Position numbers and translations under genes: made by a program
Sequence record: MH917278
Direction: 5' to 3' (one strand)
Source: Shigella phage phi2457T
DNA: 50,219 bases
Notes under the pieces: model-generated
The model's input: the letters and a program-made list of their open reading frames with translations, nothing else
Databases searched by the model: none
What the model was told of the DNA's origin: nothing
Shown here: piece after piece, positions 1 through 50,219 of the stretch
Numbering within the stretch: position 1 is the stretch's first letter
How the letters are laid out: each line of letters begins with the position of its first letter

Positions 1-101
1 GTTGCATGGTGTGCAACTGTTGATGTGATTTTTGCTTAGAATGCAATGATTGTGAGAGGGAGGATTTAGTGTTACCCGGTTCGCCTGGTGGTCATCTCCA
101 T

Positions 102-120
102 TTTTAGCAAAACGTGCTAT
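102..120 (-). promoter_or_regulatory. conserved intergenic element copy (reverse orientation), ATAGCAC-N5-TTGCTAAAA
   Basis: Plus strand reads ttttagcaaaacgtgctat, reverse complement ATAGCACGTTTTGCTAAAA; matches the consensus repeated throughout the window. Confidence 0.4.
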
Positions 121-206
121 CGATTACACTTTAACTTGTCACGACTGTAATATTTGTCTAGAATCGCACTTGTGACAAAATTACGCACTGTGACGCATCA
201 CAATAG

Positions 207-285
207 ACATATAGATATATGTATATATATAATATATATAGTGTTTTTTTTATTTATATATATAGATAATCATATTGTAATAGTT
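207..285. repeat. AT-rich tract with TATATAGATAAT motif (shared with 30996-31057)
   Basis: Near pure A/T run atatagatatatgtatatatataatatatata...atatatagataatcatattg in noncoding left end. Confidence 0.5.
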
Positions 286-436
286 GTGTATAGCCGTCTT
301 ACATTGTCTAGCGTACTGTTGGCATATTTCTACCTGCATGTTTATATATACAGTACTTTTTTGAGGGCTATATATTTCTATAGTGACTCTAGACAGCTAG
401 ACAAATATTACACGGCTTAAAATTGGCTTGCAGTCG

Positions 437-465
437 TTGACAGCTCTACGTCGCTCTGTCACAAT
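437..465 (+). promoter_or_regulatory. candidate sigma70-type promoter upstream of first ORF
   Basis: Perfect TTGACA at 437-442, 17-bp spacer, TGtCACAAT extended -10-like at 457-465; by eye only. Confidence 0.35.
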
Positions 466-523
466 GGCAATTGTTGACATGTTATGACACCATTTACACA
501 CCAATAGACAAAGAGGGCACATT

Positions 524-1039
524 ATGAGCAATACCAATCAGGAATTAAAAATCACCGATATGATTCGACTAACCTGCGATGTAATGTACCGCGACAAAGG
601 TATGACCGAGTTCTCTTTCGTTGCTGATGATATGGCCATCGAGGCCGCGCGATTCTACTTCCGGGGCCAGGAGGTAAGCGATGCCGATCTTGAATCTGCC
701 GCTGCCGGATGGGTGGACCAGAACCAGGGGGAGGTAGAGAAGAGATTCAAGTCCGCTTTCATTACTCCGATCATTACCCGGCACTTTTGCAAGTACGGCA
801 AGGTGGCAAAGGTGAAGGTGGGCCGGAATGACGCCGCAATCACAATGATAACCGTTATCGTTACAGACGAAGAGGTTCCGGTTAAGAAGCGCCGTAGCCG
901 GAAAAAAGTTAGCCTGGCAGACTGCCTGGATTCGTTTGATGTTGATGTTATCAAGCTATCCGATAGCGAGTTAATGGTTCGTGATGTGAATGAGATCGTG
1001 CGACAGATGAAAGCACATATTGAAAAGTGTGGACTGTAA
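524..1039 (+). CDS. hypothetical protein (171 aa)
   Basis: ORF track; ATG preceded by aagaggg SD; first ORF after noncoding leader. Confidence 0.5.
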   Translation: MSNTNQELKITDMIRLTCDVMYRDKGMTEFSFVADDMAIEAARFYFRGQEVSDADLESAAAGWVDQNQGEVEKRFKSAFITPIITRHFCKYGKVAKVKVGRNDAAITMITVIVTDEEVPVKKRRSRKKVSLADCLDSFDVDVIKLSDSELMVRDVNEIVRQMKAHIEKCGL

Positions 1040-1053
1040 CGCCGATAGGTGAA

Positions 1054-1071
1054 ATAGCACTTTTTGTTAAA
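1054..1071 (+). promoter_or_regulatory. conserved intergenic element copy
   Basis: atagcactttttgttaaa immediately after stop of 524..1039. Confidence 0.45.
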
Positions 1072-1129
1072 GCCCGGTCGAGCGGATCGGGTATTATCTT
1101 CTCATCGACACGATACAGAGGAATCGAAG

Positions 1130-1324
1130 ATGGAAACGCAAATTGACGTAGTGGTTGTTCAGCGCGACTCAACTCATGAAAAGGGTCTGTTCAAGAAAGG
1201 AACCGAAATCACGATCGACATTGAGGATATGGTTGCATATCACTCGGGCCTTACCTGGAACGTGGTGCGCGTAGGCAGCGACTACAAACTCAAAGGCTTT
1301 AACACTTACTTTGCAGAGGTTTAA
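1130..1324 (+). CDS. hypothetical protein (64 aa)
   Basis: Internal ATG of ORF 1064..1324 (METQIDVV) preceded by gaggaatcgaag SD; upstream part of the ORF overlaps the conserved element. Confidence 0.45.
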   Translation: METQIDVVVVQRDSTHEKGLFKKGTEITIDIEDMVAYHSGLTWNVVRVGSDYKLKGFNTYFAEV

Positions 1325-1326
1325 TC

Positions 1327-1797
1327 ATGGCGACAATTACCGTATTTCTTGCTAAAGATGAGATTGATGGCGAAATGTCATTCTTCGCGTTTGAGCACAA
1401 GACCGGATCGCACTGGCATATGTACAGCCACTACACGGTCATCGATATCAACTCATACCGCGCAAACTCACTTACTGAAAAGCTGGGTTGCTTCATTGGA
1501 GCTATCAAGGTGAACAATGGCTGCGAGTGGGCAGATGAGCACGAAGATCGCCGCATGTGCAATATGATTAACCCGGTCTATCTTGAGTCGTTCGATCTTG
1601 ATGCTGATGTGGCTATTAAGGTGAGAAAGTCGGGTGAGTTGTTGCCAGGGATGCGTGTGCTGACTGGTTACTCGGGCCGTAAGGTGTGGCGCACTGTATC
1701 CAAGATTCGCCAGCGTTCGGCAACATGCTATAGCGTGTTCTTTGATGACGGCTGGAATGAGGTTGCTGGTAGTAACGTGAAGTATCTTACCAAATAG
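1327..1797 (+). CDS. hypothetical protein (156 aa)
   Basis: ORF track; SD gagg upstream; stop codon TAG lies inside the conserved element at 1794. Confidence 0.5.
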   Translation: MATITVFLAKDEIDGEMSFFAFEHKTGSHWHMYSHYTVIDINSYRANSLTEKLGCFIGAIKVNNGCEWADEHEDRRMCNMINPVYLESFDLDADVAIKVRKSGELLPGMRVLTGYSGRKVWRTVSKIRQRSATCYSVFFDDGWNEVAGSNVKYLTK

Positions 1798-1813
1798 CAC
1801 GAATTGTTAAAAC
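1794..1813 (+). promoter_or_regulatory. conserved intergenic element copy
   Basis: atagcacgaattgttaaaac; followed by hairpin ggggta/tacccc with ctatagt in the loop, then leader catcaaaacgagatacc and SD. Confidence 0.5.
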
Positions 1814-1875
1814 AGGATCGGGGTATCTTGCTATAGTTACCCCATCAAAACGAGATACCAACCAGAGGATTCACC

Positions 1876-2106
1876 ATGTCAATCATCAAGAACCAACAAG
1901 CCATCGACTCGACCAGCCACAACTGCTTTGCTATTTTCATCACTCGCGACAACAAGCGATTTGCTGTCAGGGCGGTACCGGGTGGGTACAAAACATACAT
2001 GGAAAATAACGGAAAGTGGGTGCGCTGCGAAAACCTTGCAAACTTCTTGGTATGGAATGGCGAGTTTCAAGGTCGTGATGATATCAGCACTTTAATTGAG
2101 GAATAA
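1876..2106 (+). CDS. hypothetical protein (76 aa)
   Basis: ORF track; SD agagga 8 nt upstream. Confidence 0.5.
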   Translation: MSIIKNQQAIDSTSHNCFAIFITRDNKRFAVRAVPGGYKTYMENNGKWVRCENLANFLVWNGEFQGRDDISTLIEE

Positions 2107-2112
2107 ATAATC

Positions 2113-2340
2113 ATGCCACGTTACAGTAACCTAACCAAACTAGTCCGCGTAAACGGGCACATGATCCCGGCAAAATCTACTCACTGCGCGAAAGGCGCAA
2201 AGCACGGATTATATTTCAAGTGGCGCGGTCAATGGAACTTCACGGCGGTGAGTAATTTTTACATGCGCGTGCCTGGAGACGATCCGCAATCAGTAGTAGA
2301 AAACTCAATCGGTGACAACAAGATCGAGGTACTAAAATGA
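2113..2340 (+). CDS. hypothetical protein (75 aa)
   Basis: ORF track; SD gagga upstream. Confidence 0.45.
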   Translation: MPRYSNLTKLVRVNGHMIPAKSTHCAKGAKHGLYFKWRGQWNFTAVSNFYMRVPGDDPQSVVENSIGDNKIEVLK

Positions 2341-2443
2341 ACTTCAATACAATAGCTCTATGGTCTGCCGTCTGGTTCTTCTGCATGGGTCACGTCATGG
2401 TCGGTATCGTGGTAATGCTTCTCCTGTGTGCGGGAGCGTTCGA

Positions 2444-2617
2444 ATGATGCGCATTCTGATTTGCATGATGGCGGCGGTCGCCCTGGCTATCCTGGTAGTG
2501 TCCGGCTGTGGCGAGGTCAAAGAGCGATGCCATGAAACCGGGAACCAGGTTACTACTTTCGTGATGGTTGGCAACGTATTGCTACCAATCACATCAAATG
2601 AAATTACTTGCGAATAG
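2444..2617 (+). CDS. putative small lipoprotein (57 aa)
   Basis: Internal ATG of ORF 2360..2617 preceded by gggag; N-terminus MMRILICMMAAVALAILVVSGC has signal peptide plus lipobox-like LVVSGC. Confidence 0.35.
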   Translation: MMRILICMMAAVALAILVVSGCGEVKERCHETGNQVTTFVMVGNVLLPITSNEITCE

Positions 2618-2626
2618 GATTTAACA

Positions 2627-2818
2627 ATGGCTGATTTTATGCACCAAATGATTGCAGTATTCAAAGGTAGCGAAGATGAGGAAGTAAAGGAATGCTTTAC
2701 CTTCAACAAGTCTTATAGCGCGTCGCTAACCAGCTTCGGGAACATCTCATTGCTTGATGATAATGGCGACCCCTGGATATTCGACGAAGATACTGATTGC
2801 TTCGAAATTAAAGAATAG
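2627..2818 (+). CDS. hypothetical acidic protein (63 aa)
   Basis: ORF track; stop TAG lies in the conserved element at 2815. Confidence 0.45.
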   Translation: MADFMHQMIAVFKGSEDEEVKECFTFNKSYSASLTSFGNISLLDDNGDPWIFDEDTDCFEIKE

Positions 2819-2834
2819 CACTTTTTGTTAAAAC
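2815..2834 (+). promoter_or_regulatory. conserved intergenic element copy
   Basis: atagcactttttgttaaaac, hairpin ggggtt/aacccc with gatatagt in loop. Confidence 0.5.
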
Positions 2835-2888
2835 TCAATTCCGGGGTTGCGATATAGTAACCCCATCGATAACGAACGAGGATTTATC

Positions 2889-3095
2889 ATGAAACTGCGG
2901 TGCATTGAATCAAATCAAATTAACTACTCAGAAGGCTTCGAATATGTCGCTCAAATCGATAGCTTTACAAACAAAAGCGGAGAGGTTATTGATGTGGTTC
3001 ATGGAGTGTATACGTGGTTCTACTTTGACAAGAAAGCTCTAACAGCAACTAAGCGCAATGGCGATGTGGTGGCTAAATTTAAACGTGAACAATGA
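2889..3095 (+). CDS. hypothetical protein, member of small paralogous family (KC(I/V)...G.IY motif)
   Basis: Internal ATG (MKLRCIESNQ) with SD gagga; N-terminal motif shared with ORFs 3107, 4856, 8516, 42579, 46453. Confidence 0.45.
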   Translation: MKLRCIESNQINYSEGFEYVAQIDSFTNKSGEVIDVVHGVYTWFYFDKKALTATKRNGDVVAKFKREQ

Positions 3096-3106
3096 GGATT
3101 GAAATC

Positions 3107-3595
3107 ATGAAAATTAAATTACTTTGCACTGGCGGTTACAAGGGCTTTACTCGCGACCTGGAATCTGACCCTATTATCGTTGACGCCGTGAAGTGCAATG
3201 ATAGCATTGGCGGCTACCGCGTCAAAGTCGATGACCTGGTTAAAGCTGGCGTGTACGATCTCAATTGCGGCCTATCGGTTAGTCCGGTATTTGGCCCGGC
3301 TGACTTCAACGAGAAGGACGGAACTATGTTCTTTTTCGATTGGGAAGTGCGGGCAAACATCAAGCCTCGCAAGGTTCGACTTCTCAACAATGGCGGTTAT
3401 CCTATGCTACCAGGTTATGAGAATCGCACATTCCCGGTTATTGTTGACTTTGAAGAAATAACCACACACTTAGCTTATATCAACGGTGAACAGCTTCATG
3501 CTGTTGGATTCGTGGGAGGTATGAATCAAGAGGCGCTGTGCTTCTTCCATCGCGAATCAGAGCCGTTCGATATTGAGTGTGAGCTAGTCTACTAA
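3107..3595 (+). CDS. hypothetical protein (162 aa)
   Basis: ATG with SD gagga 8 nt upstream; N-terminus MKIKLLCTGGYKGF resembles the paralogous family. Confidence 0.5.
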   Translation: MKIKLLCTGGYKGFTRDLESDPIIVDAVKCNDSIGGYRVKVDDLVKAGVYDLNCGLSVSPVFGPADFNEKDGTMFFFDWEVRANIKPRKVRLLNNGGYPMLPGYENRTFPVIVDFEEITTHLAYINGEQLHAVGFVGGMNQEALCFFHRESEPFDIECELVY

Positions 3596-3611
3596 GCACG
3601 AATTGTTAAAA
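3594..3611 (+). promoter_or_regulatory. conserved intergenic element copy
   Basis: aagcacgaattgttaaaa, hairpin ggggatt/aatcccc. Confidence 0.45.
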
Positions 3612-3660
3612 GGGGATTCGTCCTGACTGGTACAATCCCCACATCGACCACCAAGAGGAA

Positions 3661-4152
3661 ATGATTATGTTGAAATTAAACGAGATTAAATTCCCTGTAG
3701 TTTTTAACACCATTAGCTGCGGTAAAATAACCTGCCACAGCAAAGATCGTGCAACTGATTCGTCATTCAATGAGTGTCACCCGTCGATTGTTGGTAATCT
3801 CATTGAGCTTCATAACAATCACAATCCTGATAACATCCCATCTCTTCCATATTATGTTGAGAGTGCCGGGCCTGGTTGGAAAGTTGGTCGGGCCATCTTT
3901 CATGAATCAAAGCCAGAAATCAAGCCATCGCTACAGTGCACTCAGATCGAGAATATGCCACTTAGCGCAACGCTAAAAGGTGTCCAGATTAGCAGCGATT
4001 CTTGGGTTGAGATTACCGCGACACCAAAAACTATTGAGGTGCACGACGATATCATCACGCTTCTATTGCATCACGGCGGCTTCAAGAACAAGACGGTATC
4101 AGGTGAAATCAGCATTAAGCGCGGAACGCTTGTCCGCTATGAGGTGAAATAA
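3661..4152 (+). CDS. hypothetical protein (163 aa)
   Basis: ORF track; SD aagagga upstream. Confidence 0.5.
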   Translation: MIMLKLNEIKFPVVFNTISCGKITCHSKDRATDSSFNECHPSIVGNLIELHNNHNPDNIPSLPYYVESAGPGWKVGRAIFHESKPEIKPSLQCTQIENMPLSATLKGVQISSDSWVEITATPKTIEVHDDIITLLLHHGGFKNKTVSGEISIKRGTLVRYEVK

Positions 4153-4301
4153 TGGCTGCATGGGTATTGATTATCTTGATGAGCACCGGGCCGGATCACG
4201 TATACATGGAAAGTCAGCAAGCATGTAACAAGGCTCGGGAAGTGATTGCAGAAAACAAGCCGTTCGGATACGAAGTAAAAACAATGTGTGTTAAACGATA
4301 G
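4152..4301 (+). CDS. putative small membrane protein (49 aa)
   Basis: ATG overlaps previous stop (ATAATGG); hydrophobic N-terminus MAAWVLIILMS; stop TAG is the TAG of the conserved element at 4298, as for neighbouring genes. Confidence 0.3.
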   Translation: MAAWVLIILMSTGPDHVYMESQQACNKAREVIAENKPFGYEVKTMCVKR

Positions 4302-4316
4302 CACGAATTGCTAAAC
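4298..4316 (+). promoter_or_regulatory. conserved intergenic element copy
   Basis: atagcacgaattgctaaac, hairpin aaggcca/tggcctt with gatatagt in loop. Confidence 0.5.
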
Positions 4317-4381
4317 CTTCCGCAAGGCCATTTGATATAGTGGCCTTATTGAAGCACGGCAACCAATCAGAGGAATCAGCT

Positions 4382-4588
4382 ATGGCTACACGACTCACGC
4401 AGTGGCAGATTTACGACAAGGCTTCACGCCTTCGTGAATCACTTCGAGGTCTGACACCGAACGATCGCATAGAAATCATCGGTCATGCATTGCACGAACT
4501 AACGCCGCATGACGTAACCTATCATTCTTGCGGCAATAAATTTTGGAACGTAACATTCGAGGTGAAGGAAGATGAGCAAAACTCATAA
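4382..4588 (+). CDS. hypothetical protein (68 aa)
   Basis: Internal ATG (MATRLTQ) preceded by conserved leader aaccaatcagaggaatcagct. Confidence 0.45.
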   Translation: MATRLTQWQIYDKASRLRESLRGLTPNDRIEIIGHALHELTPHDVTYHSCGNKFWNVTFEVKEDEQNS

Positions 4589-4859
4589 ATTAAAAATCGC
4601 CACGGTACATTTCATTGGGGTAATGAACGGAACAAAAACGGCAGAGTTCCGCATCAATGACCGCAACTTCCAGCCTGGAGATATCCTGGAGCTATGCGAG
4701 TTCGATCGTGACGAGTTTACCGGGTGGGAAGTTCACGCCAGGGTGTCCGATGTTACAGACGTGACGCCATACATCAATCGCGGGTATGACGATCAGGAAT
4801 GCGACTTCACGCAATACGTGATGTTATCAATCAAACCTTACAGGAAGGTTAGACCATGA
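4572..4859 (+). CDS. hypothetical protein (95 aa)
   Basis: ORF track; SD gaagga; overlaps neighbours by a few nt (translational coupling). Confidence 0.45.
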   Translation: MSKTHKLKIATVHFIGVMNGTKTAEFRINDRNFQPGDILELCEFDRDEFTGWEVHARVSDVTDVTPYINRGYDDQECDFTQYVMLSIKPYRKVRP

Positions 4860-5494
4860 AATTTGAATGCGTATCAAGTGACGGAACGGGATTTAAGTGG
4901 GGAAAAATCTACGAAGGCGCTCGCGTCAATAACGACAGCTTCGTTGTCGTGGATGAGCACGGTAGCAATGTGAACATCATCCGTCGTCACGAATACCAAG
5001 AAATTTTCCTGCCGTATGGCGGTAGTTCAAAATATATCTTCCATCGAATCGTGGATGGTGTTAAATTTAACGACGTAATCGAAGCAATCAACCAACTGCA
5101 TAATAAAGAGGTAAAATTTATGAAATTCGAATGTATCAGTGATAACACCAAAAAATTTACCGTCGGCAAAATTTACGACGTTCCCTCTGAGCACGCTAAG
5201 CACACGGCTGTAATTACCGACGACACGGGCCGCAACCGCATTGCAACCGTAACTCACAACGGCGAGGGTCTTCGCTGGAATAGCGGCGGCACTAAGTTTG
5301 CAACGTTCGGCAAGAAGCGCAAGCGCACTTTTTGCGTAAATGGCAAGGTTACAGCAAACAAGATCCACAACGTCAAGCCATCGGAAGTTGATCGTAAGCC
5401 AGCGACGAAGTTTGAAGAGAAAGCAGATTTGTCTGGTCTGGCTATCGCTCTTGTTCTCCTGGTCGCTTCTATTTCGCTGATGTTCATCATGTAA
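4856..5494 (+). CDS. membrane-anchored protein with internal tandem duplication of the paralogous small domain
   Basis: MKFECVSSDGTGFKWGKIYEG... repeated as MKFECISDNTKKFTVGKIYDV...; C-terminal hydrophobic segment LAIALVLLVASISLMFIM. Confidence 0.5.
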   Translation: MKFECVSSDGTGFKWGKIYEGARVNNDSFVVVDEHGSNVNIIRRHEYQEIFLPYGGSSKYIFHRIVDGVKFNDVIEAINQLHNKEVKFMKFECISDNTKKFTVGKIYDVPSEHAKHTAVITDDTGRNRIATVTHNGEGLRWNSGGTKFATFGKKRKRTFCVNGKVTANKIHNVKPSEVDRKPATKFEEKADLSGLAIALVLLVASISLMFIM

Positions 5495-5642
5495 TGTTAA
5501 CGGGGAATCGGCTCTGAACGGTTCCCCTTTCTTTTGGAGAAAATTCTATGCCAGACTTTGATAACTGGAAAAACGAGCCGCCATCATTTCAGGAGTTGCT
5601 ATTCTGCCTCCTGGTTCTGACAATATCTCTTAAGGGTGTTTT

Positions 5643-5861
5643 ATGGCTACTATCATGACAGCGGAAGATGCAGCGCGTGACGCAGTGGAAGGGATGCGCC
5701 CAAATACCTCCAGAATCGCACACTACTACAATTTTGACGTGTCGGCAGTGCAGCTGGTCCATGAAATTTTAAGGCTTCCACAAGTCGATTCAGCGCGACT
5801 GGTGACGTGCTTAAAAAATTATTTTTGCATCACTATTAAAACGAATAGCACGAATTGCTAA
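5643..5861 (+). CDS. hypothetical protein (72 aa)
   Basis: ORF track; weak SD; 3' end overlaps the conserved element. Confidence 0.35.
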   Translation: MATIMTAEDAARDAVEGMRPNTSRIAHYYNFDVSAVQLVHEILRLPQVDSARLVTCLKNYFCITIKTNSTNC

Positions 5862-5864
5862 AAC
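5845..5864 (+). promoter_or_regulatory. conserved intergenic element copy
   Basis: atagcacgaattgctaaaac, hairpin ggggaat/attcccc. Confidence 0.5.
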
Positions 5865-5918
5865 CTATCAAGGGGAATGCGCTATGATTCCCCTACACCA
5901 ACGAACGAGGGAACACTC

Positions 5919-6365
5919 ATGAAACATTTGATTTGCATTGATACACCTAACAATGAACACACCCTGCACGGCATTGGAATGTTCAAAGGCCACTACATGA
6001 CAGCAAGCATTTATGATGCGCATCGAGGCGATGGCGATCTAATGATTACTTCAAAAGAAGTTAATCCGTACATCATGCAGAATCTCGGGAACAATGAGTA
6101 TATGGCTTACGGCTGCAACGCGGTGTACAAGCATATCAAGATCCGCAAGCGCGTAGTTCGCGCATTCAAGAAGATTGCAATTAAATACTGGAAGATGAGC
6201 AAGAAGGACGCCGGAACATGGGCGCGTAACGTTGCTGATTCATACTTCTATCGTAACGGTGAGTCGTGCTACTTTTTGATCGATGATATTCATGACAATT
6301 ACGGCGGCTCATTCAGTCAGGAAGAGTTTGATAGCTGGGCTGAATACGAGATCAGTTGCTGGTAA
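5919..6365 (+). CDS. hypothetical protein (148 aa)
   Basis: Internal ATG (MKHLICID) after leader acgaacgagggaacactc. Confidence 0.5.
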   Translation: MKHLICIDTPNNEHTLHGIGMFKGHYMTASIYDAHRGDGDLMITSKEVNPYIMQNLGNNEYMAYGCNAVYKHIKIRKRVVRAFKKIAIKYWKMSKKDAGTWARNVADSYFYRNGESCYFLIDDIHDNYGGSFSQEEFDSWAEYEISCW

Positions 6366-6384
6366 TAGCACTAATTGCTAAAAC
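6365..6384 (+). promoter_or_regulatory. conserved intergenic element copy
   Basis: atagcactaattgctaaaac, hairpin aagggcat/atgccctt with gatagaa loop. Confidence 0.5.
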
Positions 6385-6448
6385 TTGCTCAAGGGCATTT
6401 GATAGAATGCCCTTCGTTGAGTTAAGCAACCAATCATAGGAATAAATC

Positions 6449-6982
6449 ATGGATAAAATTACCATTTGGGGTCAAACTATCAACCTGTTTCTCGGCACGC
6501 GACGCGTGGCAATCTTTGACTTTGACGGAACGCTTAGTGATGGATCAAAGCGCCTTCACCTGTTGCCGACAAAGGATTTGCACTTAACTGAAAGCTGGTC
6601 TGAGTTTAACCGAGCGGCAATATTTGATAACCCAATCCAGAGCACGATTGAGGTTATGAACTCTATGTTTGCTGCCGGGTATCACGTAATAGTTTTAACC
6701 GGGCGAAGTGATGAGGTTCGTTACGCATCTGAGTTATGGCTTAAGCATCACGGTGCGAGATATGATTACTTAGTCATGCGACCGCACACAGACAACAGGA
6801 AAGACACGGTGATGAAAGAAGAAGCGGTGCGAGCGATCGGTATTGAAAACATCCTGGCAGCTTGGGATGACTCACCGCAAATTATTCCATTATTCCGGTC
6901 GCTTGGAATAACAACATATGCGGTAGTTGACTATGGCGATAACATTCACGATCATTTAAAATCGCACGGGGTAGAGAAATGA
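6449..6982 (+). CDS. HAD-superfamily phosphatase-like protein
   Basis: Motif I FDFDGTL, motif II-like VLTGRS, motif IV-like WDDSP; resembles the phosphatase domain of polynucleotide kinase/phosphatase or a nucleotidase. Confidence 0.55.
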   Translation: MDKITIWGQTINLFLGTRRVAIFDFDGTLSDGSKRLHLLPTKDLHLTESWSEFNRAAIFDNPIQSTIEVMNSMFAAGYHVIVLTGRSDEVRYASELWLKHHGARYDYLVMRPHTDNRKDTVMKEEAVRAIGIENILAAWDDSPQIIPLFRSLGITTYAVVDYGDNIHDHLKSHGVEK

Positions 6983-7090
6983 ACCTATACGAATTTATTG
7001 CAGCACATCCGGTATTGACGGTTATCATCCTGCTAATCATCAATCACACCATCATCAATATGGCAAAATTATTTTTAGGGAGATACTAAC

Positions 7091-7663
7091 ATGAAAACAG
7101 CTATCATTTTAAACGGCGCTCCTGGAGCAGGCAAGGACACTATCGGATGCATCCTGGCTGACACTTACGATCATGTAGCTTTGCGCAGCTTCAAAGCACC
7201 AATGTTTGAGATTGCTCGGGCAATCCTGGGTGAGGCTAACTACGAGTATTTCATGTTCTTGTATGGGAACCGTATATACAAAGAAGAGCCAGATTCCATC
7301 CTGAACGGTAAAAGCCCGCGCCAGTTTATGATCTGGATTAGCGAGGAAGTCATTAAGCCACAGTTCGGAAATCGCTTCTTCGGCATGCGAGCGGAAAGCA
7401 AGGTCAAAGAATCAGACTCCCTTTCGGTATTTACTGATGGTGGATTCAAAGATGAGGTATTGCAGATGATTGAAGGTGATATCCAGGTCAAGCTATGCCG
7501 AATCCACCGCAAAGGCTGCAACTTTGACAACGACAGTCGTGATTATATTTACCTGGAAGATATGATCGGGGTTAATGGTTATCAGGAGTGTGATTTCTTC
7601 TCTGTCGAAGGTCATCCAGAAATTACCGCTCAGCACATAGCCGCTACGTTCATCAACAAATAG
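7091..7663 (+). CDS. P-loop nucleotide kinase (dNMP-kinase-like)
   Basis: Walker A GAPGAGKDT at N-terminus; size ~190 aa typical of small NMP/dNMP kinases. Confidence 0.5.
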   Translation: MKTAIILNGAPGAGKDTIGCILADTYDHVALRSFKAPMFEIARAILGEANYEYFMFLYGNRIYKEEPDSILNGKSPRQFMIWISEEVIKPQFGNRFFGMRAESKVKESDSLSVFTDGGFKDEVLQMIEGDIQVKLCRIHRKGCNFDNDSRDYIYLEDMIGVNGYQECDFFSVEGHPEITAQHIAATFINK

Positions 7664-7679
7664 CACGAATTGCTAAAAC
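7660..7679 (+). promoter_or_regulatory. conserved intergenic element copy
   Basis: atagcacgaattgctaaaac with downstream gatatagt. Confidence 0.5.
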
Positions 7680-7735
7680 GTCGGTGGGGTGATTTGATAT
7701 AGTTACCTCATCGACAACGAAGAGAGAAAATCGAA

Positions 7736-7945
7736 ATGATGGTATCAACTGATAAGTTTTTCACTTGCACTAAAACTTCTGAAGTATTCGAACTCGTTCA
7801 TACTGATAACGGTGATTTCATGCATGACGGTTGCGACGTTTTCATTGAAGTGAAAGAAAGCGACTATGATGACGGAGTTTATTACAACCCGGCAGTTAAC
7901 ACTCAGTTTTTTACACCGATCGAAGATGAAGGAGAAGAGGCATGA
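7736..7945 (+). CDS. small acidic protein (69 aa)
   Basis: ORF track; Asp/Glu-rich (DYDDGVYY, EDEGEEA). Confidence 0.4.
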   Translation: MMVSTDKFFTCTKTSEVFELVHTDNGDFMHDGCDVFIEVKESDYDDGVYYNPAVNTQFFTPIEDEGEEA

Positions 7946-8286
7946 TTACGATTAACCTATCAGAGAAGCAAGCTCGTGAAATCCTTGATGCGATCGGCGA
8001 CCAATTGCACGTAAAAGGAGCAACTGCCGAGTTGCTCAACCAGATCGAAAAGCAACTTACTCCTGTTTCAACGAATCAAGCTGAGTTTGCAGCCTGGAAG
8101 AGCGAGCGCATCCTGCCAAATATCATCAAGGCATGGAAGCGCAAGCATAAAAAAGAAATCAATGTTGATGACTTATTTTCTGATGAATTAAGTCCTTCAA
8201 AGGTTGCTCAATATCAGTTGCGATACATGGAATCAGTTTGCAATCAGGTCTTAAATGTCAACTTTTCATTCGGGAGTGGTAAATAA
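7942..8286 (+). CDS. hypothetical protein (114 aa)
   Basis: ORF track; ATGA start/stop overlap with upstream gene; SD gaagga. Confidence 0.45.
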   Translation: MITINLSEKQAREILDAIGDQLHVKGATAELLNQIEKQLTPVSTNQAEFAAWKSERILPNIIKAWKRKHKKEINVDDLFSDELSPSKVAQYQLRYMESVCNQVLNVNFSFGSGK

Positions 8287-8516
8287 TGTTTGGTTTAAGT
8301 GAAGCGGAATGGAACGTGGTAAAGCGCGCGGCGAAGGAATTGAATAAATTTGTTAGCGGAATGAAGAAGGAAGATCGCAAAAACGAAAAGATTATGATTG
8401 ATGTGATCTCAACTCATCACAAAAAGGTTGAGCTACTCATCGACCGCTACAAGTTTGTATGGACCGCCGGATATATTGCAGGGCGCGTAGGTAACAAAGA
8501 GGGTGATTACGAATAA
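8286..8516 (+). CDS. hypothetical protein (76 aa)
   Basis: ORF track; SD gggag; TAATG coupling. Confidence 0.4.
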   Translation: MFGLSEAEWNVVKRAAKELNKFVSGMKKEDRKNEKIMIDVISTHHKKVELLIDRYKFVWTAGYIAGRVGNKEGDYE

Positions 8517-8719
8517 TGGCTAACTTACCGAAGAAAGGCGATCAGGTTCGATGTGTTACATCACGCAATGGTGATGCTTTCTCAGCGGGATGCTTGTATG
8601 ACGTTGAAAAAGTAAGTAAAGCAAAGAGACTCGTATTTGTATACGGAGACGATGGAAATATTCATGAGATTGACTACCCGCAGGATATTACTAAGGGCCA
8701 ATTTGAAATTAATGATTGA
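8516..8719 (+). CDS. hypothetical protein, paralogous-family-like (67 aa)
   Basis: ORF track; VRCVTSRNGDAFSAGCLYDV resembles the KC(I/V)...G.IY motif. Confidence 0.4.
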   Translation: MANLPKKGDQVRCVTSRNGDAFSAGCLYDVEKVSKAKRLVFVYGDDGNIHEIDYPQDITKGQFEIND

Positions 8720-8883
8720 CCTGAATCTCTGAGCGGTGATAGTATTAATCCCGTAGACAGACGAGGCGCAAATAAGCGCAACGCGTGAGACGATTCTCAC
8801 ACTTCCAGCTAACAAGCTCGGTTGCATAGTGGTTAAGCAACGCCGCAGACCCGTAAGCGGCAACAATTCAAGAGGATTGCGTA

Positions 8884-9045
8884 ATGCAAAATATCAAAAA
8901 CGAATCAGTCAAAATCGAAATTAAAGTAACTCGCAACGGCAAAACAACTCGTTATAAAAAGCGGTTAAATCATGGAGAGGCTGTTATTGGTCGCATCGAT
9001 GGCGTTATGATTAAGGCGCAAGAAGATGAAGCGATTCAAAGTTAA
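8884..9045 (+). CDS. hypothetical small protein (53 aa)
   Basis: ATG with strong SD aagagga; below ORF-track length cutoff. Confidence 0.3.
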   Translation: MQNIKNESVKIEIKVTRNGKTTRYKKRLNHGEAVIGRIDGVMIKAQEDEAIQS

Positions 9046-9212
9046 ATTGATCATTCGAAAGATGGGGATGTTTTGCCAATCATGCAAACAATCTTTCGAG
9101 ACTGAATTATCGGCAACCAGTCAGGCAGAAGCCATCGCGAAAGCAAAAAAACTTTCCGGCGCAAACCTTGACACTCACAAAATAAACATTGAATTAATTA
9201 AGGAGATCTAAC

Positions 9213-9440
9213 ATGGAAATTTTTTTATGGATTATCGCTGGTATCGTTATTTTTGGTGCTGGTTTATTTTCTGGCTTCGCACTTGTGGCGGCAGCAATTG
9301 CGATGGACGCGAAGGATAAAACTGGTGTATGGCTTACCTACTCACCAAAGAAGGATCAATGGGAAATGACTGGCGATCTTGCTCACTGCTACTCTAAAGC
9401 TCAGACCCACCCTAAAGGCATTAAACGACGATTATCGTGA
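9213..9440 (+). CDS. small membrane protein (75 aa)
   Basis: SD aaggag; N-terminal hydrophobic segment IFLWIIAGIVIFGAGLFSGFALVAAAIA; followed by terminator. Confidence 0.5.
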   Translation: MEIFLWIIAGIVIFGAGLFSGFALVAAAIAMDAKDKTGVWLTYSPKKDQWEMTGDLAHCYSKAQTHPKGIKRRLS

Positions 9441-9448
9441 TAAATACT

Positions 9449-9471
9449 AACCCGCTACGGCGGGTTTTTTT
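9449..9471 (+). terminator. rho-independent terminator
   Basis: Hairpin cccgctacggcggg followed by TTTTTTT. Confidence 0.65.
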
Positions 9472-9490
9472 ATGCCTGCAATATGGTAAA

Positions 9491-9509
9491 ATAGCACTAA
9501 ATGTTAAAC
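9491..9509 (+). promoter_or_regulatory. conserved intergenic element copy upstream of terminase small subunit
   Basis: atagcactaaatgttaaac preceded by ctgcaatatgg -10-like. Confidence 0.45.
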
Positions 9510-9524
9510 AAAGAGGGTATATTT

Positions 9525-10049
9525 ATGAGTGAACCTAAGAACGCTCCCGTAGTTCAGGGTGGTAATTTCAAAGAGCTATACAAGAAAAAGTTCGGCACTG
9601 TTCTTGCGAAGAATCGGACCATGACGCCTGAGCAATTATTCGATCTATCAGTTAAGTATTTCGAATGGGCTGAGGACAATGCGATCAAGGCGTCTGAATC
9701 AGCCAGCTTTCAGGGTGGCGTGTACGAATCTCTTGTTCATAAGCCTCGGGTGTTCACCTGGACAGGGTATCGACTATTCATCGGTGCAAGTGAGGCCGCT
9801 ATCATTAAGTGGAAGCGAGAAGAGGAATATAGCGAGGTTATGGAGTTCGTGGAATCTGTAATCAACGAGCAAAAATTCCAACTTGCCGCCAACGGTGTTA
9901 TTAACGCCTCCTTTATCGGCAAGGATCTCGGGATCGATAAGCCAGCCTCAATCAATATCGAAAACTCAGCAGCTTCAGCATCTACCTCTGTTGCCACCAC
10001 TGAGGATGCAATGAAAGAGGCAGTGAACAGCATTCTTGACATGCTTTAA
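9525..10049 (+). CDS. terminase small subunit (putative)
   Basis: Position immediately upstream of terminase large subunit; ~175 aa; SD aaagaggg; identity by synteny only. Confidence 0.5.
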   Translation: MSEPKNAPVVQGGNFKELYKKKFGTVLAKNRTMTPEQLFDLSVKYFEWAEDNAIKASESASFQGGVYESLVHKPRVFTWTGYRLFIGASEAAIIKWKREEEYSEVMEFVESVINEQKFQLAANGVINASFIGKDLGIDKPASINIENSAASASTSVATTEDAMKEAVNSILDML

Positions 10050-10088
10050 CGTTACGGGCGCGAAAGCGCCCATGAAGGAGATTTAATT

Positions 10089-11657
10089 ATGATTCAATGG
10101 GAAGACCTCGACGCAACTCAGAAGTTAGCGATCAAGAAAATGAGTGAGGCGAATTTCGAAAAGATGATTAGGATCTGGTTCCAGCTTATGCAGGCTCAGC
10201 AGTTCCAGCCTAACTGGCATCACCTTTATTTATGTCACGAAGTTGAGGAAATAATTGCAGGTCGACGCGGGAACACTATCTTTAACGTCACGCCAGGTTC
10301 GGGTAAAACCGAGGTGTTCTCAATTCACCTTCCTGTTTACGCAATGCTCAAGTGCAAGAAGGTACGAAACCTTAACGTTTCATTTGCAGATAGCCTTGTA
10401 AAGCGTAACAGTAAGCGAGTTCGTGAGATTATCAGCAGCAAAGAGTTCCAAGAGTTGTGGCCCTGTAAGTTCGGCACATCGAAAGATGAAGAGATGCAAG
10501 TTCTTAACGAAGATGGCAAGGTCTGGTTCGAGCTAATATCCGCAGCAGCCGGAGGTCGAATCACAGGTTCGCGTGGTGGCTATATGATGCCGGGATTCTC
10601 CGGGATGGTAATGCTCGACGATATAGACAAGCCTGACGATATGTTCTCAAAGGTTAAGCGTGAGCGTACTCACATGCTATTGAAGAACACCATACGATCC
10701 CGTCGTATGCACAACGAGACGCCGATTATCGCAATCCAGCAGCGACTGCACGCGCAGGATTCAACTTGGTTTATGATGAATGGAGGTATGGGTATTGAGT
10801 TTGACCAGATCTCGATCCCGGCACTGGTGACTGAAGAATACGGAAAGACACTTCCTGACTGGTTGCAGCCTTATTTCGAGCGCGACGTTTTGTCGTCTGA
10901 GTATGTAGAATTGGATGGTGTTAAGCATTATTCATTCTGGCCCAGCAAGGAGAGTGTTCACGACCTATTGGCTTTGCGCGAAGCGGACCAGTACACCTTT
11001 GATTCTCAGTACCAGCAGAAGCCGATCGCACTTGGCGGCTCCGTGTTTAACTCGGAATGGTGGACTTATTACGGCAGCAGTCTTGACGCTAACGAGCCAG
11101 ATCCGGGCAAATATGATTACCGTTTCATCACTGCCGATACCGCTCAGAAGACAGGTGAACTAAACGACTACACGGTGTTTTGCTTATGGGGTAAGAAAAA
11201 CGATAAGGTTTACTTTATCGACGGCATTCGCGGCAAGTGGGAAGCGCCTGATATGGAGAAACAATTTACCGCCTTCGTGAATCAGGCATGGAGGCACAAT
11301 AAATCAATGGGTGTGCTTCGCAAAATCTACGTGGAAGATAAGGCGAGCGGGACGGGCTTGATTCAGAACTTAAGGAAAAAGACTCCGATCTCAATCACAC
11401 CATTGCAGCGTAACAAAGATAAAGTTACCCGAGCTATGGATGCTCAGCCAGTAATTAAGGCCGGGCGCGTGGTTCTTCCAGAAGAGCACCCTATGCTTGC
11501 GGAAATCATCGCAGAACATAGCGCCTTCACTTATGATGATACTCACCCTCATGATGATATTGTCGATAACTTCATGGATGCGGCGAACATCGAATTGCTG
11601 ACCATTGATGATCCTATCGAGAGAATGAAGCGACTCGCTGGGATGGTTAAGCGGTAA
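10089..11657 (+). CDS. terminase large subunit
   Basis: 522 aa; N-terminal ATPase region with P-loop-like VTPGSGKTEV and acidic DDIDKPDD, C-terminal nuclease-like region; followed by portal. Confidence 0.85.
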   Translation: MIQWEDLDATQKLAIKKMSEANFEKMIRIWFQLMQAQQFQPNWHHLYLCHEVEEIIAGRRGNTIFNVTPGSGKTEVFSIHLPVYAMLKCKKVRNLNVSFADSLVKRNSKRVREIISSKEFQELWPCKFGTSKDEEMQVLNEDGKVWFELISAAAGGRITGSRGGYMMPGFSGMVMLDDIDKPDDMFSKVKRERTHMLLKNTIRSRRMHNETPIIAIQQRLHAQDSTWFMMNGGMGIEFDQISIPALVTEEYGKTLPDWLQPYFERDVLSSEYVELDGVKHYSFWPSKESVHDLLALREADQYTFDSQYQQKPIALGGSVFNSEWWTYYGSSLDANEPDPGKYDYRFITADTAQKTGELNDYTVFCLWGKKNDKVYFIDGIRGKWEAPDMEKQFTAFVNQAWRHNKSMGVLRKIYVEDKASGTGLIQNLRKKTPISITPLQRNKDKVTRAMDAQPVIKAGRVVLPEEHPMLAEIIAEHSAFTYDDTHPHDDIVDNFMDAANIELLTIDDPIERMKRLAGMVKR

Positions 11658-11711
11658 TAAATGAGATATAATCAAGGCTGTCAATTGACGGCCTTTTTTA
11701 TTGGAGGAAAC

Positions 11712-12995
11712 ATGAAAATTGTTAAGCATGATGGATATAACGATATCTTTAACGGCGGTGCGGACGGCTCACCTAAGCCATTCTTTATGTCCGACGCATC
11801 ATATCACGTCGGCTCTTTCTACAACGATAACGCCACAGCAAAGAGGATTGTAGACGTAATACCTGAAGAAATGGTTACGGCTGGATTTAAAATATCAGGC
11901 GTCAAGGATGAAAAAGAGTTCAAATCTCTGTGGGATAGTTACAAAATTGATCCTAGCTTGGTTGATGTTCTTTGCTGGGCGCGCCTATACGGTGGGGCGG
12001 CTATTGTAGCAATCATTAAAGACAACAGAATGCTAACCAGTCCAGTTAAACCTGGAGCTAAACTTGAAGGTGTGCGTGTTTACGATAGGTTCGCAATTAC
12101 AATCGAAAAAAGAGTAACCAATGCGCGATCGCCTCGCTATGGTGAGCCTGAGATCTATAAGGTGTCGCCCGGTGACAACATTCAACCTTACTTAATCCAC
12201 CACACGAGAATTTTCATTGCTGATGGTGAGAGAGTTACCCCTCAGATGCGGAAGCAGAATCAGGGGTGGGGTGCTTCAGTTTTGAATAAGTCACTGATTG
12301 ATGCAATCTGCGACTACGACTATTGCGAATCACTTGCGACTCAGATCCTGCGGCGTAAGCAACAGGCGGTATGGAAGGTCAAAGGTCTTGCCGAAATGTG
12401 CGATGATGACGATGCTCAGTATGCTGCGCGCCTGCGACTTGCTCAGGTTGATGACAACTCCGGAGTAGGCCGTGCGATCGGTATCGATGCTGAGACGGAA
12501 GAATACGATGTTCTAAACTCTGATATCAGCGGAGTGCCTGAGTTCTTATCGAGCAAGATGGATCGTATTGTTTCCCTTTCCGGGATTCATGAGATTATCA
12601 TCAAAAATAAGAACGTAGGCGGCGTATCAGCGAGTCAAAACACAGCACTTGAGACTTTCTATAAGCTGGTAGATCGTAAGCGTGAGGAAGATTACAGGCC
12701 TCTTCTTGAGTTCTTGCTGCCGTTCATTGTTGACGAGCAAGAGTGGTCGATCGAGTTCGAGCCTTTATCCGTTCCGAGCAAGAAAGAGGAATCAGAGATC
12801 ACGAAGAATAACGTTGATTCGGTTACGAAAGCTATCACTGAGCAAATCATCGATCTGGAAGAAGCTCGCGACACGTTGCGATCTATTGCCCCTGAGTTCA
12901 AACTCAAGGATGGTAATAACATCAACATTCGCGAACCTGAAGAAACAACCGAACCGGAACCGGGATTAGGGGAGAAGTTAGAAGATGAAAATTAA
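11712..12995 (+). CDS. portal protein
   Basis: ~427 aa ORF directly after terminase; internal ATG with SD ggagga; acidic C-terminus; synteny. Confidence 0.8.
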   Translation: MKIVKHDGYNDIFNGGADGSPKPFFMSDASYHVGSFYNDNATAKRIVDVIPEEMVTAGFKISGVKDEKEFKSLWDSYKIDPSLVDVLCWARLYGGAAIVAIIKDNRMLTSPVKPGAKLEGVRVYDRFAITIEKRVTNARSPRYGEPEIYKVSPGDNIQPYLIHHTRIFIADGERVTPQMRKQNQGWGASVLNKSLIDAICDYDYCESLATQILRRKQQAVWKVKGLAEMCDDDDAQYAARLRLAQVDDNSGVGRAIGIDAETEEYDVLNSDISGVPEFLSSKMDRIVSLSGIHEIIIKNKNVGGVSASQNTALETFYKLVDRKREEDYRPLLEFLLPFIVDEQEWSIEFEPLSVPSKKEESEITKNNVDSVTKAITEQIIDLEEARDTLRSIAPEFKLKDGNNINIREPEETTEPEPGLGEKLEDEN

Positions 12996-13746
12996 TGGCG
13001 TTGCTACTCAGTGGCGCTATCCTGAAATGAGCGAGCGCGCAATGTCGCGCTCCCTACAGGATATTGCAGCCAAACTAACTGAAAAAATGCGTGACGAATT
13101 AAAGCTGATGAAATTTGATGCTACCGACGAAGAGATAGATCAGGCAGAAAGGTCATTGCTTAATTACGTTGAATCACTCATCGCGCCGATTATCGGTTCT
13201 CTATCATCCGTTGCGCTCACGATCTATAAATTCAACTCTAAGCAGTGGCTGCGCATCGCTCGCAATGCTGGAGGTAAGAAGAATCAAGCCGTGATGCTAC
13301 TTGCCCTGATTGGTCCTACCGCTGCCGAAAGTTGGTACTCAGGACAATATAATCTGTGGCGATCGCAGGTGACTACTTCTATCAGGAAATTTGCCGCCAA
13401 CATGGTTACTGATTTCACTGATAAACTTCGTGCGGCATCCGGTCAGGGCAAAAGCAAGGATTTTGTTGTTGAGCTTGCTAAGGAGCGATTTGGTATTTAC
13501 CGGAATTGGGCCAAAAATAGAGCATCGGGAATTGTCGGAACCTGGAACAGTAGACTAATGCGGCAGCGCATAAAAGACGCTGGTGTCTCTTATTATTTCT
13601 GGCGAGGGGTGATGGATTTACGCGAACGTGAAAAACATGTAAGATGGGAAGGTAAGCGTATAGCGGTAGATTCCGATCACGTATTTCCGGGTGAAGAATA
13701 CAATTGCCGCTGTTGGGCTGTTCCAGACTTTTCCACAGGAGATTAA
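12985..13746 (+). CDS. head morphogenesis protein (SPP1 gp7 / Mu F-like minor capsid)
   Basis: 253 aa after portal; conserved C-terminal region ending ...VFPGEEYNCRCWAV typical of this family. Confidence 0.65.
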   Translation: MKINGVATQWRYPEMSERAMSRSLQDIAAKLTEKMRDELKLMKFDATDEEIDQAERSLLNYVESLIAPIIGSLSSVALTIYKFNSKQWLRIARNAGGKKNQAVMLLALIGPTAAESWYSGQYNLWRSQVTTSIRKFAANMVTDFTDKLRAASGQGKSKDFVVELAKERFGIYRNWAKNRASGIVGTWNSRLMRQRIKDAGVSYYFWRGVMDLREREKHVRWEGKRIAVDSDHVFPGEEYNCRCWAVPDFSTGD

Positions 13747-13748
13747 AA

Positions 13749-14861
13749 ATGAAGGCAAAGCAAAGATTCGATTCAGTAAAAATCAAGGCGCACTTTGATG
13801 ATAATGGTTTTTTGGTTGACCGCCCCATTGTGGCACGAATCGGTGCTCAGGTTTACAAGACTCCCCACGGCGATCGAGTTGAGTTCCGTCCGGCGTCCGA
13901 AGTTTTCAAGCAAGATTCCTTGCAAAGTTTTGCAGGCAAGCCGATCACAGTCGGTCACGTAACGGTAACCCCCCAAAATGCTAAGGACGTTGTTGTAGGA
14001 TCGTGCGCTGGCGCTGGTATTGCTTCAGGTGTTGGAGTTGAAGTCCCTTTGAGCATTTACAGCGACTACGCGATCAGCAAGGCTAAAGCAAAAGAAGCTG
14101 GTGAATTATCTGTTGGCTACACGTCAGTAGATATTGATAAACCGGGATGGGGTTCAAATGAGACTGGAGAATATATCTTCGAAGAGGATATGAAACAGGA
14201 CGAAGAGCCGCCTGAAGGTTGGGTTAAATTCGATGCTGTACAGACTAATATCAAGGTCAACCATATTGCTCTGGTTTTTAAAGGTCGCGCGGGAATTGCC
14301 AAATTAAATCTTGATGCTGAGCAGGAATTCCCGTATGATAATAACGTTCAATTAACTAACGAGGACAAGCAAATGAAGAAAATTAAGATCGACTCAGTTG
14401 ATGTGGAAGTAACCGAAGATGTTGCGAACCATATCGAAAAATTAACCGCGCAGATTGCCACCATTCAGGGCAAAGCTGACGGCTTCGAAGCTGAGCGCGA
14501 TGCGCTGAAGGTTAAGGTTGACTCCCTGCCGGAACTGGTGAAGGCCGAAGTAGAGAAGCAAAAAGCTGACGCCGCAGCGCGTGCTGAAGTAACCGCAGTA
14601 GCGGAAACCGCAGGCGTTAAGCATGATGGTCTTGATATCAAAGACGTTAAGGTCGCTGTTGTCAAAGCTATGCTTGATAAAGATGTTAGCGAAAAATCAG
14701 ACGCATATATCGACGCTATGTTTGATGTTGCTAAGGATTCTGATATTATGGCTATTCAGCGTAAGGCGGTAAAAGGCGATTCTATCGAAGGTGGTAAGCC
14801 GGAAGAGAAAAACGACGCCGCGCCTGTTACGCCAAATTCACGTTTAAGCAAAGTAATGTAA
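13749..14861 (+). CDS. putative scaffolding / prohead core protein
   Basis: Position between head morphogenesis and capsid genes; C-terminal half Ala/Lys/Glu-rich and predicted coiled coil. Confidence 0.5.
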   Translation: MKAKQRFDSVKIKAHFDDNGFLVDRPIVARIGAQVYKTPHGDRVEFRPASEVFKQDSLQSFAGKPITVGHVTVTPQNAKDVVVGSCAGAGIASGVGVEVPLSIYSDYAISKAKAKEAGELSVGYTSVDIDKPGWGSNETGEYIFEEDMKQDEEPPEGWVKFDAVQTNIKVNHIALVFKGRAGIAKLNLDAEQEFPYDNNVQLTNEDKQMKKIKIDSVDVEVTEDVANHIEKLTAQIATIQGKADGFEAERDALKVKVDSLPELVKAEVEKQKADAAARAEVTAVAETAGVKHDGLDIKDVKVAVVKAMLDKDVSEKSDAYIDAMFDVAKDSDIMAIQRKAVKGDSIEGGKPEEKNDAAPVTPNSRLSKVM

Positions 14862-14872
14862 GGGGAAATATC

Positions 14873-15349
14873 ATGGCACAGATTAATGCATCTTATCAGC
14901 GAGACATGGCTATTGCGCTTCCGGGTATGGTTGCGGATACTTCGAAGTATAATATTGATGGCGCTTGCGTCGTTAACGAAGGTGATGTTTTTGTTGGCGC
15001 CGCCGTACAGGTTGTTCAAGCCCAAGCCGTTGATGGCCATAAATTGGTTAAGGCTATGGAATCGTCTAAAGTGCCGTATGGCGTAGCTATTCGATCTCAC
15101 TGGCAGACTGTGAATAAAGATAATCAGATGATTTACGAAGATGGCGGCGCTATCAACGTGATTACCTCCGGTAGAGTTTGGATGCTTTCCAAATCAGAAG
15201 AGGCGCCAACTTTCGGGACCGCTGTAAAACTTGACGTTGACGGTCAAGAGAAATCTGACGGTACGATCGAAACCACTTGGACCTACGCTGGCGGTTGGAC
15301 CAAATATAAAGACATTCAGCTTGTTGAAGTTCAGTTGCATCAACTGTAA
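14873..15349 (+). CDS. capsid-associated structural protein, paralogue A (decoration-like)
   Basis: Shares N-terminal domain with the next gene (DTSKYNIDGACV / DTSNYNIDGSCV; PYGVAIRS / PYGIAFRS); located before major capsid. Confidence 0.5.
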   Translation: MAQINASYQRDMAIALPGMVADTSKYNIDGACVVNEGDVFVGAAVQVVQAQAVDGHKLVKAMESSKVPYGVAIRSHWQTVNKDNQMIYEDGGAINVITSGRVWMLSKSEEAPTFGTAVKLDVDGQEKSDGTIETTWTYAGGWTKYKDIQLVEVQLHQL

Positions 15350-15364
15350 TTAGTGTTTAATATG

Positions 15365-15396
15365 GGGACTATCCTTTTTGGATAGTCCTTTTTTTA
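15365..15396 (+). terminator. rho-independent terminator
   Basis: Hairpin ggactatcc/ggatagtcc followed by TTTTTTT. Confidence 0.6.
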
Positions 15397-15409
15397 TGGA
15401 GAAAATACT

Positions 15410-16177
15410 ATGCCTTACGAAAATTTAATGTTACGCCCGGCGTGCCCTGGTAATCTTTCGGATACTTCAAACTACAATATTGATGGATCTTGTGTTGCTA
15501 AAGGTGATATTGAGTTCGGCGCTGCTGTTAAAGTTGTCGGTATTGTTGACGGAGTTAAGGTTGTTTCCACGCTTACTGATGGTGCAACACCTTACGGAAT
15601 CGCTTTCCGTTCCCAATATGAACACCTGAGCGGTAAAATCCTCGACGGTGAAGTTTGCAACGTCGTTTCTCATGGTCGAATGTGGACGCTCACTTCTCTT
15701 GATGAAGCTCCGGCCTTATTCTCAAAGTTGCAATTTGGATCTGGTGGTGTTGTTACTGGTAGCTCTGGTTCCGTAGGTTGGACATTTGCTGGTGGGTTTG
15801 TTAAGCACGAGGACGGGTACATTATTGAGGTACAGGTTAAGCGAAATGCCTTCATTGTTCCACCTCCACCCCCTCCTGTGGTTCTTGTTGAGTCTGCGAC
15901 GATTACAACTAACAAGGAGAGTCCTCAGCCAAACAATGCACCTGTGCAATTTAACGTTGCTGTAAAACCTGACAACGCCACCGATAAAACTGGCCTGTGG
16001 TCTGTTGATGCTGAAAATATTGCGACAATAGATCCAAAATCTGGCGTTCTTACTCCAATTGGTGGAGATGCAGCAGGTAGCGTAAGCGTAAATTGGACGG
16101 CTAACGATTCCAGCAAAACTAAAGAATCGATCACTTATGTCTTTGATGCTGTGCCAGCCGAAGAAGAAGAGTCATAA
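15410..16177 (+). CDS. capsid-associated structural protein, paralogue B, with poly-Pro linker and C-terminal Ig-like domain
   Basis: N-terminal domain paralogous to 14873..15349; PPPPPPVVLV linker; C-terminal ~90 aa resembles bacterial Ig-like (Big_2-type) domain. Confidence 0.55.
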   Translation: MPYENLMLRPACPGNLSDTSNYNIDGSCVAKGDIEFGAAVKVVGIVDGVKVVSTLTDGATPYGIAFRSQYEHLSGKILDGEVCNVVSHGRMWTLTSLDEAPALFSKLQFGSGGVVTGSSGSVGWTFAGGFVKHEDGYIIEVQVKRNAFIVPPPPPPVVLVESATITTNKESPQPNNAPVQFNVAVKPDNATDKTGLWSVDAENIATIDPKSGVLTPIGGDAAGSVSVNWTANDSSKTKESITYVFDAVPAEEEES

Positions 16178-16196
16178 CACAAAAACACTTTGACGC

Positions 16197-16215
16197 TTTA
16201 ACAAAAAGTGCTATT
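16197..16215 (-). promoter_or_regulatory. conserved intergenic element copy, inverted relative to local transcription
   Basis: tttaacaaaaagtgctatt (reverse complement AATAGCACTTTTTGTTAAA) upstream of major capsid gene. Confidence 0.4.
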
Positions 16216-16220
16216 ATTGA

Positions 16221-16248
16221 AGCCGTGAACATAATCACGGCTTTTTTT
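16221..16248 (+). terminator. rho-independent terminator
   Basis: Hairpin agccgtga/tcacggct followed by TTTTTTT. Confidence 0.6.
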
Positions 16249-16269
16249 ATTAACTAAGGAGAAGTAATC

Positions 16270-17229
16270 ATGACTACTAAAAAATTTGATGAAGCAGATA
16301 AAAGCAATATTGAAATGTACCTGATCCAAGCTGGCGTAAAACAGGATGCAGCAGCAACTATGGGTATCTGGACCGCTCAGGAGCTACACCGCATCAAGAG
16401 CCAGTCTTACGAAGAGGACTACCCGGCAGGATCTGCTCTCCGTGTATTCCCGGTTACAACCGATCTCTCTCCGACCGACAAGACGTTTGAGTACATGACC
16501 TTTGATAAGGTTGGTACTGCGCAGATTATCGCTGACTATACCGATGACCTGCCTCTGGTTGATGCGCTTGGCACTTCTGAGTTCGGAAAGGTGTTCCGCT
16601 TGGGTAACGCGTACCTGATTTCAATCGACGAAATCAAAGCAGGTCAGGCAACTGGTCGACCGCTGTCAACCCGCAAGGCAAGTGCGTGTCAGCTAGCGCA
16701 TGACCAACTGGTTAACCGTCTGGTGTTCAAAGGCTCCGCACCGCACAAGATCGTGTCTGTGTTCAACCATCCGAACATCACCAAAATTACCTCAGGTAAG
16801 TGGATTGATGGAGTTAGCCAAAAACCAGAAACGGCTGAAGCTGAACTAACTCAGGCCATCGAAACCATCGAGACGATTACTCGCGGACAGCACCGAGCAA
16901 CCAATATTCTGATCCCGCCGTCCATGCGTAAGGTTTTGGCTATTCGTATGCCTGAAACCACTATGTCTTATCTGGACTATTTCAAGTCTCAGAATGCTGG
17001 TATCGAAATTGACTCTATCGCAGAACTTGAAGATATCGATGGCGCTGGAACTAAAGGCGTGCTGGTGTACGAAAAGAATCCGATGAATATGTCCATCGAG
17101 ATCCCGGAAGCATTTAACATGCTGCCAGCACAGCCGAAAGATCTGCACTTCAAAGTGCCTTGCACCTCCAAGTGTACTGGCCTTACAATTTATCGTCCGA
17201 TGACTATTGTCTTAATCACTGGCGTGTAA
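16270..17229 (+). CDS. major capsid protein
   Basis: 319 aa; strong SD aaggagaa; position after scaffold/decoration genes and before connector genes; flanked by terminators. Confidence 0.75.
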   Translation: MTTKKFDEADKSNIEMYLIQAGVKQDAAATMGIWTAQELHRIKSQSYEEDYPAGSALRVFPVTTDLSPTDKTFEYMTFDKVGTAQIIADYTDDLPLVDALGTSEFGKVFRLGNAYLISIDEIKAGQATGRPLSTRKASACQLAHDQLVNRLVFKGSAPHKIVSVFNHPNITKITSGKWIDGVSQKPETAEAELTQAIETIETITRGQHRATNILIPPSMRKVLAIRMPETTMSYLDYFKSQNAGIEIDSIAELEDIDGAGTKGVLVYEKNPMNMSIEIPEAFNMLPAQPKDLHFKVPCTSKCTGLTIYRPMTIVLITGV

Positions 17230-17236
17230 TATTATA

Positions 17237-17263
17237 GGGACTAACTTAGTTGGTCCCTTTTTT
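17237..17263 (+). terminator. rho-independent terminator
   Basis: Hairpin gggacta...tggtccc followed by TTTTTT. Confidence 0.55.
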
Positions 17264-17278
17264 ATTGGAGAAATCAAA

Positions 17279-17566
17279 ATGGCTAAAGAAAAAACTGTTG
17301 TTATCGTAAACGTTGGTGTGGCGCTTCAGATGTTCCGTCTTGAAGATGGCTCATTCGCAAAGGTTCTCCCGGATGAAGAGGTGACACTCCCAGCATCCGC
17401 ACTTGAATTGCCTGGGCTGCGTTGCTTGATTGCTCGCGAAGAAATCGAAGTAAAAGACGACAGTGCCACCAACCGGAAAATCCGCGCAGAGATGGCTAAA
17501 CTTAAAAAGCCTGATCCGTGGGATAGTAAAAGTGTTAAAGAACTTGAGGACGGCGGCGAATATTAA
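17279..17566 (+). CDS. hypothetical protein (95 aa), terminator-flanked
   Basis: ORF track; SD ggagaaa; terminators on both sides. Confidence 0.4.
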   Translation: MAKEKTVVIVNVGVALQMFRLEDGSFAKVLPDEEVTLPASALELPGLRCLIAREEIEVKDDSATNRKIRAEMAKLKKPDPWDSKSVKELEDGGEY

Positions 17567-17570
17567 TCAT

Positions 17571-17598
17571 CAAGGCGCTCATGTAGCGCCTTTTTTTT
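17571..17598 (+). terminator. rho-independent terminator
   Basis: Hairpin ggcgct/agcgcc followed by TTTTTTTT. Confidence 0.6.
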
Positions 17599-17611
17599 GT
17601 GGAGTTTGGTT

Positions 17612-18022
17612 ATGAATCAAGAAACTTTAATTTCAGTTGTTGAGCAAGTGCGAAAGCTGGTCCCTGCACTTCGCAAAGTTCCAGATGAAACTCTTTATGC
17701 ATGGGTTGAAATGGCTGAGCTATTCGTATGCCATAAGACCTTCAAAGACGCATACGTCAAAGCGCTTGCTCTTTATGCTTTACATCTTGCTTTCCTTGAC
17801 GGAGCACTAAAAGGTGAAGATGAAGATCTGGAATCTTACTCACGACGCGTTACGTCTTTCTCACTGAGCGGTGAGTTTAGTCAGACTTTTGGTGAGGTTA
17901 CGAAAAACCAGTCAGGAAACACAATGCTTTCGACGCCGTGGGGTAAGATGTTTGAACAACTTAAAGCGCGACGCCGTGGTAGGTTCGCATTAATGACCGG
18001 ACTCCGTGGAGGATGCCACTAA
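17612..18022 (+). CDS. head-tail connector / head completion protein (putative)
   Basis: Position after major capsid; internal ATG with SD; identity by synteny. Confidence 0.45.
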   Translation: MNQETLISVVEQVRKLVPALRKVPDETLYAWVEMAELFVCHKTFKDAYVKALALYALHLAFLDGALKGEDEDLESYSRRVTSFSLSGEFSQTFGEVTKNQSGNTMLSTPWGKMFEQLKARRRGRFALMTGLRGGCH

Positions 18023-18393
18023 TGAACTACTCACAAATTGAAAGAATGGCTCGCAAAGGCGTGGCTTTCTTCACAGATCCATCAAGACCTATGAACCTGA
18101 TAAGGGAAGGTGAATATGGATACGATGAAAATGGATTCGAGATTCCACCGATGGAACAGGTTATTCCAATATCTGGAGCCACTCGCAGACCAAATGCTCG
18201 GGAGGTTGACGGAGAAACAATACGCGCCTCCGACCTTTTGGGGATCTTCAATAATGATCATGAAATAAACGAAGGCGACTATATAGAGATTGACGGTGTT
18301 CGTCATGTTGTAGTTGACGCTCGTCCGGTTCAGGCGTCATTAGAACCTGTCGCCTATCGTCCAGTATTAAGGAGGGTATCAGTCGGTGGCTAA
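18022..18393 (+). CDS. head-tail joining protein (putative)
   Basis: TAATG coupling to upstream gene; synteny. Confidence 0.45.
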   Translation: MNYSQIERMARKGVAFFTDPSRPMNLIREGEYGYDENGFEIPPMEQVIPISGATRRPNAREVDGETIRASDLLGIFNNDHEINEGDYIEIDGVRHVVVDARPVQASLEPVAYRPVLRRVSVGG

Positions 18394-18829
18394 TTATCAG
18401 ATTCGTAGATTTCAAGGTGAGATTGATGCGTGGATTAAGGCAGCAGAGAGCACTCTTGAGCACGCTATTGAGATATTTGTAAGAGATGTGCATAGCGCTC
18501 TTGTTAGCCGATCTCCTGTCGATACTGGGCGTTTTAAGGGTAACTGGCAGATAACTTTTAACGAAATACCCAGCTACGCATTAAACCGATATGATAAAAC
18601 TGGCGGTGTAGTACGCGGTGAGGAACAGGCAAAGACTTATGGCATGTTCAGCCGTGGAGGTGCGATAACCTCGGTTCACTTTTCAAACATGTTGATTTAT
18701 GCAAACGCACTTGAATACGGTCACTCACAGCAAGCGCCAAGCGGCGTAGTAGGATTGGTGGCGTTGAGGCTGCGATCGTATATGTCTGGTGCAATAAAGC
18801 AAGCAAGGAGACAACAAAATGCACTATGA
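18386..18829 (+). CDS. head-tail adaptor, HK97 gp10-like (putative)
   Basis: Sequence ...DTGRFKGNWQ... resembles HK97 gp10-family neck proteins; synteny. Confidence 0.5.
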   Translation: MANYQIRRFQGEIDAWIKAAESTLEHAIEIFVRDVHSALVSRSPVDTGRFKGNWQITFNEIPSYALNRYDKTGGVVRGEEQAKTYGMFSRGGAITSVHFSNMLIYANALEYGHSQQAPSGVVGLVALRLRSYMSGAIKQARRQQNAL

Positions 18830-19217
18830 GTTATCAGCGGCGGCTAGAGCCGCATTTCTGTCAAAGTACAGAGATTTTCCTCACTACATGGAAAACCGCA
18901 ACTTCACACCACCGAAGGATGGCGGTATGTGGCTTAGATTTAATTACATAGAAGGCGATACACGTTATCTATCCATTGACAGAAAATGCAAGTCTTACAT
19001 TGCTATCGTGCAAATTGGAGTGGTTTTCCCTCCAGGATCAGGGGTTGACGAGGCAAGATTGAAAGCAAAAGAGATTGCTGATTTTTTCAAAGATGGTAAA
19101 ATGCTTAACGTTGGTTATATTTTCGAGGGTGCAATCGTGCATCAAATTGTTAAACACGAGAGCGGGTGGATGATTCCGGTTCGCTTTACAGTACGAGTAG
19201 ACACAAAGGAGACTTAA
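18819..19217 (+). CDS. tail completion / tail terminator protein (putative)
   Basis: Position immediately before major tail protein. Confidence 0.45.
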   Translation: MHYELSAAARAAFLSKYRDFPHYMENRNFTPPKDGGMWLRFNYIEGDTRYLSIDRKCKSYIAIVQIGVVFPPGSGVDEARLKAKEIADFFKDGKMLNVGYIFEGAIVHQIVKHESGWMIPVRFTVRVDTKET

Positions 19218-19218
19218 T

Positions 19219-19887
19219 ATGCACTTACCAAATGGCGCGCAAATTTTCGTGGAAACCTCTCGCGGAGAAGAGATCGAGGCGACCGCTGTCACTAACGCAA
19301 AAAATCCTGTTGCTACAGTTGCATCTAAGGGCGACTTGGCGAAAGGTGATTACGTTATTGTAACTCAGTCAACTTGGGCTAAGATGGTTAGTCGAGTACT
19401 AATTGTTACTGACGCCCAAGAAACAAGCATTACTCTTGCTGGGATTGACACTACTGATGCTCTTGTTTTCCCGGCTGGCGGTACAATGAGCTTTGCAAAA
19501 ATTACTGGCTGGACTGAGATCCCTTGCGTACAGGAGATTGGTCAGGACGGCGGCGAGCAGCAGTATTACACTTATCAGTGTTTGTCTGACGATAAAGAGC
19601 AGCAGATCCCGACGTTTAAGTCTGCAATCTCGCTAACGTACACCTTCGCGCACGAATTTGATAACCCTATCTATCCTATTCTGCGTAAGCTGGATTCTTC
19701 TGGTCAGGTAACTGCGGTTCGGATGTATGTTCCAAAAGCGAACGAGATGCGCATGTGGGCTGGTATCTTGTCTTTTAACGACATTCCATCTACGCAAGTA
19801 AACGAAATGGAAACGGTACAACTCGCCGTATCCCTGAAGGGTGATTTCACTTTCGTTTCATCCGCTCTGGCATCACCTGGTGCCTAA
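19219..19887 (+). CDS. major tail protein
   Basis: 222 aa directly upstream of the G/G-T chaperone pair and tape measure; followed by hairpin. Confidence 0.6.
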   Translation: MHLPNGAQIFVETSRGEEIEATAVTNAKNPVATVASKGDLAKGDYVIVTQSTWAKMVSRVLIVTDAQETSITLAGIDTTDALVFPAGGTMSFAKITGWTEIPCVQEIGQDGGEQQYYTYQCLSDDKEQQIPTFKSAISLTYTFAHEFDNPIYPILRKLDSSGQVTAVRMYVPKANEMRMWAGILSFNDIPSTQVNEMETVQLAVSLKGDFTFVSSALASPGA

Positions 19888-19898
19888 ATCATATCCAC

Positions 19899-19922
19899 AG
19901 GGGGCTTGCGCCCCCTTATTCA
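19899..19922 (+). terminator. terminator-like hairpin
   Basis: agggggcttgcgccccct followed by a weak T-rich tract. Confidence 0.4.
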
Positions 19923-19960
19923 TTTCTGTAAAATCATCGTATCAAGTTTGCACTATTCTC

Positions 19961-19980
19961 TTTTAACAAAAAGTGCCATT
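19961..19980 (-). promoter_or_regulatory. conserved intergenic element copy, inverted relative to local transcription
   Basis: ttttaacaaaaagtgccatt upstream of tail chaperone gene. Confidence 0.4.
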
Positions 19981-20000
19981 AACCAATCAGGAGAAATATC

Positions 20001-20318
20001 ATGGCTAAATTTAATTTCGTTCTTGGTCAACTTCCAGACTTCAAACTTCCAGTCACCTTCACCATGCCTAACGGTGAAGATGCAACGATCATTTTCACTG
20101 TACGCCACCTTTCCAGTAAAGAAGTTCAGGATATGTATGCCAACCAGGGAGAAATGAACGACAGCGAGTTCATTACCAAGATCGCGTCAGGATGGAACCT
20201 TGAAGAAGAATTTAACGAAGAAAATGCGCGAAAACTGGTTCAGTATTATCCTTCAGCAGCGTACAACCTGACAGCAACTTACATCAAGGCTCTCGCCGGA
20301 CACCGCGCAAAAAACTAA
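20001..20318 (+). CDS. tail assembly chaperone (lambda gpG-like)
   Basis: 105 aa ORF between major tail and tape measure; ends with slippery A_AAA_AAC two codons before the stop. Confidence 0.7.
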   Translation: MAKFNFVLGQLPDFKLPVTFTMPNGEDATIIFTVRHLSSKEVQDMYANQGEMNDSEFITKIASGWNLEEEFNEENARKLVQYYPSAAYNLTATYIKALAGHRAKN

Positions 20319-20635
20319 AAAGGGCGGTCTATCTGTTATATCAGAAGCCGCCAACAGAGGAACAATTGCGATCGGTTGGTTTAAGTCTTTCAGACTATGA
20401 AGACGAGGAACCTGAAACGATAATTGGCGACGCTGAAATGGTGAAGGCTTGGAATGTTTTTACATCAATGCTCACTCAGTGGAGAAGTTCAGGCGCTGGC
20501 GCTTATGGTCTTGACTATAATGTTTTGCCTATGTTGTTTAAAATCTATAAAATAGAAGATGAAGAACTGGCATTGCAGGACGTTAGGATCATGGAAGCGA
20601 AAGCGCTTGAAATGATTGCTAAGCAGAATAACTAA
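20001..20635 (+). CDS. tail assembly chaperone G-T fusion via -1 programmed ribosomal frameshift (predicted)
   Basis: Heptamer A AAA AAC at 20309-20315 in frame 0; the -1 frame is open from 20309 through ORF 20366..20635 with no intervening stop. Confidence 0.6.
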
Positions 20636-20658
20636 GCCGCCGTCTGGCGGTTTTTTTG
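20636..20658 (+). terminator. rho-independent terminator
   Basis: Hairpin ccgcc/ggcgg followed by TTTTTTT. Confidence 0.55.
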
Positions 20659-20674
20659 TATATAAGGGGGTTAT

Positions 20675-23548
20675 ATGGTTGATAAGGTAGCAGGTCTATC
20701 GCTTGACGTTGATGTTTCGACAGTGCAGCGCGCCGTCAAGTCATTGAAAGAGTTTTCAAAAGCTAACGACCAAGCCGCTGACTCTATGGGGTCTTTAATC
20801 AATGAGGCCGAGGTTGCAAAACAGAAGGCTAAAGAGCACGCTGAGCAACTTAAGCGCCAGCGCAAAGAGTACGAGGCTGTAGAAAAGGCAATCGATCCTA
20901 CAGTATCAAAAATGGAAAGGCTGAAGATTGCATCTCAGCAGCTTGATAAACTCTGGCAAAAGGGCGTTGTTCCAGATGAAACATTTTTCCGTTTGGGTGA
21001 AATGCTGGACATGCAAAATGCAAAACTTGCTCGCAGCCGAGCCATGCTTACTGAAGAGGGGCAGGCAGCATTGCAGGAAGCGAAAGCAAAAGAGCAGGCA
21101 GCAGCGAAAAACAAAGCGTTCATGGATTCCCTGAACAGTCAGGTTAACGCTATTGGCAAAACTCACGCAGAGTTAATGGAACTGAAAGCGGCTCAGCTTG
21201 GACTATCAAATGAAGCAGCGCCACTGATCGCAAAACTGAAAGAGCAGGGTCGAGCCATGAATGCCGCAGGTATTAGCGCGGGGCAATATAGGCAGGCAAT
21301 GCGAATGCTTCCTGCACAGATTACCGACGTCGTTACATCTCTTGCGTCCGGTATGCCAGTTTGGATGGTTGCCATCCAGCAAGGTGGTCAAATCAAGGAC
21401 TCGTTCGGCGGGATCGGGAATACGTTTAAGGTATTGCTCAGCTATATTAATCCGGTCACAGTTGGTGTTGGTGTTCTTGTCGGCTCTTTAGGTCTTCTTG
21501 CGAAAGCTGGTTATGACTCTTACAAGTCAATAACTGATATGCAGAAGGCTCTTGTTGAGACTGGAGGTTATGCAGGAGTCACGGCTGAAGAACTTGATTC
21601 TGTTGCTAAAAAGGTGTCTCAGACGAGCAATTCAACAATTTCAAGCATTCGTGAGATTGTTACTGAACTTGCCAGTACGGGGAAGTATACGCGAGAGCAG
21701 ATTCAGAACATCACAAAGGCTACCGCTGAGTGGTCGACAGCAACCGGTAAATCAGCAAGTAAAATCATCGCTGAGTTCGATAAAATCGCAAGCGATCCTG
21801 TAAAGGGTCTGGCTAAACTTAACGAGCAATACAACTTTTTAGAAAAAGGGCAACTGACATATATCGATACGCTAAGCCGTACTAAGGGTGAAACAGAGGC
21901 AGTGTCTGAAGCCACGAAATTATTCGCCGATGTAATGGAAAAACGAATGAAGTCGATCGCTGATAATGCTACCCCTCTGGAAAAAATGTGGAACGATATT
22001 AAGCAGTGGGCCTCTGATGCGTGGGGGTGGGTTGGGGATCATACTCTCGGAGCATTAAACCTGATTATTGACGTAGTTCAGGGTACGGTAATTCAGGTAA
22101 AAATGATTCTGGCGAAGGGTGATGAGTACATCTCAAACTTTATAGCCTCTGCAATTAAGGCTACGCAGTCTCTGCCTGGAATGAGTGATTTCGGCGCTGA
22201 TGTACTAAAGGAACAGGAGAATATTGTAAAAAGTTCTCGTGACAACTACGATCAGTTAGCTTCAGAGCTTGATGCCATCAACGCCCGTGTTGAAAAAGGT
22301 GAGATGGGATACATTGAAGCAATGAAGCAGCGCCGTACTCTTGAAAAGCAGTATAGCCAGGAAACTAAGGACGCCATCAAGGAAGAAGCTAAAGAGATCG
22401 AAAAGCGAAACCGTGAACGAAATAAGCAGTCGAAAATTTTACGCTCACCTACAGAGCAATTCGATAAGGAGTTAATTTCACTCAAAGCGCAGCTTAAGGT
22501 TTTGCAGGAGCACAAGGAGATCGGGCAAAAAATATCAGCACAGAGAAAGGCGCTTTTTACGACTGAGGCTACAATTGCTGTTCTTCGAGAAGCTAGTTCT
22601 AAGCGTCAGCTATCTGCGGAAGAAAAAGCACTACTTGCAAACCAAGAGAAGGTTTTAGAGCTTGCGAAACAAAAGGCTGAGATTGGCGATCAGATTGTTA
22701 AGCAGCAGCAGTTGAACGCACTTACCGATAAATCACTGAAATTTGTCAATGATTTGACGGCAGCTACAGAGCAGCTAAACGCGTCTCGCGGGATGAGCAC
22801 TCGAGAAATGGAACGACAAGCGGAACTGGCTAAGATCACCACTGACTATATTAATGCAGGTGGCAGCGAAGGAGATGAAAAACTCCAGAACATGATCAAG
22901 GCACAAAATGATTACTATGCTGCGGAAGATGCCAAGCGCGCTGACTGGTTAGCTGGTGCTGAAAGCGCATTTGCAGATTACGGCGATTCTGCAATGGATA
23001 TGTACGGCAACGTGTATGATATCGCGTCAAGTTCACTTAACGGAATGAGTGATATGATGACCCAATTCCTTACTACAGGTAAGGCAAATTTTGAGGACTT
23101 TGCGAAAAATATCATTAGCATGATTATCAAGATGATTGCTCAGATGGTAATCTTCAATACGATCTCAGGCATGACGGGAGGTAAGACATGGAGTTTTGCA
23201 AGTGGATTGACCTCTAGCGCTTCTGCGGCATCACAGGCAACTCCTACGCCTGCCGTCTCTGGTTTTAGGTCTTTATCTTCAGGCGTTGCCGTTACCTCGC
23301 TTGCTGCCGCTGCGGGTAGTGTTGCAACCTCTGGATTTAACGCATCTAAATCCGCACCGAAGGCAGCGAACCAGTCAGCAGGCGGGACGGTCGTTGATGT
23401 TAGGGGTATGGAGGTTAAAGTTGACAACGGTTCAGATCCGAGAGGAATTTCTCAGGGCGTAGAAATGATGTTCAAAAAAATGATTCGAGAGTCTTGTTCG
23501 CAGGGCGGTGAGGTTTACAATTACATTCAGGAAAAAACAGGAGGCTAA
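20675..23548 (+). CDS. tail tape measure protein
   Basis: 957 aa, Ala/Lys/Glu/Gln-rich coiled-coil sequence with hydrophobic segments near 21400 and 23100; position after G/G-T. Confidence 0.9.
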
Positions 23549-23550
23549 TA

Positions 23551-23904
23551 ATGGCGACACTTGACACTTTCAGTTGGTGTACGCAGGTTCAAGGGGGCGG
23601 CGGCTCCCTTACCACTACCAACAATGACAGATCCATACAGTTTGGAAACGGCTACATGCAGCTTGCATCTTCTGGATTTAACACCACGCGACGCGAGTAT
23701 TCAGTTGTCTATGCTGGGGAAGATTTCATGTCTGTTTACGACTTCTGCAACTCTCACCGCATAAAGCCGTTCGCATGGACTCCACCGGACGGTAAGATCG
23801 GGGTATGGGTAGTCAAGCCTAACAGCTTGGGTGCGAAGCCAGTATCACGCGACGTGATGGAGATTAACGTCACGTTTATGGAGCAGTTTACATCTATGGA
23901 GTAG
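23551..23904 (+). CDS. minor tail protein (lambda gpM-like)
   Basis: 117 aa directly after tape measure; synteny with lambda M-L-K-I-J. Confidence 0.6.
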   Translation: MATLDTFSWCTQVQGGGGSLTTTNNDRSIQFGNGYMQLASSGFNTTRREYSVVYAGEDFMSVYDFCNSHRIKPFAWTPPDGKIGVWVVKPNSLGAKPVSRDVMEINVTFMEQFTSME

Positions 23905-23916
23905 CACCTCATGACA

Positions 23917-23942
23917 AAAGCCCGCCTTGCGCGGGTTTTTTT
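23917..23942 (+). terminator. rho-independent terminator followed by -10-like element
   Basis: Hairpin cccgccttgcgcggg + T7; downstream gtagctgtagaatgg. Confidence 0.6.
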
Positions 23943-23983
23943 GTAGCTGTAGAATGGTTGCAGGCAAACAAGAGGAAAAATCA

Positions 23984-24766
23984 ATGAGCGAAAACAAAAA
24001 ACTGTATGATGAAGAAAGCGGAAAGAGCCTGTTTCATAACTGCCTGCAATCACTGTATCCTGGAGAGATTATCACTCTGATCGAAGTGGATGGTAGCAAG
24101 TTCGGCGCTCAGGTGTATCGATTCCACGGAGAGAATATCCAGTACACTCCAGAGGAAATCATGCAGGCCCAGCAAACTGGAACGCTGCCGCCGAAAGAAA
24201 TTACATTCCGTGGGGAGCAATATGGAGCGCGCCCGTTCGGCATATCCGGGATCTCGTTTGATAGTTCCGGCAAGGCAACAAAACCACAGTTGACGGTGGC
24301 GAACATTGATAGCAGGGTATCTGCAATGATTCGATCATATAACGGATTGATGCAAGCTAAGGTGACAATCTGGATCACTCAAAAGGACTTAATTCAACCT
24401 GACGGCTCAATAGCTGACGGCGCTTACCGCAAACTGGTATACTATATCGAACGCCCGAGCTATGTCGATAAGAGCGTCGCCCGATTCGATCTCACGTCTC
24501 CGTATGATATGGATGGCATCATGATCCCGTCTCGACTAACGCAAAGCGTTTGCTATTGGGCGCAGCGGGGGTGGTATAAAACCGGGAAAGGCTGCGGATA
24601 CAACGGGCAAAACGGTTATTTTGACAAAGACAATAATCCGGTAGACGATCCTGCTTTGGATTTCTGCCCAGGTACGGTAACGGCCTGCCGCCTGCGATTC
24701 GGCGCAAACAATGAACTGGATTTTGGCGGCTGCGCGGTTGCTTCACTACAGAGGAAAAATCAATGA
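23984..24766 (+). CDS. minor tail protein (lambda gpL-like)
   Basis: Internal ATG with SD aagagga; Cys-rich C-terminus (CYWAQ...CGYNG...CPGTVTAC...GGC) like the Fe-S binding region of gpL. Confidence 0.65.
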   Translation: MSENKKLYDEESGKSLFHNCLQSLYPGEIITLIEVDGSKFGAQVYRFHGENIQYTPEEIMQAQQTGTLPPKEITFRGEQYGARPFGISGISFDSSGKATKPQLTVANIDSRVSAMIRSYNGLMQAKVTIWITQKDLIQPDGSIADGAYRKLVYYIERPSYVDKSVARFDLTSPYDMDGIMIPSRLTQSVCYWAQRGWYKTGKGCGYNGQNGYFDKDNNPVDDPALDFCPGTVTACRLRFGANNELDFGGCAVASLQRKNQ

Positions 24767-25497
24767 TTAATGCAAAAATTAAACTTGAAATCATGACTCA
24801 CGCTCAAGAAGAATACCCCCGCGAATGCTGCGGGGTAGTTACCCAAAAAGGACGCGTGCAAAAATACCATCGCATTGATAACGTGCATCGCGATCCTGAG
24901 AATCATTTCATGATGGACGCAGTGCAATACGCATGTATTGAGGATGACGCAGACTCAACCACGATTGCGATCGTTCACAGCCACACAGGAGACGGGGCTA
25001 CAACTCTTCCCAGTGCGCACGACACATGCATGTGCAACGAGATGGAAGTTACATGGATTATTGTTAGCGTACCGGAAGGAGATATGCGATTTGTTAAGCC
25101 TGAGAAATTACCTCTGATTGGTCGACCGTGGTCGTTAGGATCATTTGACTGTTACGGGCTAGTAATGGCGTGGCACAAAGAGCACGGCGTAGAGTTACGC
25201 GATCGCCGATTGAATTTTGAATGGTGGAAACCTGAGTACGGAATTAATCTCTATCAGGATTATTACAAGCAAGATGGATTCGTTGAGATTCCAGATCAGA
25301 ATAACCCATCATTCGGGGATATGGTAATCATGCAGATAGGGCAAAATGTTCCGGTATGGAACCACGCAGGGATTTACCTGGGTGATAATCAGATCTTGCA
25401 TCACGCCTTTGGCAAACTTTCGCGACGTGATATCTATTCCGGCTGGTATCAGGATCATACTGTTTTAATTGTTCGCCATAAGGATCTTAAATTATGA
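24763..25497 (+). CDS. tail assembly protein (lambda gpK-like; JAB/MPN plus NlpC/P60 domains)
   Basis: JAMM-like motif HSHTGDGATTLPSAHD and C-terminal Cys/His region typical of NlpC/P60; ATGA overlap with L. Confidence 0.7.
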   Translation: MINAKIKLEIMTHAQEEYPRECCGVVTQKGRVQKYHRIDNVHRDPENHFMMDAVQYACIEDDADSTTIAIVHSHTGDGATTLPSAHDTCMCNEMEVTWIIVSVPEGDMRFVKPEKLPLIGRPWSLGSFDCYGLVMAWHKEHGVELRDRRLNFEWWKPEYGINLYQDYYKQDGFVEIPDQNNPSFGDMVIMQIGQNVPVWNHAGIYLGDNQILHHAFGKLSRRDIYSGWYQDHTVLIVRHKDLKL

Positions 25498-26093
25498 ATG
25501 ATGTAAAAGTAATCAAATTATCCGGTTCACTTGGAAGGCGCTTCGGCGTCTTTCACAGATTCGCCGTTGACTCTTACCCGGAAGCTATCCGGGCGCTATC
25601 CAGTCAGGTTGATGGATTCAAAGAATATATGCAAAGTGAGGTCGGATCACGTAGCAAGTTTGCAATATTTGTGGATGGCGTTAACGTTGGACACCATGAA
25701 GAGGAAAAATTCAAGTGTGCCAAAGAGATAAGGATTGTTCCGATCCCGACTGGTTCTAAGTCAGGCGGTCTATTCCAGGTTGTATTGGGTGCGGCAATAA
25801 TGGTTGCTGCGTTCTATACTGGCGGCGCATCTCTGGCGTTAATGGGAACAATGTCCTCGTCTCTGTTTATGATGGGCGGCGCTATGGTGCTGGGCGGCGT
25901 GATGCAGATGATTTCACCGCAGCCTGGAGGCGCAAATTTTGAGGTTCAGTCAAGCAAGAATAAACCTTCTTACGCGTTCGGTGGTGCTGTCAATACTACT
26001 GCGGCGGGATACCCTCTCCCGATCCCATATGGATATCGCGCCGGAGGTGGCGCAACTTTCTCGGCAGGTTCTTATGCCGAGGATATGAGTTAA
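25494..26093 (+). CDS. tail assembly protein (lambda gpI-like)
   Basis: 199 aa with Gly/Ala-rich hydrophobic C-terminal half; position between K and J homologues. Confidence 0.6.
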   Translation: MNDVKVIKLSGSLGRRFGVFHRFAVDSYPEAIRALSSQVDGFKEYMQSEVGSRSKFAIFVDGVNVGHHEEEKFKCAKEIRIVPIPTGSKSGGLFQVVLGAAIMVAAFYTGGASLALMGTMSSSLFMMGGAMVLGGVMQMISPQPGGANFEVQSSKNKPSYAFGGAVNTTAAGYPLPIPYGYRAGGGATFSAGSYAEDMS

Positions 26094-26097
26094 AATT

Positions 26098-26122
26098 AAC
26101 CCGCCTTGCGCGGGTTTTTTTT
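26098..26122 (+). terminator. rho-independent terminator followed by TGTATAAT
   Basis: Same hairpin cccgccttgcgcggg as at 23921, + T8, then cgcctgtataatg. Confidence 0.6.
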
Positions 26123-26170
26123 CGCCTGTATAATGAGTCCACCGATAAATAGCACAAAAAGGTAAGCATC

Positions 26171-29100
26171 ATGATTCAAAAAGTGATAAGTGGATCTAAA
26201 GGTGGATCACAAAAGCCGCATAAGCCAGTTGAGATGGAAGATAATCTAATCTCAATCAACAAAATCAAGATTCTTCTGGCAGTATCTGATGGCGAGGTTG
26301 ACGAAACATTCAACCTTAAGCAACTGATGTTTAACTCAGTCCCGGTGCAAAACGAGGATGGCTCTTTTAACTTTGAGGGCGTAACAGCAGAGTTCAGGCC
26401 GGGTACGCAGACTCAGGAATACATTAAGGGCATGGAGGATAGCTCCAGCGAGGTAACTGTAAACCGTGAGATTACTACCGATAATCCATACACGATCTCA
26501 GTAACCAACAAGACGCTGTCGGCAATCCGTATTAAAATGTTCATGCCTCGCGGCGTACGCATTGAAAGCAACGGCGATAAAAACGGCGTTCGCGTTGAGT
26601 ACGAAGTGCAGCAAGCGGTTGATAGTGGTTCGTTTGAGACTATTCTTACTGACGTAATCGAAGGCAAAACAATGTCAGGTTACGATCGAAGCCGTCGTGT
26701 AAACCTGCCAAACTTCAATAACCAGGTTATATTCAGGATTGTTCGAAAGACTCCAGATTCTGATAATTCAAACGTTGTTGATGCGATTCAGGTAAAGAGC
26801 TATGCCGAGGTGATTGATGCCAAATTCCGTTACCCTCTGACAGGTCTTCTTTTCGTAGAGTTCGACTCGAAGATGTTCCCAAACCAGTTACCTACGATCT
26901 CAATTCGTAAGCGATGGAAGATTATAAACGTTCCGTCAAACTACGATCCGGAATCACGAACTTATAACGGAAATTGGGATGGCACTTTTAAGAAGGCGTG
27001 GACTAATAATCCGGCTTGGGTTCTTTATGACTTGATGATTAATCAGCGTTACGGACTGGATCAGAAAGAGCTTGGAATATCTGTCGATAAATGGGCGCTA
27101 TATGAGGCGGCGCAATATTGCGACCAGATGGTTCCTGACGGGAAAGGCGGTACGGAGCCTCGCTACCTTTGCGACGTGATAATTCAGTCACAGACTGATG
27201 CGTACAAGGTGATTCGAGACATTTGCTCAATCTTCCGTGGTATGAGCTTCTGGAATGGCGAAAGCATCTCGGTAATCATCGACAGACCGCGTGAGCCTGC
27301 TTACATCTTCACTAACGACAACGTTGTTAATGGTGACTTCTCCTATACGTTCGCAAGCGAAAAGAGTATGTACACGACGTGTAACGTGATGTTTGACGAC
27401 GAGCAAAACATGTATCAACAGGACGTTGAGCCAGTATTCGATCGTGAGGCGACTCTGCGGTTCGGTAATAACGTAACCAGCATTACAGCGATCGGTTGCA
27501 CACGTCGAAGCGAGGCCAACCGACGTGGGAGATGGATTCTGAAAACCAACCTCCGCAGCACTACGGTAAACTTCGCTACCGGTCTTGAGGGTATGATCCC
27601 GACAATCGGAGATGTTGTGGCAATAGCTGATAACTTCTGGTCAAGTAACTTGACGATGAACCTATCAGGGCGCTTGCTCGAAGTGTCTGGAAGTCAGATT
27701 TTCTTGCCGTTCCGGGTGGATGCACGCGCGGGTGACTTTATTATCGTAAATAAGCCAGATGGCAAGCCCGTGAAGCGCACAATCTCAAGTGTTAGTGCGG
27801 ATGGTAAGACTATAGAGGTTAACATTGGCTTTGGCTTTCCTGTGAAGCCTAACACGGTATTCGCTATCGACCGCACAGACATTGCGTTACAGCAGTACGT
27901 CGTGACAAAAATCGATAAGGGTGATGACGATGAGGAATTTACCTACAAGATTACTGCGGTTGAGTACGATCCTAACAAGTACGATGAGATTGATTACGGT
28001 GTTAACATAGACGACAGACCGACGAGTATCGTTGAACCAGACCAGATCCCTAGACCGGAAAACGTGCAAGTGTCATCTGAGTCACGAATCGTCCAGGGGA
28101 TGAGCGTAGAGACGATGATTGTAAGCTGGGATAAAGTGCCGTACGCAGTTTTCTATGATGTTCAGTGGAGAAAGGATAACGGCAACTGGCAAAATGTACC
28201 ACAGACAGCAAACAAAGAGGTATACGTTGAAGGTATTTACGCTGGCAACTATCAGGTTCGCGTTCGCTCCGTAGCTGGTTCCGGTACGACTTCAGGATGG
28301 TCAAATATCGTAGCTGCGACGCTGACGGGCAAACAAGGTGAGCCGGGTCGACCGATTAACCTTACAGCTACGGATGATGTTGTTTTTGGTATCCGTACAA
28401 AATGGGGGTTCTCTGATGGTTCTGGAGATACGGCCTATACAGAGTTGCAACAGTCACCGGATGGAACGGTTGACAATGCGAGTTTACTCTCTCTGATCCC
28501 GTATCCGCAGCATGAGTATTATCATTCACCGATGCCGGGCGGGAATATTGTGTGGTATCGGGTAAGGACGGTTGATAGGATCGGTAACGTGTCTCAGTGG
28601 ACTGATTTTGTCAGAGGTATGGCATCAACAAACGTTGACGATATCATTGGGGAGATTTCTGTCGATATCGAAAACTCGCCTGGTTACGAGTGGCTTGTTG
28701 ATAACGCAACCGACAACGCGGCGCAGAACGCAGCTAACGCAGAGGCAGCAATAGAAAACGCGCTCGCCAATGACAAAGACGCGATCTATATGAAGAAGGA
28801 GAACGGAAAACGAAAGGCTGAGTACACGAAATCACTGAAACTTATTGCTGATGAGACGCAGGCACGAGTGACGGCGATCGAGCAATTGAAAGCAAGTTTT
28901 GGCGATCAGATTAGCGCAAGCAATAGTGAATTGCGTGAAGTTATCGCAACTGAGACAGGGGCGCTATCTCGTGAGATTGACCAACTCAAGGCAGAGATTG
29001 GTGATGATATTCAGGCAAGTTTGACCGATATCCGTGAAGCCATCGCGAACGAGACTGAGGCGAGAACGCAAGCTGACTTAACGTTAAGCGCGCAACTTGG

Positions 29101-29620
29101 GAATAACGAGGCAGCACTTTCTCAAAAACTTGACTCGTGGAGTAACGCCGATTCGACTGGTGCAATGTACGGCGTCAAGCTGGGCCTTAAGTATAATGGT
29201 CAGGAATACAGCGCAGGTATGGCTATGTCTCTGATTGGTTCTGGTGCGGCTGTTAAGGCTCAGATTCTTTTTGAGGCATCTCGATTTGCAATCATGACTG
29301 GCATGAACGGTCAGACTCAGTACCCATTCGTTGTTGAGAATGGCCAGGTTATTCTAAGTAGCGCGATCATCAAGGATGGCTTTATTACTAATGCCATGAT
29401 TGGAAACTGGATTCAATCTAACAATTGGGATGGGAATAATGGATGGGCCATAAACAAGAATGGCGACGCTTCATTCATGAATGCAACAGTGAGGGGTAGA
29501 ATTTACGCAAATAACGGAGAGTTTGCATTTAACGGAACAAATAACACGGTTCAGATAAACAATAACGGTATCACGGTCAACTTACCTAACGGGGGTCGAG
29601 TGGTTGTTGGTGTCTGGTAA
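26171..29620 (+). CDS. central tail fibre / host specificity protein (lambda gpJ-like)
   Basis: 1149 aa; position after I; FN3-like region and C-terminal coiled-coil with repeated units (ELREVIATETGA / TDIREAIANETEA). Confidence 0.85.
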   Translation: MIQKVISGSKGGSQKPHKPVEMEDNLISINKIKILLAVSDGEVDETFNLKQLMFNSVPVQNEDGSFNFEGVTAEFRPGTQTQEYIKGMEDSSSEVTVNREITTDNPYTISVTNKTLSAIRIKMFMPRGVRIESNGDKNGVRVEYEVQQAVDSGSFETILTDVIEGKTMSGYDRSRRVNLPNFNNQVIFRIVRKTPDSDNSNVVDAIQVKSYAEVIDAKFRYPLTGLLFVEFDSKMFPNQLPTISIRKRWKIINVPSNYDPESRTYNGNWDGTFKKAWTNNPAWVLYDLMINQRYGLDQKELGISVDKWALYEAAQYCDQMVPDGKGGTEPRYLCDVIIQSQTDAYKVIRDICSIFRGMSFWNGESISVIIDRPREPAYIFTNDNVVNGDFSYTFASEKSMYTTCNVMFDDEQNMYQQDVEPVFDREATLRFGNNVTSITAIGCTRRSEANRRGRWILKTNLRSTTVNFATGLEGMIPTIGDVVAIADNFWSSNLTMNLSGRLLEVSGSQIFLPFRVDARAGDFIIVNKPDGKPVKRTISSVSADGKTIEVNIGFGFPVKPNTVFAIDRTDIALQQYVVTKIDKGDDDEEFTYKITAVEYDPNKYDEIDYGVNIDDRPTSIVEPDQIPRPENVQVSSESRIVQGMSVETMIVSWDKVPYAVFYDVQWRKDNGNWQNVPQTANKEVYVEGIYAGNYQVRVRSVAGSGTTSGWSNIVAATLTGKQGEPGRPINLTATDDVVFGIRTKWGFSDGSGDTAYTELQQSPDGTVDNASLLSLIPYPQHEYYHSPMPGGNIVWYRVRTVDRIGNVSQWTDFVRGMASTNVDDIIGEISVDIENSPGYEWLVDNATDNAAQNAANAEAAIENALANDKDAIYMKKENGKRKAEYTKSLKLIADETQARVTAIEQLKASFGDQISASNSELREVIATETGALSREIDQLKAEIGDDIQASLTDIREAIANETEARTQADLTLSAQLGNNEAALSQKLDSWSNADSTGAMYGVKLGLKYNGQEYSAGMAMSLIGSGAAVKAQILFEASRFAIMTGMNGQTQYPFVVENGQVILSSAIIKDGFITNAMIGNWIQSNNWDGNNGWAINKNGDASFMNATVRGRIYANNGEFAFNGTNNTVQINNNGITVNLPNGGRVVVGVW

Positions 29621-29624
29621 CAGA

Positions 29625-29650
29625 AAGGGGCCGATTGGCCCCTTTTTTTA
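29625..29650. terminator. bidirectional terminator between convergent genes
   Basis: Hairpin ggggccgattggcccc flanked by A-run and T7. Confidence 0.65.
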
Positions 29651-30613
29651 ATACATGTTCGGAGTGAAAGGAATTGGCATTGAAATGTTTATATTGAAGG
29701 GGAATTGCGCTCCGCTTTGGGTGGAATAATTACCTACTCTTGTTCCTGGGGCGCTTCTCACGTTACCTCCGCTCATACACACGCCCTTGTATCGAATGTT
29801 ATTATATCCACCTGTAACTCTGCATATCGTACCTGTTCTTAGTATTGGGAAAAATCCACCACACCACTGCCACCCGTCATTTATCGCCATAGTCCCGCCG
29901 AGAACGAAGGGGCGTCTAACGCTTGAGAAGACGATCTGACCAGCAGGATTACTCATGGTTATTCCTGGCCCTGGGGGTGGTGGAGTGTTATTAAATATTA
30001 CGAGTTGCACGTATACGCTAGCGCCAACGTCATCAATCCCGTTATAGTTTGCATCCCTGCACCATATTGTATTGCCGTCAGATTCAAGTGTTACGTTTGG
30101 ATTATCCCACATACCGAAAGGAACGCCCTGCACTGGCAACTGAGCCTGACCGTTAACCTGAATCCCCCCAACAAATGCAGCGCTCATCAATCTGGCGTTA
30201 TTCGGTATAGCTGCGAAGTTCGTTGAATCGTTAACAAGTATCCCCTGATTTCCAGCCTGAGCGGGGAGGATTTCGTAGCAGTTTCCATAAAATCTCATCC
30301 TCCTTCCACCGTGCCCGTTAAAATTACCTACCGTTATTCGTCCGGTTGAATCATTTACCTTCTGAAAACTAGTCAAATAATACACCTCCGGGATGTAATC
30401 CATATCGTCTATGTAGATAGCCTGAGATGGAAGGCAAAAAGCGGTAGATCCTGGACTCATTTGCAGACCAAAATCAAAAACCGATCCAGATGAATCAACC
30501 CCGTCAGCCTGTATAGGTCCACACCATGACGGGGCGCGAAGCCCTGAAGTTATCTCCATTGCCGGGCGACCGTCGTTTAGGTTTATATATATTCCTTGCC
30601 CCATAATTACCAC
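29648..30613 (-). CDS. putative receptor-binding protein (T5 pb5-like role, inferred)
   Basis: 321 aa Gly/Asn-rich beta-type protein co-transcribed downstream of a lipoprotein gene, convergent with J; inference from arrangement. Confidence 0.4.
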   Translation of the reverse strand: MVIMGQGIYINLNDGRPAMEITSGLRAPSWCGPIQADGVDSSGSVFDFGLQMSPGSTAFCLPSQAIYIDDMDYIPEVYYLTSFQKVNDSTGRITVGNFNGHGGRRMRFYGNCYEILPAQAGNQGILVNDSTNFAAIPNNARLMSAAFVGGIQVNGQAQLPVQGVPFGMWDNPNVTLESDGNTIWCRDANYNGIDDVGASVYVQLVIFNNTPPPPGPGITMSNPAGQIVFSSVRRPFVLGGTMAINDGWQWCGGFFPILRTGTICRVTGGYNNIRYKGVCMSGGNVRSAPGTRVGNYSTQSGAQFPFNINISMPIPFTPNMY

Positions 30614-30837
30614 TCTTTAGTTTTGATTGACACCTTGCCGCTAAAGTTGCCCTGATCGTCGTCGGATGACAGACCTTTGAATCGCATATCAATTTCGCCA
30701 GCAGGAACCTTTTGACCATCAACGAATCGCATCATGCAAGAACCGTATGCGTAAGTAACGCAGTCGCCATTTTTAAGATTCTGAGCACAACCAGTCAGGA
30801 TGAATGCCGCAGCGATAATGGTGATTAACTTTTTCAT
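30607..30837 (-). CDS. superinfection-exclusion lipoprotein (Cor/Llp-like)
   Basis: 76 aa; signal peptide MKKLITIIAAAFILTGC with lipobox LTGC; adjacent to putative receptor-binding gene. Confidence 0.6.
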   Translation of the reverse strand: MKKLITIIAAAFILTGCAQNLKNGDCVTYAYGSCMMRFVDGQKVPAGEIDMRFKGLSSDDDQGNFSGKVSIKTKEW

Positions 30838-30915
30838 TTGTATGTCCTCGTCGTTAGTGTGATTTCATTGTATGTCGCATTTACTTTTATTGCAATAGCG
30901 CGATTACAATTTTTT

Positions 30916-31259
30916 CGTGTAACAGGTGTCTATTTTTGTAACCGAAACGGGTGTTACAAAATCAACCCCATCCGACCGCAGGTGGATATGATAAAAACTC
31001 TATATAATATATATAGATAGATAATATTTAATTTTAGCTTTATATATATAATTATTGTTGTGTAACAGTTGTATATCGTGTAACAGGTGATTTGATTGAT
31101 TCGTCAAATTTCTATCATATTTGTTCAAAATATAATCAATCTTGATTCTATTCATGGATATCTTTGTATTTCTAAGAAAAAGCGGTTACAAGTATTACGC
31201 AATAGACACAACATAAAAACAGGATTAAGTAATTGATTCCGTTGGCGCTGGTTGTAACT
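30916..31259. repeat. iteron-like cluster of TGTAAC/GTTACA repeats (candidate origin or regulatory hub)
   Basis: cgtgtaacaggtg at 30916 and 31077; tgtaacag 31061; ttgtaacc 30937; gtgttacaa 30951; ggttacaag 31184; gttgtaact 31251; includes AT-rich tract 30996-31057. Confidence 0.5.
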
Positions 31260-31363
31260 TGAGCGATATAGACACGCAATTACACACCAATTACATGTAT
31301 TCGATTGACTAAACGCTGTTAATGGCTATAATGGATTCATCGTAAACGAGGGAGATAAACGAA

Positions 31364-32428
31364 ATGTTCCAGGTATTCACATCAAGTCAGCTTTCTAATG
31401 ACGAGTATCATAGCAACGAAGGTTGGGCGGCAGAGTATGTAAGCGGTTCTAGCCTTGCAGAAATTTATCAGACTTGCCCGGCTAACTGGCGATTCAAGAA
31501 GAACGAGACTACTAAAGCGCTGGATTTCGGCACTCAGTCGCACACTAACTTTGAGAGTCGAGATCTGTTTACTGCAACGTATGCGCGTTGTCCTGCTCCG
31601 TCAGAGTTTAAAGATCTTATTACTTCGCAAACGGCACTGGCAGCAAAATTAAAATCTTTTGGCCTGAAAGGCACATCCGGTAAGCAGTACCCTGACCTCA
31701 TCAAAATGATGGTTGATTGCGGTGAAGATCTCAATGTTCAATATCTTATTGAACTGATTGCTGAAGCTGAGGCGCGCGCTGAAGGAAAGCAACTGGTTGA
31801 CGCTGATAAATATGATGCCTGTATGAAGATGAGGGCCATTCTTGAGCAAAACCCAGATCATGAAGCGTGCATCAATAGCGAAACTGCGCAGCGTGAGATC
31901 TCAATTTTCGGTGAGATATCCGGCGTCAAGGTTAAGGTTCGACTTGACCATTTGGACTACAAAGAGAATGTTCCAGGTCGTGTGCTGACTGGTTATGATG
32001 AGAATGGCGATCCGGTATTTGAAGACGTGATTTTTCCTGAAGCTCTGATTATCACTGACTTCAAAACCACGATGAGCGCCAACCCGTTAGAGTTCCCGAG
32101 ACTGGCATACAATCACGGGTATTATCTTAAAATGGCCTTACAGCATGACCTATTGCGGCGTGCAATTCAGGCTGGAGCATTTGAAGGAAACTTCCCGGAA
32201 GATATTCCGATCGTAGTTCGATTGCTGGCACAGGAGAAAAAGGAACCTTACATTGCCCTTGCTTACCGCATGACTATGGAGCAAATCAGAATAGGTCGCA
32301 ATCAGTATATTAGCGTGGTCCACACTTATAAGGCTTGCTCTGAGATGGACGTTTGGCCAGGATATGCTGGCGACGCAAGCGAGATCGAACTTGAAACGCC
32401 GTCATGGGTACGATATCAAAACAAGTAA
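31364..32428 (+). CDS. putative recombination exonuclease (PD-(D/E)XK-like)
   Basis: 354 aa directly upstream of ERF and SSB genes; motif IITDFKTT consistent with D-x-K nuclease signature; assignment tentative. Confidence 0.45.
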   Translation: MFQVFTSSQLSNDEYHSNEGWAAEYVSGSSLAEIYQTCPANWRFKKNETTKALDFGTQSHTNFESRDLFTATYARCPAPSEFKDLITSQTALAAKLKSFGLKGTSGKQYPDLIKMMVDCGEDLNVQYLIELIAEAEARAEGKQLVDADKYDACMKMRAILEQNPDHEACINSETAQREISIFGEISGVKVKVRLDHLDYKENVPGRVLTGYDENGDPVFEDVIFPEALIITDFKTTMSANPLEFPRLAYNHGYYLKMALQHDLLRRAIQAGAFEGNFPEDIPIVVRLLAQEKKEPYIALAYRMTMEQIRIGRNQYISVVHTYKACSEMDVWPGYAGDASEIELETPSWVRYQNK

Positions 32429-32502
32429 ACGGCACAAATAGCTAAACAAATAATTAATGAGGTGTTATAATGCACCTCATACACCAATCAGGAGAAGTTA
32501 AG

Positions 32503-33150
32503 ATGCAATTATCACCGGAAACAAACGAAATCCTCCCAGCACTGTTTAATGCTCGCAATAAATTCGCGAAGGCAAAGAAGGACGCCAAAAACAATCACCT
32601 GAAGAACTCATACGCAACTCTTGATGCGATGATGGCGGCAGTTAGCCCAGCGTTAACCGATAACGATATCATGATCCTGCAATCAATGCTGGATACCAGT
32701 ACAGAAACGACTTTCCATCTTGAAACTATGCTGATTCACAAATCAGGGCAGTGGGCCAAATTCTTCATGATGATGCCGATTGCAAAACGCGATCCTCAAG
32801 GTGTAGGTTCCGCAATGACTTATGCTCGACGCTACTCTCTCGCTGCGGCGCTTGGTATTAGTCAGAGTGACGACGATGCGCAGCTTGCAGTGAAATCCGT
32901 CAAGGACTGGAAAAAAGAACTTGATGCGTGCGAAGATATCGAATCACTGAAGGATGTATGGGCCAGCGCCTACCGTCAGACTGACACAGCGAGCAAATCA
33001 ATAATTCAGGATCATTACAACGCACTGAAGGCGAAGTTTGAGATCGGCAAGGCTCGCGGCATTCGCCCGGCGCAACCGGAACAGAAAAAACAGGTTGAAG
33101 CAACGAGCGCGAAACCTGTACAATCTCAATCAATCACCAACTTTGAATAA
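32503..33150 (+). CDS. ERF-family single-strand annealing protein
   Basis: Internal ATG after leader accaatcaggagaag; N-terminal region (LPALFNARNKFAKAKKDAKNNHLKNSYATLDAMM) resembles ERF recombinases; adjacent to SSB. Confidence 0.6.
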   Translation: MQLSPETNEILPALFNARNKFAKAKKDAKNNHLKNSYATLDAMMAAVSPALTDNDIMILQSMLDTSTETTFHLETMLIHKSGQWAKFFMMMPIAKRDPQGVGSAMTYARRYSLAAALGISQSDDDAQLAVKSVKDWKKELDACEDIESLKDVWASAYRQTDTASKSIIQDHYNALKAKFEIGKARGIRPAQPEQKKQVEATSAKPVQSQSITNFE

Positions 33151-33196
33151 CAATGCGGGCGGCTTCGGTCGCCCATAAATTTTAGGAGAGAAAATC

Positions 33197-33610
33197 ATGC
33201 ATATTATTACTGGCGAGATCCGAAAAGAACCTAAGATTCTTGAACGTAACGGAGGGAATACTTATATAATCGAACTGGCAGAGAGCTACAAGCCTCGAGA
33301 TGGAGATCGAGAATACACCAACTACACATTCTTTTTTAGCGACGGTGGAAAGCCTGGCCTTGCTGACTGGTATCGTGAAGCGTTCCAGGTTGGTCGCGTC
33401 GTATCAGTATCATGCGAGACGTTGAAGATCTCATCACGTGAACACAATGGAACGGTTTACAATTCATTGCAGGCCGCTGACTTCCCGAAGTTGGTATTTA
33501 GTCAACGAGGACAAAGCAATCAACAACGATCACCGCAGCAACAACAGCGAACGCAATCACAACCACAGCCAAATCCTCAATCAACTTTCGATGATGATAT
33601 CCCGTTCTAA
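33197..33610 (+). CDS. ssb: single-stranded DNA-binding protein
   Basis: 137 aa, Gln/Pro-rich linker and acidic C-terminal tail FDDDIPF typical of SSB. Confidence 0.8.
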   Translation: MHIITGEIRKEPKILERNGGNTYIIELAESYKPRDGDREYTNYTFFFSDGGKPGLADWYREAFQVGRVVSVSCETLKISSREHNGTVYNSLQAADFPKLVFSQRGQSNQQRSPQQQQRTQSQPQPNPQSTFDDDIPF

Positions 33611-33612
33611 CA

Positions 33613-33640
33613 AAAATCCCCGCAATGCGGGGATTTTATC
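33613..33640. terminator. bidirectional terminator
   Basis: Hairpin atccccgcaatgcggggat flanked by A-run and T-run, between convergent genes. Confidence 0.65.
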
Positions 33641-35423
33641 ATTTGGACTTCAACATTTTTATCTCTTCTTGTAACTCTTCAACTTTCTTTATTGTATCCT
33701 GTAAAGCTCTCATAGTGTCAAGCAATAAAGGAGTTGTATCAAGCTCAAGCCTTTCAACTTTTGGCCCGTTTAGCTCGTGGCTCTCATACATCCTTCTCTT
33801 AACATATAGATTGTCGATCTCTTCTATCTCCTGAGCTATGACACCTCGCCTTACCCTTTCTTGCTCATCATCGTTAAAGATAAAGTTCCTAAATCTCATT
33901 GATTTTATGTTGTTGTATGCAATGCTTGATTCATCATCCTTTATGCTGTGCTTTATATTTCTGTCAGATGCCGGAATCTGTTGGAAACTTCCAGCCCCTT
34001 GCGGTCCAGCGTAAGATATTTGCCCTGAAGCCATAAACCTGAAATGCATTTGCAAACCAATATTGCCTGCCCCATCCCTATCTTGAGCACCTACTGATAT
34101 TTGTGCCCTGGGCCATTCAGGATTGCCCGTAGTCATCATGCCAAAAGCTACGCCGCCAACATACCCTTGACCCCTTGTATCACACGATCCAGCAATAAGT
34201 GATTGATAGTTTTCAGCGCCACTATCGGCAGTGTAAGCATTACCCTGGAAGCATGAAGCAGACCACATCTGGTTGTAACCCATAGATGTTTTCTGGCATA
34301 AAAACTGATTAGCTCTAAATCTATTGTTAGTCTCGAAGTAGTTTGCCCCTTCATAAAATAATAAAGCCCCAGCATAACCATTATCGCTATGTTCTTTTCT
34401 GACGTAAATCCCTGGTGTGGATATTCCATCAGGTGACATAATCATCAATGATGACAATATGGACTGACTACCCCAATTAGAACCGTTCCATGAGTTCCTT
34501 CCTGCCCCTATAGCTCCCGTGGTGTTAACAGTAAGAAAGTTAACAGCATCATTTTCACCTAACCCAATATTTTTTCTTGACTCTTTTTTATCATCAAGAC
34601 CAGCTAGATTGCCATCCTTAGTTAAAAGATTTTCAGCATTGATGCTGTTAGCTGCGTCTTTTGCTTCTTGAGCACTTACCGCAGCAGCATCTTTTGAGCT
34701 TACCGCTTCGTCACGCGCTGCCTGAGCGTCGTTTTTTGCAGAGGTAGCCGTTTGTGCTGCCGTTTGAGCGTCATTAACGTAACCTGACAGATCGCCTTTC
34801 GCGTCATTAATTGCCTGAATCGCCGCCGCTTCTTCTGAGTCAATGTGAGTGATGGATGAATTTTCTTTTTGCTGCACATCGGTTATAGCCTGATCCTTAG
34901 CCGCATTGATGCTACCGACAGCACCGTCAACAATCTGTTGCGTCTGATTCTTGATTGAGTTAGTTTCATCGCGTGCAGCGTTGGCTGCGTCACGCGCTAA
35001 TTCAGCCTGATTTTGCGCAGCTTGAGAATCAGATTTCGCCTGATTCACATCAGCAACTATTTGCTCAAGTTTATTCATATCAAGCTGATTTATCAGGTCT
35101 ATAGCTTCCGCAATCTCAGTCTCTTTGCTTTGATAGTATCGCAGAGTCTCGGCGACGTTTTGAGCTAATCCGTTAACGGTTAGAGAGTCATTAAGTAGGA
35201 TCACATACTTACCGTCATCGGCAGTCTGACCATCAGTAGAGATAGCCTTTAATTCTGTATCACTAACGATATCGCTAATCACAGCCAGCTTAATTGGTTG
35301 CTCAAGGAACACGATAGTTGCACCTACGCGAATAAGAGCAAGCTGATCTTTCCATTTTGTATCGGTTCCGTGAACCGTTCCGTCTGCATCCATTGATGCA
35401 GTACCGCGTCTGTATAAAGCCAT
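33639..35423 (-). CDS. side tail fibre with C-terminal S74-type intramolecular chaperone domain
   Basis: 594 aa; Ala/Gln/Asp-rich coiled-coil repeats; C-terminal region SDRNIKHSIKDDESSIAYNNIKSMRFRNFIFND...RRGVIAQEIEEID matches the auto-cleaving chaperone-of-endosialidase domain. Confidence 0.75.
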   Translation of the reverse strand: MALYRRGTASMDADGTVHGTDTKWKDQLALIRVGATIVFLEQPIKLAVISDIVSDTELKAISTDGQTADDGKYVILLNDSLTVNGLAQNVAETLRYYQSKETEIAEAIDLINQLDMNKLEQIVADVNQAKSDSQAAQNQAELARDAANAARDETNSIKNQTQQIVDGAVGSINAAKDQAITDVQQKENSSITHIDSEEAAAIQAINDAKGDLSGYVNDAQTAAQTATSAKNDAQAARDEAVSSKDAAAVSAQEAKDAANSINAENLLTKDGNLAGLDDKKESRKNIGLGENDAVNFLTVNTTGAIGAGRNSWNGSNWGSQSILSSLMIMSPDGISTPGIYVRKEHSDNGYAGALLFYEGANYFETNNRFRANQFLCQKTSMGYNQMWSASCFQGNAYTADSGAENYQSLIAGSCDTRGQGYVGGVAFGMMTTGNPEWPRAQISVGAQDRDGAGNIGLQMHFRFMASGQISYAGPQGAGSFQQIPASDRNIKHSIKDDESSIAYNNIKSMRFRNFIFNDDEQERVRRGVIAQEIEEIDNLYVKRRMYESHELNGPKVERLELDTTPLLLDTMRALQDTIKKVEELQEEIKMLKSK

Positions 35424-35443
35424 AGCGTAAACTCCTTAAGTAA

Positions 35444-35462
35444 ATAGCACGAATTGCTAAAC
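35444..35462 (+). promoter_or_regulatory. conserved intergenic element copy within an extended inverted repeat
   Basis: atagcacgaattgctaaac followed 27 nt later by inverted half gtgctat; lies between two minus-strand genes. Confidence 0.4.
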
Positions 35463-35499
35463 ACAGATTTTATCATTGTGCTATTGGTCTTGCAACGGG

Positions 35500-35526
35500 C
35501 AATAAAAAACCGCCCGAAGGCGGTTA
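35500..35526 (-). terminator. rho-independent terminator (minus strand)
   Basis: Hairpin accgcccgaaggcggt with A6 on plus strand (T6 on minus) after the primase-like gene. Confidence 0.6.
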
Positions 35527-36459
35527 GAGTAGGTCACTTGCTGAGAATAACTTAGCTTGCATTCCTGAACGGTATCCTCCAGGATTCGGGATGATTATTT
35601 TTAATTGCCGGTCGTCAGCCATGTATAAAGTATCCTTATCTGAAGGTTCGCACGCCACTCTTACCTCGCGATCTCCTTTGTATCTGTACGCAACCATTTC
35701 GAGATTTTCAGGAGTGAAGCAGGCCCACACCTCTTGCTTTGTGTGAAATGCAATATGCTGAGCATCAATCCAATTAAGGCATAAGTAGATCGCTTTTTCA
35801 GTTTTACCAGTCACAGCAACCGAGCAACTTGTGTATTTCTTAGCGTAAAATGACTCCCTTCCTTCCTCGTCAATAATCAAAATATTGCAAAACTCGTCAT
35901 CAAGCCCGTCCTCATGCACAAGTTGACACGGGATAGTGTGAAATACGCTCTCCCCGCCATCGTCGCGACGTTTTACGCCAACGTCGAATGATTCAGTAGG
36001 TAGCGATTCAAACATGCTTAGAGGCGTCTTTACGCGCTTCTCTGTGCGCTCCATGACTTTCATCACCGCTTCATGATCTGCCATCATGACATTGACACCA
36101 GATACCGGAGTTCGGCGCGCTTTCTTGTTTGCCTTGACGATGTATTCCTGCGGAACTTTTCCGAGAAATCTTCCCAATATATTTATGCATTCGCTATACG
36201 GCATACCAGTTAATTTCATCAACCAACCGATCCCGGAGTCGTTACCGCATGAGTTGCAGATTGCACCGCCGTCTCCTGGGGTATTCAGGTTGTCGGTCCA
36301 GCGAAAACGGTCTTTACCTCCACAGTTGGGGCAAGGTTGGTGCTTCTTGTTGAATACCTCGTTAGGCAATCCGCAGACTGACTGAAAAGCCTCACGCCAT
36401 AACCCCTTCATATACGGCAAGACGTCCTCTTTCTGAAACATCATAAACTCTTCGTTCAC
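35524..36459 (-). CDS. putative DNA primase (zinc-binding N-terminal domain)
   Basis: 311 aa; CPNCGGKDRF...CNSCGN zinc-ribbon near N-terminus; adjacent to helicase gene. Confidence 0.45.
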   Translation of the reverse strand: MNEEFMMFQKEDVLPYMKGLWREAFQSVCGLPNEVFNKKHQPCPNCGGKDRFRWTDNLNTPGDGGAICNSCGNDSGIGWLMKLTGMPYSECINILGRFLGKVPQEYIVKANKKARRTPVSGVNVMMADHEAVMKVMERTEKRVKTPLSMFESLPTESFDVGVKRRDDGGESVFHTIPCQLVHEDGLDDEFCNILIIDEEGRESFYAKKYTSCSVAVTGKTEKAIYLCLNWIDAQHIAFHTKQEVWACFTPENLEMVAYRYKGDREVRVACEPSDKDTLYMADDRQLKIIIPNPGGYRSGMQAKLFSASDLL

Positions 36460-36473
36460 TTCCAGATCTCCAA

Positions 36474-36512
36474 ATAAAAAACGCGTAGAAGGATGTTAAC
36501 CCGCTACGCGTC
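36474..36512 (-). terminator. rho-independent terminator (minus strand)
   Basis: Hairpin acgcgtag...ctacgcgt preceded on plus strand by A7. Confidence 0.5.
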
Positions 36513-36519
36513 GTTTGTT

Positions 36520-36972
36520 TTAACTAAAAATGCTATTCGTCGTTCCAATATCTTCCTTCTTCACGACTCGCATAAACTTCTTGTTTTTGCATCGCTTCTC
36601 AAGGCACTTTCCGTTCCCATCAAACTTCAGATCGAATCGTAGCCATGCCGCCCGGAATCCTTTGCAACCCTGTCGGCGGTAAGCACGATGCGCTGCTTCA
36701 GCGCCTTGCCATGAAATCATATTGCGATCTTTCCAGCCTTGCACCGTCTGATTGCTAACTTTTAGAGCCTTTGCGCAGGCCGCAGGACCACCGTAATATT
36801 CGATAAGAGCATCCAATCGCGCTCTCAGTCCTGCGCGCGTTTCTTCTTTATGGATATAAAATCCGCAGCGCTGGCGAGGCTTTTTATCTTTACCGCGTCG
36901 TGTTCCGTTGTTACCATTGATGTGACGTTTATCGATTTCACCAGTAGACTCTGCGATACGTTTCATATTCAT
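36520..36972 (-). CDS. HTH DNA-binding protein (Cro/YdaS-like)
   Basis: Internal ATG with SD caggag; segment CAKALKVSNQTVQGWKDRNMIS looks like a helix-turn-helix. Confidence 0.45.
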   Translation of the reverse strand: MNMKRIAESTGEIDKRHINGNNGTRRGKDKKPRQRCGFYIHKEETRAGLRARLDALIEYYGGPAACAKALKVSNQTVQGWKDRNMISWQGAEAAHRAYRRQGCKGFRAAWLRFDLKFDGNGKCLEKRCKNKKFMRVVKKEDIGTTNSIFS

Positions 36973-36985
36973 CTTAATTCTCCTG

Positions 36986-37005
36986 TAGCACTTTTTGCTA
37001 AAAAC
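36986..37005 (+). promoter_or_regulatory. conserved intergenic element copy upstream of helicase
   Basis: tagcactttttgctaaaaac in divergent region. Confidence 0.45.
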
Positions 37006-37066
37006 GTTTACTGTATGCCGTGTATTATATCGTAAACGATACAACGATTCAAAGGATTAAATAGCC

Positions 37067-39085
37067 GTGACAATTAACATCAAAAAGCAAATCGCATTAC
37101 TTGGCGAGGACTATATAAAACGCACTCAAGAACGATTCACTGTTGGTGAGGTCGTTCCGTATCCGTACCAGGTTGTTGCTTATGCTGAGATCGCAAAACG
37201 CCTATCAAATTATGAGCATCCATTCTTTGTTAAAGCGTCAGTATCGGCGGGTAAGACCATCATTTTTGCTATGGTTGCAAAGCAGTGTCAAAAAATGGGC
37301 TTGAAAATGCTTGTGCTGGCACGCCAGGGTGAGATTGTCGATCAGGATAGTGAAGAGATCGACAATTTCGGGGTGACTAACTCTATATTCTCAGCGTCAC
37401 TTGGAATCAAGTCTTGCTACTTCCCGATCGTGGTAGGCTCTGAGGGTACTGTTGCAAATGGTTTAAATAATGAGCTAGCTGATTTTGTCCCTCACGTAAT
37501 CGGGATAGATGAATGTCACCAGGTGGATTGGGAAGACCTTGCACAAGCCATAGATGGCAAGGAAACGATGGAACAGATGCGGGAAGAGAAGGGAAAAATC
37601 ATTATGAATGGGGAGGTTCCTCTGATTGGTAATGATGGGAAGCCTCTACTTGGAACTAAGCGAAGCCAATACACGATCGTAATCATGGAAATGATGCGCC
37701 GCTGCAAAGAAACTCACGGTCACGACCTCAGAATATTTGGTATGACTGGATCTGAATTTCGTGGCGTAGTTCCTATTCTTGTTGAGAATCCAAAGGCGTT
37801 AGGCTTCTGGCGTGAGCGCGTTACTGATATAGACACCAACTACCTTATTGAGTTTGGCTCAGTTGTTCCTACTATATTCGGCTCGACGGACGGAGTTCAC
37901 TACGATCTTGATAAATTTAAGGCATCAAGCGAGGATGGGGTACAGGACTTTACAGAGAAAGATATGAAGGCAATGGAAGATGAGATCCTTCATGATAAAT
38001 CTCTTACTCAGCGAATCATGCAAATGGTTGCTAAAAAGGCTGAAGAGCGTAACGCAGTCCTGATTACATGCGCTGGGGTGCGTCACTGCAAAGAGGCGGC
38101 AGCGGCACTACCGCCTGGAAGCACATATGCAATTATTACTGGCGACACAGACACTAAAACGCGCAAGAAGATTCTTGATGATGTGAGGGCAGGGAAAATT
38201 AAATACACCTTTCAGGTCATGGCGCTAACTACTGGCGTTAACGTTCCAAACTGGGATTTCAGTGTAATACTTCGCAAGATAGGATCTCTCACCTTGCTGA
38301 TTCAGCTTTTGGGTAGGGGTATGCGACTTCTTAAATCATGGCAGGTTGCTGAAGGGATGGTTAAGCAAGACCATCTTGTATGGGATTTCGCAGGCACGAT
38401 GGATGAGTTGGGGCAGCTTTATTTCGATCCTATACTTGAGCAGGCTCAGTTCCAGAAGCGATTTGAGAACGGAAAAGACCCGAAAAAGTGTCCGAAATGT
38501 GGTTGCGTAAATAGCTTCTACGCTCGCCGATGCGTTAACGTTATCGACGGTGAACGCTGCGATCATTTCTGGACTTCTCAGATTTGCGAGGACCAGGTTG
38601 ATGAACGTACCGGGAAAATTCTTGTTAAAGGGTGCGGTGCCGAGAATGACGTTGTTGCCCGAGTCTGTCGCTGTTGCGATGTTTCTCTTGTTGATCCTAA
38701 CCTTAAGTTATCCGGTAAGGCGTACACTAAGAATGACTGGTACGAGGTCAAGAATTTTGAAGTTACGTTAACCAAAAACCAAAATGGTGTGATATACAAA
38801 TACACACTTATTAACGACGATGGTGATGAGTTCAAGGCGTATGAAAAATTCTTCCCTGAGTCAGACTCTAAGATTTGCGGTACGCTATGGAAAACGAAAG
38901 GAGTATTACCTCACGTATCAGATCCTAAAATGCGTCGCTACTTTATCGGAATGAAGAACGCTATCAAGATCGTGCAATACGCTCATCATATAGCGCATCC
39001 GGTACGCGTTACTCATAGACGCAACCAGAAGAAAGAAGATATTATTTCACGCAAAGATTTCGGTATGGAGGATATCCCGGAATGA
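37067..39085 (+). CDS. superfamily-2 DNA helicase
   Basis: 672 aa; Walker A SAGKT, DEAH-type motif IGIDECHQV, Cys-rich zinc-ribbon near C-terminus; GTG start inferred from ORF track. Confidence 0.75.
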   Translation: MTINIKKQIALLGEDYIKRTQERFTVGEVVPYPYQVVAYAEIAKRLSNYEHPFFVKASVSAGKTIIFAMVAKQCQKMGLKMLVLARQGEIVDQDSEEIDNFGVTNSIFSASLGIKSCYFPIVVGSEGTVANGLNNELADFVPHVIGIDECHQVDWEDLAQAIDGKETMEQMREEKGKIIMNGEVPLIGNDGKPLLGTKRSQYTIVIMEMMRRCKETHGHDLRIFGMTGSEFRGVVPILVENPKALGFWRERVTDIDTNYLIEFGSVVPTIFGSTDGVHYDLDKFKASSEDGVQDFTEKDMKAMEDEILHDKSLTQRIMQMVAKKAEERNAVLITCAGVRHCKEAAAALPPGSTYAIITGDTDTKTRKKILDDVRAGKIKYTFQVMALTTGVNVPNWDFSVILRKIGSLTLLIQLLGRGMRLLKSWQVAEGMVKQDHLVWDFAGTMDELGQLYFDPILEQAQFQKRFENGKDPKKCPKCGCVNSFYARRCVNVIDGERCDHFWTSQICEDQVDERTGKILVKGCGAENDVVARVCRCCDVSLVDPNLKLSGKAYTKNDWYEVKNFEVTLTKNQNGVIYKYTLINDDGDEFKAYEKFFPESDSKICGTLWKTKGVLPHVSDPKMRRYFIGMKNAIKIVQYAHHIAHPVRVTHRRNQKKEDIISRKDFGMEDIPE

Positions 39086-39498
39086 TTACAGATAAAGGCG
39101 ATTACTTAGAGTTTTACGAGCGAGATCCTAGCGACACGCGAAAGGAGGACGCTCATCAAGTAGACTGCGTGTCCTGGTTGAAATACAATTTTCCTCAGCT
39201 TCTATTTTGGCACACAGTTAACGAAGGTGAAAAAACAATCACTTCGGCACTTAGGGATGAGCAGGCTGGATTACTTAAAGGCGTATCAGACTTTGTTATT
39301 CTGATTGGTATAAACTCACGTTACCCGTTCGCAGCTATCGAACTCAAGCGGGTTAATAAGTCCGGCAAAGGAAAGGCATCACCAGTCAGCGATAAGCAAA
39401 GGGAGTTTCTCAAAAAGGTTCGGGATCGCGGTGGATTCTCTGCCGTTGCATACGGATTTGAGCAATTCAAGCTGGCAATATACGATTTAACGAAATAG
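39082..39498 (+). CDS. VRR-NUC domain nuclease (putative)
   Basis: 138 aa; ...AAIELKRVNKSGKGKASPVSDKQREFLKKVRDRGGFSAVAYG resembles VRR-NUC; ATGA overlap with helicase. Confidence 0.5.
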   Translation: MITDKGDYLEFYERDPSDTRKEDAHQVDCVSWLKYNFPQLLFWHTVNEGEKTITSALRDEQAGLLKGVSDFVILIGINSRYPFAAIELKRVNKSGKGKASPVSDKQREFLKKVRDRGGFSAVAYGFEQFKLAIYDLTK

Positions 39499-39513
39499 CA
39501 CTTTTTGCTAAAC
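39495..39513 (+). promoter_or_regulatory. conserved intergenic element copy
   Basis: atagcactttttgctaaac then hairpin and leader caccgaaacgagagga. Confidence 0.5.
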
Positions 39514-39565
39514 ATGCCGGAATGGATTCTGGCATTATTATCTCACCGAAACGAGAGGATTAAAA

Positions 39566-40279
39566 ATGAAAGACTTTAATGATATCGAAACCATTGATTT
39601 TGCTGAAACTGGTTGCTCATTTACTCGCGAAGCAATAGCATCAGGCGGTTATTATCAGGCATTGAAAACCCCAACCTGCAAAGAGATTTCAGGACGTCGA
39701 TACAAGGGAACCAATACGCCGGATGCTGTTCGTGATTTATGGTCAACTCCACGAGAGGTTATCGCATATCTTGAGGGGCGCTACGGAAAATATGATCTAG
39801 ACGCTGCGGCAAGCGAAGAAAATAAAGTTTGCGAGAAGTTTTATTCCCAGGAAACAAACTGCTTAAAACGTTGGTGGGGTAAAAATAAGCACGTATGGTT
39901 AAATCCTCCTTACAGTCGACCTGATATATTCGTCAAGAAAGCGATTGAGCAAATGGAGCACAACAACCAGATCGATATTCTTTTACCTGCCGATAACTCG
40001 ACGGCGTGGTTTACTGAGGCTCGACAGCACGCGGCTGAAATCATCTGGATTGAAGCTGATTTGACTGAGGATATTGACGGAAATGAATACGCACGATCCG
40101 GTCGTCTGGCTTTCATATCAGGTGAAACTGGAAAAGCCGTAGACGGCAACAATAAAGGTTCGGTTATTTTTATTATGCGCGAACTTAAAGAAGGTGAGAC
40201 GCAACAGACTCACTACATCCCAATCACAAGCATTTGTCCTTCCGTTAAAAACAAACGAGCAAAGGTGAGAAAAGTATGA
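39566..40279 (+). CDS. dam: DNA N6-adenine methyltransferase (Dam-like)
   Basis: 237 aa with catalytic DPPY-type motif NPPYS; typical phage Dam size. Confidence 0.75.
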   Translation: MKDFNDIETIDFAETGCSFTREAIASGGYYQALKTPTCKEISGRRYKGTNTPDAVRDLWSTPREVIAYLEGRYGKYDLDAAASEENKVCEKFYSQETNCLKRWWGKNKHVWLNPPYSRPDIFVKKAIEQMEHNNQIDILLPADNSTAWFTEARQHAAEIIWIEADLTEDIDGNEYARSGRLAFISGETGKAVDGNNKGSVIFIMRELKEGETQQTHYIPITSICPSVKNKRAKVRKV

Positions 40280-40527
40280 TGAGCGAAAAAATGGTTCCTG
40301 TTAAATTAACTGATCAAGGGTTATGGCTTCTTTATCGCGCTACGTGCTGCGAAATTATGGAGAGAAACGGATTAACTCAAGATGTTATTGGTTGCGATTT
40401 ATGGGAGTTTACAAGTTCTCTTGATATGTCGTTCGATGAGATAAAGAATAAACACATAGAGCATTGGCCTTCAATCATTCAGAAAGACGTAGAAGAACTT
40501 AAATCCGACACGATCTTACAGCACTAA
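40276..40527 (+). CDS. hypothetical protein (83 aa)
   Basis: ORF track; ATGA overlap with dam. Confidence 0.4.
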   Translation: MMSEKMVPVKLTDQGLWLLYRATCCEIMERNGLTQDVIGCDLWEFTSSLDMSFDEIKNKHIEHWPSIIQKDVEELKSDTILQH

Positions 40528-40537
40528 TTGCTAAAAC
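40519..40537 (+). promoter_or_regulatory. conserved intergenic element copy
   Basis: cagcactaattgctaaaac overlapping stop codon, then hairpin acccg/cgggt and tatagt. Confidence 0.45.
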
Positions 40538-40593
40538 TACCCGGCGAAAGTCGGGTATAGTTATTTCATCAAAACGAAATGAGGAATAATAAG

Positions 40594-40803
40594 ATGGCAC
40601 GCATTAACGCAAACTTTTTCAATATCGCTCAGCAGTCTGCAAAAATGGCTGTTCATATCACTGAAAAGCAAGGCGGCAATTTTGATTGGGATATTGCTAT
40701 GAACTTCCTTAAAATGGCTTACTATCGCTGCTCAGTCAAAGATGTTGAGTGTTTTATTGAAAGCGTGGAGAAATTAACCAATGTTGATAAAAAAACAAGG
40801 TAA
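40594..40803 (+). CDS. hypothetical protein (69 aa)
   Basis: Internal ATG (MARINANFF) with SD gagga. Confidence 0.4.
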   Translation: MARINANFFNIAQQSAKMAVHITEKQGGNFDWDIAMNFLKMAYYRCSVKDVECFIESVEKLTNVDKKTR

Positions 40804-41053
40804 ACGCGAGGTTTGGGAGCACGCGAAGGAATGCGGAATCTCAGACGATATAGCACTAATAGCGAAATATTTCGATATAAAGGATGTTAGCATTATATCA
40901 AATGGCAAGATTTCATTTATGGAAGATATGCCGAGAAAAATGCATAGAGTGCCAGCAACTCCGTCACTTGAGTTTTATCGTGAAGAAGGAAAGAGAATTG
41001 AGCGAGAACGAAAAGCAGCAAAAAACAACAAGCCTTCCAGGCTTAAATATTAA
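40781..41053 (+). CDS. hypothetical protein; possibly 5' part of a frameshifted gene continuing to 41285
   Basis: ORF 40781..41053 is overlapped in the +1 frame by ORF 40884..41285, which lacks a credible start after 41053. Confidence 0.3.
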   Translation: MLIKKQGKREVWEHAKECGISDDIALIAKYFDIKDVSIISNGKISFMEDMPRKMHRVPATPSLEFYREEGKRIERERKAAKNNKPSRLKY

Positions 41054-41363
41054 CGCAGAAGATTATCATACTATCTGGATCGGAAAAAAGCAGGTTAAGA
41101 AAATCCCTTTCTCTGATTGGTTGCCTCCTGACTTCGTTAATGTGCTTTGCACTATCGGTATGGAACATGAGTTGCGTATAGGTTACTACTCACCTGGCAG
41201 AAACAGTATGATGCTTGAGGTTGACGGAAAGCTGGTTGAGTTTAAATCGTCAGATCTAGGATTCTGGTTAAAGGCTGTGGCATGAATCTTTATTTTGCTG
41301 TAGTATTAACACCGCTAATTTCATTTTCAGTAATGTATTTCATTATCATGTAAGGATTAAAAT

Positions 41364-42515
41364 ATGTCACAAGCTAAAATCACTACCGAGCAACTTATCG
41401 AAGAGCGCATGAGCGGCCTTACACTTCGCGAGATCGCGGAAAAGTACGGTATGCACATCCGCACAGTTGAAGCGCGTCACGCCAAACTTGCAAAAGAAGG
41501 TCACTTCCACGGTAACGAGCATGTTGCTAAGAACGTACCGGAAGGATTCATGGTAAAAGGAACATCAACGATGATTCGCGGCGATGGGACCGAGGTAGTG
41601 CGATGGGTTAAGACCGATCAGGACCGAGAGAAGATTGCTGCAATGATGGAAGCAGCGCGTATTGCATTCTGTGAAGACTTGCCGCGAGCAAAACCAACCG
41701 AGCTACTCACCTCGCAAGGGCTTACAACCGCTATTGGCAAGCTGGCACTCTACCCGGTGTTCGATCTTCACATTGGCGCGCTTGCTCACAAGCATGAATG
41801 CGGAGAGAACTACTCTACAGACGTAGCGGAAAAAGTGCTGAATGACTTCTTTAACTACGCGATCGATATTGCCCCGAACGCAGAGAAGGCTGTTCTGTTA
41901 ATCGGAGGCGACTTCCTTCACTCAGACGGTCTTGATGCTGTTACCCCGGCAAGTGGTCACGTTCTGGATCAGGATTCACGATATGCGAAATTGGTGCATG
42001 TGGCTATTCGATCGGTGCGACGAGCTATCGACAAAATGCTGACTAAACACAAAGAGGTCGAAGTTCAGGTTATCGAAGGGAACCACGACCAGGCCGGAAT
42101 GATTTGGCTACGCGCTGCAATGGCTGCATACTATGAGGACGAGCCGCGAGTATTCGTTGACGTTAGTCCTATGATTCTGCATAAGACCCGCTGGGGAAAT
42201 ACCTTGTTGGGATACACTCACGGTCACACGATGAAAAAGGCAGACACGCGACTTGCAGCGATGGCAGCAGATTTCCGCGCAGATTTTGGTGAAAGCAAAT
42301 ACGTGTACACGCATAGCGGACACTGGCATCATCAGACAATTACTGAACACTCGTTAGGTATTGATGAAGTGCACGGTCAGTTAGGCGCGAAGGATGCATA
42401 CGCAGCACGCGGAGGGTGGCGCTCATATCGCCAGGCGGCGGTAATTGTTTACGATAAGCAATTTGGGGAAATCGGTCGTTTCATCTATCGTCCAGAAATG
42501 ACAGGATCGCACTAA
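41364..42515 (+). CDS. metallophosphoesterase-family protein with N-terminal HTH domain
   Basis: N-terminus LTLREIAEKYGMHIRTVEARH (HTH-like); phosphoesterase motifs DLHIGALAH, GGDFLHSDG, EGNHD (GNHD as in Mre11/SbcD-type enzymes). Confidence 0.5.
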   Translation: MSQAKITTEQLIEERMSGLTLREIAEKYGMHIRTVEARHAKLAKEGHFHGNEHVAKNVPEGFMVKGTSTMIRGDGTEVVRWVKTDQDREKIAAMMEAARIAFCEDLPRAKPTELLTSQGLTTAIGKLALYPVFDLHIGALAHKHECGENYSTDVAEKVLNDFFNYAIDIAPNAEKAVLLIGGDFLHSDGLDAVTPASGHVLDQDSRYAKLVHVAIRSVRRAIDKMLTKHKEVEVQVIEGNHDQAGMIWLRAAMAAYYEDEPRVFVDVSPMILHKTRWGNTLLGYTHGHTMKKADTRLAAMAADFRADFGESKYVYTHSGHWHHQTITEHSLGIDEVHGQLGAKDAYAARGGWRSYRQAAVIVYDKQFGEIGRFIYRPEMTGSH

Positions 42516-42526
42516 TTGATAAAAAC
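42507..42526 (+). promoter_or_regulatory. conserved intergenic element copy (degenerate)
   Basis: tcgcactaattgataaaaac then gggtatagt and leader catcgaaaacaaagagga. Confidence 0.4.
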
Positions 42527-42578
42527 ACCAGAAGGGATTCGGGTATAGTAACAACATCGAAAACAAAGAGGATATATC

Positions 42579-42755
42579 ATGAAGCGAGTTAAGTGCATCC
42601 GAAATGATTCCAAAACGCTTCCATTCCGCGTAAATCAGATCTATAGTGTCGGTTATGATTTCGGAGGTGGATTGTTTGAGATTTACGATGGTAGAGGTTC
42701 AACAATCAAAGCTCCTATGAACGGTCATTACCTGGAATTTATTGAGCTAGATTAA
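42579..42755 (+). CDS. small paralogous-family protein (58 aa)
   Basis: ATG after conserved leader; MKRVKCIRNDSKTLPFRVNQIYSVGYDFGGG matches the KC(I/V)...G.IY family motif. Confidence 0.4.
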   Translation: MKRVKCIRNDSKTLPFRVNQIYSVGYDFGGGLFEIYDGRGSTIKAPMNGHYLEFIELD

Positions 42756-42873
42756 CAATATCATTCATAACCTTACGGGCTGGCATGGTTTACATGCTGG
42801 CCTTTTTGCGTTGTGTCAAATATATTTGAGGGTTAAAATCAACTCACTTGTTCAAAAAATAAATGGTGATATT

Positions 42874-43089
42874 ATGAAAGAGTTTTTAACTGCGGCGACG
42901 TCCAGCACTGGCGGTGCTTCACTAGTCGGTGCCGCTACTGGGCAACTTTATATTGCTGGCGCTACATTCATTTGCTTTCTTCTTTTTGGCGTATGGGGCG
43001 CGTACTGGAAGTATCGAGATAGCAAGGCAATCCAGGAGGCGCTAAACGATGGCGATCTTAATAAGGCGCTTAGGATTAGGGGGCGATAA
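42874..43089 (+). CDS. holin (pinholin-like, two TMDs)
   Basis: 71 aa; TMD1 Gly/Ala-rich [21 protein letters not shown]2 [15 protein letters not shown], charged C-terminus; directly upstream of endolysin. Confidence 0.55.
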
Positions 43090-43577
43090 TGGGATTAAAA
43101 AATAACGTTATAGGCGCATCGATCGGGGCTGCTTTGACTTTGACACCTACACTACTGGAACGAATCGAAGGGATAGAATACGAAGTGTATTACGATATAG
43201 CCGGAGTCCCTACAGTATGCAGCGGAATAACCGGGCCGGACGTCATACCTGGCAAGAAATACACTAAGCGAGAATGCGATGCATTACTGATAAAACATAT
43301 CGGCGTCGCTCAGCGATACGTTGACAAGAAGGTTAAGGTTGAAATTCCGGTAACGATGCGCGCCTCACTCTACAGCTTTACTTTCAACGTTGGTACTGGC
43401 GCATTCGGATCTTCTACAATGCTTAAGCTAATCAATCAGAGTAAGCACAAGGAGGCGTGCAATCAGTTATGGCGATGGGTATACTACTACAATCCAAAAA
43501 CAAAAAAGCGCGAAGTGTCTAGAGGACTCAAGAACCGACGCGCTGAAGAATACGCGTATTGCGTTAAGGAATTATGA
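43089..43577 (+). CDS. endolysin, lysozyme (T4/P1 lysozyme-like) with SAR-like N-terminus
   Basis: Catalytic region [23 protein letters not shown] matches the E-D-T signature of phage lysozymes; N-terminal [17 protein letters not shown] is weakly hydrophobic and Gly/Ala-rich. Confidence 0.8.
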
Positions 43578-43978
43578 TGAAACTGAAGAAAACGTGCATT
43601 GCGATTGCAGTGGCTGTTGGTGTTATTTCTCTATCCGGTTGCTCGACGGCATCTGCTCTGAGCGGTTTACTTTCTGACTCCCCGGATGTTACTGCGCAGG
43701 TTGGCGCTGAGAACACTAAGCAACTGGCGGGAGTTACTGCAAAGGCCGACGATAAGCGAGAAGTGAAGGTGAGTGATTCAAATATTGGCAAGATTGACTC
43801 ATCCGTCAAGAAGTCTGTGGAAGTGTCAACCATTCAGGCTAACACGGTTAACGCTGAAAGCATCACGGTAACAAAACCGGGGAACTGGTACGATGCAATT
43901 GTAGGGTGGACTCTCGTTTTTATTGGCCTGTTGATGATTTATTTTTCACTTCGTAAGAACGGAAAAAAGGAGGCTTAG
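43574..43978 (+). CDS. unimolecular spanin (u-spanin, T1 gp11-like)
   Basis: N-terminal lipoprotein signal with lipobox LSGC plus C-terminal [16 protein letters not shown] in the same polypeptide; last gene of lysis cassette. Confidence 0.7.
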
Positions 43979-43993
43979 CCTCCTTTTCTTTTA
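43962..43993. terminator. bidirectional terminator
   Basis: Hairpin aaggaggcttagcctcctt flanked by A-run and T-rich run between convergent genes. Confidence 0.6.
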
Positions 43994-44206
43994 TGCGTCT
44001 TCCCACATATAACTTTCGTTCGTGAGTTTTGCGTATTCGCGAACCTCAATCTCGCAGGTGTCGCCGTACATCTCAGCGACCTTCTTCTCGTTCGCTACCG
44101 CCGTTTCTTCAGTCCATCCATCATCCTTGCTGTAAAGGGTAGGAATCTCACTACTAGTGCCGTTAGAGTGGTTGTAAACGCGAACTACTAAAAATTTGTC
44201 AGCCAT
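43991..44206 (-). CDS. hypothetical protein (71 aa)
   Basis: ORF track; preceded on minus strand by conserved element, hairpin acccgatc/gatcgggt and SD. Confidence 0.4.
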   Translation of the reverse strand: MADKFLVVRVYNHSNGTSSEIPTLYSKDDGWTEETAVANEKKVAEMYGDTCEIEVREYAKLTNESYMWEDA

Positions 44207-44270
44207 GATGTTTTCCTTCAGGTCGTTTAATTTCGATGAAACAAATATACCCGATACGAGATCGGGTGTT

Positions 44271-44288
44271 TTAACAAAAAGTGCTATT
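44271..44288 (-). promoter_or_regulatory. conserved intergenic element copy (minus orientation)
   Basis: Plus strand ttaacaaaaagtgctatt = reverse complement AATAGCACTTTTTGTTAA. Confidence 0.5.
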
Positions 44289-44395
44289 TGTACCTTTTTA
44301 CGTGAAGGAGTAACTCCCCCTCCTTATCGCAAAGATTATGCTCGCTTTCGTTACTGGACCTCATTGAAGTGAGTAACAGACTCAACAACCCTTGC

Positions 44396-44803
44396 TCAAA
44401 TTCTTCTTTCGTAAGCTGGAGCCTTGCGCACAATTCGACGTTCCGATCTATCAATGTTTCTACGTTCGCCAAACAAATCTTCATCACTCATCTCTCCAAT
44501 GTGCATCATTTCCCACGTATACCGATTGTTGTAGCCATCAATACACATCAGCTTCATCATTACCGGGCGCTTAATCTTTCCCTTGCACCAGTAAACTCCA
44601 TCCTTGCGATCTAAGTAACCCTCAGTCACGCAACGAGCGCAAAACTCCTTAGATAGCGCGCTTGTAAATTCACGGCGAGTCATTCCAGCAGCCTTAGCAA
44701 AACGCTCACTTTCCTTGTGGGCGTATATAAATTTCGCTATGTGCTGTCGAGTGTATTTGTCGTAACCTTCGCAGAACCTGAACAGATCTAAAAGAAGAAG
44801 CAT
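44396..44803 (-). CDS. hypothetical Cys-containing protein (135 aa)
   Basis: ORF track; translationally coupled to upstream gene; several Cys (CARCV, WCKG, MCIDG). Confidence 0.4.
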   Translation of the reverse strand: MLLLLDLFRFCEGYDKYTRQHIAKFIYAHKESERFAKAAGMTRREFTSALSKEFCARCVTEGYLDRKDGVYWCKGKIKRPVMMKLMCIDGYNNRYTWEMMHIGEMSDEDLFGERRNIDRSERRIVRKAPAYERRI

Positions 44804-44807
44804 ATTA

Positions 44808-46376
44808 TTAACCCATCAGTCGAGGATTGATGAAAACAATATCATCAATGCGGCAAGTGTAGTTCATCTCTTCGAGCGTGATCAGCAGGCTATCTATTCT
44901 CTCAGATACTTTCTGTTGACCGTTGAACGGAGTAACGTTCCGGCACTTTGCAACGATGCTATGAATAGGAGCGCGCCCTTTATTCTTCTTTGCGATCTCA
45001 GTGATAACATCAATCAGCTTACGAGATTCAGCCTCATCACCAGCATACCCGGCAGCGCTGGCAGACGACAGATAAGTCCTGGAAAGCTCATTGAAGATCA
45101 TGATTGCTTCCTGCATCGTTTCAAGGTCAATCTCACGGTTGGAACGGTTCGGTGATTCACCCTCCCAATTCTTGATCGTGTGGAGAACTGAAGCAATACG
45201 CAAGGCGTGCTTATCGAACTTTCCGAGATGACCGCGTAGCATTGAGTGAGAGTATTTCCCACCTGCGGCGAAATCCGGCTCCATCGCCTGACGCGCAAGG
45301 TTTAATTCACGCATAGCATTACGACTTACAGAAAGAACAACGTTTTCCTCCTTCATAATGTTGTGCACGAGTCGATAATATTTACTCACCAATCCTCGAT
45401 CTACTTCCTTATACAGTGCATCACCATTTTCATCGCAAAGGATACGAGTACCTAAAAGAGGTTCCTCACGAACAAGAAGGAAGCGCTCAGATACGCCGAT
45501 GCCTCGTTGGCCTGCGTCCATGATACCCTTGATTGTTTCATCCTGCGCAATAACGCAGATGGAACCGACCGGGCAAAGGGACAAGTTGTTATCCTGGTTG
45601 GAACGCGCCACCTCCATATGGTTTTTATCCCACGCCTTAAGGATAAGCTCACTATTTGATTTCTTGTCTGAACCCCCATAAGTCAGGCCGAGCAATGTAT
45701 TGATTGCTGTCGCCTCATCAGAGATTACGGAGAAATGACCTTGAACAGCAGCTACTTTCGCTAGACCTTCTGGTGTAGGATCTGATACCGCGAAAACAAT
45801 ATCAGCCATCTTCTTGATTTTCTCTTCCAGTTTTTCTTTGTCCTCGTATAGCGCTGCCGTCGTGTTACCCTTCGGGTCGTTCTTAATTTCCTTCTCGACC
45901 TGACGTAGCTGACTGGTTAAACGGATACGTTCCTTTTTTCGCTCTTCATTCAGTCGCTGAATCTCTGCGCGCATAGGCGTAATCGCTGCGGAGTTAATCG
46001 CAGATTTACCTGTTGACGGTGGCTGGCTGATTACCATGTAAAGAGCGGTTGGTTGTTCTTCTCCGTGATATTGCACCCAAAACTTCCCGAGCATCGCGGC
46101 TGAGATGCACCCAATGAAATGAGCGTACGCAGACGAAACAGGGAACTGTACAGACTCGGCCTTTGCTTTTGCATATTCGAATACCAGGTTATCGCCACCT
46201 AACGAAATCAGAGGGAACTTATCGTTGCCGCTATTGATATCGATCGGATCTTGCCAAAATGAAACTGAGTCACCATAGCTGTTTTCACGAATTGCGATCG
46301 CCACCGGATTAACTCCAGTACTATTGGCGATCTCAATAATCTGTTGGTAATTCAGTTTTGGCTTAATATTAAACAT
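44808..46376 (-). CDS. large early protein with P-loop-like motif and central coiled coil (function unknown)
   Basis: Internal ATG (MFNIKPK) with SD aaggag; PPSTGKSA motif; Lys/Glu-rich coiled-coil segment; conserved element and hairpin upstream. Confidence 0.5.
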   Translation of the reverse strand: MFNIKPKLNYQQIIEIANSTGVNPVAIAIRENSYGDSVSFWQDPIDINSGNDKFPLISLGGDNLVFEYAKAKAESVQFPVSSAYAHFIGCISAAMLGKFWVQYHGEEQPTALYMVISQPPSTGKSAINSAAITPMRAEIQRLNEERKKERIRLTSQLRQVEKEIKNDPKGNTTAALYEDKEKLEEKIKKMADIVFAVSDPTPEGLAKVAAVQGHFSVISDEATAINTLLGLTYGGSDKKSNSELILKAWDKNHMEVARSNQDNNLSLCPVGSICVIAQDETIKGIMDAGQRGIGVSERFLLVREEPLLGTRILCDENGDALYKEVDRGLVSKYYRLVHNIMKEENVVLSVSRNAMRELNLARQAMEPDFAAGGKYSHSMLRGHLGKFDKHALRIASVLHTIKNWEGESPNRSNREIDLETMQEAIMIFNELSRTYLSSASAAGYAGDEAESRKLIDVITEIAKKNKGRAPIHSIVAKCRNVTPFNGQQKVSERIDSLLITLEEMNYTCRIDDIVFINPRLMG

Positions 46377-46432
46377 CACAATAAACTCCTTAGTTGACGG
46401 TGTAAATGATACACCGACAATGGTACACGCGT

Positions 46433-46450
46433 TTTGCAAAAAGTGCTATT
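46433..46450 (-). promoter_or_regulatory. conserved intergenic element copy (minus orientation)
   Basis: Plus strand tttgcaaaaagtgctatt; hairpin cggtgta/tacaccg lies between it and the gene start. Confidence 0.45.
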
Positions 46451-46452
46451 GG

Positions 46453-46869
46453 TTATAAGTATTTGGCCTCAAAGGTTGTGCCGTCTGCGATACTAAAACC
46501 AACCTCTTCGCGAAATAAGGTCCAGCGACAACCATCTTCATCAAAGATGTAACCAGCTACGCCACCGAGAGCGCGACCGCTTTCAACCTGGTAACGCTTG
46601 CCAACTTTGAATGATTTTTTCATTGGGTTGCGATGGTCAAGCCCGGTGCACTTGAGCGTCTTTGTTTTCAACTCAGTGAACTTCGCGAAGAAGATTTCAT
46701 CAGATCCGTGAATCTGTAATTCATCATGCTTTTCAAGTTTTAAATACTTGCCGCATTTTAACTTGATTTCACGAGTGCCATCATAGCGCTCACGACCTTT
46801 GTATAGGTTGTTTACTTCAAATCCTGTGATTTTATCTGCGTGAGTGCATTTCAGTTTGATGGATTTCAT
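46453..46869 (-). CDS. paralogous-family protein (138 aa)
   Basis: MKSIKLKCTHADKITGFEVNNLYKG matches family motif; conserved leader caagataaccaatcaggag upstream. Confidence 0.45.
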   Translation of the reverse strand: MKSIKLKCTHADKITGFEVNNLYKGRERYDGTREIKLKCGKYLKLEKHDELQIHGSDEIFFAKFTELKTKTLKCTGLDHRNPMKKSFKVGKRYQVESGRALGGVAGYIFDEDGCRWTLFREEVGFSIADGTTFEAKYL

Positions 46870-46931
46870 TTCGTTAACTCCTGATTGGTTATCTTGAATA
46901 AGGTCACTTTATCAAATGACCTTACGGCAAT

Positions 46932-46951
46932 ATTAACAAATCGTGCTATTT
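46932..46951 (-). promoter_or_regulatory. conserved intergenic element copy (minus orientation)
   Basis: Plus strand attaacaaatcgtgctattt; hairpin ggtca/tgacc downstream on minus strand. Confidence 0.45.
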
Positions 46952-47162
46952 ACCAGGGAATATAATCGTCGTCGTCCTCATCAATATCATCGCCAGGTAA
47001 CTCGAAGTTTGGATTATATTCGCTTTCTGCGTCCATATCCATATTCCCTAGAGCGTCCTCAAGTGTGATTTCTTTATATGCAACCTTGATACACCATTCC
47101 GCACTAAGCCCGGCATCAAGAGCGGCAAAATAACGAGTCCAGAAATTATCCCGTTCCATCAA
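46950..47162 (-). CDS. small acidic protein (70 aa)
   Basis: ORF track; C-terminus ELPGDDIDEDDDDYIPW strongly acidic. Confidence 0.4.
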   Translation of the reverse strand: MMERDNFWTRYFAALDAGLSAEWCIKVAYKEITLEDALGNMDMDAESEYNPNFELPGDDIDEDDDDYIPW

Positions 47163-47387
47163 TTAACTCCATGAATTAATGTAAATTGAGTTAGCCTCAA
47201 GCGTAGCGCGCACATCAGCATCTGTTGCATTTACTAAGCGCGAGCCTGGCGTGCTGCCGATAACGTTATTACCGTTACGAGTCTTAGTTACCGTCATTGA
47301 AATAAAACCGGAAGACTTATCCATTTTGATAACTACACGGCCTTTCGCGTTCAGGTGCTTGATGATATTCTCAACTTTAATGCTCAT
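47163..47387 (-). CDS. hypothetical protein (74 aa)
   Basis: ORF track; SD aaggaa upstream. Confidence 0.4.
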   Translation of the reverse strand: MSIKVENIIKHLNAKGRVVIKMDKSSGFISMTVTKTRNGNNVIGSTPGSRLVNATDADVRATLEANSIYINSWS

Positions 47388-47446
47388 CTTTAATTCCTTT
47401 GTTTGTTTGGTGTGGGAGTAATATACCTTACTCCCGGTTTGTTGTC

Positions 47447-47465
47447 TTTAGCTATTCGTGCTATC
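47447..47465 (-). promoter_or_regulatory. conserved intergenic element copy (minus orientation)
   Basis: Plus strand tttagctattcgtgctatc; hairpin gggagta...tactccc downstream on minus strand. Confidence 0.45.
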
Positions 47466-47607
47466 AGTACTCAGAAATTACTTTGCACTCTTTGATTGTG
47501 CCACCTAGAACTACTTTCTGCATCATTGCTTTTTGATGGCTATCGTAAACGCGAACATTTTTTACGCTGTTAAATTTGCCAGTATAGAAAGTGTGAATGT
47601 AAATCAT
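47464..47607 (-). CDS. possible small ORF (47 aa)
   Basis: ATG overlaps stop of upstream gene (ATGA); below ORF-track cutoff; coordinates approximate. Confidence 0.2.
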   Translation of the reverse strand: MIYIHTFYTGKFNSVKNVRVYDSHQKAMMQKVVLGGTIKECKVISEY

Positions 47608-47924
47608 TTTTTACCGTCCCAAGTTTGATACGCCGTCACCAGGTTGATGCTATGGTCGAACTCATCAATGCTGAGAGATCCGATTCGAACCAATTCTTTT
47701 TCATGCTTAATATCAATCATCCTGCTATATGGATGACCTGGCACGTATTTGAAAAGTCGCTTGCTGTCGGCAATGTCAGCGTTGATCCCGTAGAATCTAC
47801 CTACCGCTGCCTTCACGCGCTCCATGATATTTTTTTCGTGAATTGCCGCCGCGTTATTCAGTGCCGCAACCGTGCTTCCGTTAATCTTCGGTGACTTCGT
47901 TGTGATCTTGTAAGTGTGGTTCAT
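47604..47924 (-). CDS. hypothetical protein (106 aa)
   Basis: Internal ATG (MNHTYKITT) with SD aggggg; avoids overlap with upstream ORF. Confidence 0.4.
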   Translation of the reverse strand: MNHTYKITTKSPKINGSTVAALNNAAAIHEKNIMERVKAAVGRFYGINADIADSKRLFKYVPGHPYSRMIDIKHEKELVRIGSLSIDEFDHSINLVTAYQTWDGKK

Positions 47925-47940
47925 TATTCCCCCTAACCAG

Positions 47941-48141
47941 TCAGGATAGCTTTCTCGCTTCATCAATGATAACAGGTTCGAGGCGCTCAAGTCGAACGCT
48001 GAACGTGTTCATAAATCCCTCGTTGTTCTTCAATAATTCGAATGCGTCCGTAGCTTCAATGGCGCTACTGCCCATGTAAGCGATCACGCTCTTCTGTGTC
48101 TTGCGTGAGATCGCCACTACGCGGTAAATATTATCACTCAT
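47941..48141 (-). CDS. hypothetical protein (66 aa)
   Basis: Internal ATG (MSDNIYRV) with SD aaggaag. Confidence 0.4.
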   Translation of the reverse strand: MSDNIYRVVAISRKTQKSVIAYMGSSAIEATDAFELLKNNEGFMNTFSVRLERLEPVIIDEARKLS

Positions 48142-48505
48142 ACAATGCTTCCTTAACACGGTCCGCAATGCAGGAGTTAACGGCGATTGAATAGTTAGCT
48201 ACACCCCATAATGCAATATTGCCAAGCTCGGTCCGCATTGATGGGTTGTTTAGCTGAATGATTGTCTCTCCCGTGTCTTTATCGACGAAGCGAGACACGC
48301 CAGAATGGTCCACTACGCGGGTTACTCGGTTCACGCACTCCATTGCATCACTTACACCGTAATAAGCGCTTAGAGCGGCTCTCACTGCCTTCTCTTGCTT
48401 GTTGTAAATCTTGCGCGCAATGTTCTCGATCGCTACGTTCTCTTTCTCGTCAGTCTGGATTGCTGTGCTTGCTGAGAAGTCCAGGTTTATGAATTGCTTA
48501 ATCAT
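48134..48505 (-). CDS. hypothetical protein (123 aa)
   Basis: Internal ATG (MIKQFINL) with SD gaggg. Confidence 0.4.
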   Translation of the reverse strand: MIKQFINLDFSASTAIQTDEKENVAIENIARKIYNKQEKAVRAALSAYYGVSDAMECVNRVTRVVDHSGVSRFVDKDTGETIIQLNNPSMRTELGNIALWGVANYSIAVNSCIADRVKEALYE

Positions 48506-48509
48506 ATAA

Positions 48510-48740
48510 TTACCCTCTGAAACTATCAATAGTGTCGTTGATGTATTTCACTTGCGCCTCAACGTCAGACGTTGCGATATACTGGAATGTATCGTAATCA
48601 TCCCGCAAATCGACAAGCTCGACCTTTGTGTGATGCTCTTTCAGGCCGCCCATGTGACCGTAATGCGTGCGATAGACGATAAATCCCTCATCATTGGCTC
48701 GCTGGATTGCTTTCTTTAATCCGGGATGCTTAATTGCCAT
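48510..48740 (-). CDS. hypothetical protein (76 aa)
   Basis: Internal ATG (MAIKHPG) after conserved leader aaccaatcaggagaatcacc. Confidence 0.4.
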   Translation of the reverse strand: MAIKHPGLKKAIQRANDEGFIVYRTHYGHMGGLKEHHTKVELVDLRDDYDTFQYIATSDVEAQVKYINDTIDSFRG

Positions 48741-48797
48741 CTGGTGATTCTCCTGATTGGTTGATGCGTTAACCATACCCCGATCTCGCTCGGGGCG

Positions 48798-48816
48798 TTT
48801 AGCAATTCGTGCTATT
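48798..48816 (-). promoter_or_regulatory. conserved intergenic element copy (minus orientation)
   Basis: Plus strand tttagcaattcgtgctatt; hairpin ccccgagcgagatcgggg downstream on minus strand; contains stop of upstream gene. Confidence 0.5.
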
Positions 48817-49150
48817 AAGCAATATCGAACTCAGCGGCGTATGCTTCTTTGATGCCAGCTTCACGCATGGTGCGCTTACTGATTTTGCGCGGGAATTTGT
48901 ACTGGCTGTTAGGCATCACCCACCAGAAGCAAGCAGTCTCGCGAACGATTTCATATTTACCGTAACGAGTGAAGGTATCGCGTTCCATATCAGGCTGGTT
49001 AACACAGGTCAGGAATTTAACTGCCTTGTCTTCAGTTTTGATTTCTTCCCAAACGAAGGAGTCCATTCCGTTAACCTTGCAAGCAACCATGATGTACTCA
49101 ACGCCGTTTTCGATTTTGATGATTTCGTTACCGCGATTTTCGTATTTCAT
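48815..49150 (-). CDS. hypothetical protein (111 aa)
   Basis: ORF track; leader catcgaaacgagatacacatcaggag upstream resembles plus-strand leaders. Confidence 0.45.
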   Translation of the reverse strand: MKYENRGNEIIKIENGVEYIMVACKVNGMDSFVWEEIKTEDKAVKFLTCVNQPDMERDTFTRYGKYEIVRETACFWWVMPNSQYKFPRKISKRTMREAGIKEAYAAEFDIA

Positions 49151-49213
49151 TTTCTTGCTCCTGATGTGTATCTCGTTTCGATGAGGTAATTATGCCAAAT
49201 CACACCGATCGAG

Positions 49214-49232
49214 TTTTAACAAAAAGTGCTAT
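49214..49232 (-). promoter_or_regulatory. conserved intergenic element copy (minus orientation)
   Basis: Plus strand ttttaacaaaaagtgctatc. Confidence 0.5.
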
Positions 49233-49920
49233 CCGCGATTGCTTTGAAAAATCCCCTGGGCGACAGAGATCGTATCAACTTAGTTTTGGCAGATTTGCCG
49301 CCTAGCTTACTGTGCTGTGCAGAGTACCCGTCAGGTATGCTTACAGGTTTTCTCTCTGGCATGACAAAATCGTCAGAGGTCCAAAGGCAAGTTTTCTTCG
49401 GGTAAGCATCGCGCGGCGCAATATACATCGGGAACCAGGGGTGTGAGTCATTCTCAGGAAGATAGCCGCCATACTCCCAGGGATTGAAGGAGTGATTTGG
49501 TTTTCTCCAGGCAGATGACAGGACGCTAACCGGATTCTCAATGATGTAAGTCACACCCAGGCTATCGCCAATGTTCGCGGCAATCCTTGCGGTGGCAACG
49601 GCCTTTTCCTGGAATAACGGATCGCGTTCACGCTTTCTTGCGAAGTGGGCGGCACCGCTAACAGCCAGGTCGGTACACGGCGGGAAGGCCATAATGAAAT
49701 CCGGCTTGCCATACACGCCAGCTATAGCATCACGCTCAAACGCTGCGTCAATGAACACGTTCACATACTCAATGTTCGGATGCTCCACCCGGGCATTGTA
49801 CTTTGCATAATCACCGTGATCGGCTCCGTCAAAGTTGAAGCACATCACCTTGTGACCTTGCTTAGCCAGTTCATGACCAGCAAGACCGGAACCGTCGAAT
49901 AGCGACCAAATCAACTTCAT
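49216..49920 (-). CDS. DNA cytosine-C5 methyltransferase-like protein (compact)
   Basis: Motif I-like LFDGSGLAG, motif IV-like FPPCTD (catalytic Pro-Cys), motif VI-like IIENP; only 234 aa so target-recognition and C-terminal motifs are unclear. Confidence 0.45.
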   Translation of the reverse strand: MKLIWSLFDGSGLAGHELAKQGHKVMCFNFDGADHGDYAKYNARVEHPNIEYVNVFIDAAFERDAIAGVYGKPDFIMAFPPCTDLAVSGAAHFARKRERDPLFQEKAVATARIAANIGDSLGVTYIIENPVSVLSSAWRKPNHSFNPWEYGGYLPENDSHPWFPMYIAPRDAYPKKTCLWTSDDFVMPERKPVSIPDGYSAQHSKLGGKSAKTKLIRSLSPRGFFKAIADSTFC

Positions 49921-50060
49921 TTTGCGATCTCCTTTTTGTAGTGATTCAGCTTGTCGATGATTGACTTCGACTTGTTGGCTAGCGCCATGTCAGAGAACAG
50001 AGCCACGCGATAGATGTGTTCGTAACGATTAATGGCCGCGTTGATGTTTGCAATATTCAT
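49920..50060 (-). CDS. possible small ORF (46 aa)
   Basis: ATG after conserved leader aaccaatcagaggaatcgac; stop overlaps ATG of the methyltransferase-like gene (ATGA). Confidence 0.3.
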
Positions 50061-50118
50061 GTCGATTCCTCTGATTGGTTGATGAGATGAATAATACCCG
50101 ATCTACCCGGGTGACGTG

Positions 50119-50135
50119 TGGCAAAAAATGCTATT
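50119..50135 (-). promoter_or_regulatory. conserved intergenic element copy (degenerate, minus orientation)
   Basis: Plus strand tggcaaaaaatgctatt; hairpin and leader follow on minus strand. Confidence 0.35.
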
Positions 50136-50219
50136 CCAATAGTTGCTCATTATTCCACCATCAATGGAATATCTGGAATAATTGCGATCCCGATTGATCT
50201 CGAATGATGAAATGTGATT

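Follow-up and report, generated by a model that had tools for sequence, protein, structure and literature searches.

According to a 2026 preprint, missense or frameshift mutations in Bas01_0050 allow phage Bas1 to escape DRT7, a reverse-transcriptase/primase defence. Expression of this gene was reported to be toxic to E. coli (a K-12 derivative), and the authors read its product as a nucleic-acid-targeting phosphoesterase. The other reported DRT7 determinants are Gam of phage lambda, the loss of which leads to escape, and a small XRE-type protein, Bas63_035. In cluster-A mycobacteriophages, the metallophosphoesterase A10ZJ24 gp48 is reported to be toxic, to damage the genomic DNA of the host, and to contribute to the evasion of defence.

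Bas01_0050 belongs to the T1 gene 16 family, which occurs in more than 2,000 phage records, or about 4% of deposited phage genomes, and comprises more than 4,600 cluster representatives. Its carriers include T1-like, Jersey-like, and marine siphophages. The family is among the larger uncharacterised enzyme families of tailed phages, and is present in phages that serve in therapy and as model systems. Though strictly conserved, it is apparently dispensable and, judging from Bas01_0050, toxic to the host and genetically decisive for sensitivity to a reverse-transcriptase defence. Identification of the substrate would correct the label 'DNA repair exonuclease', which is based on fold resemblance only, and would reveal whether an Mre11-type site works without Rad50, given a DNA-binding domain of its own. 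It could also account for the breakdown of host DNA by T1-type phages and for the actual trigger of DRT7. Here we describe the family member encoded by Shigella phage phi2457T (sequence record MH917278). The window, i.e. the whole stretch of 50,219 nucleotides that was analysed, is a complete T1-like phage genome.

Results

Inspection of all six frames revealed a sole long open reading frame at 41364-42515, the overlapping frames all being of 80 aa or less. This coding sequence (41364..42515, plus strand) starts with ATG and specifies 383 aa plus stop. A Shine-Dalgarno sequence, AAGGA, was read directly from the sequence at 41352..41356 on the plus strand, with the ATG 7 nt downstream. The product is the orthologue of T1 gp16 (ST16), Bas01_0050, and gp30 of Escherichia phage EF3-1, with identities of 72%, 66%, and 100%, respectively. 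It matched PHROG 704 ("DNA repair exonuclease") with E=5.1e-157, residues 4-380 aligning to profile positions 2-389 of 390. PHROG 704 is also labelled 'putative phosphoesterase', and some homolog records read 'DNA binding protein'. The protein is a member of the PHROG 704 / T1 gp16 / Bas01_0050 orthologous group. Because this family is already catalogued, the gene is ordinary as a discovery, being an allele of a known gene and nothing new beyond that.

The metallophosphoesterase catalytic core spans residues ~123-379 (41730..42500, plus strand, as for all features within the gene given below). The original prediction described a 383-aa protein that combines an HTH-like N-terminus with the phosphoesterase motifs D-x-H, GGDF..HSDG, and GNHD. 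These were found as described, together with motifs IV and V, so that all five metallophosphoesterase motifs are present. Motif I is D134-L-H136 (41763..41771), motif II is G182-D183-F-L-H186 within LIGGDFLHSDG (41907..41921), motif III is G239-N240-H241-D242 (42078..42089), motif IV is Y-T-H286-G-H288 (42213..42227), and motif V is G319-H320-W-H322-H323 (42318..42332). They follow the canonical order of the five metal-binding motifs of the superfamily, DxH, GD, GNH[DE], H, and GHxH, and the alpha/beta sandwich fold of the superfamily is also present. GNHD had further been taken as the form seen in Mre11/SbcD. This was not diagnostic; GNH[DE] occurs throughout the superfamily, so that GNHD alone is no pointer to Mre11/SbcD. 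Motif II is followed by a family-specific insert, T194-P-A-S-G-H199-V-L-D202-Q-D204-S-R206 (41943..41981), which has no counterpart in SbcD by profile alignment. The Pfam gathering scores were missed, with 16.2 bits against 27 for Metallophos and 15.7 against 21.5 for Metallophos_2. The 383-aa protein is a divergent member of the superfamily, beyond the reach of the curated models.

Conservation was counted in 144 full-length representatives of 50%-identity clusters. All 144 retained D134, H136, D183, and H286, whereas N240, H241, and H322 were each retained in 143, H186 in 141, and H320 in 137. The basic residues K83, R206, R262, and K209 were retained in at least 90% of aligned members. In comparison with T1 and Bas01, non-synonymous divergence was about 0.2, while synonymous divergence was saturated (at least 0.8). 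The catalytic domain is under strong purifying selection. The full-length PHROG match, the residue counts, and the divergence values show that the gene and its motifs are no product of chance, and the active site is intact and essentially invariant in the 144 representatives.

An HTH domain is certainly present in the 383-aa protein. Model helices and the family profile place it at residues ~5-50 (41376..41513), as an N-terminal tri-helical domain, putatively of the sigma-70 region 4 or LuxR-GerE subtype. In the predicted model, a three-helix bundle occupies residues 8-44 (helices 8-16, 21-28, and 32-44) with pLDDT values of 93-95. Pfam HTH matches of the single protein were sub-threshold, the highest reaching 18 bits where about 25 are required. 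When the family profile was compared with PDB sequences, HTH domains of the GerE/LuxR/FixJ type were the best matches (E ~0.2-0.3), and the commonest Pfam matches of 129 family N-termini were all HTH families: HTH_1 in 46, HTH_8 in 32, Sigma70_r4_2 in 20 (best 6e-11), and GerE in 15 (best 1.6e-9). Sigma70_r4_2 and GerE were thus significant in some relatives, while others matched HTH_1 or HTH_8 in their place. The presence of an HTH is a conserved, family-wide feature; its sequence is the least conserved portion of the protein. Between the HTH and the catalytic core lies a conserved beta-hairpin plus helix module (residues ~57-105; 41532..41678), in which W81 and K83 are near-invariant.

The gene is the penultimate one of a rightward unit consisting of helicase, VRR-NUC, Dam methylase, and small ORFs, in agreement with its earlier placement in the replication block. 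The final gene of the unit is a 58-aa ORF of PHROG 4788 (42579..42755, plus strand), which is conserved in T1 (ST14) and Bas01 (bas01_0052). A terminator-like hairpin of 11 pairs followed by a T-run (42777..42803, plus strand) divides the unit from the lysis cassette. The gene order is identical in EF3-1, T1, and Bas01, and the window is collinear with T1. Nucleotide identity to T1 delimits a mosaic segment (41600..42530, not assigned to a strand) that covers residues ~80-383. Identity is about 90% in the flanks but only 62-68% within the segment, falling to 46% in its final interval, which is rich in gaps. The segment abuts the insertion site of an HNH homing endonuclease in T1 and Bas01; the HNH gene follows the orthologs in these two phages, whereas none follows the analysed gene.

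In other phages, the homolog adjoins SSB (Vibrio phages), is followed downstream by a PNK-like phosphatase and a dNMP kinase (Klebsiella T1-likes), or lies after O-like, DnaB, and NinG/Rap genes and before terminase/portal (a Pseudomonas lambdoid prophage). The genomic context is always one of DNA or nucleotide metabolism. To search for partner genes, ORFs were called in 157 related viral loci and compared with one another by BLASTP, and those that recurred as neighbours were annotated with PHROG; no conserved partner was found among these loci. The recurrent neighbours, each in a minority of lineages, were HNH homing endonucleases, dNMP kinase, PNK-like phosphatase, MazG-like and Q-like genes, terminase, portal, and DnaB. 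The lack of an SbcC-like partner noted in the original prediction holds for the ORFs of the entire genome, as well as for the T1 and EF3-1 annotations. No DNA polymerase gene was found in T1, EF3-1, or the analysed genome, and the PADLOC defence models gave no match to the 383-aa protein.

The top structural neighbours of the predicted model were SbcD, the PolD DP1 exonuclease, and Mre11, with the cyclic-nucleotide phosphodiesterases MJ0936, Rv0805, and GpdQ also near the top. Foldseek against the PDB gave weak matches (TM ~0.3). A PDB sequence search with the single protein gave no match, and with the family profile E values were at least 0.2 throughout, those of SbcD/Mre11 being about 1.2. 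Where the profile of the catalytic part weakly matched PDB sequences or E. coli SbcD, the alignments map to the motif I-III region of Mre11/SbcD. No nuclease model of NCBIfam/Pfam reached threshold, NCBIfam yielding no score close to its cut-offs, and no SbcD or Mre11 model matched. Membership in three known families was assessed by hhalign with the family profile, with probabilities of 1.8% for E. coli SbcD, 0.5% for the T5 A1 family (PHROG 1745), and 0.4% for the Bxb1 gp47 family (PHROG 221). As all of these were non-significant, membership in each was rejected; A1 itself matches PHROG 1745 only, and Bxb1 gp47 matches PHROG 221, not 704. Of the known anti-CBASS and anti-Pycsar nucleotide hydrolases, Acb1 is a 2H phosphoesterase and Apyc1 a metallo-beta-lactamase, and both types were excluded by fold, the analysed protein being a metallophosphoesterase.

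The only family member with reported toxicity and DRT7 escape is Bas01_0050, at 66% identity to the analysed protein. Since frameshift escape mutants arise, the laboratory host seemingly supports the phage without this gene. Where the mutations of the Bas1 escapers lie, of interest for their overlap with catalytic residues, is not given in the text of the preprint. The toxicity might stem from DNA binding by the HTH instead of cleavage, which would speak against a nuclease, and the connection to DRT7 is genetic only. Bas63_035 belongs to the XRE/HTH_3 type and resembles the HTH of the analysed protein only in generic HTH features, and the three DRT7 determinants (Bas01_0050, Gam, and Bas63_035) have no sequence relationship. 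The analysed gene is unmentioned in a transposon-mutagenesis preprint, a Metis preprint, a viral fold compendium, and a STAND-receptor paper.

Discussion

On balance, we lean towards the view that the gene encodes a DNA nuclease that is dispensable to the phage, toxic to the host, and held on DNA by an HTH of its own. The original prediction had offered three options, a DNA-processing nuclease, a regulator, and a phosphodiesterase for nucleotide second messengers. The first is the best supported, by the structural neighbours, the HTH, the DNA-metabolism context, and the toxicity of the ortholog. The invariant active site, the conserved basic residues, the DRT7 genetics of the ortholog, and the precedent of A10ZJ24 gp48 also speak for it. 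Against it stand the weak Foldseek matches, the lack of curated nuclease models at threshold, the non-significant profile comparisons, and the absence of both a capping domain and a Rad50/SbcC partner. We infer DNA as the substrate, nuclease activity, tethering through the HTH, and the DNA target. The protein would be a catalytically competent, binuclear metallophosphoesterase with chemistry of the Mre11/SbcD type, acting solo without a Rad50/SbcC ATPase. The HTH, possibly together with the hairpin-helix module, would anchor the enzyme on duplex DNA, and the di-metal site of His, Asp, and Asn residues would cleave phosphodiester bonds. The gene would be transcribed with the helicase / VRR-NUC / Dam unit, ahead of the lysis genes, and its product would play an accessory role, not an essential replication function. 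In the infected cell it may act on the chromosome of the host, or else on DNA ends and intermediates. We propose that it is because the enzyme attacks or processes DNA that lone expression is toxic and that loss of the gene alters the DRT7 response.

In a more specific form, which we regard as rather doubtful, T1-type phages would attack the host chromosome with this protein as a self-targeting Mre11-like nuclease independent of Rad50, and the resulting DNA damage or DNA ends would be the DRT7 signal. It would then be a candidate for T1 'gene 2.5', a classical non-essential host-DNA-degradation function reportedly described by Roberts and Drexler in 1981. If true, the sensing logic of DRT7 would be shared with lambda Gam.

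Lambda escapes DRT7 on loss of Gam, as Bas1 does on loss of the ortholog, and the protein may alternatively be a host-repair antagonist, functionally analogous to Gam. Its main task would be to keep RecBCD, or a different end-processing machinery of the host, neutralised or saturated, e.g. through binding or creating DNA ends, and thereby to protect linear or concatemeric phage DNA, while DRT7 would guard the same host function. Consistent with this reading, no inhibitor of the Gam, gp5.9, or Abc2 type is annotated in T1, EF3-1, or Bas01, and the T1-likes use concatemers for packaging and carry genes for RecE/Erf recombination functions. Gam itself is a small DNA-mimic RecBCD inhibitor without an enzymatic site, unrelated in sequence and fold to the analysed protein. 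We nevertheless consider the reading unlikely. A stoichiometric inhibitor needs no invariant hydrolytic site. With Bas63_035, of the small XRE type, as a third determinant, and no sequence relationship among the three, the case for a common RecBCD logic is weakened. Moreover, antagonism of host repair overlaps with the nuclease reading rather than excluding it.

The resemblance of the HTH to those of sigma-70 region 4, GerE, LuxR, and FixJ, the location of the gene shortly upstream of the lysis cassette, and the 'DNA binding protein' label of some homologs would suit a transcription factor, whose HTH regulates phage or host promoters and whose phosphoesterase domain is a regulatory or sensory module. 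We find this improbable. The metal ligands are invariant and under purifying selection, so that catalysis matters, and the HTH is the least conserved sequence in the protein. The T1-likes also have a separate putative regulator beside the helicase, and since frameshift mutants are viable, the protein is not an essential late activator. Regulation, as originally offered, may hold in part, but cannot be the sole role because the catalytic site is invariant.

An anti-defence phosphodiesterase that degrades the nucleotide second messengers of CBASS, Pycsar, type III CRISPR, or Thoeris is, in our estimate, very improbable. The metallophosphoesterase fold does include cyclic-nucleotide phosphodiesterases, with MJ0936, Rv0805, and GpdQ scoring near the top, and among the T1-likes the catalytic portion has been exchanged as a mosaic allele, as is frequent in arms-race genes. 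However, loss of the gene leads to escape from defence, not to sensitivity, and Bas01_0050 is toxic in a K-12 derivative of E. coli. The family-wide HTH argues for DNA, and has no obvious use in an enzyme for soluble nucleotides. PADLOC yielded zero matches, and the folds of the anti-CBASS and anti-Pycsar enzymes Acb1 and Apyc1 differ from that of metallophosphoesterases. This option of the original prediction gained no positive support.

The two weakest readings we regard as highly improbable. A replisome-associated proofreading or flap exonuclease, like PolD DP1 or polymerase B-subunits, is hard to reconcile with T1-like genomes that lack a DNA polymerase and a DP2-like subunit, with viable frameshift mutants, and with a protein toxic alone. 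As for a protein phosphatase like lambda NinI (lambda-PP) acting on host proteins, NinI is located in the nin region of lambda, the homolog in the Pseudomonas lambdoid prophage lies directly after NinG/Rap, between replication and terminase/portal genes, and a Q-like gene is downstream at some loci; the PPP signature of the NinI type (GDxHG ... GDxVDRG ... GNHE) was not found in the 383-aa protein.

A self-anchored DNA nuclease, our preferred reading, would differ in several respects from the known enzymes of this fold. Mre11/SbcD proteins (S. aureus SbcD 7DOG, T. maritima Mre11 3QG5, and E. coli SbcD) are partnered by Rad50/SbcC, usually encoded by an adjacent gene, whereas the analysed protein is partner-less. 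They possess a C-terminal capping domain, in place of which the analysed protein has the N-terminal HTH; its last core strand (368-375) ends 8 residues before the C-terminus at 383, leaving no capping domain. The conserved insert of ~20 residues after motif II further distinguishes it from Mre11/SbcD. Archaeal PolD DP1 proofreads as a 3'-5' exonuclease and, like the B-subunits of eukaryotic polymerases, needs a polymerase partner, which the analysed phage lacks; there is no evidence of an OB-fold in the protein, and the family is, from the ortholog, apparently dispensable and toxic. T5 A1 (PHROG 1745), with a presumed metallophosphatase-like domain, also works without a partner and is annotated as having a part in host-DNA degradation. 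Its 'ESNHD' segment aligns with 'EGNHD' of the analysed protein, but at 556 aa it has another architecture. The metallophosphoesterases of cluster-A mycobacteriophages (A10ZJ24 gp48; Bxb1 gp47 / L5 gp54) are likewise stand-alone and host-toxic, but they are ~255 aa in length, lack an HTH, and belong to PHROG 221 rather than 704; Bxb1 gp47 is also required for phage DNA replication and serves as excision factor. With T1 gp16 and Bas01_0050, the analysed gene shares length, domain order, and a location after the helicase/VRR-NUC/Dam genes and before the lysis cassette, whereas its catalytic two-thirds represent an allele different from that of T1 gp16 and anciently diverged.

Sequence, relatives and conservation

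The gene for the HTH-fused metallophosphoesterase (the MPE gene) is the sole long ORF at window 41364-42515 (+) when the six frames are compared. It has 383 codons, starts with ATG, and carries a Shine-Dalgarno sequence (AAGGA) 7 nt 5' of the start. Every phosphoesterase motif named in the original prediction was found, and the set of five is complete: motif I (D134-L-H136), motif II (G182-D-F-L-H186, within LIGGDFLHSDG), motif III (G239-N-H-D242), motif IV (H286-G-H288), and motif V (G319-H-W-H322-H323). The active site is thus intact, and its metal ligands are essentially invariant across 144 full-length representatives, with D134, H136, D183, and H286 kept in all, N240, H241, and H322 in 143, H186 in 141, and H320 in 137. 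An insert after motif II (T-P-x-S-G-H199-x-L-D202-x-D204-x-R206) is conserved and family-specific. The catalytic part is under strong purifying selection, because pN is ~0.2 against a saturated pS of at least 0.8 in comparison with T1 and Bas01.

The window comprises the complete genome of a T1-like phage (Drexlerviridae) and aligns collinearly with T1 at ~86-93% identity. The MPE gene is orthologous to T1 gene 16 (72% amino acid identity) and is the syntenic ortholog of bas01_0050 (66%, full length). Its DNA is 98% identical to that of Shigella Sfin phages, and its protein is 100% identical to gp30 of Escherichia phage EF3-1, annotated as 'DNA repair exonuclease'. The protein belongs to the metallophosphoesterase superfamily and, with a full-length match at E=5e-157, to PHROG 704 / T1 gp16, whereas its matches to curated Pfam and NCBIfam models were all sub-threshold and no sequence relative was found in the PDB. 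Homologs occur in 2,021 of 50,697 phage records, from T1-like phages of Escherichia, Klebsiella, Shigella, and Salmonella and the Jersey-like phages to many Vibrio siphophages and phages of Rhodobacter and Ruegeria. An exhaustive HMMER scan gave 4,633 cluster representatives at E <=1e-3 and 957 at <=1e-30, nearly all of 360-480 aa. As a discovery the gene is therefore ordinary: it is already catalogued and very common in phages, databases already contain the identical protein, and the genetics of an ortholog has been published.

Some relatives differ in form. Homologs of the marine/Vibrio branch have a conserved C-terminal extension of ~30 residues (AEEVKDRL...PGT...RRxVYTV) beyond window residue 379, which T1-like proteins lack. 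In Jk06 (DQ121662 / NC_007291, 33017-34140) the ortholog is split into two to three annotated ORFs, JK_62P-64P, which reflects either a frameshift introduced by sequencing or a true pseudogene; a pseudogene would be consistent with the gene being dispensable. The proteins in MG065688 (Campylobacter phage A110b) and PP134917 (Pseudomonas phage PsgS01F) are 96-97% identical to that of the E. coli phage JulesPiccard (Bas03), and the host labels of both records look doubtful, by contamination or mislabelling.

N-terminal HTH and fold

The proposed HTH-like N-terminus is well supported. Residues 8-44 form a three-helix bundle in the AlphaFold model (pLDDT 93-95), and the top PDB sequence matches of the family profile are HTH domains of the GerE/LuxR/FixJ type. 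The window's N-terminus alone matched Sigma70_r4_2, HTH_23, and HTH_28 below the Pfam thresholds. Across the N-termini of 129 family representatives, the most-matched Pfam families were HTH families without exception: HTH_1 (46), HTH_8 (32), HTH_28 (30), Sigma70_r4_2 (20, best 6e-11), and GerE (15, best 1.6e-9). The HTH sequence drifts across the family; the bundle, the profile matches, and the N-termini together make the HTH a constant architectural part. A conserved module made of a beta-hairpin and a helix (residues ~57-105), with a near-invariant W81, separates it from the core.

The fold is that of a divergent metallophosphoesterase, which leans to the DNA-acting branches. Small-molecule diesterases follow near behind, so the substrate is not settled by fold alone. 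Dozens of ~400-aa neighbours among predicted viral structures come from unrelated phages (Lactobacillus, Cellulophaga, Roseobacter, Bacillus), and most carry either no name or the automatic label 'DNA polymerase II small subunit'. Since the phage has no polymerase, a DP1-like replisome exonuclease is very improbable. A protein phosphatase like that of lambda, from which the protein differs in having no PPP signature, is equally so.

Genomic context

The gene lies, as predicted, in the replication block. It is the penultimate gene of a rightward unit consisting of helicase (37067-39085), VRR-NUC (39082-39498), Dam methylase (39566-40279), small ORFs, the MPE gene, and a 58-aa ORF. After the 58-aa ORF and ahead of the holin gene, a strong hairpin resembling a terminator (42777-42803, +; 11 pairs, 6 of them G-C, followed by a T-run) parts this replication-side unit from the lysis genes (holin, endolysin, spanin); T1 has annotated terminators near the equivalent position. 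The genome-wide search also agreed with the prediction in finding no SbcC/Rad50-like gene. Upstream, ORFs 40781-41053 and 40884-41285 (+) occupy different frames and overlap; both are annotated in EF3-1, where the second has a later start, and both belong to PHROGs without an assigned function. A tail-fibre gene (33639-35423, -) sits on the opposite strand between the SSB and primase genes of the recombination/replication region, distant from other tail genes, as in T1 (ST26).

A sharp mosaic boundary was seen within the MPE gene (window 41600-42535) on comparison with T1 (41050-42520). Over the first ~70 codons, which cover the HTH, the two proteins differ by one residue, and the first 90 nt agree at 99%; identity in the flanks is ~90%. 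From codon ~80 to the stop, identity is 62-68% and synonymous sites are saturated, which indicates an exchanged, anciently diverged allele of the catalytic domain. The boundary adjoins the site of an HNH homing-endonuclease gene in T1 (ST15) and Bas01 (bas01_0051), a gene absent from the window.

Neighbouring genes were clustered across 157 related viral loci, and no conserved partner gene emerged. Recurrent neighbours were HNH homing endonucleases, MazG-like and Q-like genes, terminase, portal, and DnaB. Free-standing HNH genes were the most recurrent (7 of 16 lineages), typically one or two genes downstream (loci L004-L162, e.g. L090 7649-8179; also T1, L166 42028-42510, and templet, L002 9171-9671), which suggests that the conserved MPE gene is a repeated homing target. 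In Klebsiella T1-likes, genes for a PNK-like (HAD) phosphatase and a dNMP kinase recur directly 3' of it (e.g. L011 8167-8658, L024 8654-9235); in EF3-1, which is nearly identical to the window, this pair lies elsewhere, in the early region (window 6449-6982 and 7091-7663). Such a pair would suit the salvage of nucleotides from degraded DNA. The Vibrio phages have the gene after SSB, and in Jersey-like phages it lies in a small island amid tail genes.

Bacterial genomes rarely carry the gene (28 loci, one genome per species, 185,579 species). The one resolved locus is a lambdoid Pseudomonas prophage (Pseudomonas moorei, L172 3644-15419), ordered O-like, DnaB, NinG/Rap genes, MPE, terminase. 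At this genomic position lambda has NinI, a metallophosphoesterase of its own that is not related.

DRT7 genetics and proposed function

A 2026 preprint on the reverse-transcriptase/primase defence DRT7 (UG10) isolated escape mutants of Bas1 (Drexlerviridae), with missense or frameshift mutations in Bas01_0050. This ortholog proved toxic in E. coli, and for that reason could not be co-expressed with DRT7. On this evidence the gene appears dispensable in the laboratory and harms the host when expressed by itself, and DRT7 requires it for restriction of the phage. The same preprint reports that lambda escapes by losing Gam, and a second one describes an XRE-type activator of 99 aa, Bas63_035, whose likeness to the MPE protein is generic to HTHs. 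The three determinants are not related to one another; this suggests that DRT7 may respond to a downstream consequence and not to a shared epitope.

We lean, with moderate confidence, towards an active, accessory, DNA-cutting di-metal phosphoesterase. Its HTH would serve as a tether to DNA; the enzyme would cleave without a Rad50-type partner and would be expressed alongside the replication genes, and its target may be the host chromosome, or DNA ends or intermediates. Of this picture, the present analysis established the orthology, the intact site, the fold, and the HTH, and work by others on the ortholog supplied the toxicity and the DRT7 escape mutations; that the substrate is DNA, and which DNA, is inferred. 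Antagonism of host end-processing in the manner of Gam is a less probable reading, which overlaps with the nuclease. A transcription factor joined to an enzyme module, which would equally employ the HTH, is unlikely. Slightly more so is a second-messenger phosphodiesterase: nothing positive speaks for it, and three points speak against it, namely the HTH, the direction in which the DRT7 phenotype runs, and toxicity in a K-12 derivative. Among the interpretations originally offered, the DNA-processing nuclease is the best supported.

Comparison with known systems

The database name of the family is based on fold resemblance. The protein belongs to neither the Bxb1 gp47 nor the T5 A1 family. Membership of Mre11/SbcD was examined by partner, capping domain, and sequence model, none of which was found, and SbcD is without the insert after motif II. 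A different family (PHROG 221) includes a mycobacteriophage metallophosphoesterase that has toxic effects, harms the genomic DNA of the host, and aids the evasion of defences. In its predicted working the MPE protein nevertheless most resembles Mre11/SbcD, though outside that family, and its own family may link the attack of T1-type phages on host DNA to sensing by DRT7.

Follow-up and report, generated by a model that had tools for sequence, protein, structure and literature searches.

The three open reading frames that lie between positions 42,874 and 43,978 of the DNA of Shigella phage phi2457T (sequence record MH917278; the window is the whole stretch analysed, 50,219 nucleotides) raise the question of which lysis pathway they encode. 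The sequence-only reading had placed three lysis genes here, and the ORF list and the sequence itself confirm that all of them are present at exactly these coordinates:

42874-43978, + strand: lysis cassette of three translationally coupled genes (holin, lysozyme, spanin)
42874 (ATG) to 43089 (TAA), + strand: holin, 71 aa
43089 (ATG) to 43577 (TGA), + strand: lysozyme endolysin, 162 aa
43577 (ATG) to 43978 (TAG), + strand: unimolecular spanin (u-spanin), 133 aa (134 aa if counted from ATG 43574)

The best explanation, to which a probability of roughly 85% can be attached, is that these genes form the late lysis operon of a siphophage of the T1 type (Tunavirus), each being the orthologue of its counterpart in T1 13-12-11, and that they act by the pinholin, signal-anchor-release (SAR) endolysin and u-spanin pathway.

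The identity of the genes and their kinship with those of T1 carry this explanation. The holin stop and lysozyme start overlap as TAATG, and the lysozyme stop and spanin start as TGATG. The family matches are far beyond chance: the holin falls in PHROG 2877 'holin' (E 2.4e-38), the lysozyme in Pfam PF00959 Phage_lysozyme (GH24, T4-lysozyme-type; E 1.7e-33) and the spanin in PHROG 1804 (E 2.3e-45). The genome that hosts the cassette is that of a Tunavirus; it shares about 98.5% identity with Shigella phage Sfin-1 and is colinear with the T1 genome. The T1 cassette, made up of genes 13 (holin), 12 (endolysin) and 11 (u-spanin) at 42878-43982 of NC_005833, matches that of phi2457T in gene order, in the overlaps of start and stop codons and in the terminators on either side, and lies at almost the same coordinates of its genome. 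At the protein level the holin is 97% identical to gp13, the lysozyme 98% to gp12 and the spanin 89% to gp11, and by sequence the three phi2457T genes are orthologues of T1 13, 12 and 11. A comparison of 10 Drexlerviridae loci, 8 of them divergent and picked by tblastn against phage genomes, confirmed the synteny of holin, endolysin and spanin in 8 further loci of the family.

Codon differences from T1 are overwhelmingly synonymous in the holin (21 synonymous, 2 non-synonymous), in the lysozyme (33 and 4) and in residues 1-100 of the spanin (20 and 1), and purifying selection acts on all three genes. The remainder of the spanin is different. Residues 12-100, including the lipobox LSGC and the periplasmic domain, are identical in the two phages, but 13 of the 14 substitutions fall within residues 101-129 (the transmembrane domain, TMD, and its flanks), where 3 synonymous codon differences stand against 13 non-synonymous ones. 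The TMD of the u-spanin tolerates heavy amino acid replacement while the periplasmic domain is frozen, a pattern that fits a fusogenic function residing in the periplasmic domain.

The nature of the holin is where the alternatives press hardest, and two of its segments bear on the matter:

Holin residues 4-23: Gly/Ala/Ser/Thr-rich segment (from hydropathy and the family alignment)
Holin residues about 25-45: strong TMD, with a core at 25-41 of mean Kyte-Doolittle hydropathy (KD) 2.08

A basic, amphipathic C-terminal tail of cytoplasmic type, with a net charge of +3, completes the protein. It had been claimed that the first TMD of the holin is rich in Gly and Ala. The richness in small residues stands (76% Gly/Ala/Ser/Thr over residues 4-20), and this segment is a candidate TMD whose mean KD of 0.95 and summed Hessa score of +5.0 (kcal/mol, Hessa central scale) leave it under any usual TMD threshold; only residues 25-41 pass. 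A Pfam-A search with the holin returned no significant match, DUF2730 included (DUF3262 was weak, at E 0.026), an NCBIfam search no match and a PDB sequence search no solved relative; precomputed annotation assigns the family to PF27028. With the spanin, too, Pfam and PDB searches gave no significant match, so that holin and spanin are classified here by the PHROGs and by their identity to T1. Relatives of the holin number 9 close matches in a homologous-protein search and 826 phage records by tblastn against phage genomes.

When EssD, the DLP12 homologue of the pinholin S21 68, was taken together with RrrD from the MG1655 record as a reference, BLASTP of the holin against EssD gave no alignment at E <= 100. 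Because the holin also belongs to a separate family (PHROG 2877, PF27028), it lies outside the S21 pinholin family and is at most a functional analogue of S21 68. Pinholins of the S21 68 type are characterised by two TMDs (N-in, C-in), the first a weakly hydrophobic SAR-like domain that can leave the bilayer, and by heptameric holes on the nanometre scale, which depolarise the membrane but let no soluble endolysin through. A dual start, by which an antiholin would be made, is common among S21 68-type pinholins though not defining for them; for the phi2457T holin it was considered and rejected, since the gene has a single Met start and no in-frame ATG 5' of it. The nearby ATG at 42863 is out of frame, and the sole in-frame start upstream, TTG 42811, is implausible.

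A possible, though clearly less probable, alternative is that the holin has a single TMD, N-out and C-in, with its Gly/Ser/Thr-rich N-terminal 24 residues periplasmic throughout. Large non-specific holes may then form, and any depolarising lesion would release the SAR endolysin. The hydropathy values given above agree with such a topology, as do the near absence of an inter-segment loop (a link of about 2 residues, G23-Q24) and the family alignment, in which Asp6 and Asp23 of the AHS24 and TH27 homologues bracket the first segment and leave it about 16 residues. Annotations disagree on the number of TMDs, the T1 RefSeq and AHS24 notes giving a single one and others two. The lack of homology to S21 68/EssD points the same way. 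Moreover, a SAR endolysin as neighbour does not by itself imply a pinholin, because SAR endolysins also function with canonical holins, examples being the pairs P1 Lyz/LydA and R21/lambda S (PMC9025707). However, TMD1 of the S21 family, validated as SAR-type, is still less hydrophobic on both scales (EssD TMD1, KD 0.56 and Hessa +7.0), and the first segment of the phi2457T holin is at least as hydrophobic as its counterpart. Between Drexlerviridae subfamilies with only 34-62% identity this segment also keeps its length and small-residue character, pointing to a membrane-related role. In all 10 Drexlerviridae loci, too, the holin is paired with an endolysin that carries an N-terminal SAR-like segment. 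Specialists annotate the T1 holin family as pinholins: cassettes of the T1gp11 family are described as encoding a pinholin and a SAR endolysin (PMC6139136), and the T1 holin is listed as a 'proposed' class II pinholin beside gp12 as a 'predicted' SAR endolysin (PMC11447400). Finally, a pinholin once activated has just one TMD and an N-out topology, which leaves the starting state and the size of the hole as the main differences between the two-TMD and single-TMD models. The name pinholin, as applied to the T1-family holin, is best regarded as an annotation-level one.

The following elements flank the cassette:

42579-42755, + strand: DUF7244 (SH3-clan) gene encoding a standalone protein of 58 aa, orthologue of T1 gene 14 and candidate accessory gene
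42777-42803, + strand: intrinsic-terminator-like hairpin between the DUF7244 gene and the holin, with an 11-bp stem followed by TTTTGCGTT (RNAfold -17.7 kcal/mol)
42811-42839, + strand: tentative candidate for a sigma-70-like promoter, TTGTGT-N17-TAAAAT, read by eye
43965-43987, either strand: bidirectional intrinsic terminator from the hairpin scan, overlapping the spanin stop codon (AAAAGGAGGCTTAGCCTCCTTTT)

Hairpin scan and RNAfold together place terminators on both sides of the cassette. In 10 of 10 Drexlerviridae loci the holin is preceded, 70-100 nt upstream, by an equivalent hairpin with a T-run, and the T1 annotation has an equivalent downstream terminator at 43966-43988. Both hexamers of the candidate holin promoter are identical in T1. 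At its threshold of 9 of 12 the promoter scan reported no + strand promoter in front of the holin; this candidate, with a score of 8 of 12, falls below that threshold.

The protein of the adjoining gene matches Pfam PF23896 (E 4.4e-28) and PHROG 4788, a group of unknown function. DUF7244, which is SH3-like, was recently proposed as an auxiliary component of lysis modules (PMC13164509); our literature search found no experiment on it. Two observations argue against a role in lysis: the translated protein has neither a signal sequence nor a TMD, and a terminator separates its gene from the holin. It is conceivable, but on balance unlikely, that the T1-family holin represents a distinct single-TMD class in which the conserved Gly/Ser/Thr-rich N-terminal tail gates triggering differently, and that together with the DUF7244 protein it might form a system of lysis timing or regulation uncharacterised in any phage.

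The endolysin is on firmer ground. It had been described as a SAR-type lysozyme with a weakly hydrophobic, Gly/Ala-rich N-terminus ahead of an E-D-T catalytic region, and both parts of this description are borne out. After K4 come 19 uncharged, Cys-free residues (N5-L23; 47-53% Gly/Ala/Ser/Thr, with a KD of 1.68 in the best 17-residue window), and these are followed by the triad E27-x8-D36-x5-T42, which aligns with E35/D44/T50 of R21/RrrD. Among 58 homologues E27 and T42 are invariant and D36 is conserved in at least 90%. In 56 of these 58 the order is one to three Lys/Arg, then 15-21 uncharged residues and then directly the catalytic Glu, and a Cys occurs within the stretch in only 2. The only Cys residues of the phi2457T enzyme (44, 63, 124 and 158) match the four Cys positions of RrrD; the absence of Cys from the SAR segment points to class II, the R21 type that relies on refolding and not on disulfide caging as in P1 Lyz. 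The best PDB sequence matches are R21 (3HDE/3HDF) and RrrD (4ZPU), at E of about 1e-33. An AF2 model (pLDDT 87.6) has 4ZPU and 3HDE, the full-length RrrD and R21, as its best fold matches, with TM scores of 0.83-0.85 over 162-165 columns. Assignment to the class II (R21-like) SAR-type endolysins is thus well supported at the level of sequence and predicted fold.

The definitive test of a SAR endolysin is uncleaved, Sec-dependent export followed by release from the membrane upon depolarisation or pinholin action (PMC9239132). For a Drexlerviridae homologue, 57_3Lys, azide-sensitive and hence Sec-dependent lysis has been reported, and that enzyme was assigned to class II of the SAR endolysins (preprint 10.64898/2026.09.09.750462). 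P0117, a database homologue whose N-terminus is nearly identical, shares 51% identity with the phi2457T lysozyme.

It is very unlikely that the lysozyme is instead a secreted soluble enzyme with a cleavable Sec signal peptide, or a soluble endolysin with a cytoplasmic N-terminal helix, dependent on a large-hole holin. The N-terminal segment has only moderate hydrophobicity, contains Pro20 and lies at the low end of its family (KD over 15 residues 1.39 vs a median of 1.85); AF2 renders residues 4-27 as one continuous helix at modest confidence (pLDDT about 77-79), and the literature search returned no experimental report on T1 gp12, or on gp13. Against these points, the two structurally characterised SAR endolysins are the closest solved relatives, and the N-terminal order of residues is kept in 56 of 58 homologues despite drift in sequence. 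The segment also leads straight into Glu27, so that cleavage behind it would cut off the active-site helix or leave it exposed. An active lysozyme secreted constitutively would lyse the cell prematurely, and the azide-sensitive lysis of the family member 57_3Lys likewise favours a SAR endolysin.

In the last gene a lipoprotein signal together with a TMD at the C-terminus had been noticed, and a T1 gp11-type u-spanin proposed; the latter proved to be literally correct. The protein begins with MKLKK and a hydrophobic core (KD 2.84) leading to the lipobox LSGC, with Cys22 and, at +2, Ser23 (no Asp). A periplasmic domain of 84 residues with 0 Cys separates this from a TMD at 107-125 (KD 2.21) and the basic tail RKNGKKEA. 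Lipobox and C-terminal TMD are conserved in 10 of 10 Drexlerviridae loci. Membership of the T1 gp11 u-spanin family has been defined by a minimum of 40% identity to its members, covering no less than 40% of the length (Kongari et al. 2018, PMC6139136), and the phi2457T protein is 89% identical to T1 gp11 over 133 of 133 residues. A Shine-Dalgarno sequence, AAGGA, is spaced 6 nt from ATG 43577, and the additional ATG at 43574, also in frame, is probably incidental. The prototype u-spanin, defined by experiment, is T1 gp11, which is reported to be lipidated, to be anchored in both membranes and to complement lambda Rz/Rz1 defects, LSGC being the lipobox that was mutated in the functional tests (PMC6139136). 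The phi2457T spanin would be expected to share these three properties.

The notion that this gene encodes an ordinary i-spanin of the Rz type or some unrelated lipoprotein, its o-spanin partner being encoded separately or embedded, for which speak the generic label 'Rz-like spanin' in RefSeq and PHROG and a sole, sub-threshold NCBIfam match to 'spanin2' (E 1.8e-4; 21.5 bits vs a cutoff of 80), is effectively refuted by the presence of lipobox and C-terminal TMD on the one protein, by its identity to the defining u-spanin and by the lack of a further + strand gene before the terminator. The only + strand ORF inside the gene (43773-43871, 32 aa, GTG start) lacks a lipoprotein signal, and as this sole candidate carries no lipobox an embedded o-spanin was rejected.

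Under the preferred reading, and by analogy with T1, phage 21 and the Drexlerviridae homologue, lysis by pinholin, SAR endolysin and u-spanin may proceed as follows. The endolysin would be exported by the host Sec system and stay tethered in the inner membrane, where the 71-aa holin would meanwhile build up. At the programmed time, holin lesions would collapse the proton-motive force; these are most likely small 'pinholes' lined by the single strong TMD, once the Gly/Ala/Ser/Thr-rich N-terminal segment has left the bilayer. Depolarisation would free the SAR segment, and the lysozyme would refold as in R21, presumably without disulfide isomerisation because the SAR segment has no Cys, and then degrade the murein. 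The u-spanin, predicted to be anchored in the outer membrane by lipid at Cys22 and in the inner membrane by its C-terminal TMD, would destroy the outer membrane once the murein meshwork has gone, probably by fusing both membranes.

For T1 and its relatives this interpretation has already been published, and the sequence-only reading, although correct, is an ordinary one because the genes are near-identical to the published T1 13, 12 and 11. Beyond correct annotation its significance is small: the cassette is the T1 lysis module of the textbooks, here in a phage closely related to Sfin-1. Nevertheless, the assignments of holin and SAR endolysin in the T1 family rest on prediction, which would make T1-like phages a cheap test system, and the adjoining DUF7244 gene offers a candidate accessory factor.

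Set beside known systems, the cassette resembles that of T1 most closely. It differs in the extra in-frame spanin ATG one codon upstream, absent from the T1 junction; an HNH endonuclease gene (gene 15, upstream of gene 14) is present in T1 and absent from phi2457T, and a 298-bp insert after the cassette further distinguishes the two. TLS (Tlsvirus), whose Gp67-Gp68-Gp69 have been described as class II pinholin, SAR endolysin and u-spanin of the T1 family (PMC11447400), has a homologous cassette, as do other Drexlerviridae. However, identity is only about 55-61%, and a putative dual start (M1RDFLLM7) marks the TLS holin but is lacking from that of phi2457T.

Phage 21 and DLP12 (S21 68/EssD, R21/RrrD and Rz/Rz1) follow the same pathway logic. 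Their pinholins are similar to the phi2457T holin in size (68/71 aa vs 71 aa), in having a weak segment followed by a strong TMD and a basic tail and, for EssD, in a charge-neutral N-terminus (MDK vs MKE). They differ from it in sequence, in the dual-start motif and in the loop, which is longer in EssD and almost absent in phi2457T. R21/RrrD are true homologues of the phi2457T endolysin (E about 1e-33), with an aligned triad and a SAR segment without Cys, but the phi2457T segment is less hydrophobic than that of RrrD (KD 1.68 vs 2.29) and has no linker of 8 residues between it and the catalytic Glu. Disruption of the outer membrane, which would fall to one protein in phi2457T, is performed in DLP12 by the two-component Rz/Rz1 (rzpD/rzoD).

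P1 Lyz, a class I SAR endolysin, and Mu gp22/gp25, a SAR endolysin with its releasin, provide more distant parallels as Sec-exported, membrane-tethered lysozymes with an E-x8-D-x5-T triad. P1 Lyz matches the fold of the phi2457T lysozyme (1XJT, TM 0.75) but carries a Cys in its SAR domain for disulfide caging, of which the phi2457T enzyme has none. Mu uses a DUF2730 releasin and no holin, whereas the small membrane protein of phi2457T belongs to the T1 holin family (PHROG 2877, PF27028).

The window is colinear with the genome of Escherichia phage T1 (NC_005833), in which ST13, ST12 and ST11 are annotated as holin, endolysin and spanin genes at 42878-43982. The corresponding proteins of phi2457T are 97% (holin, gp13), 98% (endolysin, gp12) and 89% (spanin, gp11) identical to those of T1. 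A sequence-only reading had placed a lysis cassette at 42874-43978; these coordinates are exact, with three closely packed plus-strand ORFs at that place, which confirms what was observed; the interpretation attached to it is supported. The cassette and its surroundings comprise the following features:

42579-42755, plus strand: 58-aa ORF directly upstream of the cassette, orthologue of T1 gene 14; full-length match to Pfam DUF7244 (SH3-clan), E 4.4e-28
42777-42803: strong hairpin and T-run ahead of the cassette
42874-43089, plus strand: ORF1, holin, 71 aa
43089-43577, plus strand: ORF2, endolysin (lysozyme), 162 aa; its ATG and the ORF1 stop overlap by one base (TAATG)
43577-43978, plus strand: ORF3, spanin, 133 aa; its ATG and the ORF2 stop overlap by one base (TGATG)
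43965-43987: bidirectional terminator overlapping the spanin stop codon
43991-44206, minus strand: 71-aa ORF, PHROG 27210 (E 1e-48), no Pfam match

A second in-frame ATG of the spanin ORF lies at 43574; because T1 lacks it and the spacing from the Shine-Dalgarno AAGGA favours 43577, the latter was taken as the start. Synonymous and non-synonymous codon differences from T1 number 21 and 2 in the holin, 33 and 4 in the lysozyme, and 20 and 1 in spanin residues 1-100. This mostly synonymous divergence marks the ORFs as genuine genes on which purifying selection acts. The 1.4-kb cassette region has matches in 63 phage records, all T1-like phages of Escherichia or Shigella, and the right half of the window aligns with Shigella phage Sfin-1 at 98.5% identity across 98% of that half.

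The spanin begins with MKLKK, followed by a hydrophobic core and the lipobox LSGC (Cys22) with Ser at +2, which by the sorting rule of the Lol pathway directs a lipoprotein to the outer membrane. An 84-residue, Cys-free periplasmic domain leads to a C-terminal transmembrane domain (TMD) at 107-125 (Kyte-Doolittle hydropathy, KD, 2.21), after which comes a basic tail, RKNGKKEA. The lipoprotein signal and C-terminal TMD claimed for the last gene are thus both found, and this architecture is kept in 10 of 10 Drexlerviridae loci compared; the spanin profile PHROG 1804 is matched at E 2e-45. A hidden two-component spanin is excluded, as the ORF survey of the cassette found no lipoprotein ORF embedded in the spanin gene. 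With every feature that can be checked in silico present, the protein is by sequence a member of the T1 gp11 family, as proposed. PMC6139136 describes T1 gp11 as the type example of a unimolecular spanin (u-spanin), complementing lambda Rz/Rz1 defects, with an LSGC lipobox that was altered in experiments. Residues 12-100 are identical in the two proteins, whereas 13 of the 14 substitutions fall within residues 101-129 (window 43877-43963), the TMD and its flanks, including replacement of the gp11 TMD cysteine C110 by Gly. Of the codons that differ here, 3 do so synonymously and 13 non-synonymously, and DNA identity to T1 falls to ~80-83%; the cluster points to either relaxed constraint on TMD sequence or a recombination patch.

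The endolysin matches Pfam Phage_lysozyme (E 2e-33), and its nearest solved structures by sequence are the signal-anchor-release (SAR) endolysins R21 of phage 21 (3HDE, 3HDF) and RrrD of prophage DLP12 (4ZPU), with E about 1e-33. An AlphaFold2 model built with 58 homologues (mean pLDDT 87.6) again gave R21 and RrrD as the top fold matches (TM 0.83-0.85, 162-165 aligned columns). The triad E27-x8-D36-x5-T42 aligns with E35/D44/T50 of these enzymes, E27 and T42 being invariant within the family. As the earlier reading had claimed, a weakly hydrophobic segment precedes the triad: K4 is followed by 19 uncharged Gly/Ala/Ser/Thr-rich residues, N5-L23. The segment is Cys-free, indicating an R21-like class II enzyme and not one caged by a disulfide like P1 Lyz. 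In 56 of the 58 homologues a 15-21-residue uncharged stretch follows 1-3 basic residues and abuts the catalytic Glu, while its sequence drifts. That of phi2457T includes Pro20 and lies at the low-hydrophobicity end of the family (KD over 15 residues 1.39, against a median of 1.85), and the RrrD segment is also more hydrophobic (2.29 versus 1.68). Limited direct evidence comes from a family member, 57_3Lys of a Veterinaerplatzvirus (Drexlerviridae): its lysis is azide-sensitive, and the enzyme is classed as a class II SAR endolysin (preprint 10.64898/2026.09.09.750462). The database homologue P0117, whose N-terminus is almost the same, is 51% identical to the phi2457T endolysin. T1 gp12 has been termed a "predicted SAR endolysin" (PMC11447400). 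Inferred from homology, fold and architecture, assignment of the lysozyme as a SAR endolysin is well supported. A database protein, P0108 (the 141-aa "endolysin" of Shigella phage vB_SsoS_008), combines holin domain PF27028 with lysozyme domain PF00959; this is probably an artefact, of a frameshift or of annotation, fusing the two overlapping genes.

The holin matches PHROG 2877 ("holin", E 2e-38) and has homologues in 826 phage records (tblastn against phage genomes). After the N-terminal MKE, residues 4-20 are Gly/Ala/Ser/Thr-rich (76% small residues, KD 0.95); a two-residue link, G23-Q24, leads towards the one strong TMD, 25-41 (KD 2.08), and a basic, amphipathic tail of net charge +3. The positive-inside rule predicts a cytoplasmic location for this tail, so the N-terminal 24 residues are either a weak, N-in TMD1 or periplasmic. 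The yardstick was EssD, a homologue of pinholin S21 68 encoded by prophage DLP12 of MG1655; it likewise combines an N-terminus without net charge (MDK) with a strong TMD2. Because the same measures rate its TMD1 as still less hydrophobic (KD 0.56 versus 0.95; Hessa sum +7.0 versus +5.0), the label "pinholin-like" is physically reasonable, and pinholin is the published annotation for the T1-family holin (PMC11447400, PMC6139136, PMC13164509). A true pinholin is favoured, at a probability of roughly 0.65. This reading has weaknesses. BLASTP found no sequence similarity between the phi2457T protein and EssD, so that the former is at best an analogue, outside the S21 family. T1 RefSeq and the annotation of the homologue AHS24 give one TMD, the loop between the segments is nearly absent, Asp6 and Asp23 flank segment 1 in AHS24 and TH27, and inspection of the holin start found no dual-start antiholin. 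Canonical holins also serve SAR endolysins (PMC9025707), so the endolysin partner does not prove hole size. The less likely alternative is a holin with a single TMD or one that forms large holes; against it stand the still weaker TMD1 of EssD and the published annotation.

A strong hairpin and T-run lies 70-100 nt 5' of the holin start in every Drexlerviridae locus sampled (L003-L010, eight further loci from five subfamilies or genera), and a TTGAC motif ~30 nt before the start codon is common to several Tempevirinae and Braunvirinae loci. The genes next downstream of the cassette are on the minus strand. The upstream hairpins and shared motif suggest that the cassette is transcribed as a unit of its own, under a conserved control region. 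For the DUF7244 protein, identified as standalone and SH3-like, an auxiliary role in the lysis module of Drexlerviridae has been proposed (PMC13164509, 2026). Its 58-aa translation contains no signal peptide, other export signal or TMD, and a terminator-like hairpin (window 42777-42803) separates the position of its gene from the holin in 10 of 10 loci, with or without the gene; both are difficulties for the proposal.

Directly after the cassette terminator, a 298-bp segment (43987-44284), which contains the 71-aa minus-strand ORF, has no T1 counterpart. In phage EF3-1, identity to the window is 99.1% as far as ~43990, where the aligned match stops, and the terminator thus looks like a mosaic boundary. 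T1 carries HNH endonuclease gene 15 (T1 42028-42510) between gene 14 and the DNA-repair exonuclease gene 16; the window lacks it, ~600 bp in T1 (41949-42546) corresponding to ~40 bp here (42500-42542). An alignment break at 46450/46455 suggests that T1 gene 8 (HNH, T1 46085-46624) was similarly lost. For segments 378-736, 1040-1792, 4377-5107, 29425-30787, 33638-34568 and 48507-50077, blastn gave no match to T1. Among them are the early-gene ends and a portion of the tail-fibre region; this is typical Tunavirus mosaic variation.

From the identity, motifs and conservation established for the cassette, a course of lysis may be inferred. Sec would export the lysozyme, inactive and tethered to the membrane, until the holin triggers and the proton-motive force collapses. 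The SAR segment would then leave the membrane and refold, repositioning Glu27, and murein would be degraded. Freed from the murein meshwork, the lipid-anchored, membrane-spanning u-spanin would disrupt the outer membrane, probably by making it fuse with the inner membrane (model in PMC6139136). Across the T1 family the pinholin and SAR assignments are based on prediction. The cassette is the T1 lysis module, which has been described before.

Follow-up and report, generated by a model that had tools for sequence, protein, structure and literature searches.

A DUF3987 AAA+ protein of the T1-like Shigella phage phi2457T is probably the phage's replicative ring helicase

The gene and its surroundings

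We analysed a 50,219-nucleotide stretch of DNA from Shigella phage phi2457T (sequence record MH917278), referred to here as the window, which is a Tunavirus (T1-like) genome. Phage T1 ranks among the seven classical T phages. The open reading frame list places a 522-aa ORF on the minus strand with an ATG start at 46376 (Table 1), in agreement with an earlier sequence-only reading of a minus-strand protein of roughly 520 residues. The AGGAG in front of this ATG makes a good ribosome-binding site. A GTG one codon further upstream, at 46379, is an equally possible start; a TTG-extended ORF of 543 aa reaching to 46439 has no such ribosome-binding support, and the two start codons behind AGGAG are preferred.

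Table 1. Features of the helicase gene, its product and associated loci (window coordinates)
Feature	Residues	Coordinates	Strand	Basis or remark
DUF3987 / MCM-like AAA+ helicase CDS, 522 aa	1-522	44808..46376	-	Pfam, PHROG, Sfin-1 DNA identity, RefSeq
Shine-Dalgarno AGGAG		46386..46390	-	9 nt upstream of ATG 46376, 6 nt upstream of GTG 46379
N-terminal, mainly helical domain	1-95	46092..46376	-	Secondary structure of model
Walker A / P-loop QPPSTGKS	118-125	46002..46025	-	K124 invariant; strand-loop-helix position in model
Lys/Glu-rich helical hairpin arm	137-189	45810..45968	-	Extends Walker A helix; model
Strand beta-3 and Walker B SVISDE	216-221	45714..45731	-	E221 invariant; sequence, model, family alignment
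Beta-hairpin before sensor-1 strand	254-267	45576..45617	-	Strands 254-256 and 265-267 in model
Strand beta-4 with sensor-1 position, CVIAQDE	274-280	45537..45557	-	Q278 in 136/137 relatives
GVSERFLLVRE	294-304	45465..45497	-	Start of beta-5 in model; R298 and G294 each 137/137
Alpha-helical AAA+ lid with LRGxxGKxD	327-403	45168..45398	-	Model, family alignment
C-terminal winged-helix domain	445-522	44811..45044	-	
135-aa ORF, PHROG 2794		44396..44803	-	Starts 4 nt after helicase stop codon
T1/TLS-type intergenic direct repeat AATAGCACnnTTTGywAA		46433..46450	-	Between upstream gene's stop and helicase start
Stand-alone DNA primase, T7-gp4-type zinc ribbon, no helicase domain		35524..36459	-	PF08273, E 5.5e-16; RefSeq 'DNA primase'

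Residues 78-432 of the protein match Pfam family PF13148 (DUF3987) at 145.7 bits (cut-off 27; E 2.7e-42), and the alignment spans positions 2-355 of the 364-position profile. The protein also matches PHROG 2373, 'DNA helicase', with E 4e-234; in NCBIfam, neither the helicase nor the primase nor either of the two flanking ORFs has a family. The gene is 99.6% identical in DNA sequence to its counterpart in Shigella phage Sfin-1, and RefSeq annotations identify T1 ORF 9 (ST9, YP_003936.1) and Sfin-1 gp44 as orthologs. These, the 'putative helicase' of BASEL phages and gp49 of Pantoea phage AAS23 are the same gene in different Drexlerviridae; DNA identities are 94-99.6% inside Tunavirus, and protein identities are 53-60% over the family as a whole. 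RefSeq and published papers label the orthologs 'DNA helicase' or 'putative helicase'. The helicase identity is thus already known at the level of annotation, and because databases label the 522-aa protein in this way we regard the gene as an ordinary, previously recognised one. No confident homology to a structural or otherwise unrelated protein was found.

The gene belongs to a minus-strand block that begins near 50.1 kb and ends at a strong bidirectional terminator (43965-43987), the exception in promoter and terminator scans whose counts otherwise lay near shuffle expectation. Its product is the largest of this right-hand block, as the sequence-only reading had noted, the others all being of 234 aa or less. 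That reading had also placed the gene near the start of the early transcript, which proved incorrect: it is the twelfth of 14 block genes by the Sfin-1 annotation and ORF 9 of 10 from the right end in T1, and is therefore promoter-distal unless internal promoters exist. T1 differs in having an HNH endonuclease gene inserted directly upstream of ORF 9, which is absent from the phi2457T window.

The 135-aa ORF immediately downstream is a candidate accessory protein that may or may not belong to the system; in one relative, L006, a homolog of it (29% identity, E 2e-18) comes directly after the helicase gene, but this is not so in the more distant L003. Upstream lies a copy of a direct repeat that occurs 21 times in the window against 0.17 expected and has already been described in phage TLS. 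A search in and around the gene for origin-like iterons found no array, only scattered short families of two or three copies besides the known intergenic repeat, and Rfam gave no match anywhere in the window.

Conserved motifs and predicted fold

Conservation was scored in 137 family representatives, mostly less than 50% identical to one another. Six residues are invariant among them (K124, E221, R258, G294, R298 and K386) and four nearly so (Q118, Q278, E297 and E304). The PPSTGKSA motif picked out in the sequence-only reading as P-loop-like occupies residues 119-126 and is flanked in the predicted model by a strand (113-117) and a helix beginning at residue 122. A GK[ST] match by itself is common, but the conservation of K124 in all 137 divergent representatives makes the P-loop more than a chance occurrence. 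It departs from the canonical GxxxxGK[ST] in having an almost invariant Gln at its first position (QPPxxGK[ST]). E221 of Walker B is likewise present in 137/137 representatives; the Walker B Asp, D220, is present here, with D, A or S at this position across the family.

The sequence-only reading could assign no other motif, yet we could recognise Walker B, the sensor-1 position, a putative arginine finger and a winged helix at the C-terminus. R298 is a candidate arginine finger, and K386 and R381 in the lid (the latter found in 97/137 relatives) are candidate sensor-2 residues. The hairpin that carries R258 (137/137 relatives) precedes strand 270-277 in the model and, by analogy drawn from the fold match, is a candidate DNA-contacting pre-sensor-1 hairpin such as that of MCM. 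Sequence and predicted model together show an architecture of N-terminal helical domain, AAA+ core, lid and C-terminal winged helix. The modelled N-terminus has neither an OB fold nor a zinc finger, and its residues 21-95 are kept as a linker in a DnaG-fused relative (P0159), whose alignment starts at query residue 21.

The segment previously described as a Lys/Glu-rich coiled coil is indeed highly charged, with 43% charged residues at positions 126-190 (K 15%, E 15%, R 9%) against 25% in the whole protein, but a heptad count gave no clean register. In the model it folds back on itself as an intramolecular helical hairpin, an arm that prolongs the Walker A helix and consists of a 45-residue helix (122-166), a turn and a 17-residue return helix (173-189), with pLDDT means of 78-95 over 10-residue blocks of the two helices. 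The spacing from K124 to E221 is 90-106 residues in 100 of 137 relatives, and the arm appears to be a feature of this branch of the family; docking of a partner or contact with a neighbouring subunit are guesses at what it might do.

Structural comparison of the predicted model indicates an AAA+ core with a fold related to MCM. Replicative MCMs outscore ComM, DUF927 proteins score much lower than MCM, and the top structural matches include no DnaB or gp4 chain, the core being AAA+ and not RecA-type SF4. The Pfam search reported DUF3987 alone at E up to 1, with no match to DnaB_C or MCM (PF00493), and searches of PDB sequences, whether with the single protein, with a profile of 25 sequences or with a family profile of 60, produced no significant hit; with no solved family structure detectable by sequence, the helicase fold rests on prediction. 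An hhalign comparison of the family profile with Sulfolobus MCM aligned the P-loop alone, at a probability of 0.8%; with just one sequence as the template, this result is uninformative.

The winged helix bears on a suggestion of the sequence-only reading, that the protein is a replication initiator or helicase loader. In that role it would bind the phage origin through the winged helix and recruit or load host DnaB, much as lambda P or DnaC do, and would not itself act at the fork. A C-terminal winged helix is shared with ORC, Cdc6 and MCM, and T1-like genomes have yielded no other initiator candidate; features of the DnaC, DnaA or lambda P kind (an initiator-clade AAA+ core or lambda P homology) were not found. 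We consider a pure loader quite unlikely, while initiation through origin binding by the winged helix is possible as a function added to that of a helicase.

Links to primase and DNA replication

Domain fusions in relatives connect DUF3987 with replication proteins, namely a DnaG CHC2 zinc finger (P0159), the DnaB N-terminal domain (P0185) and PriCT_2 (P0242). In P0257 an NrS-1 polymerase HBD lies ahead of the DUF3987 module at a sub-threshold score (20.5 against a 27.9-bit cut-off), and BFVD matches include primase/polymerase and Toprim fusions. Gene neighbourhoods give a similar picture: in relatives of 35-37% identity (L003 and L005) the helicase gene lies in one module with a homologous zinc-ribbon primase, an SF2 helicase, an exonuclease and SSB, and additionally ERF in L003. 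Phage records with the helicase number 923 and those with the primase 1369, the two counts being near-equal in Klebsiella, Escherichia, Shigella, Campylobacter and Citrobacter phages.

The window itself encodes a primase without a helicase domain, on the same strand as the helicase gene and about 8.3 kb from it, which is its probable partner. The primase coordinates in Table 1 assume a GTG start; with the start used in RefSeq-style annotation the product has 306 aa (35524..36444). Between the two genes lie those for an SF2 helicase, VRR-NUC, Dam, an exonuclease and lysis, the SF2 helicase gene, at 37067..39085, adjoining the primase and being directly coupled to VRR-NUC. Papers on T1 and TLS treat this SF2 protein as 'the' replication helicase and name it and the primase as the sole replication proteins. 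We counted against a replicative role the distance of our gene from the primase and its siting among small early genes of no assigned function.

Because relatives are fused to primase zinc fingers, the DnaB N-terminal domain and PriCT, and because in distant phages the gene adjoins the same T7-gp4-like primase as is present here, we conclude that the gene probably encodes the phage's own ring-shaped replicative helicase, a DUF3987 AAA+ ATPase (SF6, MCM-like). Such a DUF3987 / MCM-like (SF6) AAA+ ring helicase is indicated by family membership and fold as well as by domain fusions and the gene's neighbourhood, and a ring helicase that is possibly also an initiator is the most likely explanation, favoured over a loader or a host-takeover ATPase. 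The sequence-only reading was right to expect a P-loop ATPase tied to phage DNA replication; none of the three roles it offered is the best fit, and nothing supports host takeover.

A non-replicative early ATPase, acting in host takeover or anti-defence, for example in host DNA degradation or in countering immunity, is very improbable. Its attraction is that the gene sits among small early genes without assigned function and that, according to the literature, T1 degrades host DNA by an early function; the protein has no nuclease or other effector domain, however, and everything seen in the family, its fusions and its gene context points to replication. We rejected a defence role because the PADLOC match was limited to an LmuB fragment and was non-significant (E 0.002, 14 bits).

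MCM-like motors also serve recombination, as in ComM and MCM8/9. An MCM-like ring could on this model drive branch migration or D-loop extension as a recombination or fork-restart motor, acting with the phage's Erf, exonuclease VIII and VRR-NUC in the recombination-dependent stage of T1 replication, in which concatemers form, and not at the primary fork. We think this unlikely, since what is fused in relatives is primase parts or the DnaB N-terminal domain, which binds primase, and not recombinases, and the replicative MCMs score above ComM in structural comparison; on general grounds, the SF2 helicase coupled to VRR-NUC would be the more typical branch-processing enzyme.

As a replicative helicase the protein would assemble as a hexamer around single-stranded DNA. 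ATP would be bound by K124 of the P-loop, hydrolysed through E221 and sensed across the subunit interface by R298, and the R258 hairpin would pull DNA through the central channel and so unwind the fork. Helicase and separate primase would form a split primase-helicase that presumably feeds host DNA polymerase III, since the phi2457T window contains no DNA polymerase gene. The winged helix may place the ring on the phage origin, in which case the protein may double as initiator.

A fuller version of this role, in which the protein is the missing core of the T1 replisome and a self-loading MCM-like initiator-helicase, is one we put forward tentatively, as less likely than the plain helicase. Here the winged helix could recognise the phage origin and the Lys/Glu-rich arm could dock the T7-type primase; the ring could run 5'-to-3' on the lagging strand, driving host Pol III independently of DnaB and DnaC, and the gene would possibly correspond to the classical T1 'DNA-negative' gene 1 or 2. 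If true, this would be an archaeal/eukaryotic-type motor hybridised with a bacterial-type primase and polymerase. T1 DNA synthesis reportedly requires some of the host elongation dna genes, and should host dnaB be one of these, the phage protein cannot be the sole helicase at the fork. The literature yielded nothing usable on escape mutations in the helicase gene, on T1 gene 1 and 2 assignments or on the host dna genes that T1 needs.

If ORF 9 is read as a ring helicase, close to a thousand sequenced Drexlerviridae phages, among them many in use for Klebsiella and E. coli phage therapy, gain a concrete replisome model. The DUF3987 family is itself large, with 5718 cluster representatives at E up to 0.001, and a structure together with the polarity of a member would show how an MCM-like motor is adapted to a bacterial primase and polymerase.

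Comparison with known helicases

Published predictions class DUF3987 proteins, with their winged helix at the C-terminus, as SF6 replicative helicases, a group in which dns of phage N4, essential for replication, has also been placed (PMC4889955). N4 dns has a C-terminal AEP primase domain, unlike the phi2457T protein, and the SaPI Rep/primase-helicase and SCCmec Cch belong to another Pfam family, DUF927. The sole biochemically tested DUF3987 member that we found is AgaPH, from a pAgo-carrying mobile element of Seonamhaeicola sp., a PriCT-DUF3987 oligomer with ATP/dATP-dependent 5'-to-3' helicase activity (PMC11724360). AgaPH and the phage protein share the DUF3987 ATPase module with Walker A and B and a small C-terminal domain; AgaPH is associated with a primase, as the phage protein probably is. 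They differ at the N-terminus, which is PriCT in AgaPH and a different, 95-residue helical region in the phage protein, and in the partner, which is an AEP-type primase-polymerase next door to AgaPH and, probably, a T7-gp4/DnaG-type primase 8 kb away in the phage.

Archaeal and eukaryotic MCM (Sulfolobus MCM, Mcm2-7) has an N-terminal tier of OB fold and zinc finger that the phage protein lacks. Its helix-2 insert lies between beta-2 and Walker B, where the phage model has a single helix (202-212) before strand 214-219; the phage protein instead has an extra helical arm before beta-2, emerging from the Walker A helix. Walker A reads GDPGxAKS in MCM and QPPxxGKS in the phage protein. Common to both are a pre-sensor-1 beta-hairpin with a basic residue (R258 here, with a putative DNA-binding role) and a resemblance between the phage GVSERFLLVRE and the SRFDL motif of Sulfolobus MCM, printed LSRFDLIF in the verified sequence of PDB 4fdg_B. 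MCM runs 3'-to-5', and to judge from the 5'-to-3' activity of AgaPH the polarity of the phage protein may be the opposite.

Phage T7 gp4 follows the same functional logic, combining a PF08273 zinc-ribbon primase with a hexameric ring helicase, and some DUF3987 relatives resemble it in carrying primase and motor in one chain. The motor of gp4 is a RecA-fold SF4 domain fused to its primase, whereas that of phi2457T is a separately encoded AAA+ protein of SF6-like type.

The DUF3987 gene and its setting

The window represents all or nearly all of a Tunavirus (T1-like, Drexlerviridae) genome, and the 1.6 kb around the helicase gene shares 99.6% DNA identity with Shigella phage Sfin-1 and 94-98% with many Escherichia and Shigella phages. 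Residues 78-432 of the product match DUF3987 (Pfam PF13148, 145.7 bits, cut-off 27), and the whole protein matches phrog_2373, 'DNA helicase' (PHROGs, E 4e-234). RefSeq applies the same label to the orthologs of Sfin-1, ADB-2, SH6 and T1 (ORF 9, ST9, 44517..46085 in NC_005833), BASEL phage records use 'putative helicase', and many GenBank records 'hypothetical protein'; NCBIfam has no model for the protein, and PADLOC returned nothing significant. By tblastn, 923 phage records carry the gene, in 897 of them near full length; most belong to siphoviruses of Klebsiella, Escherichia, Salmonella and Shigella, 44-52 kb in size. When 1.84 billion cluster representatives were searched with a profile, 5718 scored as relatives with E no higher than 0.001.

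Phage DUF3987 proteins have been described as divergent superfamily-6 helicases and distant kin of MCM, often fused or adjacent to AEP or DnaG primases, with a C-terminal winged helix and a predicted replicative helicase role; the replication-essential N4 dns is placed among the same SF6 helicases (Kazlauskas et al. 2016, PMC4889955). A 2018 survey of AEP primases counted DUF3987 among helicase-substituting ATPase domains (PMC5862659), and AgaPH, a PriCT-DUF3987 protein, was reported in 2025 as a helicase that forms oligomers, runs 5'-to-3' and depends on ATP or dATP (PMC11724360). Pfam, PHROGs, RefSeq and published work already cover the gene, the family to which it belongs and the function it probably has, and the present analysis is confirmation and refinement rather than discovery.

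The ATG at 46376 gives a 522-aa product, as in all annotations; a TTG start at 46439 (543 aa) is disfavoured because the ATG has an AGGAG at 9-nt spacing, and a GTG one codon upstream of the ATG is an alternative start. In T1, the HNH endonuclease gene ST8 (46085-46624) abuts the helicase gene start. At the corresponding place (46377-46452) the window, like Sfin-1, has just a short intergenic region with a direct repeat, which suggests that ST8 is a mobile homing-endonuclease insertion in T1.

An 18-nt motif, AATAGCACnnTTTGywAA, occurs 21 times in the window against 0.17 expected, with one copy directly upstream of the helicase gene. At the sites compared with the ORF map, its orientation follows local transcription and the copies lie at or just past stop codons; in three measured cases the next start is about 55-65 nt downstream. 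The same repeat is known in TLS as a 21-nt intergenic direct repeat with the consensus aaATAGCACnnnTTGnTAAAA.

The sequence-only reading placed the helicase gene near the start of the early transcript. The gene is the largest of the right-hand leftward block but is promoter-distal (the 12th of 14 genes as annotated in Sfin-1, ninth of ten in T1), a little upstream of the bidirectional terminator where the block converges with the lysis genes, so that the argument from position fails. A non-replicative early ATPase is a very improbable identity for the product. The observations on the ORF itself (about 520 aa, the P-loop-like PPSTGKSA and a Lys/Glu-rich segment) hold. The terminator has a perfect 10-bp stem (AAAAGGAGGC/GCCTCCTTTT), and the T1 annotation likewise lists it as a terminator.

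The helicase stop codon is followed after 4 nt by the start of a 135-aa ORF (PHROG 2794; Pfam gave no match), and translational coupling of the two is therefore likely. In L006, the locus of a relative whose helicase is 45% identical, the helicase gene is likewise followed by a homolog (29% identity), and T1 ORF 10 is the counterpart of the 135-aa ORF; none follows the gene in the more distant locus L003. The product is possibly an accessory protein.

Features of the window and of the helicase protein
Feature	Position	Strand	Basis or remark
Helicase gene	44808..46376	minus	DUF3987
Primase, 306-311 aa	35524..36459	minus	T7-gp4-type zinc ribbon, no helicase domain; PF08273, E 5.5e-16
SF2 helicase	37067..39085		coupled to VRR-NUC nuclease
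383-aa protein	41364-42515	plus	'DNA repair exonuclease' in relatives
Terminator	43965-43987		rightward lysis genes meet leftward early block
135-aa ORF	44396-44803	minus	
Repeat copies (examples)	1053-1070, 2814-2831, 39494-39511	plus	
Repeat copies (examples)	44271-44288, 46433-46450, 46933-46950	minus	
Cro-like regulator, Dam, Erf, exonuclease VIII-like protein			encoded in the genome
Helical N-terminal domain	residues 1-95		AlphaFold2 model
Alpha/beta ATPase core	residues about 96-305		AlphaFold2 model
Helical lid	residues 327-403		AlphaFold2 model
Helical linker	residues 404-444		AlphaFold2 model
Winged-helix domain	residues about 445-522		AlphaFold2 model
Invariant residues	K124 (Walker A, QPPSTGKS), E221 (Walker B, ISDE), R258, G294, R298, K386		137 representatives
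Nearly invariant residues	Q118, P119, T201, E203, Q278, E297, E304, R311		137 representatives

Predicted fold and conserved residues

Given an alignment of 25 sequences that are 35-84% identical to the phage protein, AlphaFold2 produced a confident model (pLDDT 88.8, pTM 0.87), whose matches among predicted viral structures are DUF3987 proteins, many of them fusions with primase-polymerase or Toprim domains. The Lys/Glu-rich segment first noticed has 43% charged residues over positions 126-190; the coiled coil proposed for it gives way in the model to an intramolecular hairpin arm predicted to project from the ATPase core, in which the Walker A helix runs on for 45 residues (122-166), turns, and a 17-residue helix (173-189) returns before strand beta-2. 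The spacing from K124 to E221 is 97 residues here; 100 of the 137 relatives have 90-106 and the other 37 have 54-89, against 59 counted on a verified Sulfolobus MCM sequence, and the arm is thus characteristic of this DUF3987 branch. Its sequence varies among relatives yet is constantly Lys/Glu-rich.

Conservation was read from 137 representatives of a 50%-identity library, most of them below 50% identical pairwise. In the model the sensor-1 strand (270-277, ending in AQ278) is immediately preceded by a beta-hairpin (254-267) that bears R258, and R298 opens strand beta-5; from position and conservation we infer that they act as pre-sensor-1 hairpin residue and arginine finger, respectively. 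The Walker B aspartate (residue 220, 45717-45719) varies (D in 52, A in 46 and S in 31 of the 137), whereas the next glutamate is invariant. A D/N-x-T-P-E motif after strand beta-2 (199-203) is nearly invariant, and its acidic residue might compensate for the variable aspartate.

A probable primase partner and a probable replicative role

No DNA polymerase is encoded in the window genome, and the primase lies about 8.3 kb from the DUF3987 gene. The two are closer in a 48-kb phage contig (L003; helicase 35% identical) with the order DUF3987, one small gene, primase (29% identical to that of the window, E 3e-46), SF2 helicase, exonuclease, ERF and SSB. In a second contig (L005; helicase 37% identical) the co-directional series is DUF3987, one small gene, a gene for a 289-aa protein, SF2 helicase, exonuclease and SSB; the first 138 residues of the 289-aa protein include the zinc ribbon and match the primase (28% identity, E 2e-13). 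Among close relatives of the ATPase module, P0159 (869 aa) is a fusion with a DnaG CHC2 zinc finger, P0185 with the N-terminal domain by which DnaB binds primase, and P0242 with PriCT_2; in P0257 the fused domain is the NrS-1 polymerase HBD, a match below threshold (20.5 bits, cut-off 27.9). P0159 resembles a single-chain T7 gp4 with an AAA+ engine, and in P0185 an AAA+ motor replaces the usual RecA-type motor of DnaB.

We conclude that the gene product is probably a replicative DUF3987 helicase. On the simplest reading it would serve the phage as ring helicase at the replication fork, with the stand-alone T7-type primase as its partner, and drive host Pol III. A caveat to this reading is that some host elongation genes are required for DNA synthesis in T1, a requirement for which our literature search found no source. 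A recombination motor is unlikely, and branched intermediates would presumably be processed more plausibly by the SF2 helicase/VRR-NUC pair. The predicted winged helix would leave the ring helicase room for an added origin-recognition role; a product serving instead as initiator or as loader of host DnaB is likewise unlikely. The 2024 TLS re-annotation, which finds T1 and TLS to be without a DNA polymerase, confines its discussion of replication proteins to the primase and the SF2 helicase (PMC11447400), and the replication model in the T1 literature has not taken in the DUF3987 protein.

The primase occurs in 1369 phage records, and its counts almost equal those of the helicase in Klebsiella, Escherichia, Shigella, Campylobacter and Citrobacter phages. 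In Vibrio and Salmonella phages it far outnumbers DUF3987 (258 and 153 records against 24 and 46), so these may pair the T1-type primase with a different helicase. The 383-aa protein has metallophosphatase-like motifs by eye (GDFLHSDG, GNHD) and matches no Pfam family at E of 0.01 or below.

Comparison with MCM

Sequence searches of the PDB, even with a 60-member family profile, found no solved structure, which is part of the residual interest of DUF3987, and hhalign of the family profile against a single verified Sulfolobus MCM sequence aligned the P-loop only; the proposed relationship to MCM therefore rests on the predicted fold and the published profile-profile result. The phage helicase clearly differs from MCM in three ways: it lacks the OB/zinc N-terminal tier, a helix-2 insert is not evident in the model, and the first glycine of Walker A is replaced in the family by the nearly invariant Q118. 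As in MCM, the R258 hairpin is predicted to occupy the position of the pre-sensor-1 hairpin, and the R298 motif GVSERFLL parallels the arginine-finger motif LSRFDLIF (PDB 4fdg_B).
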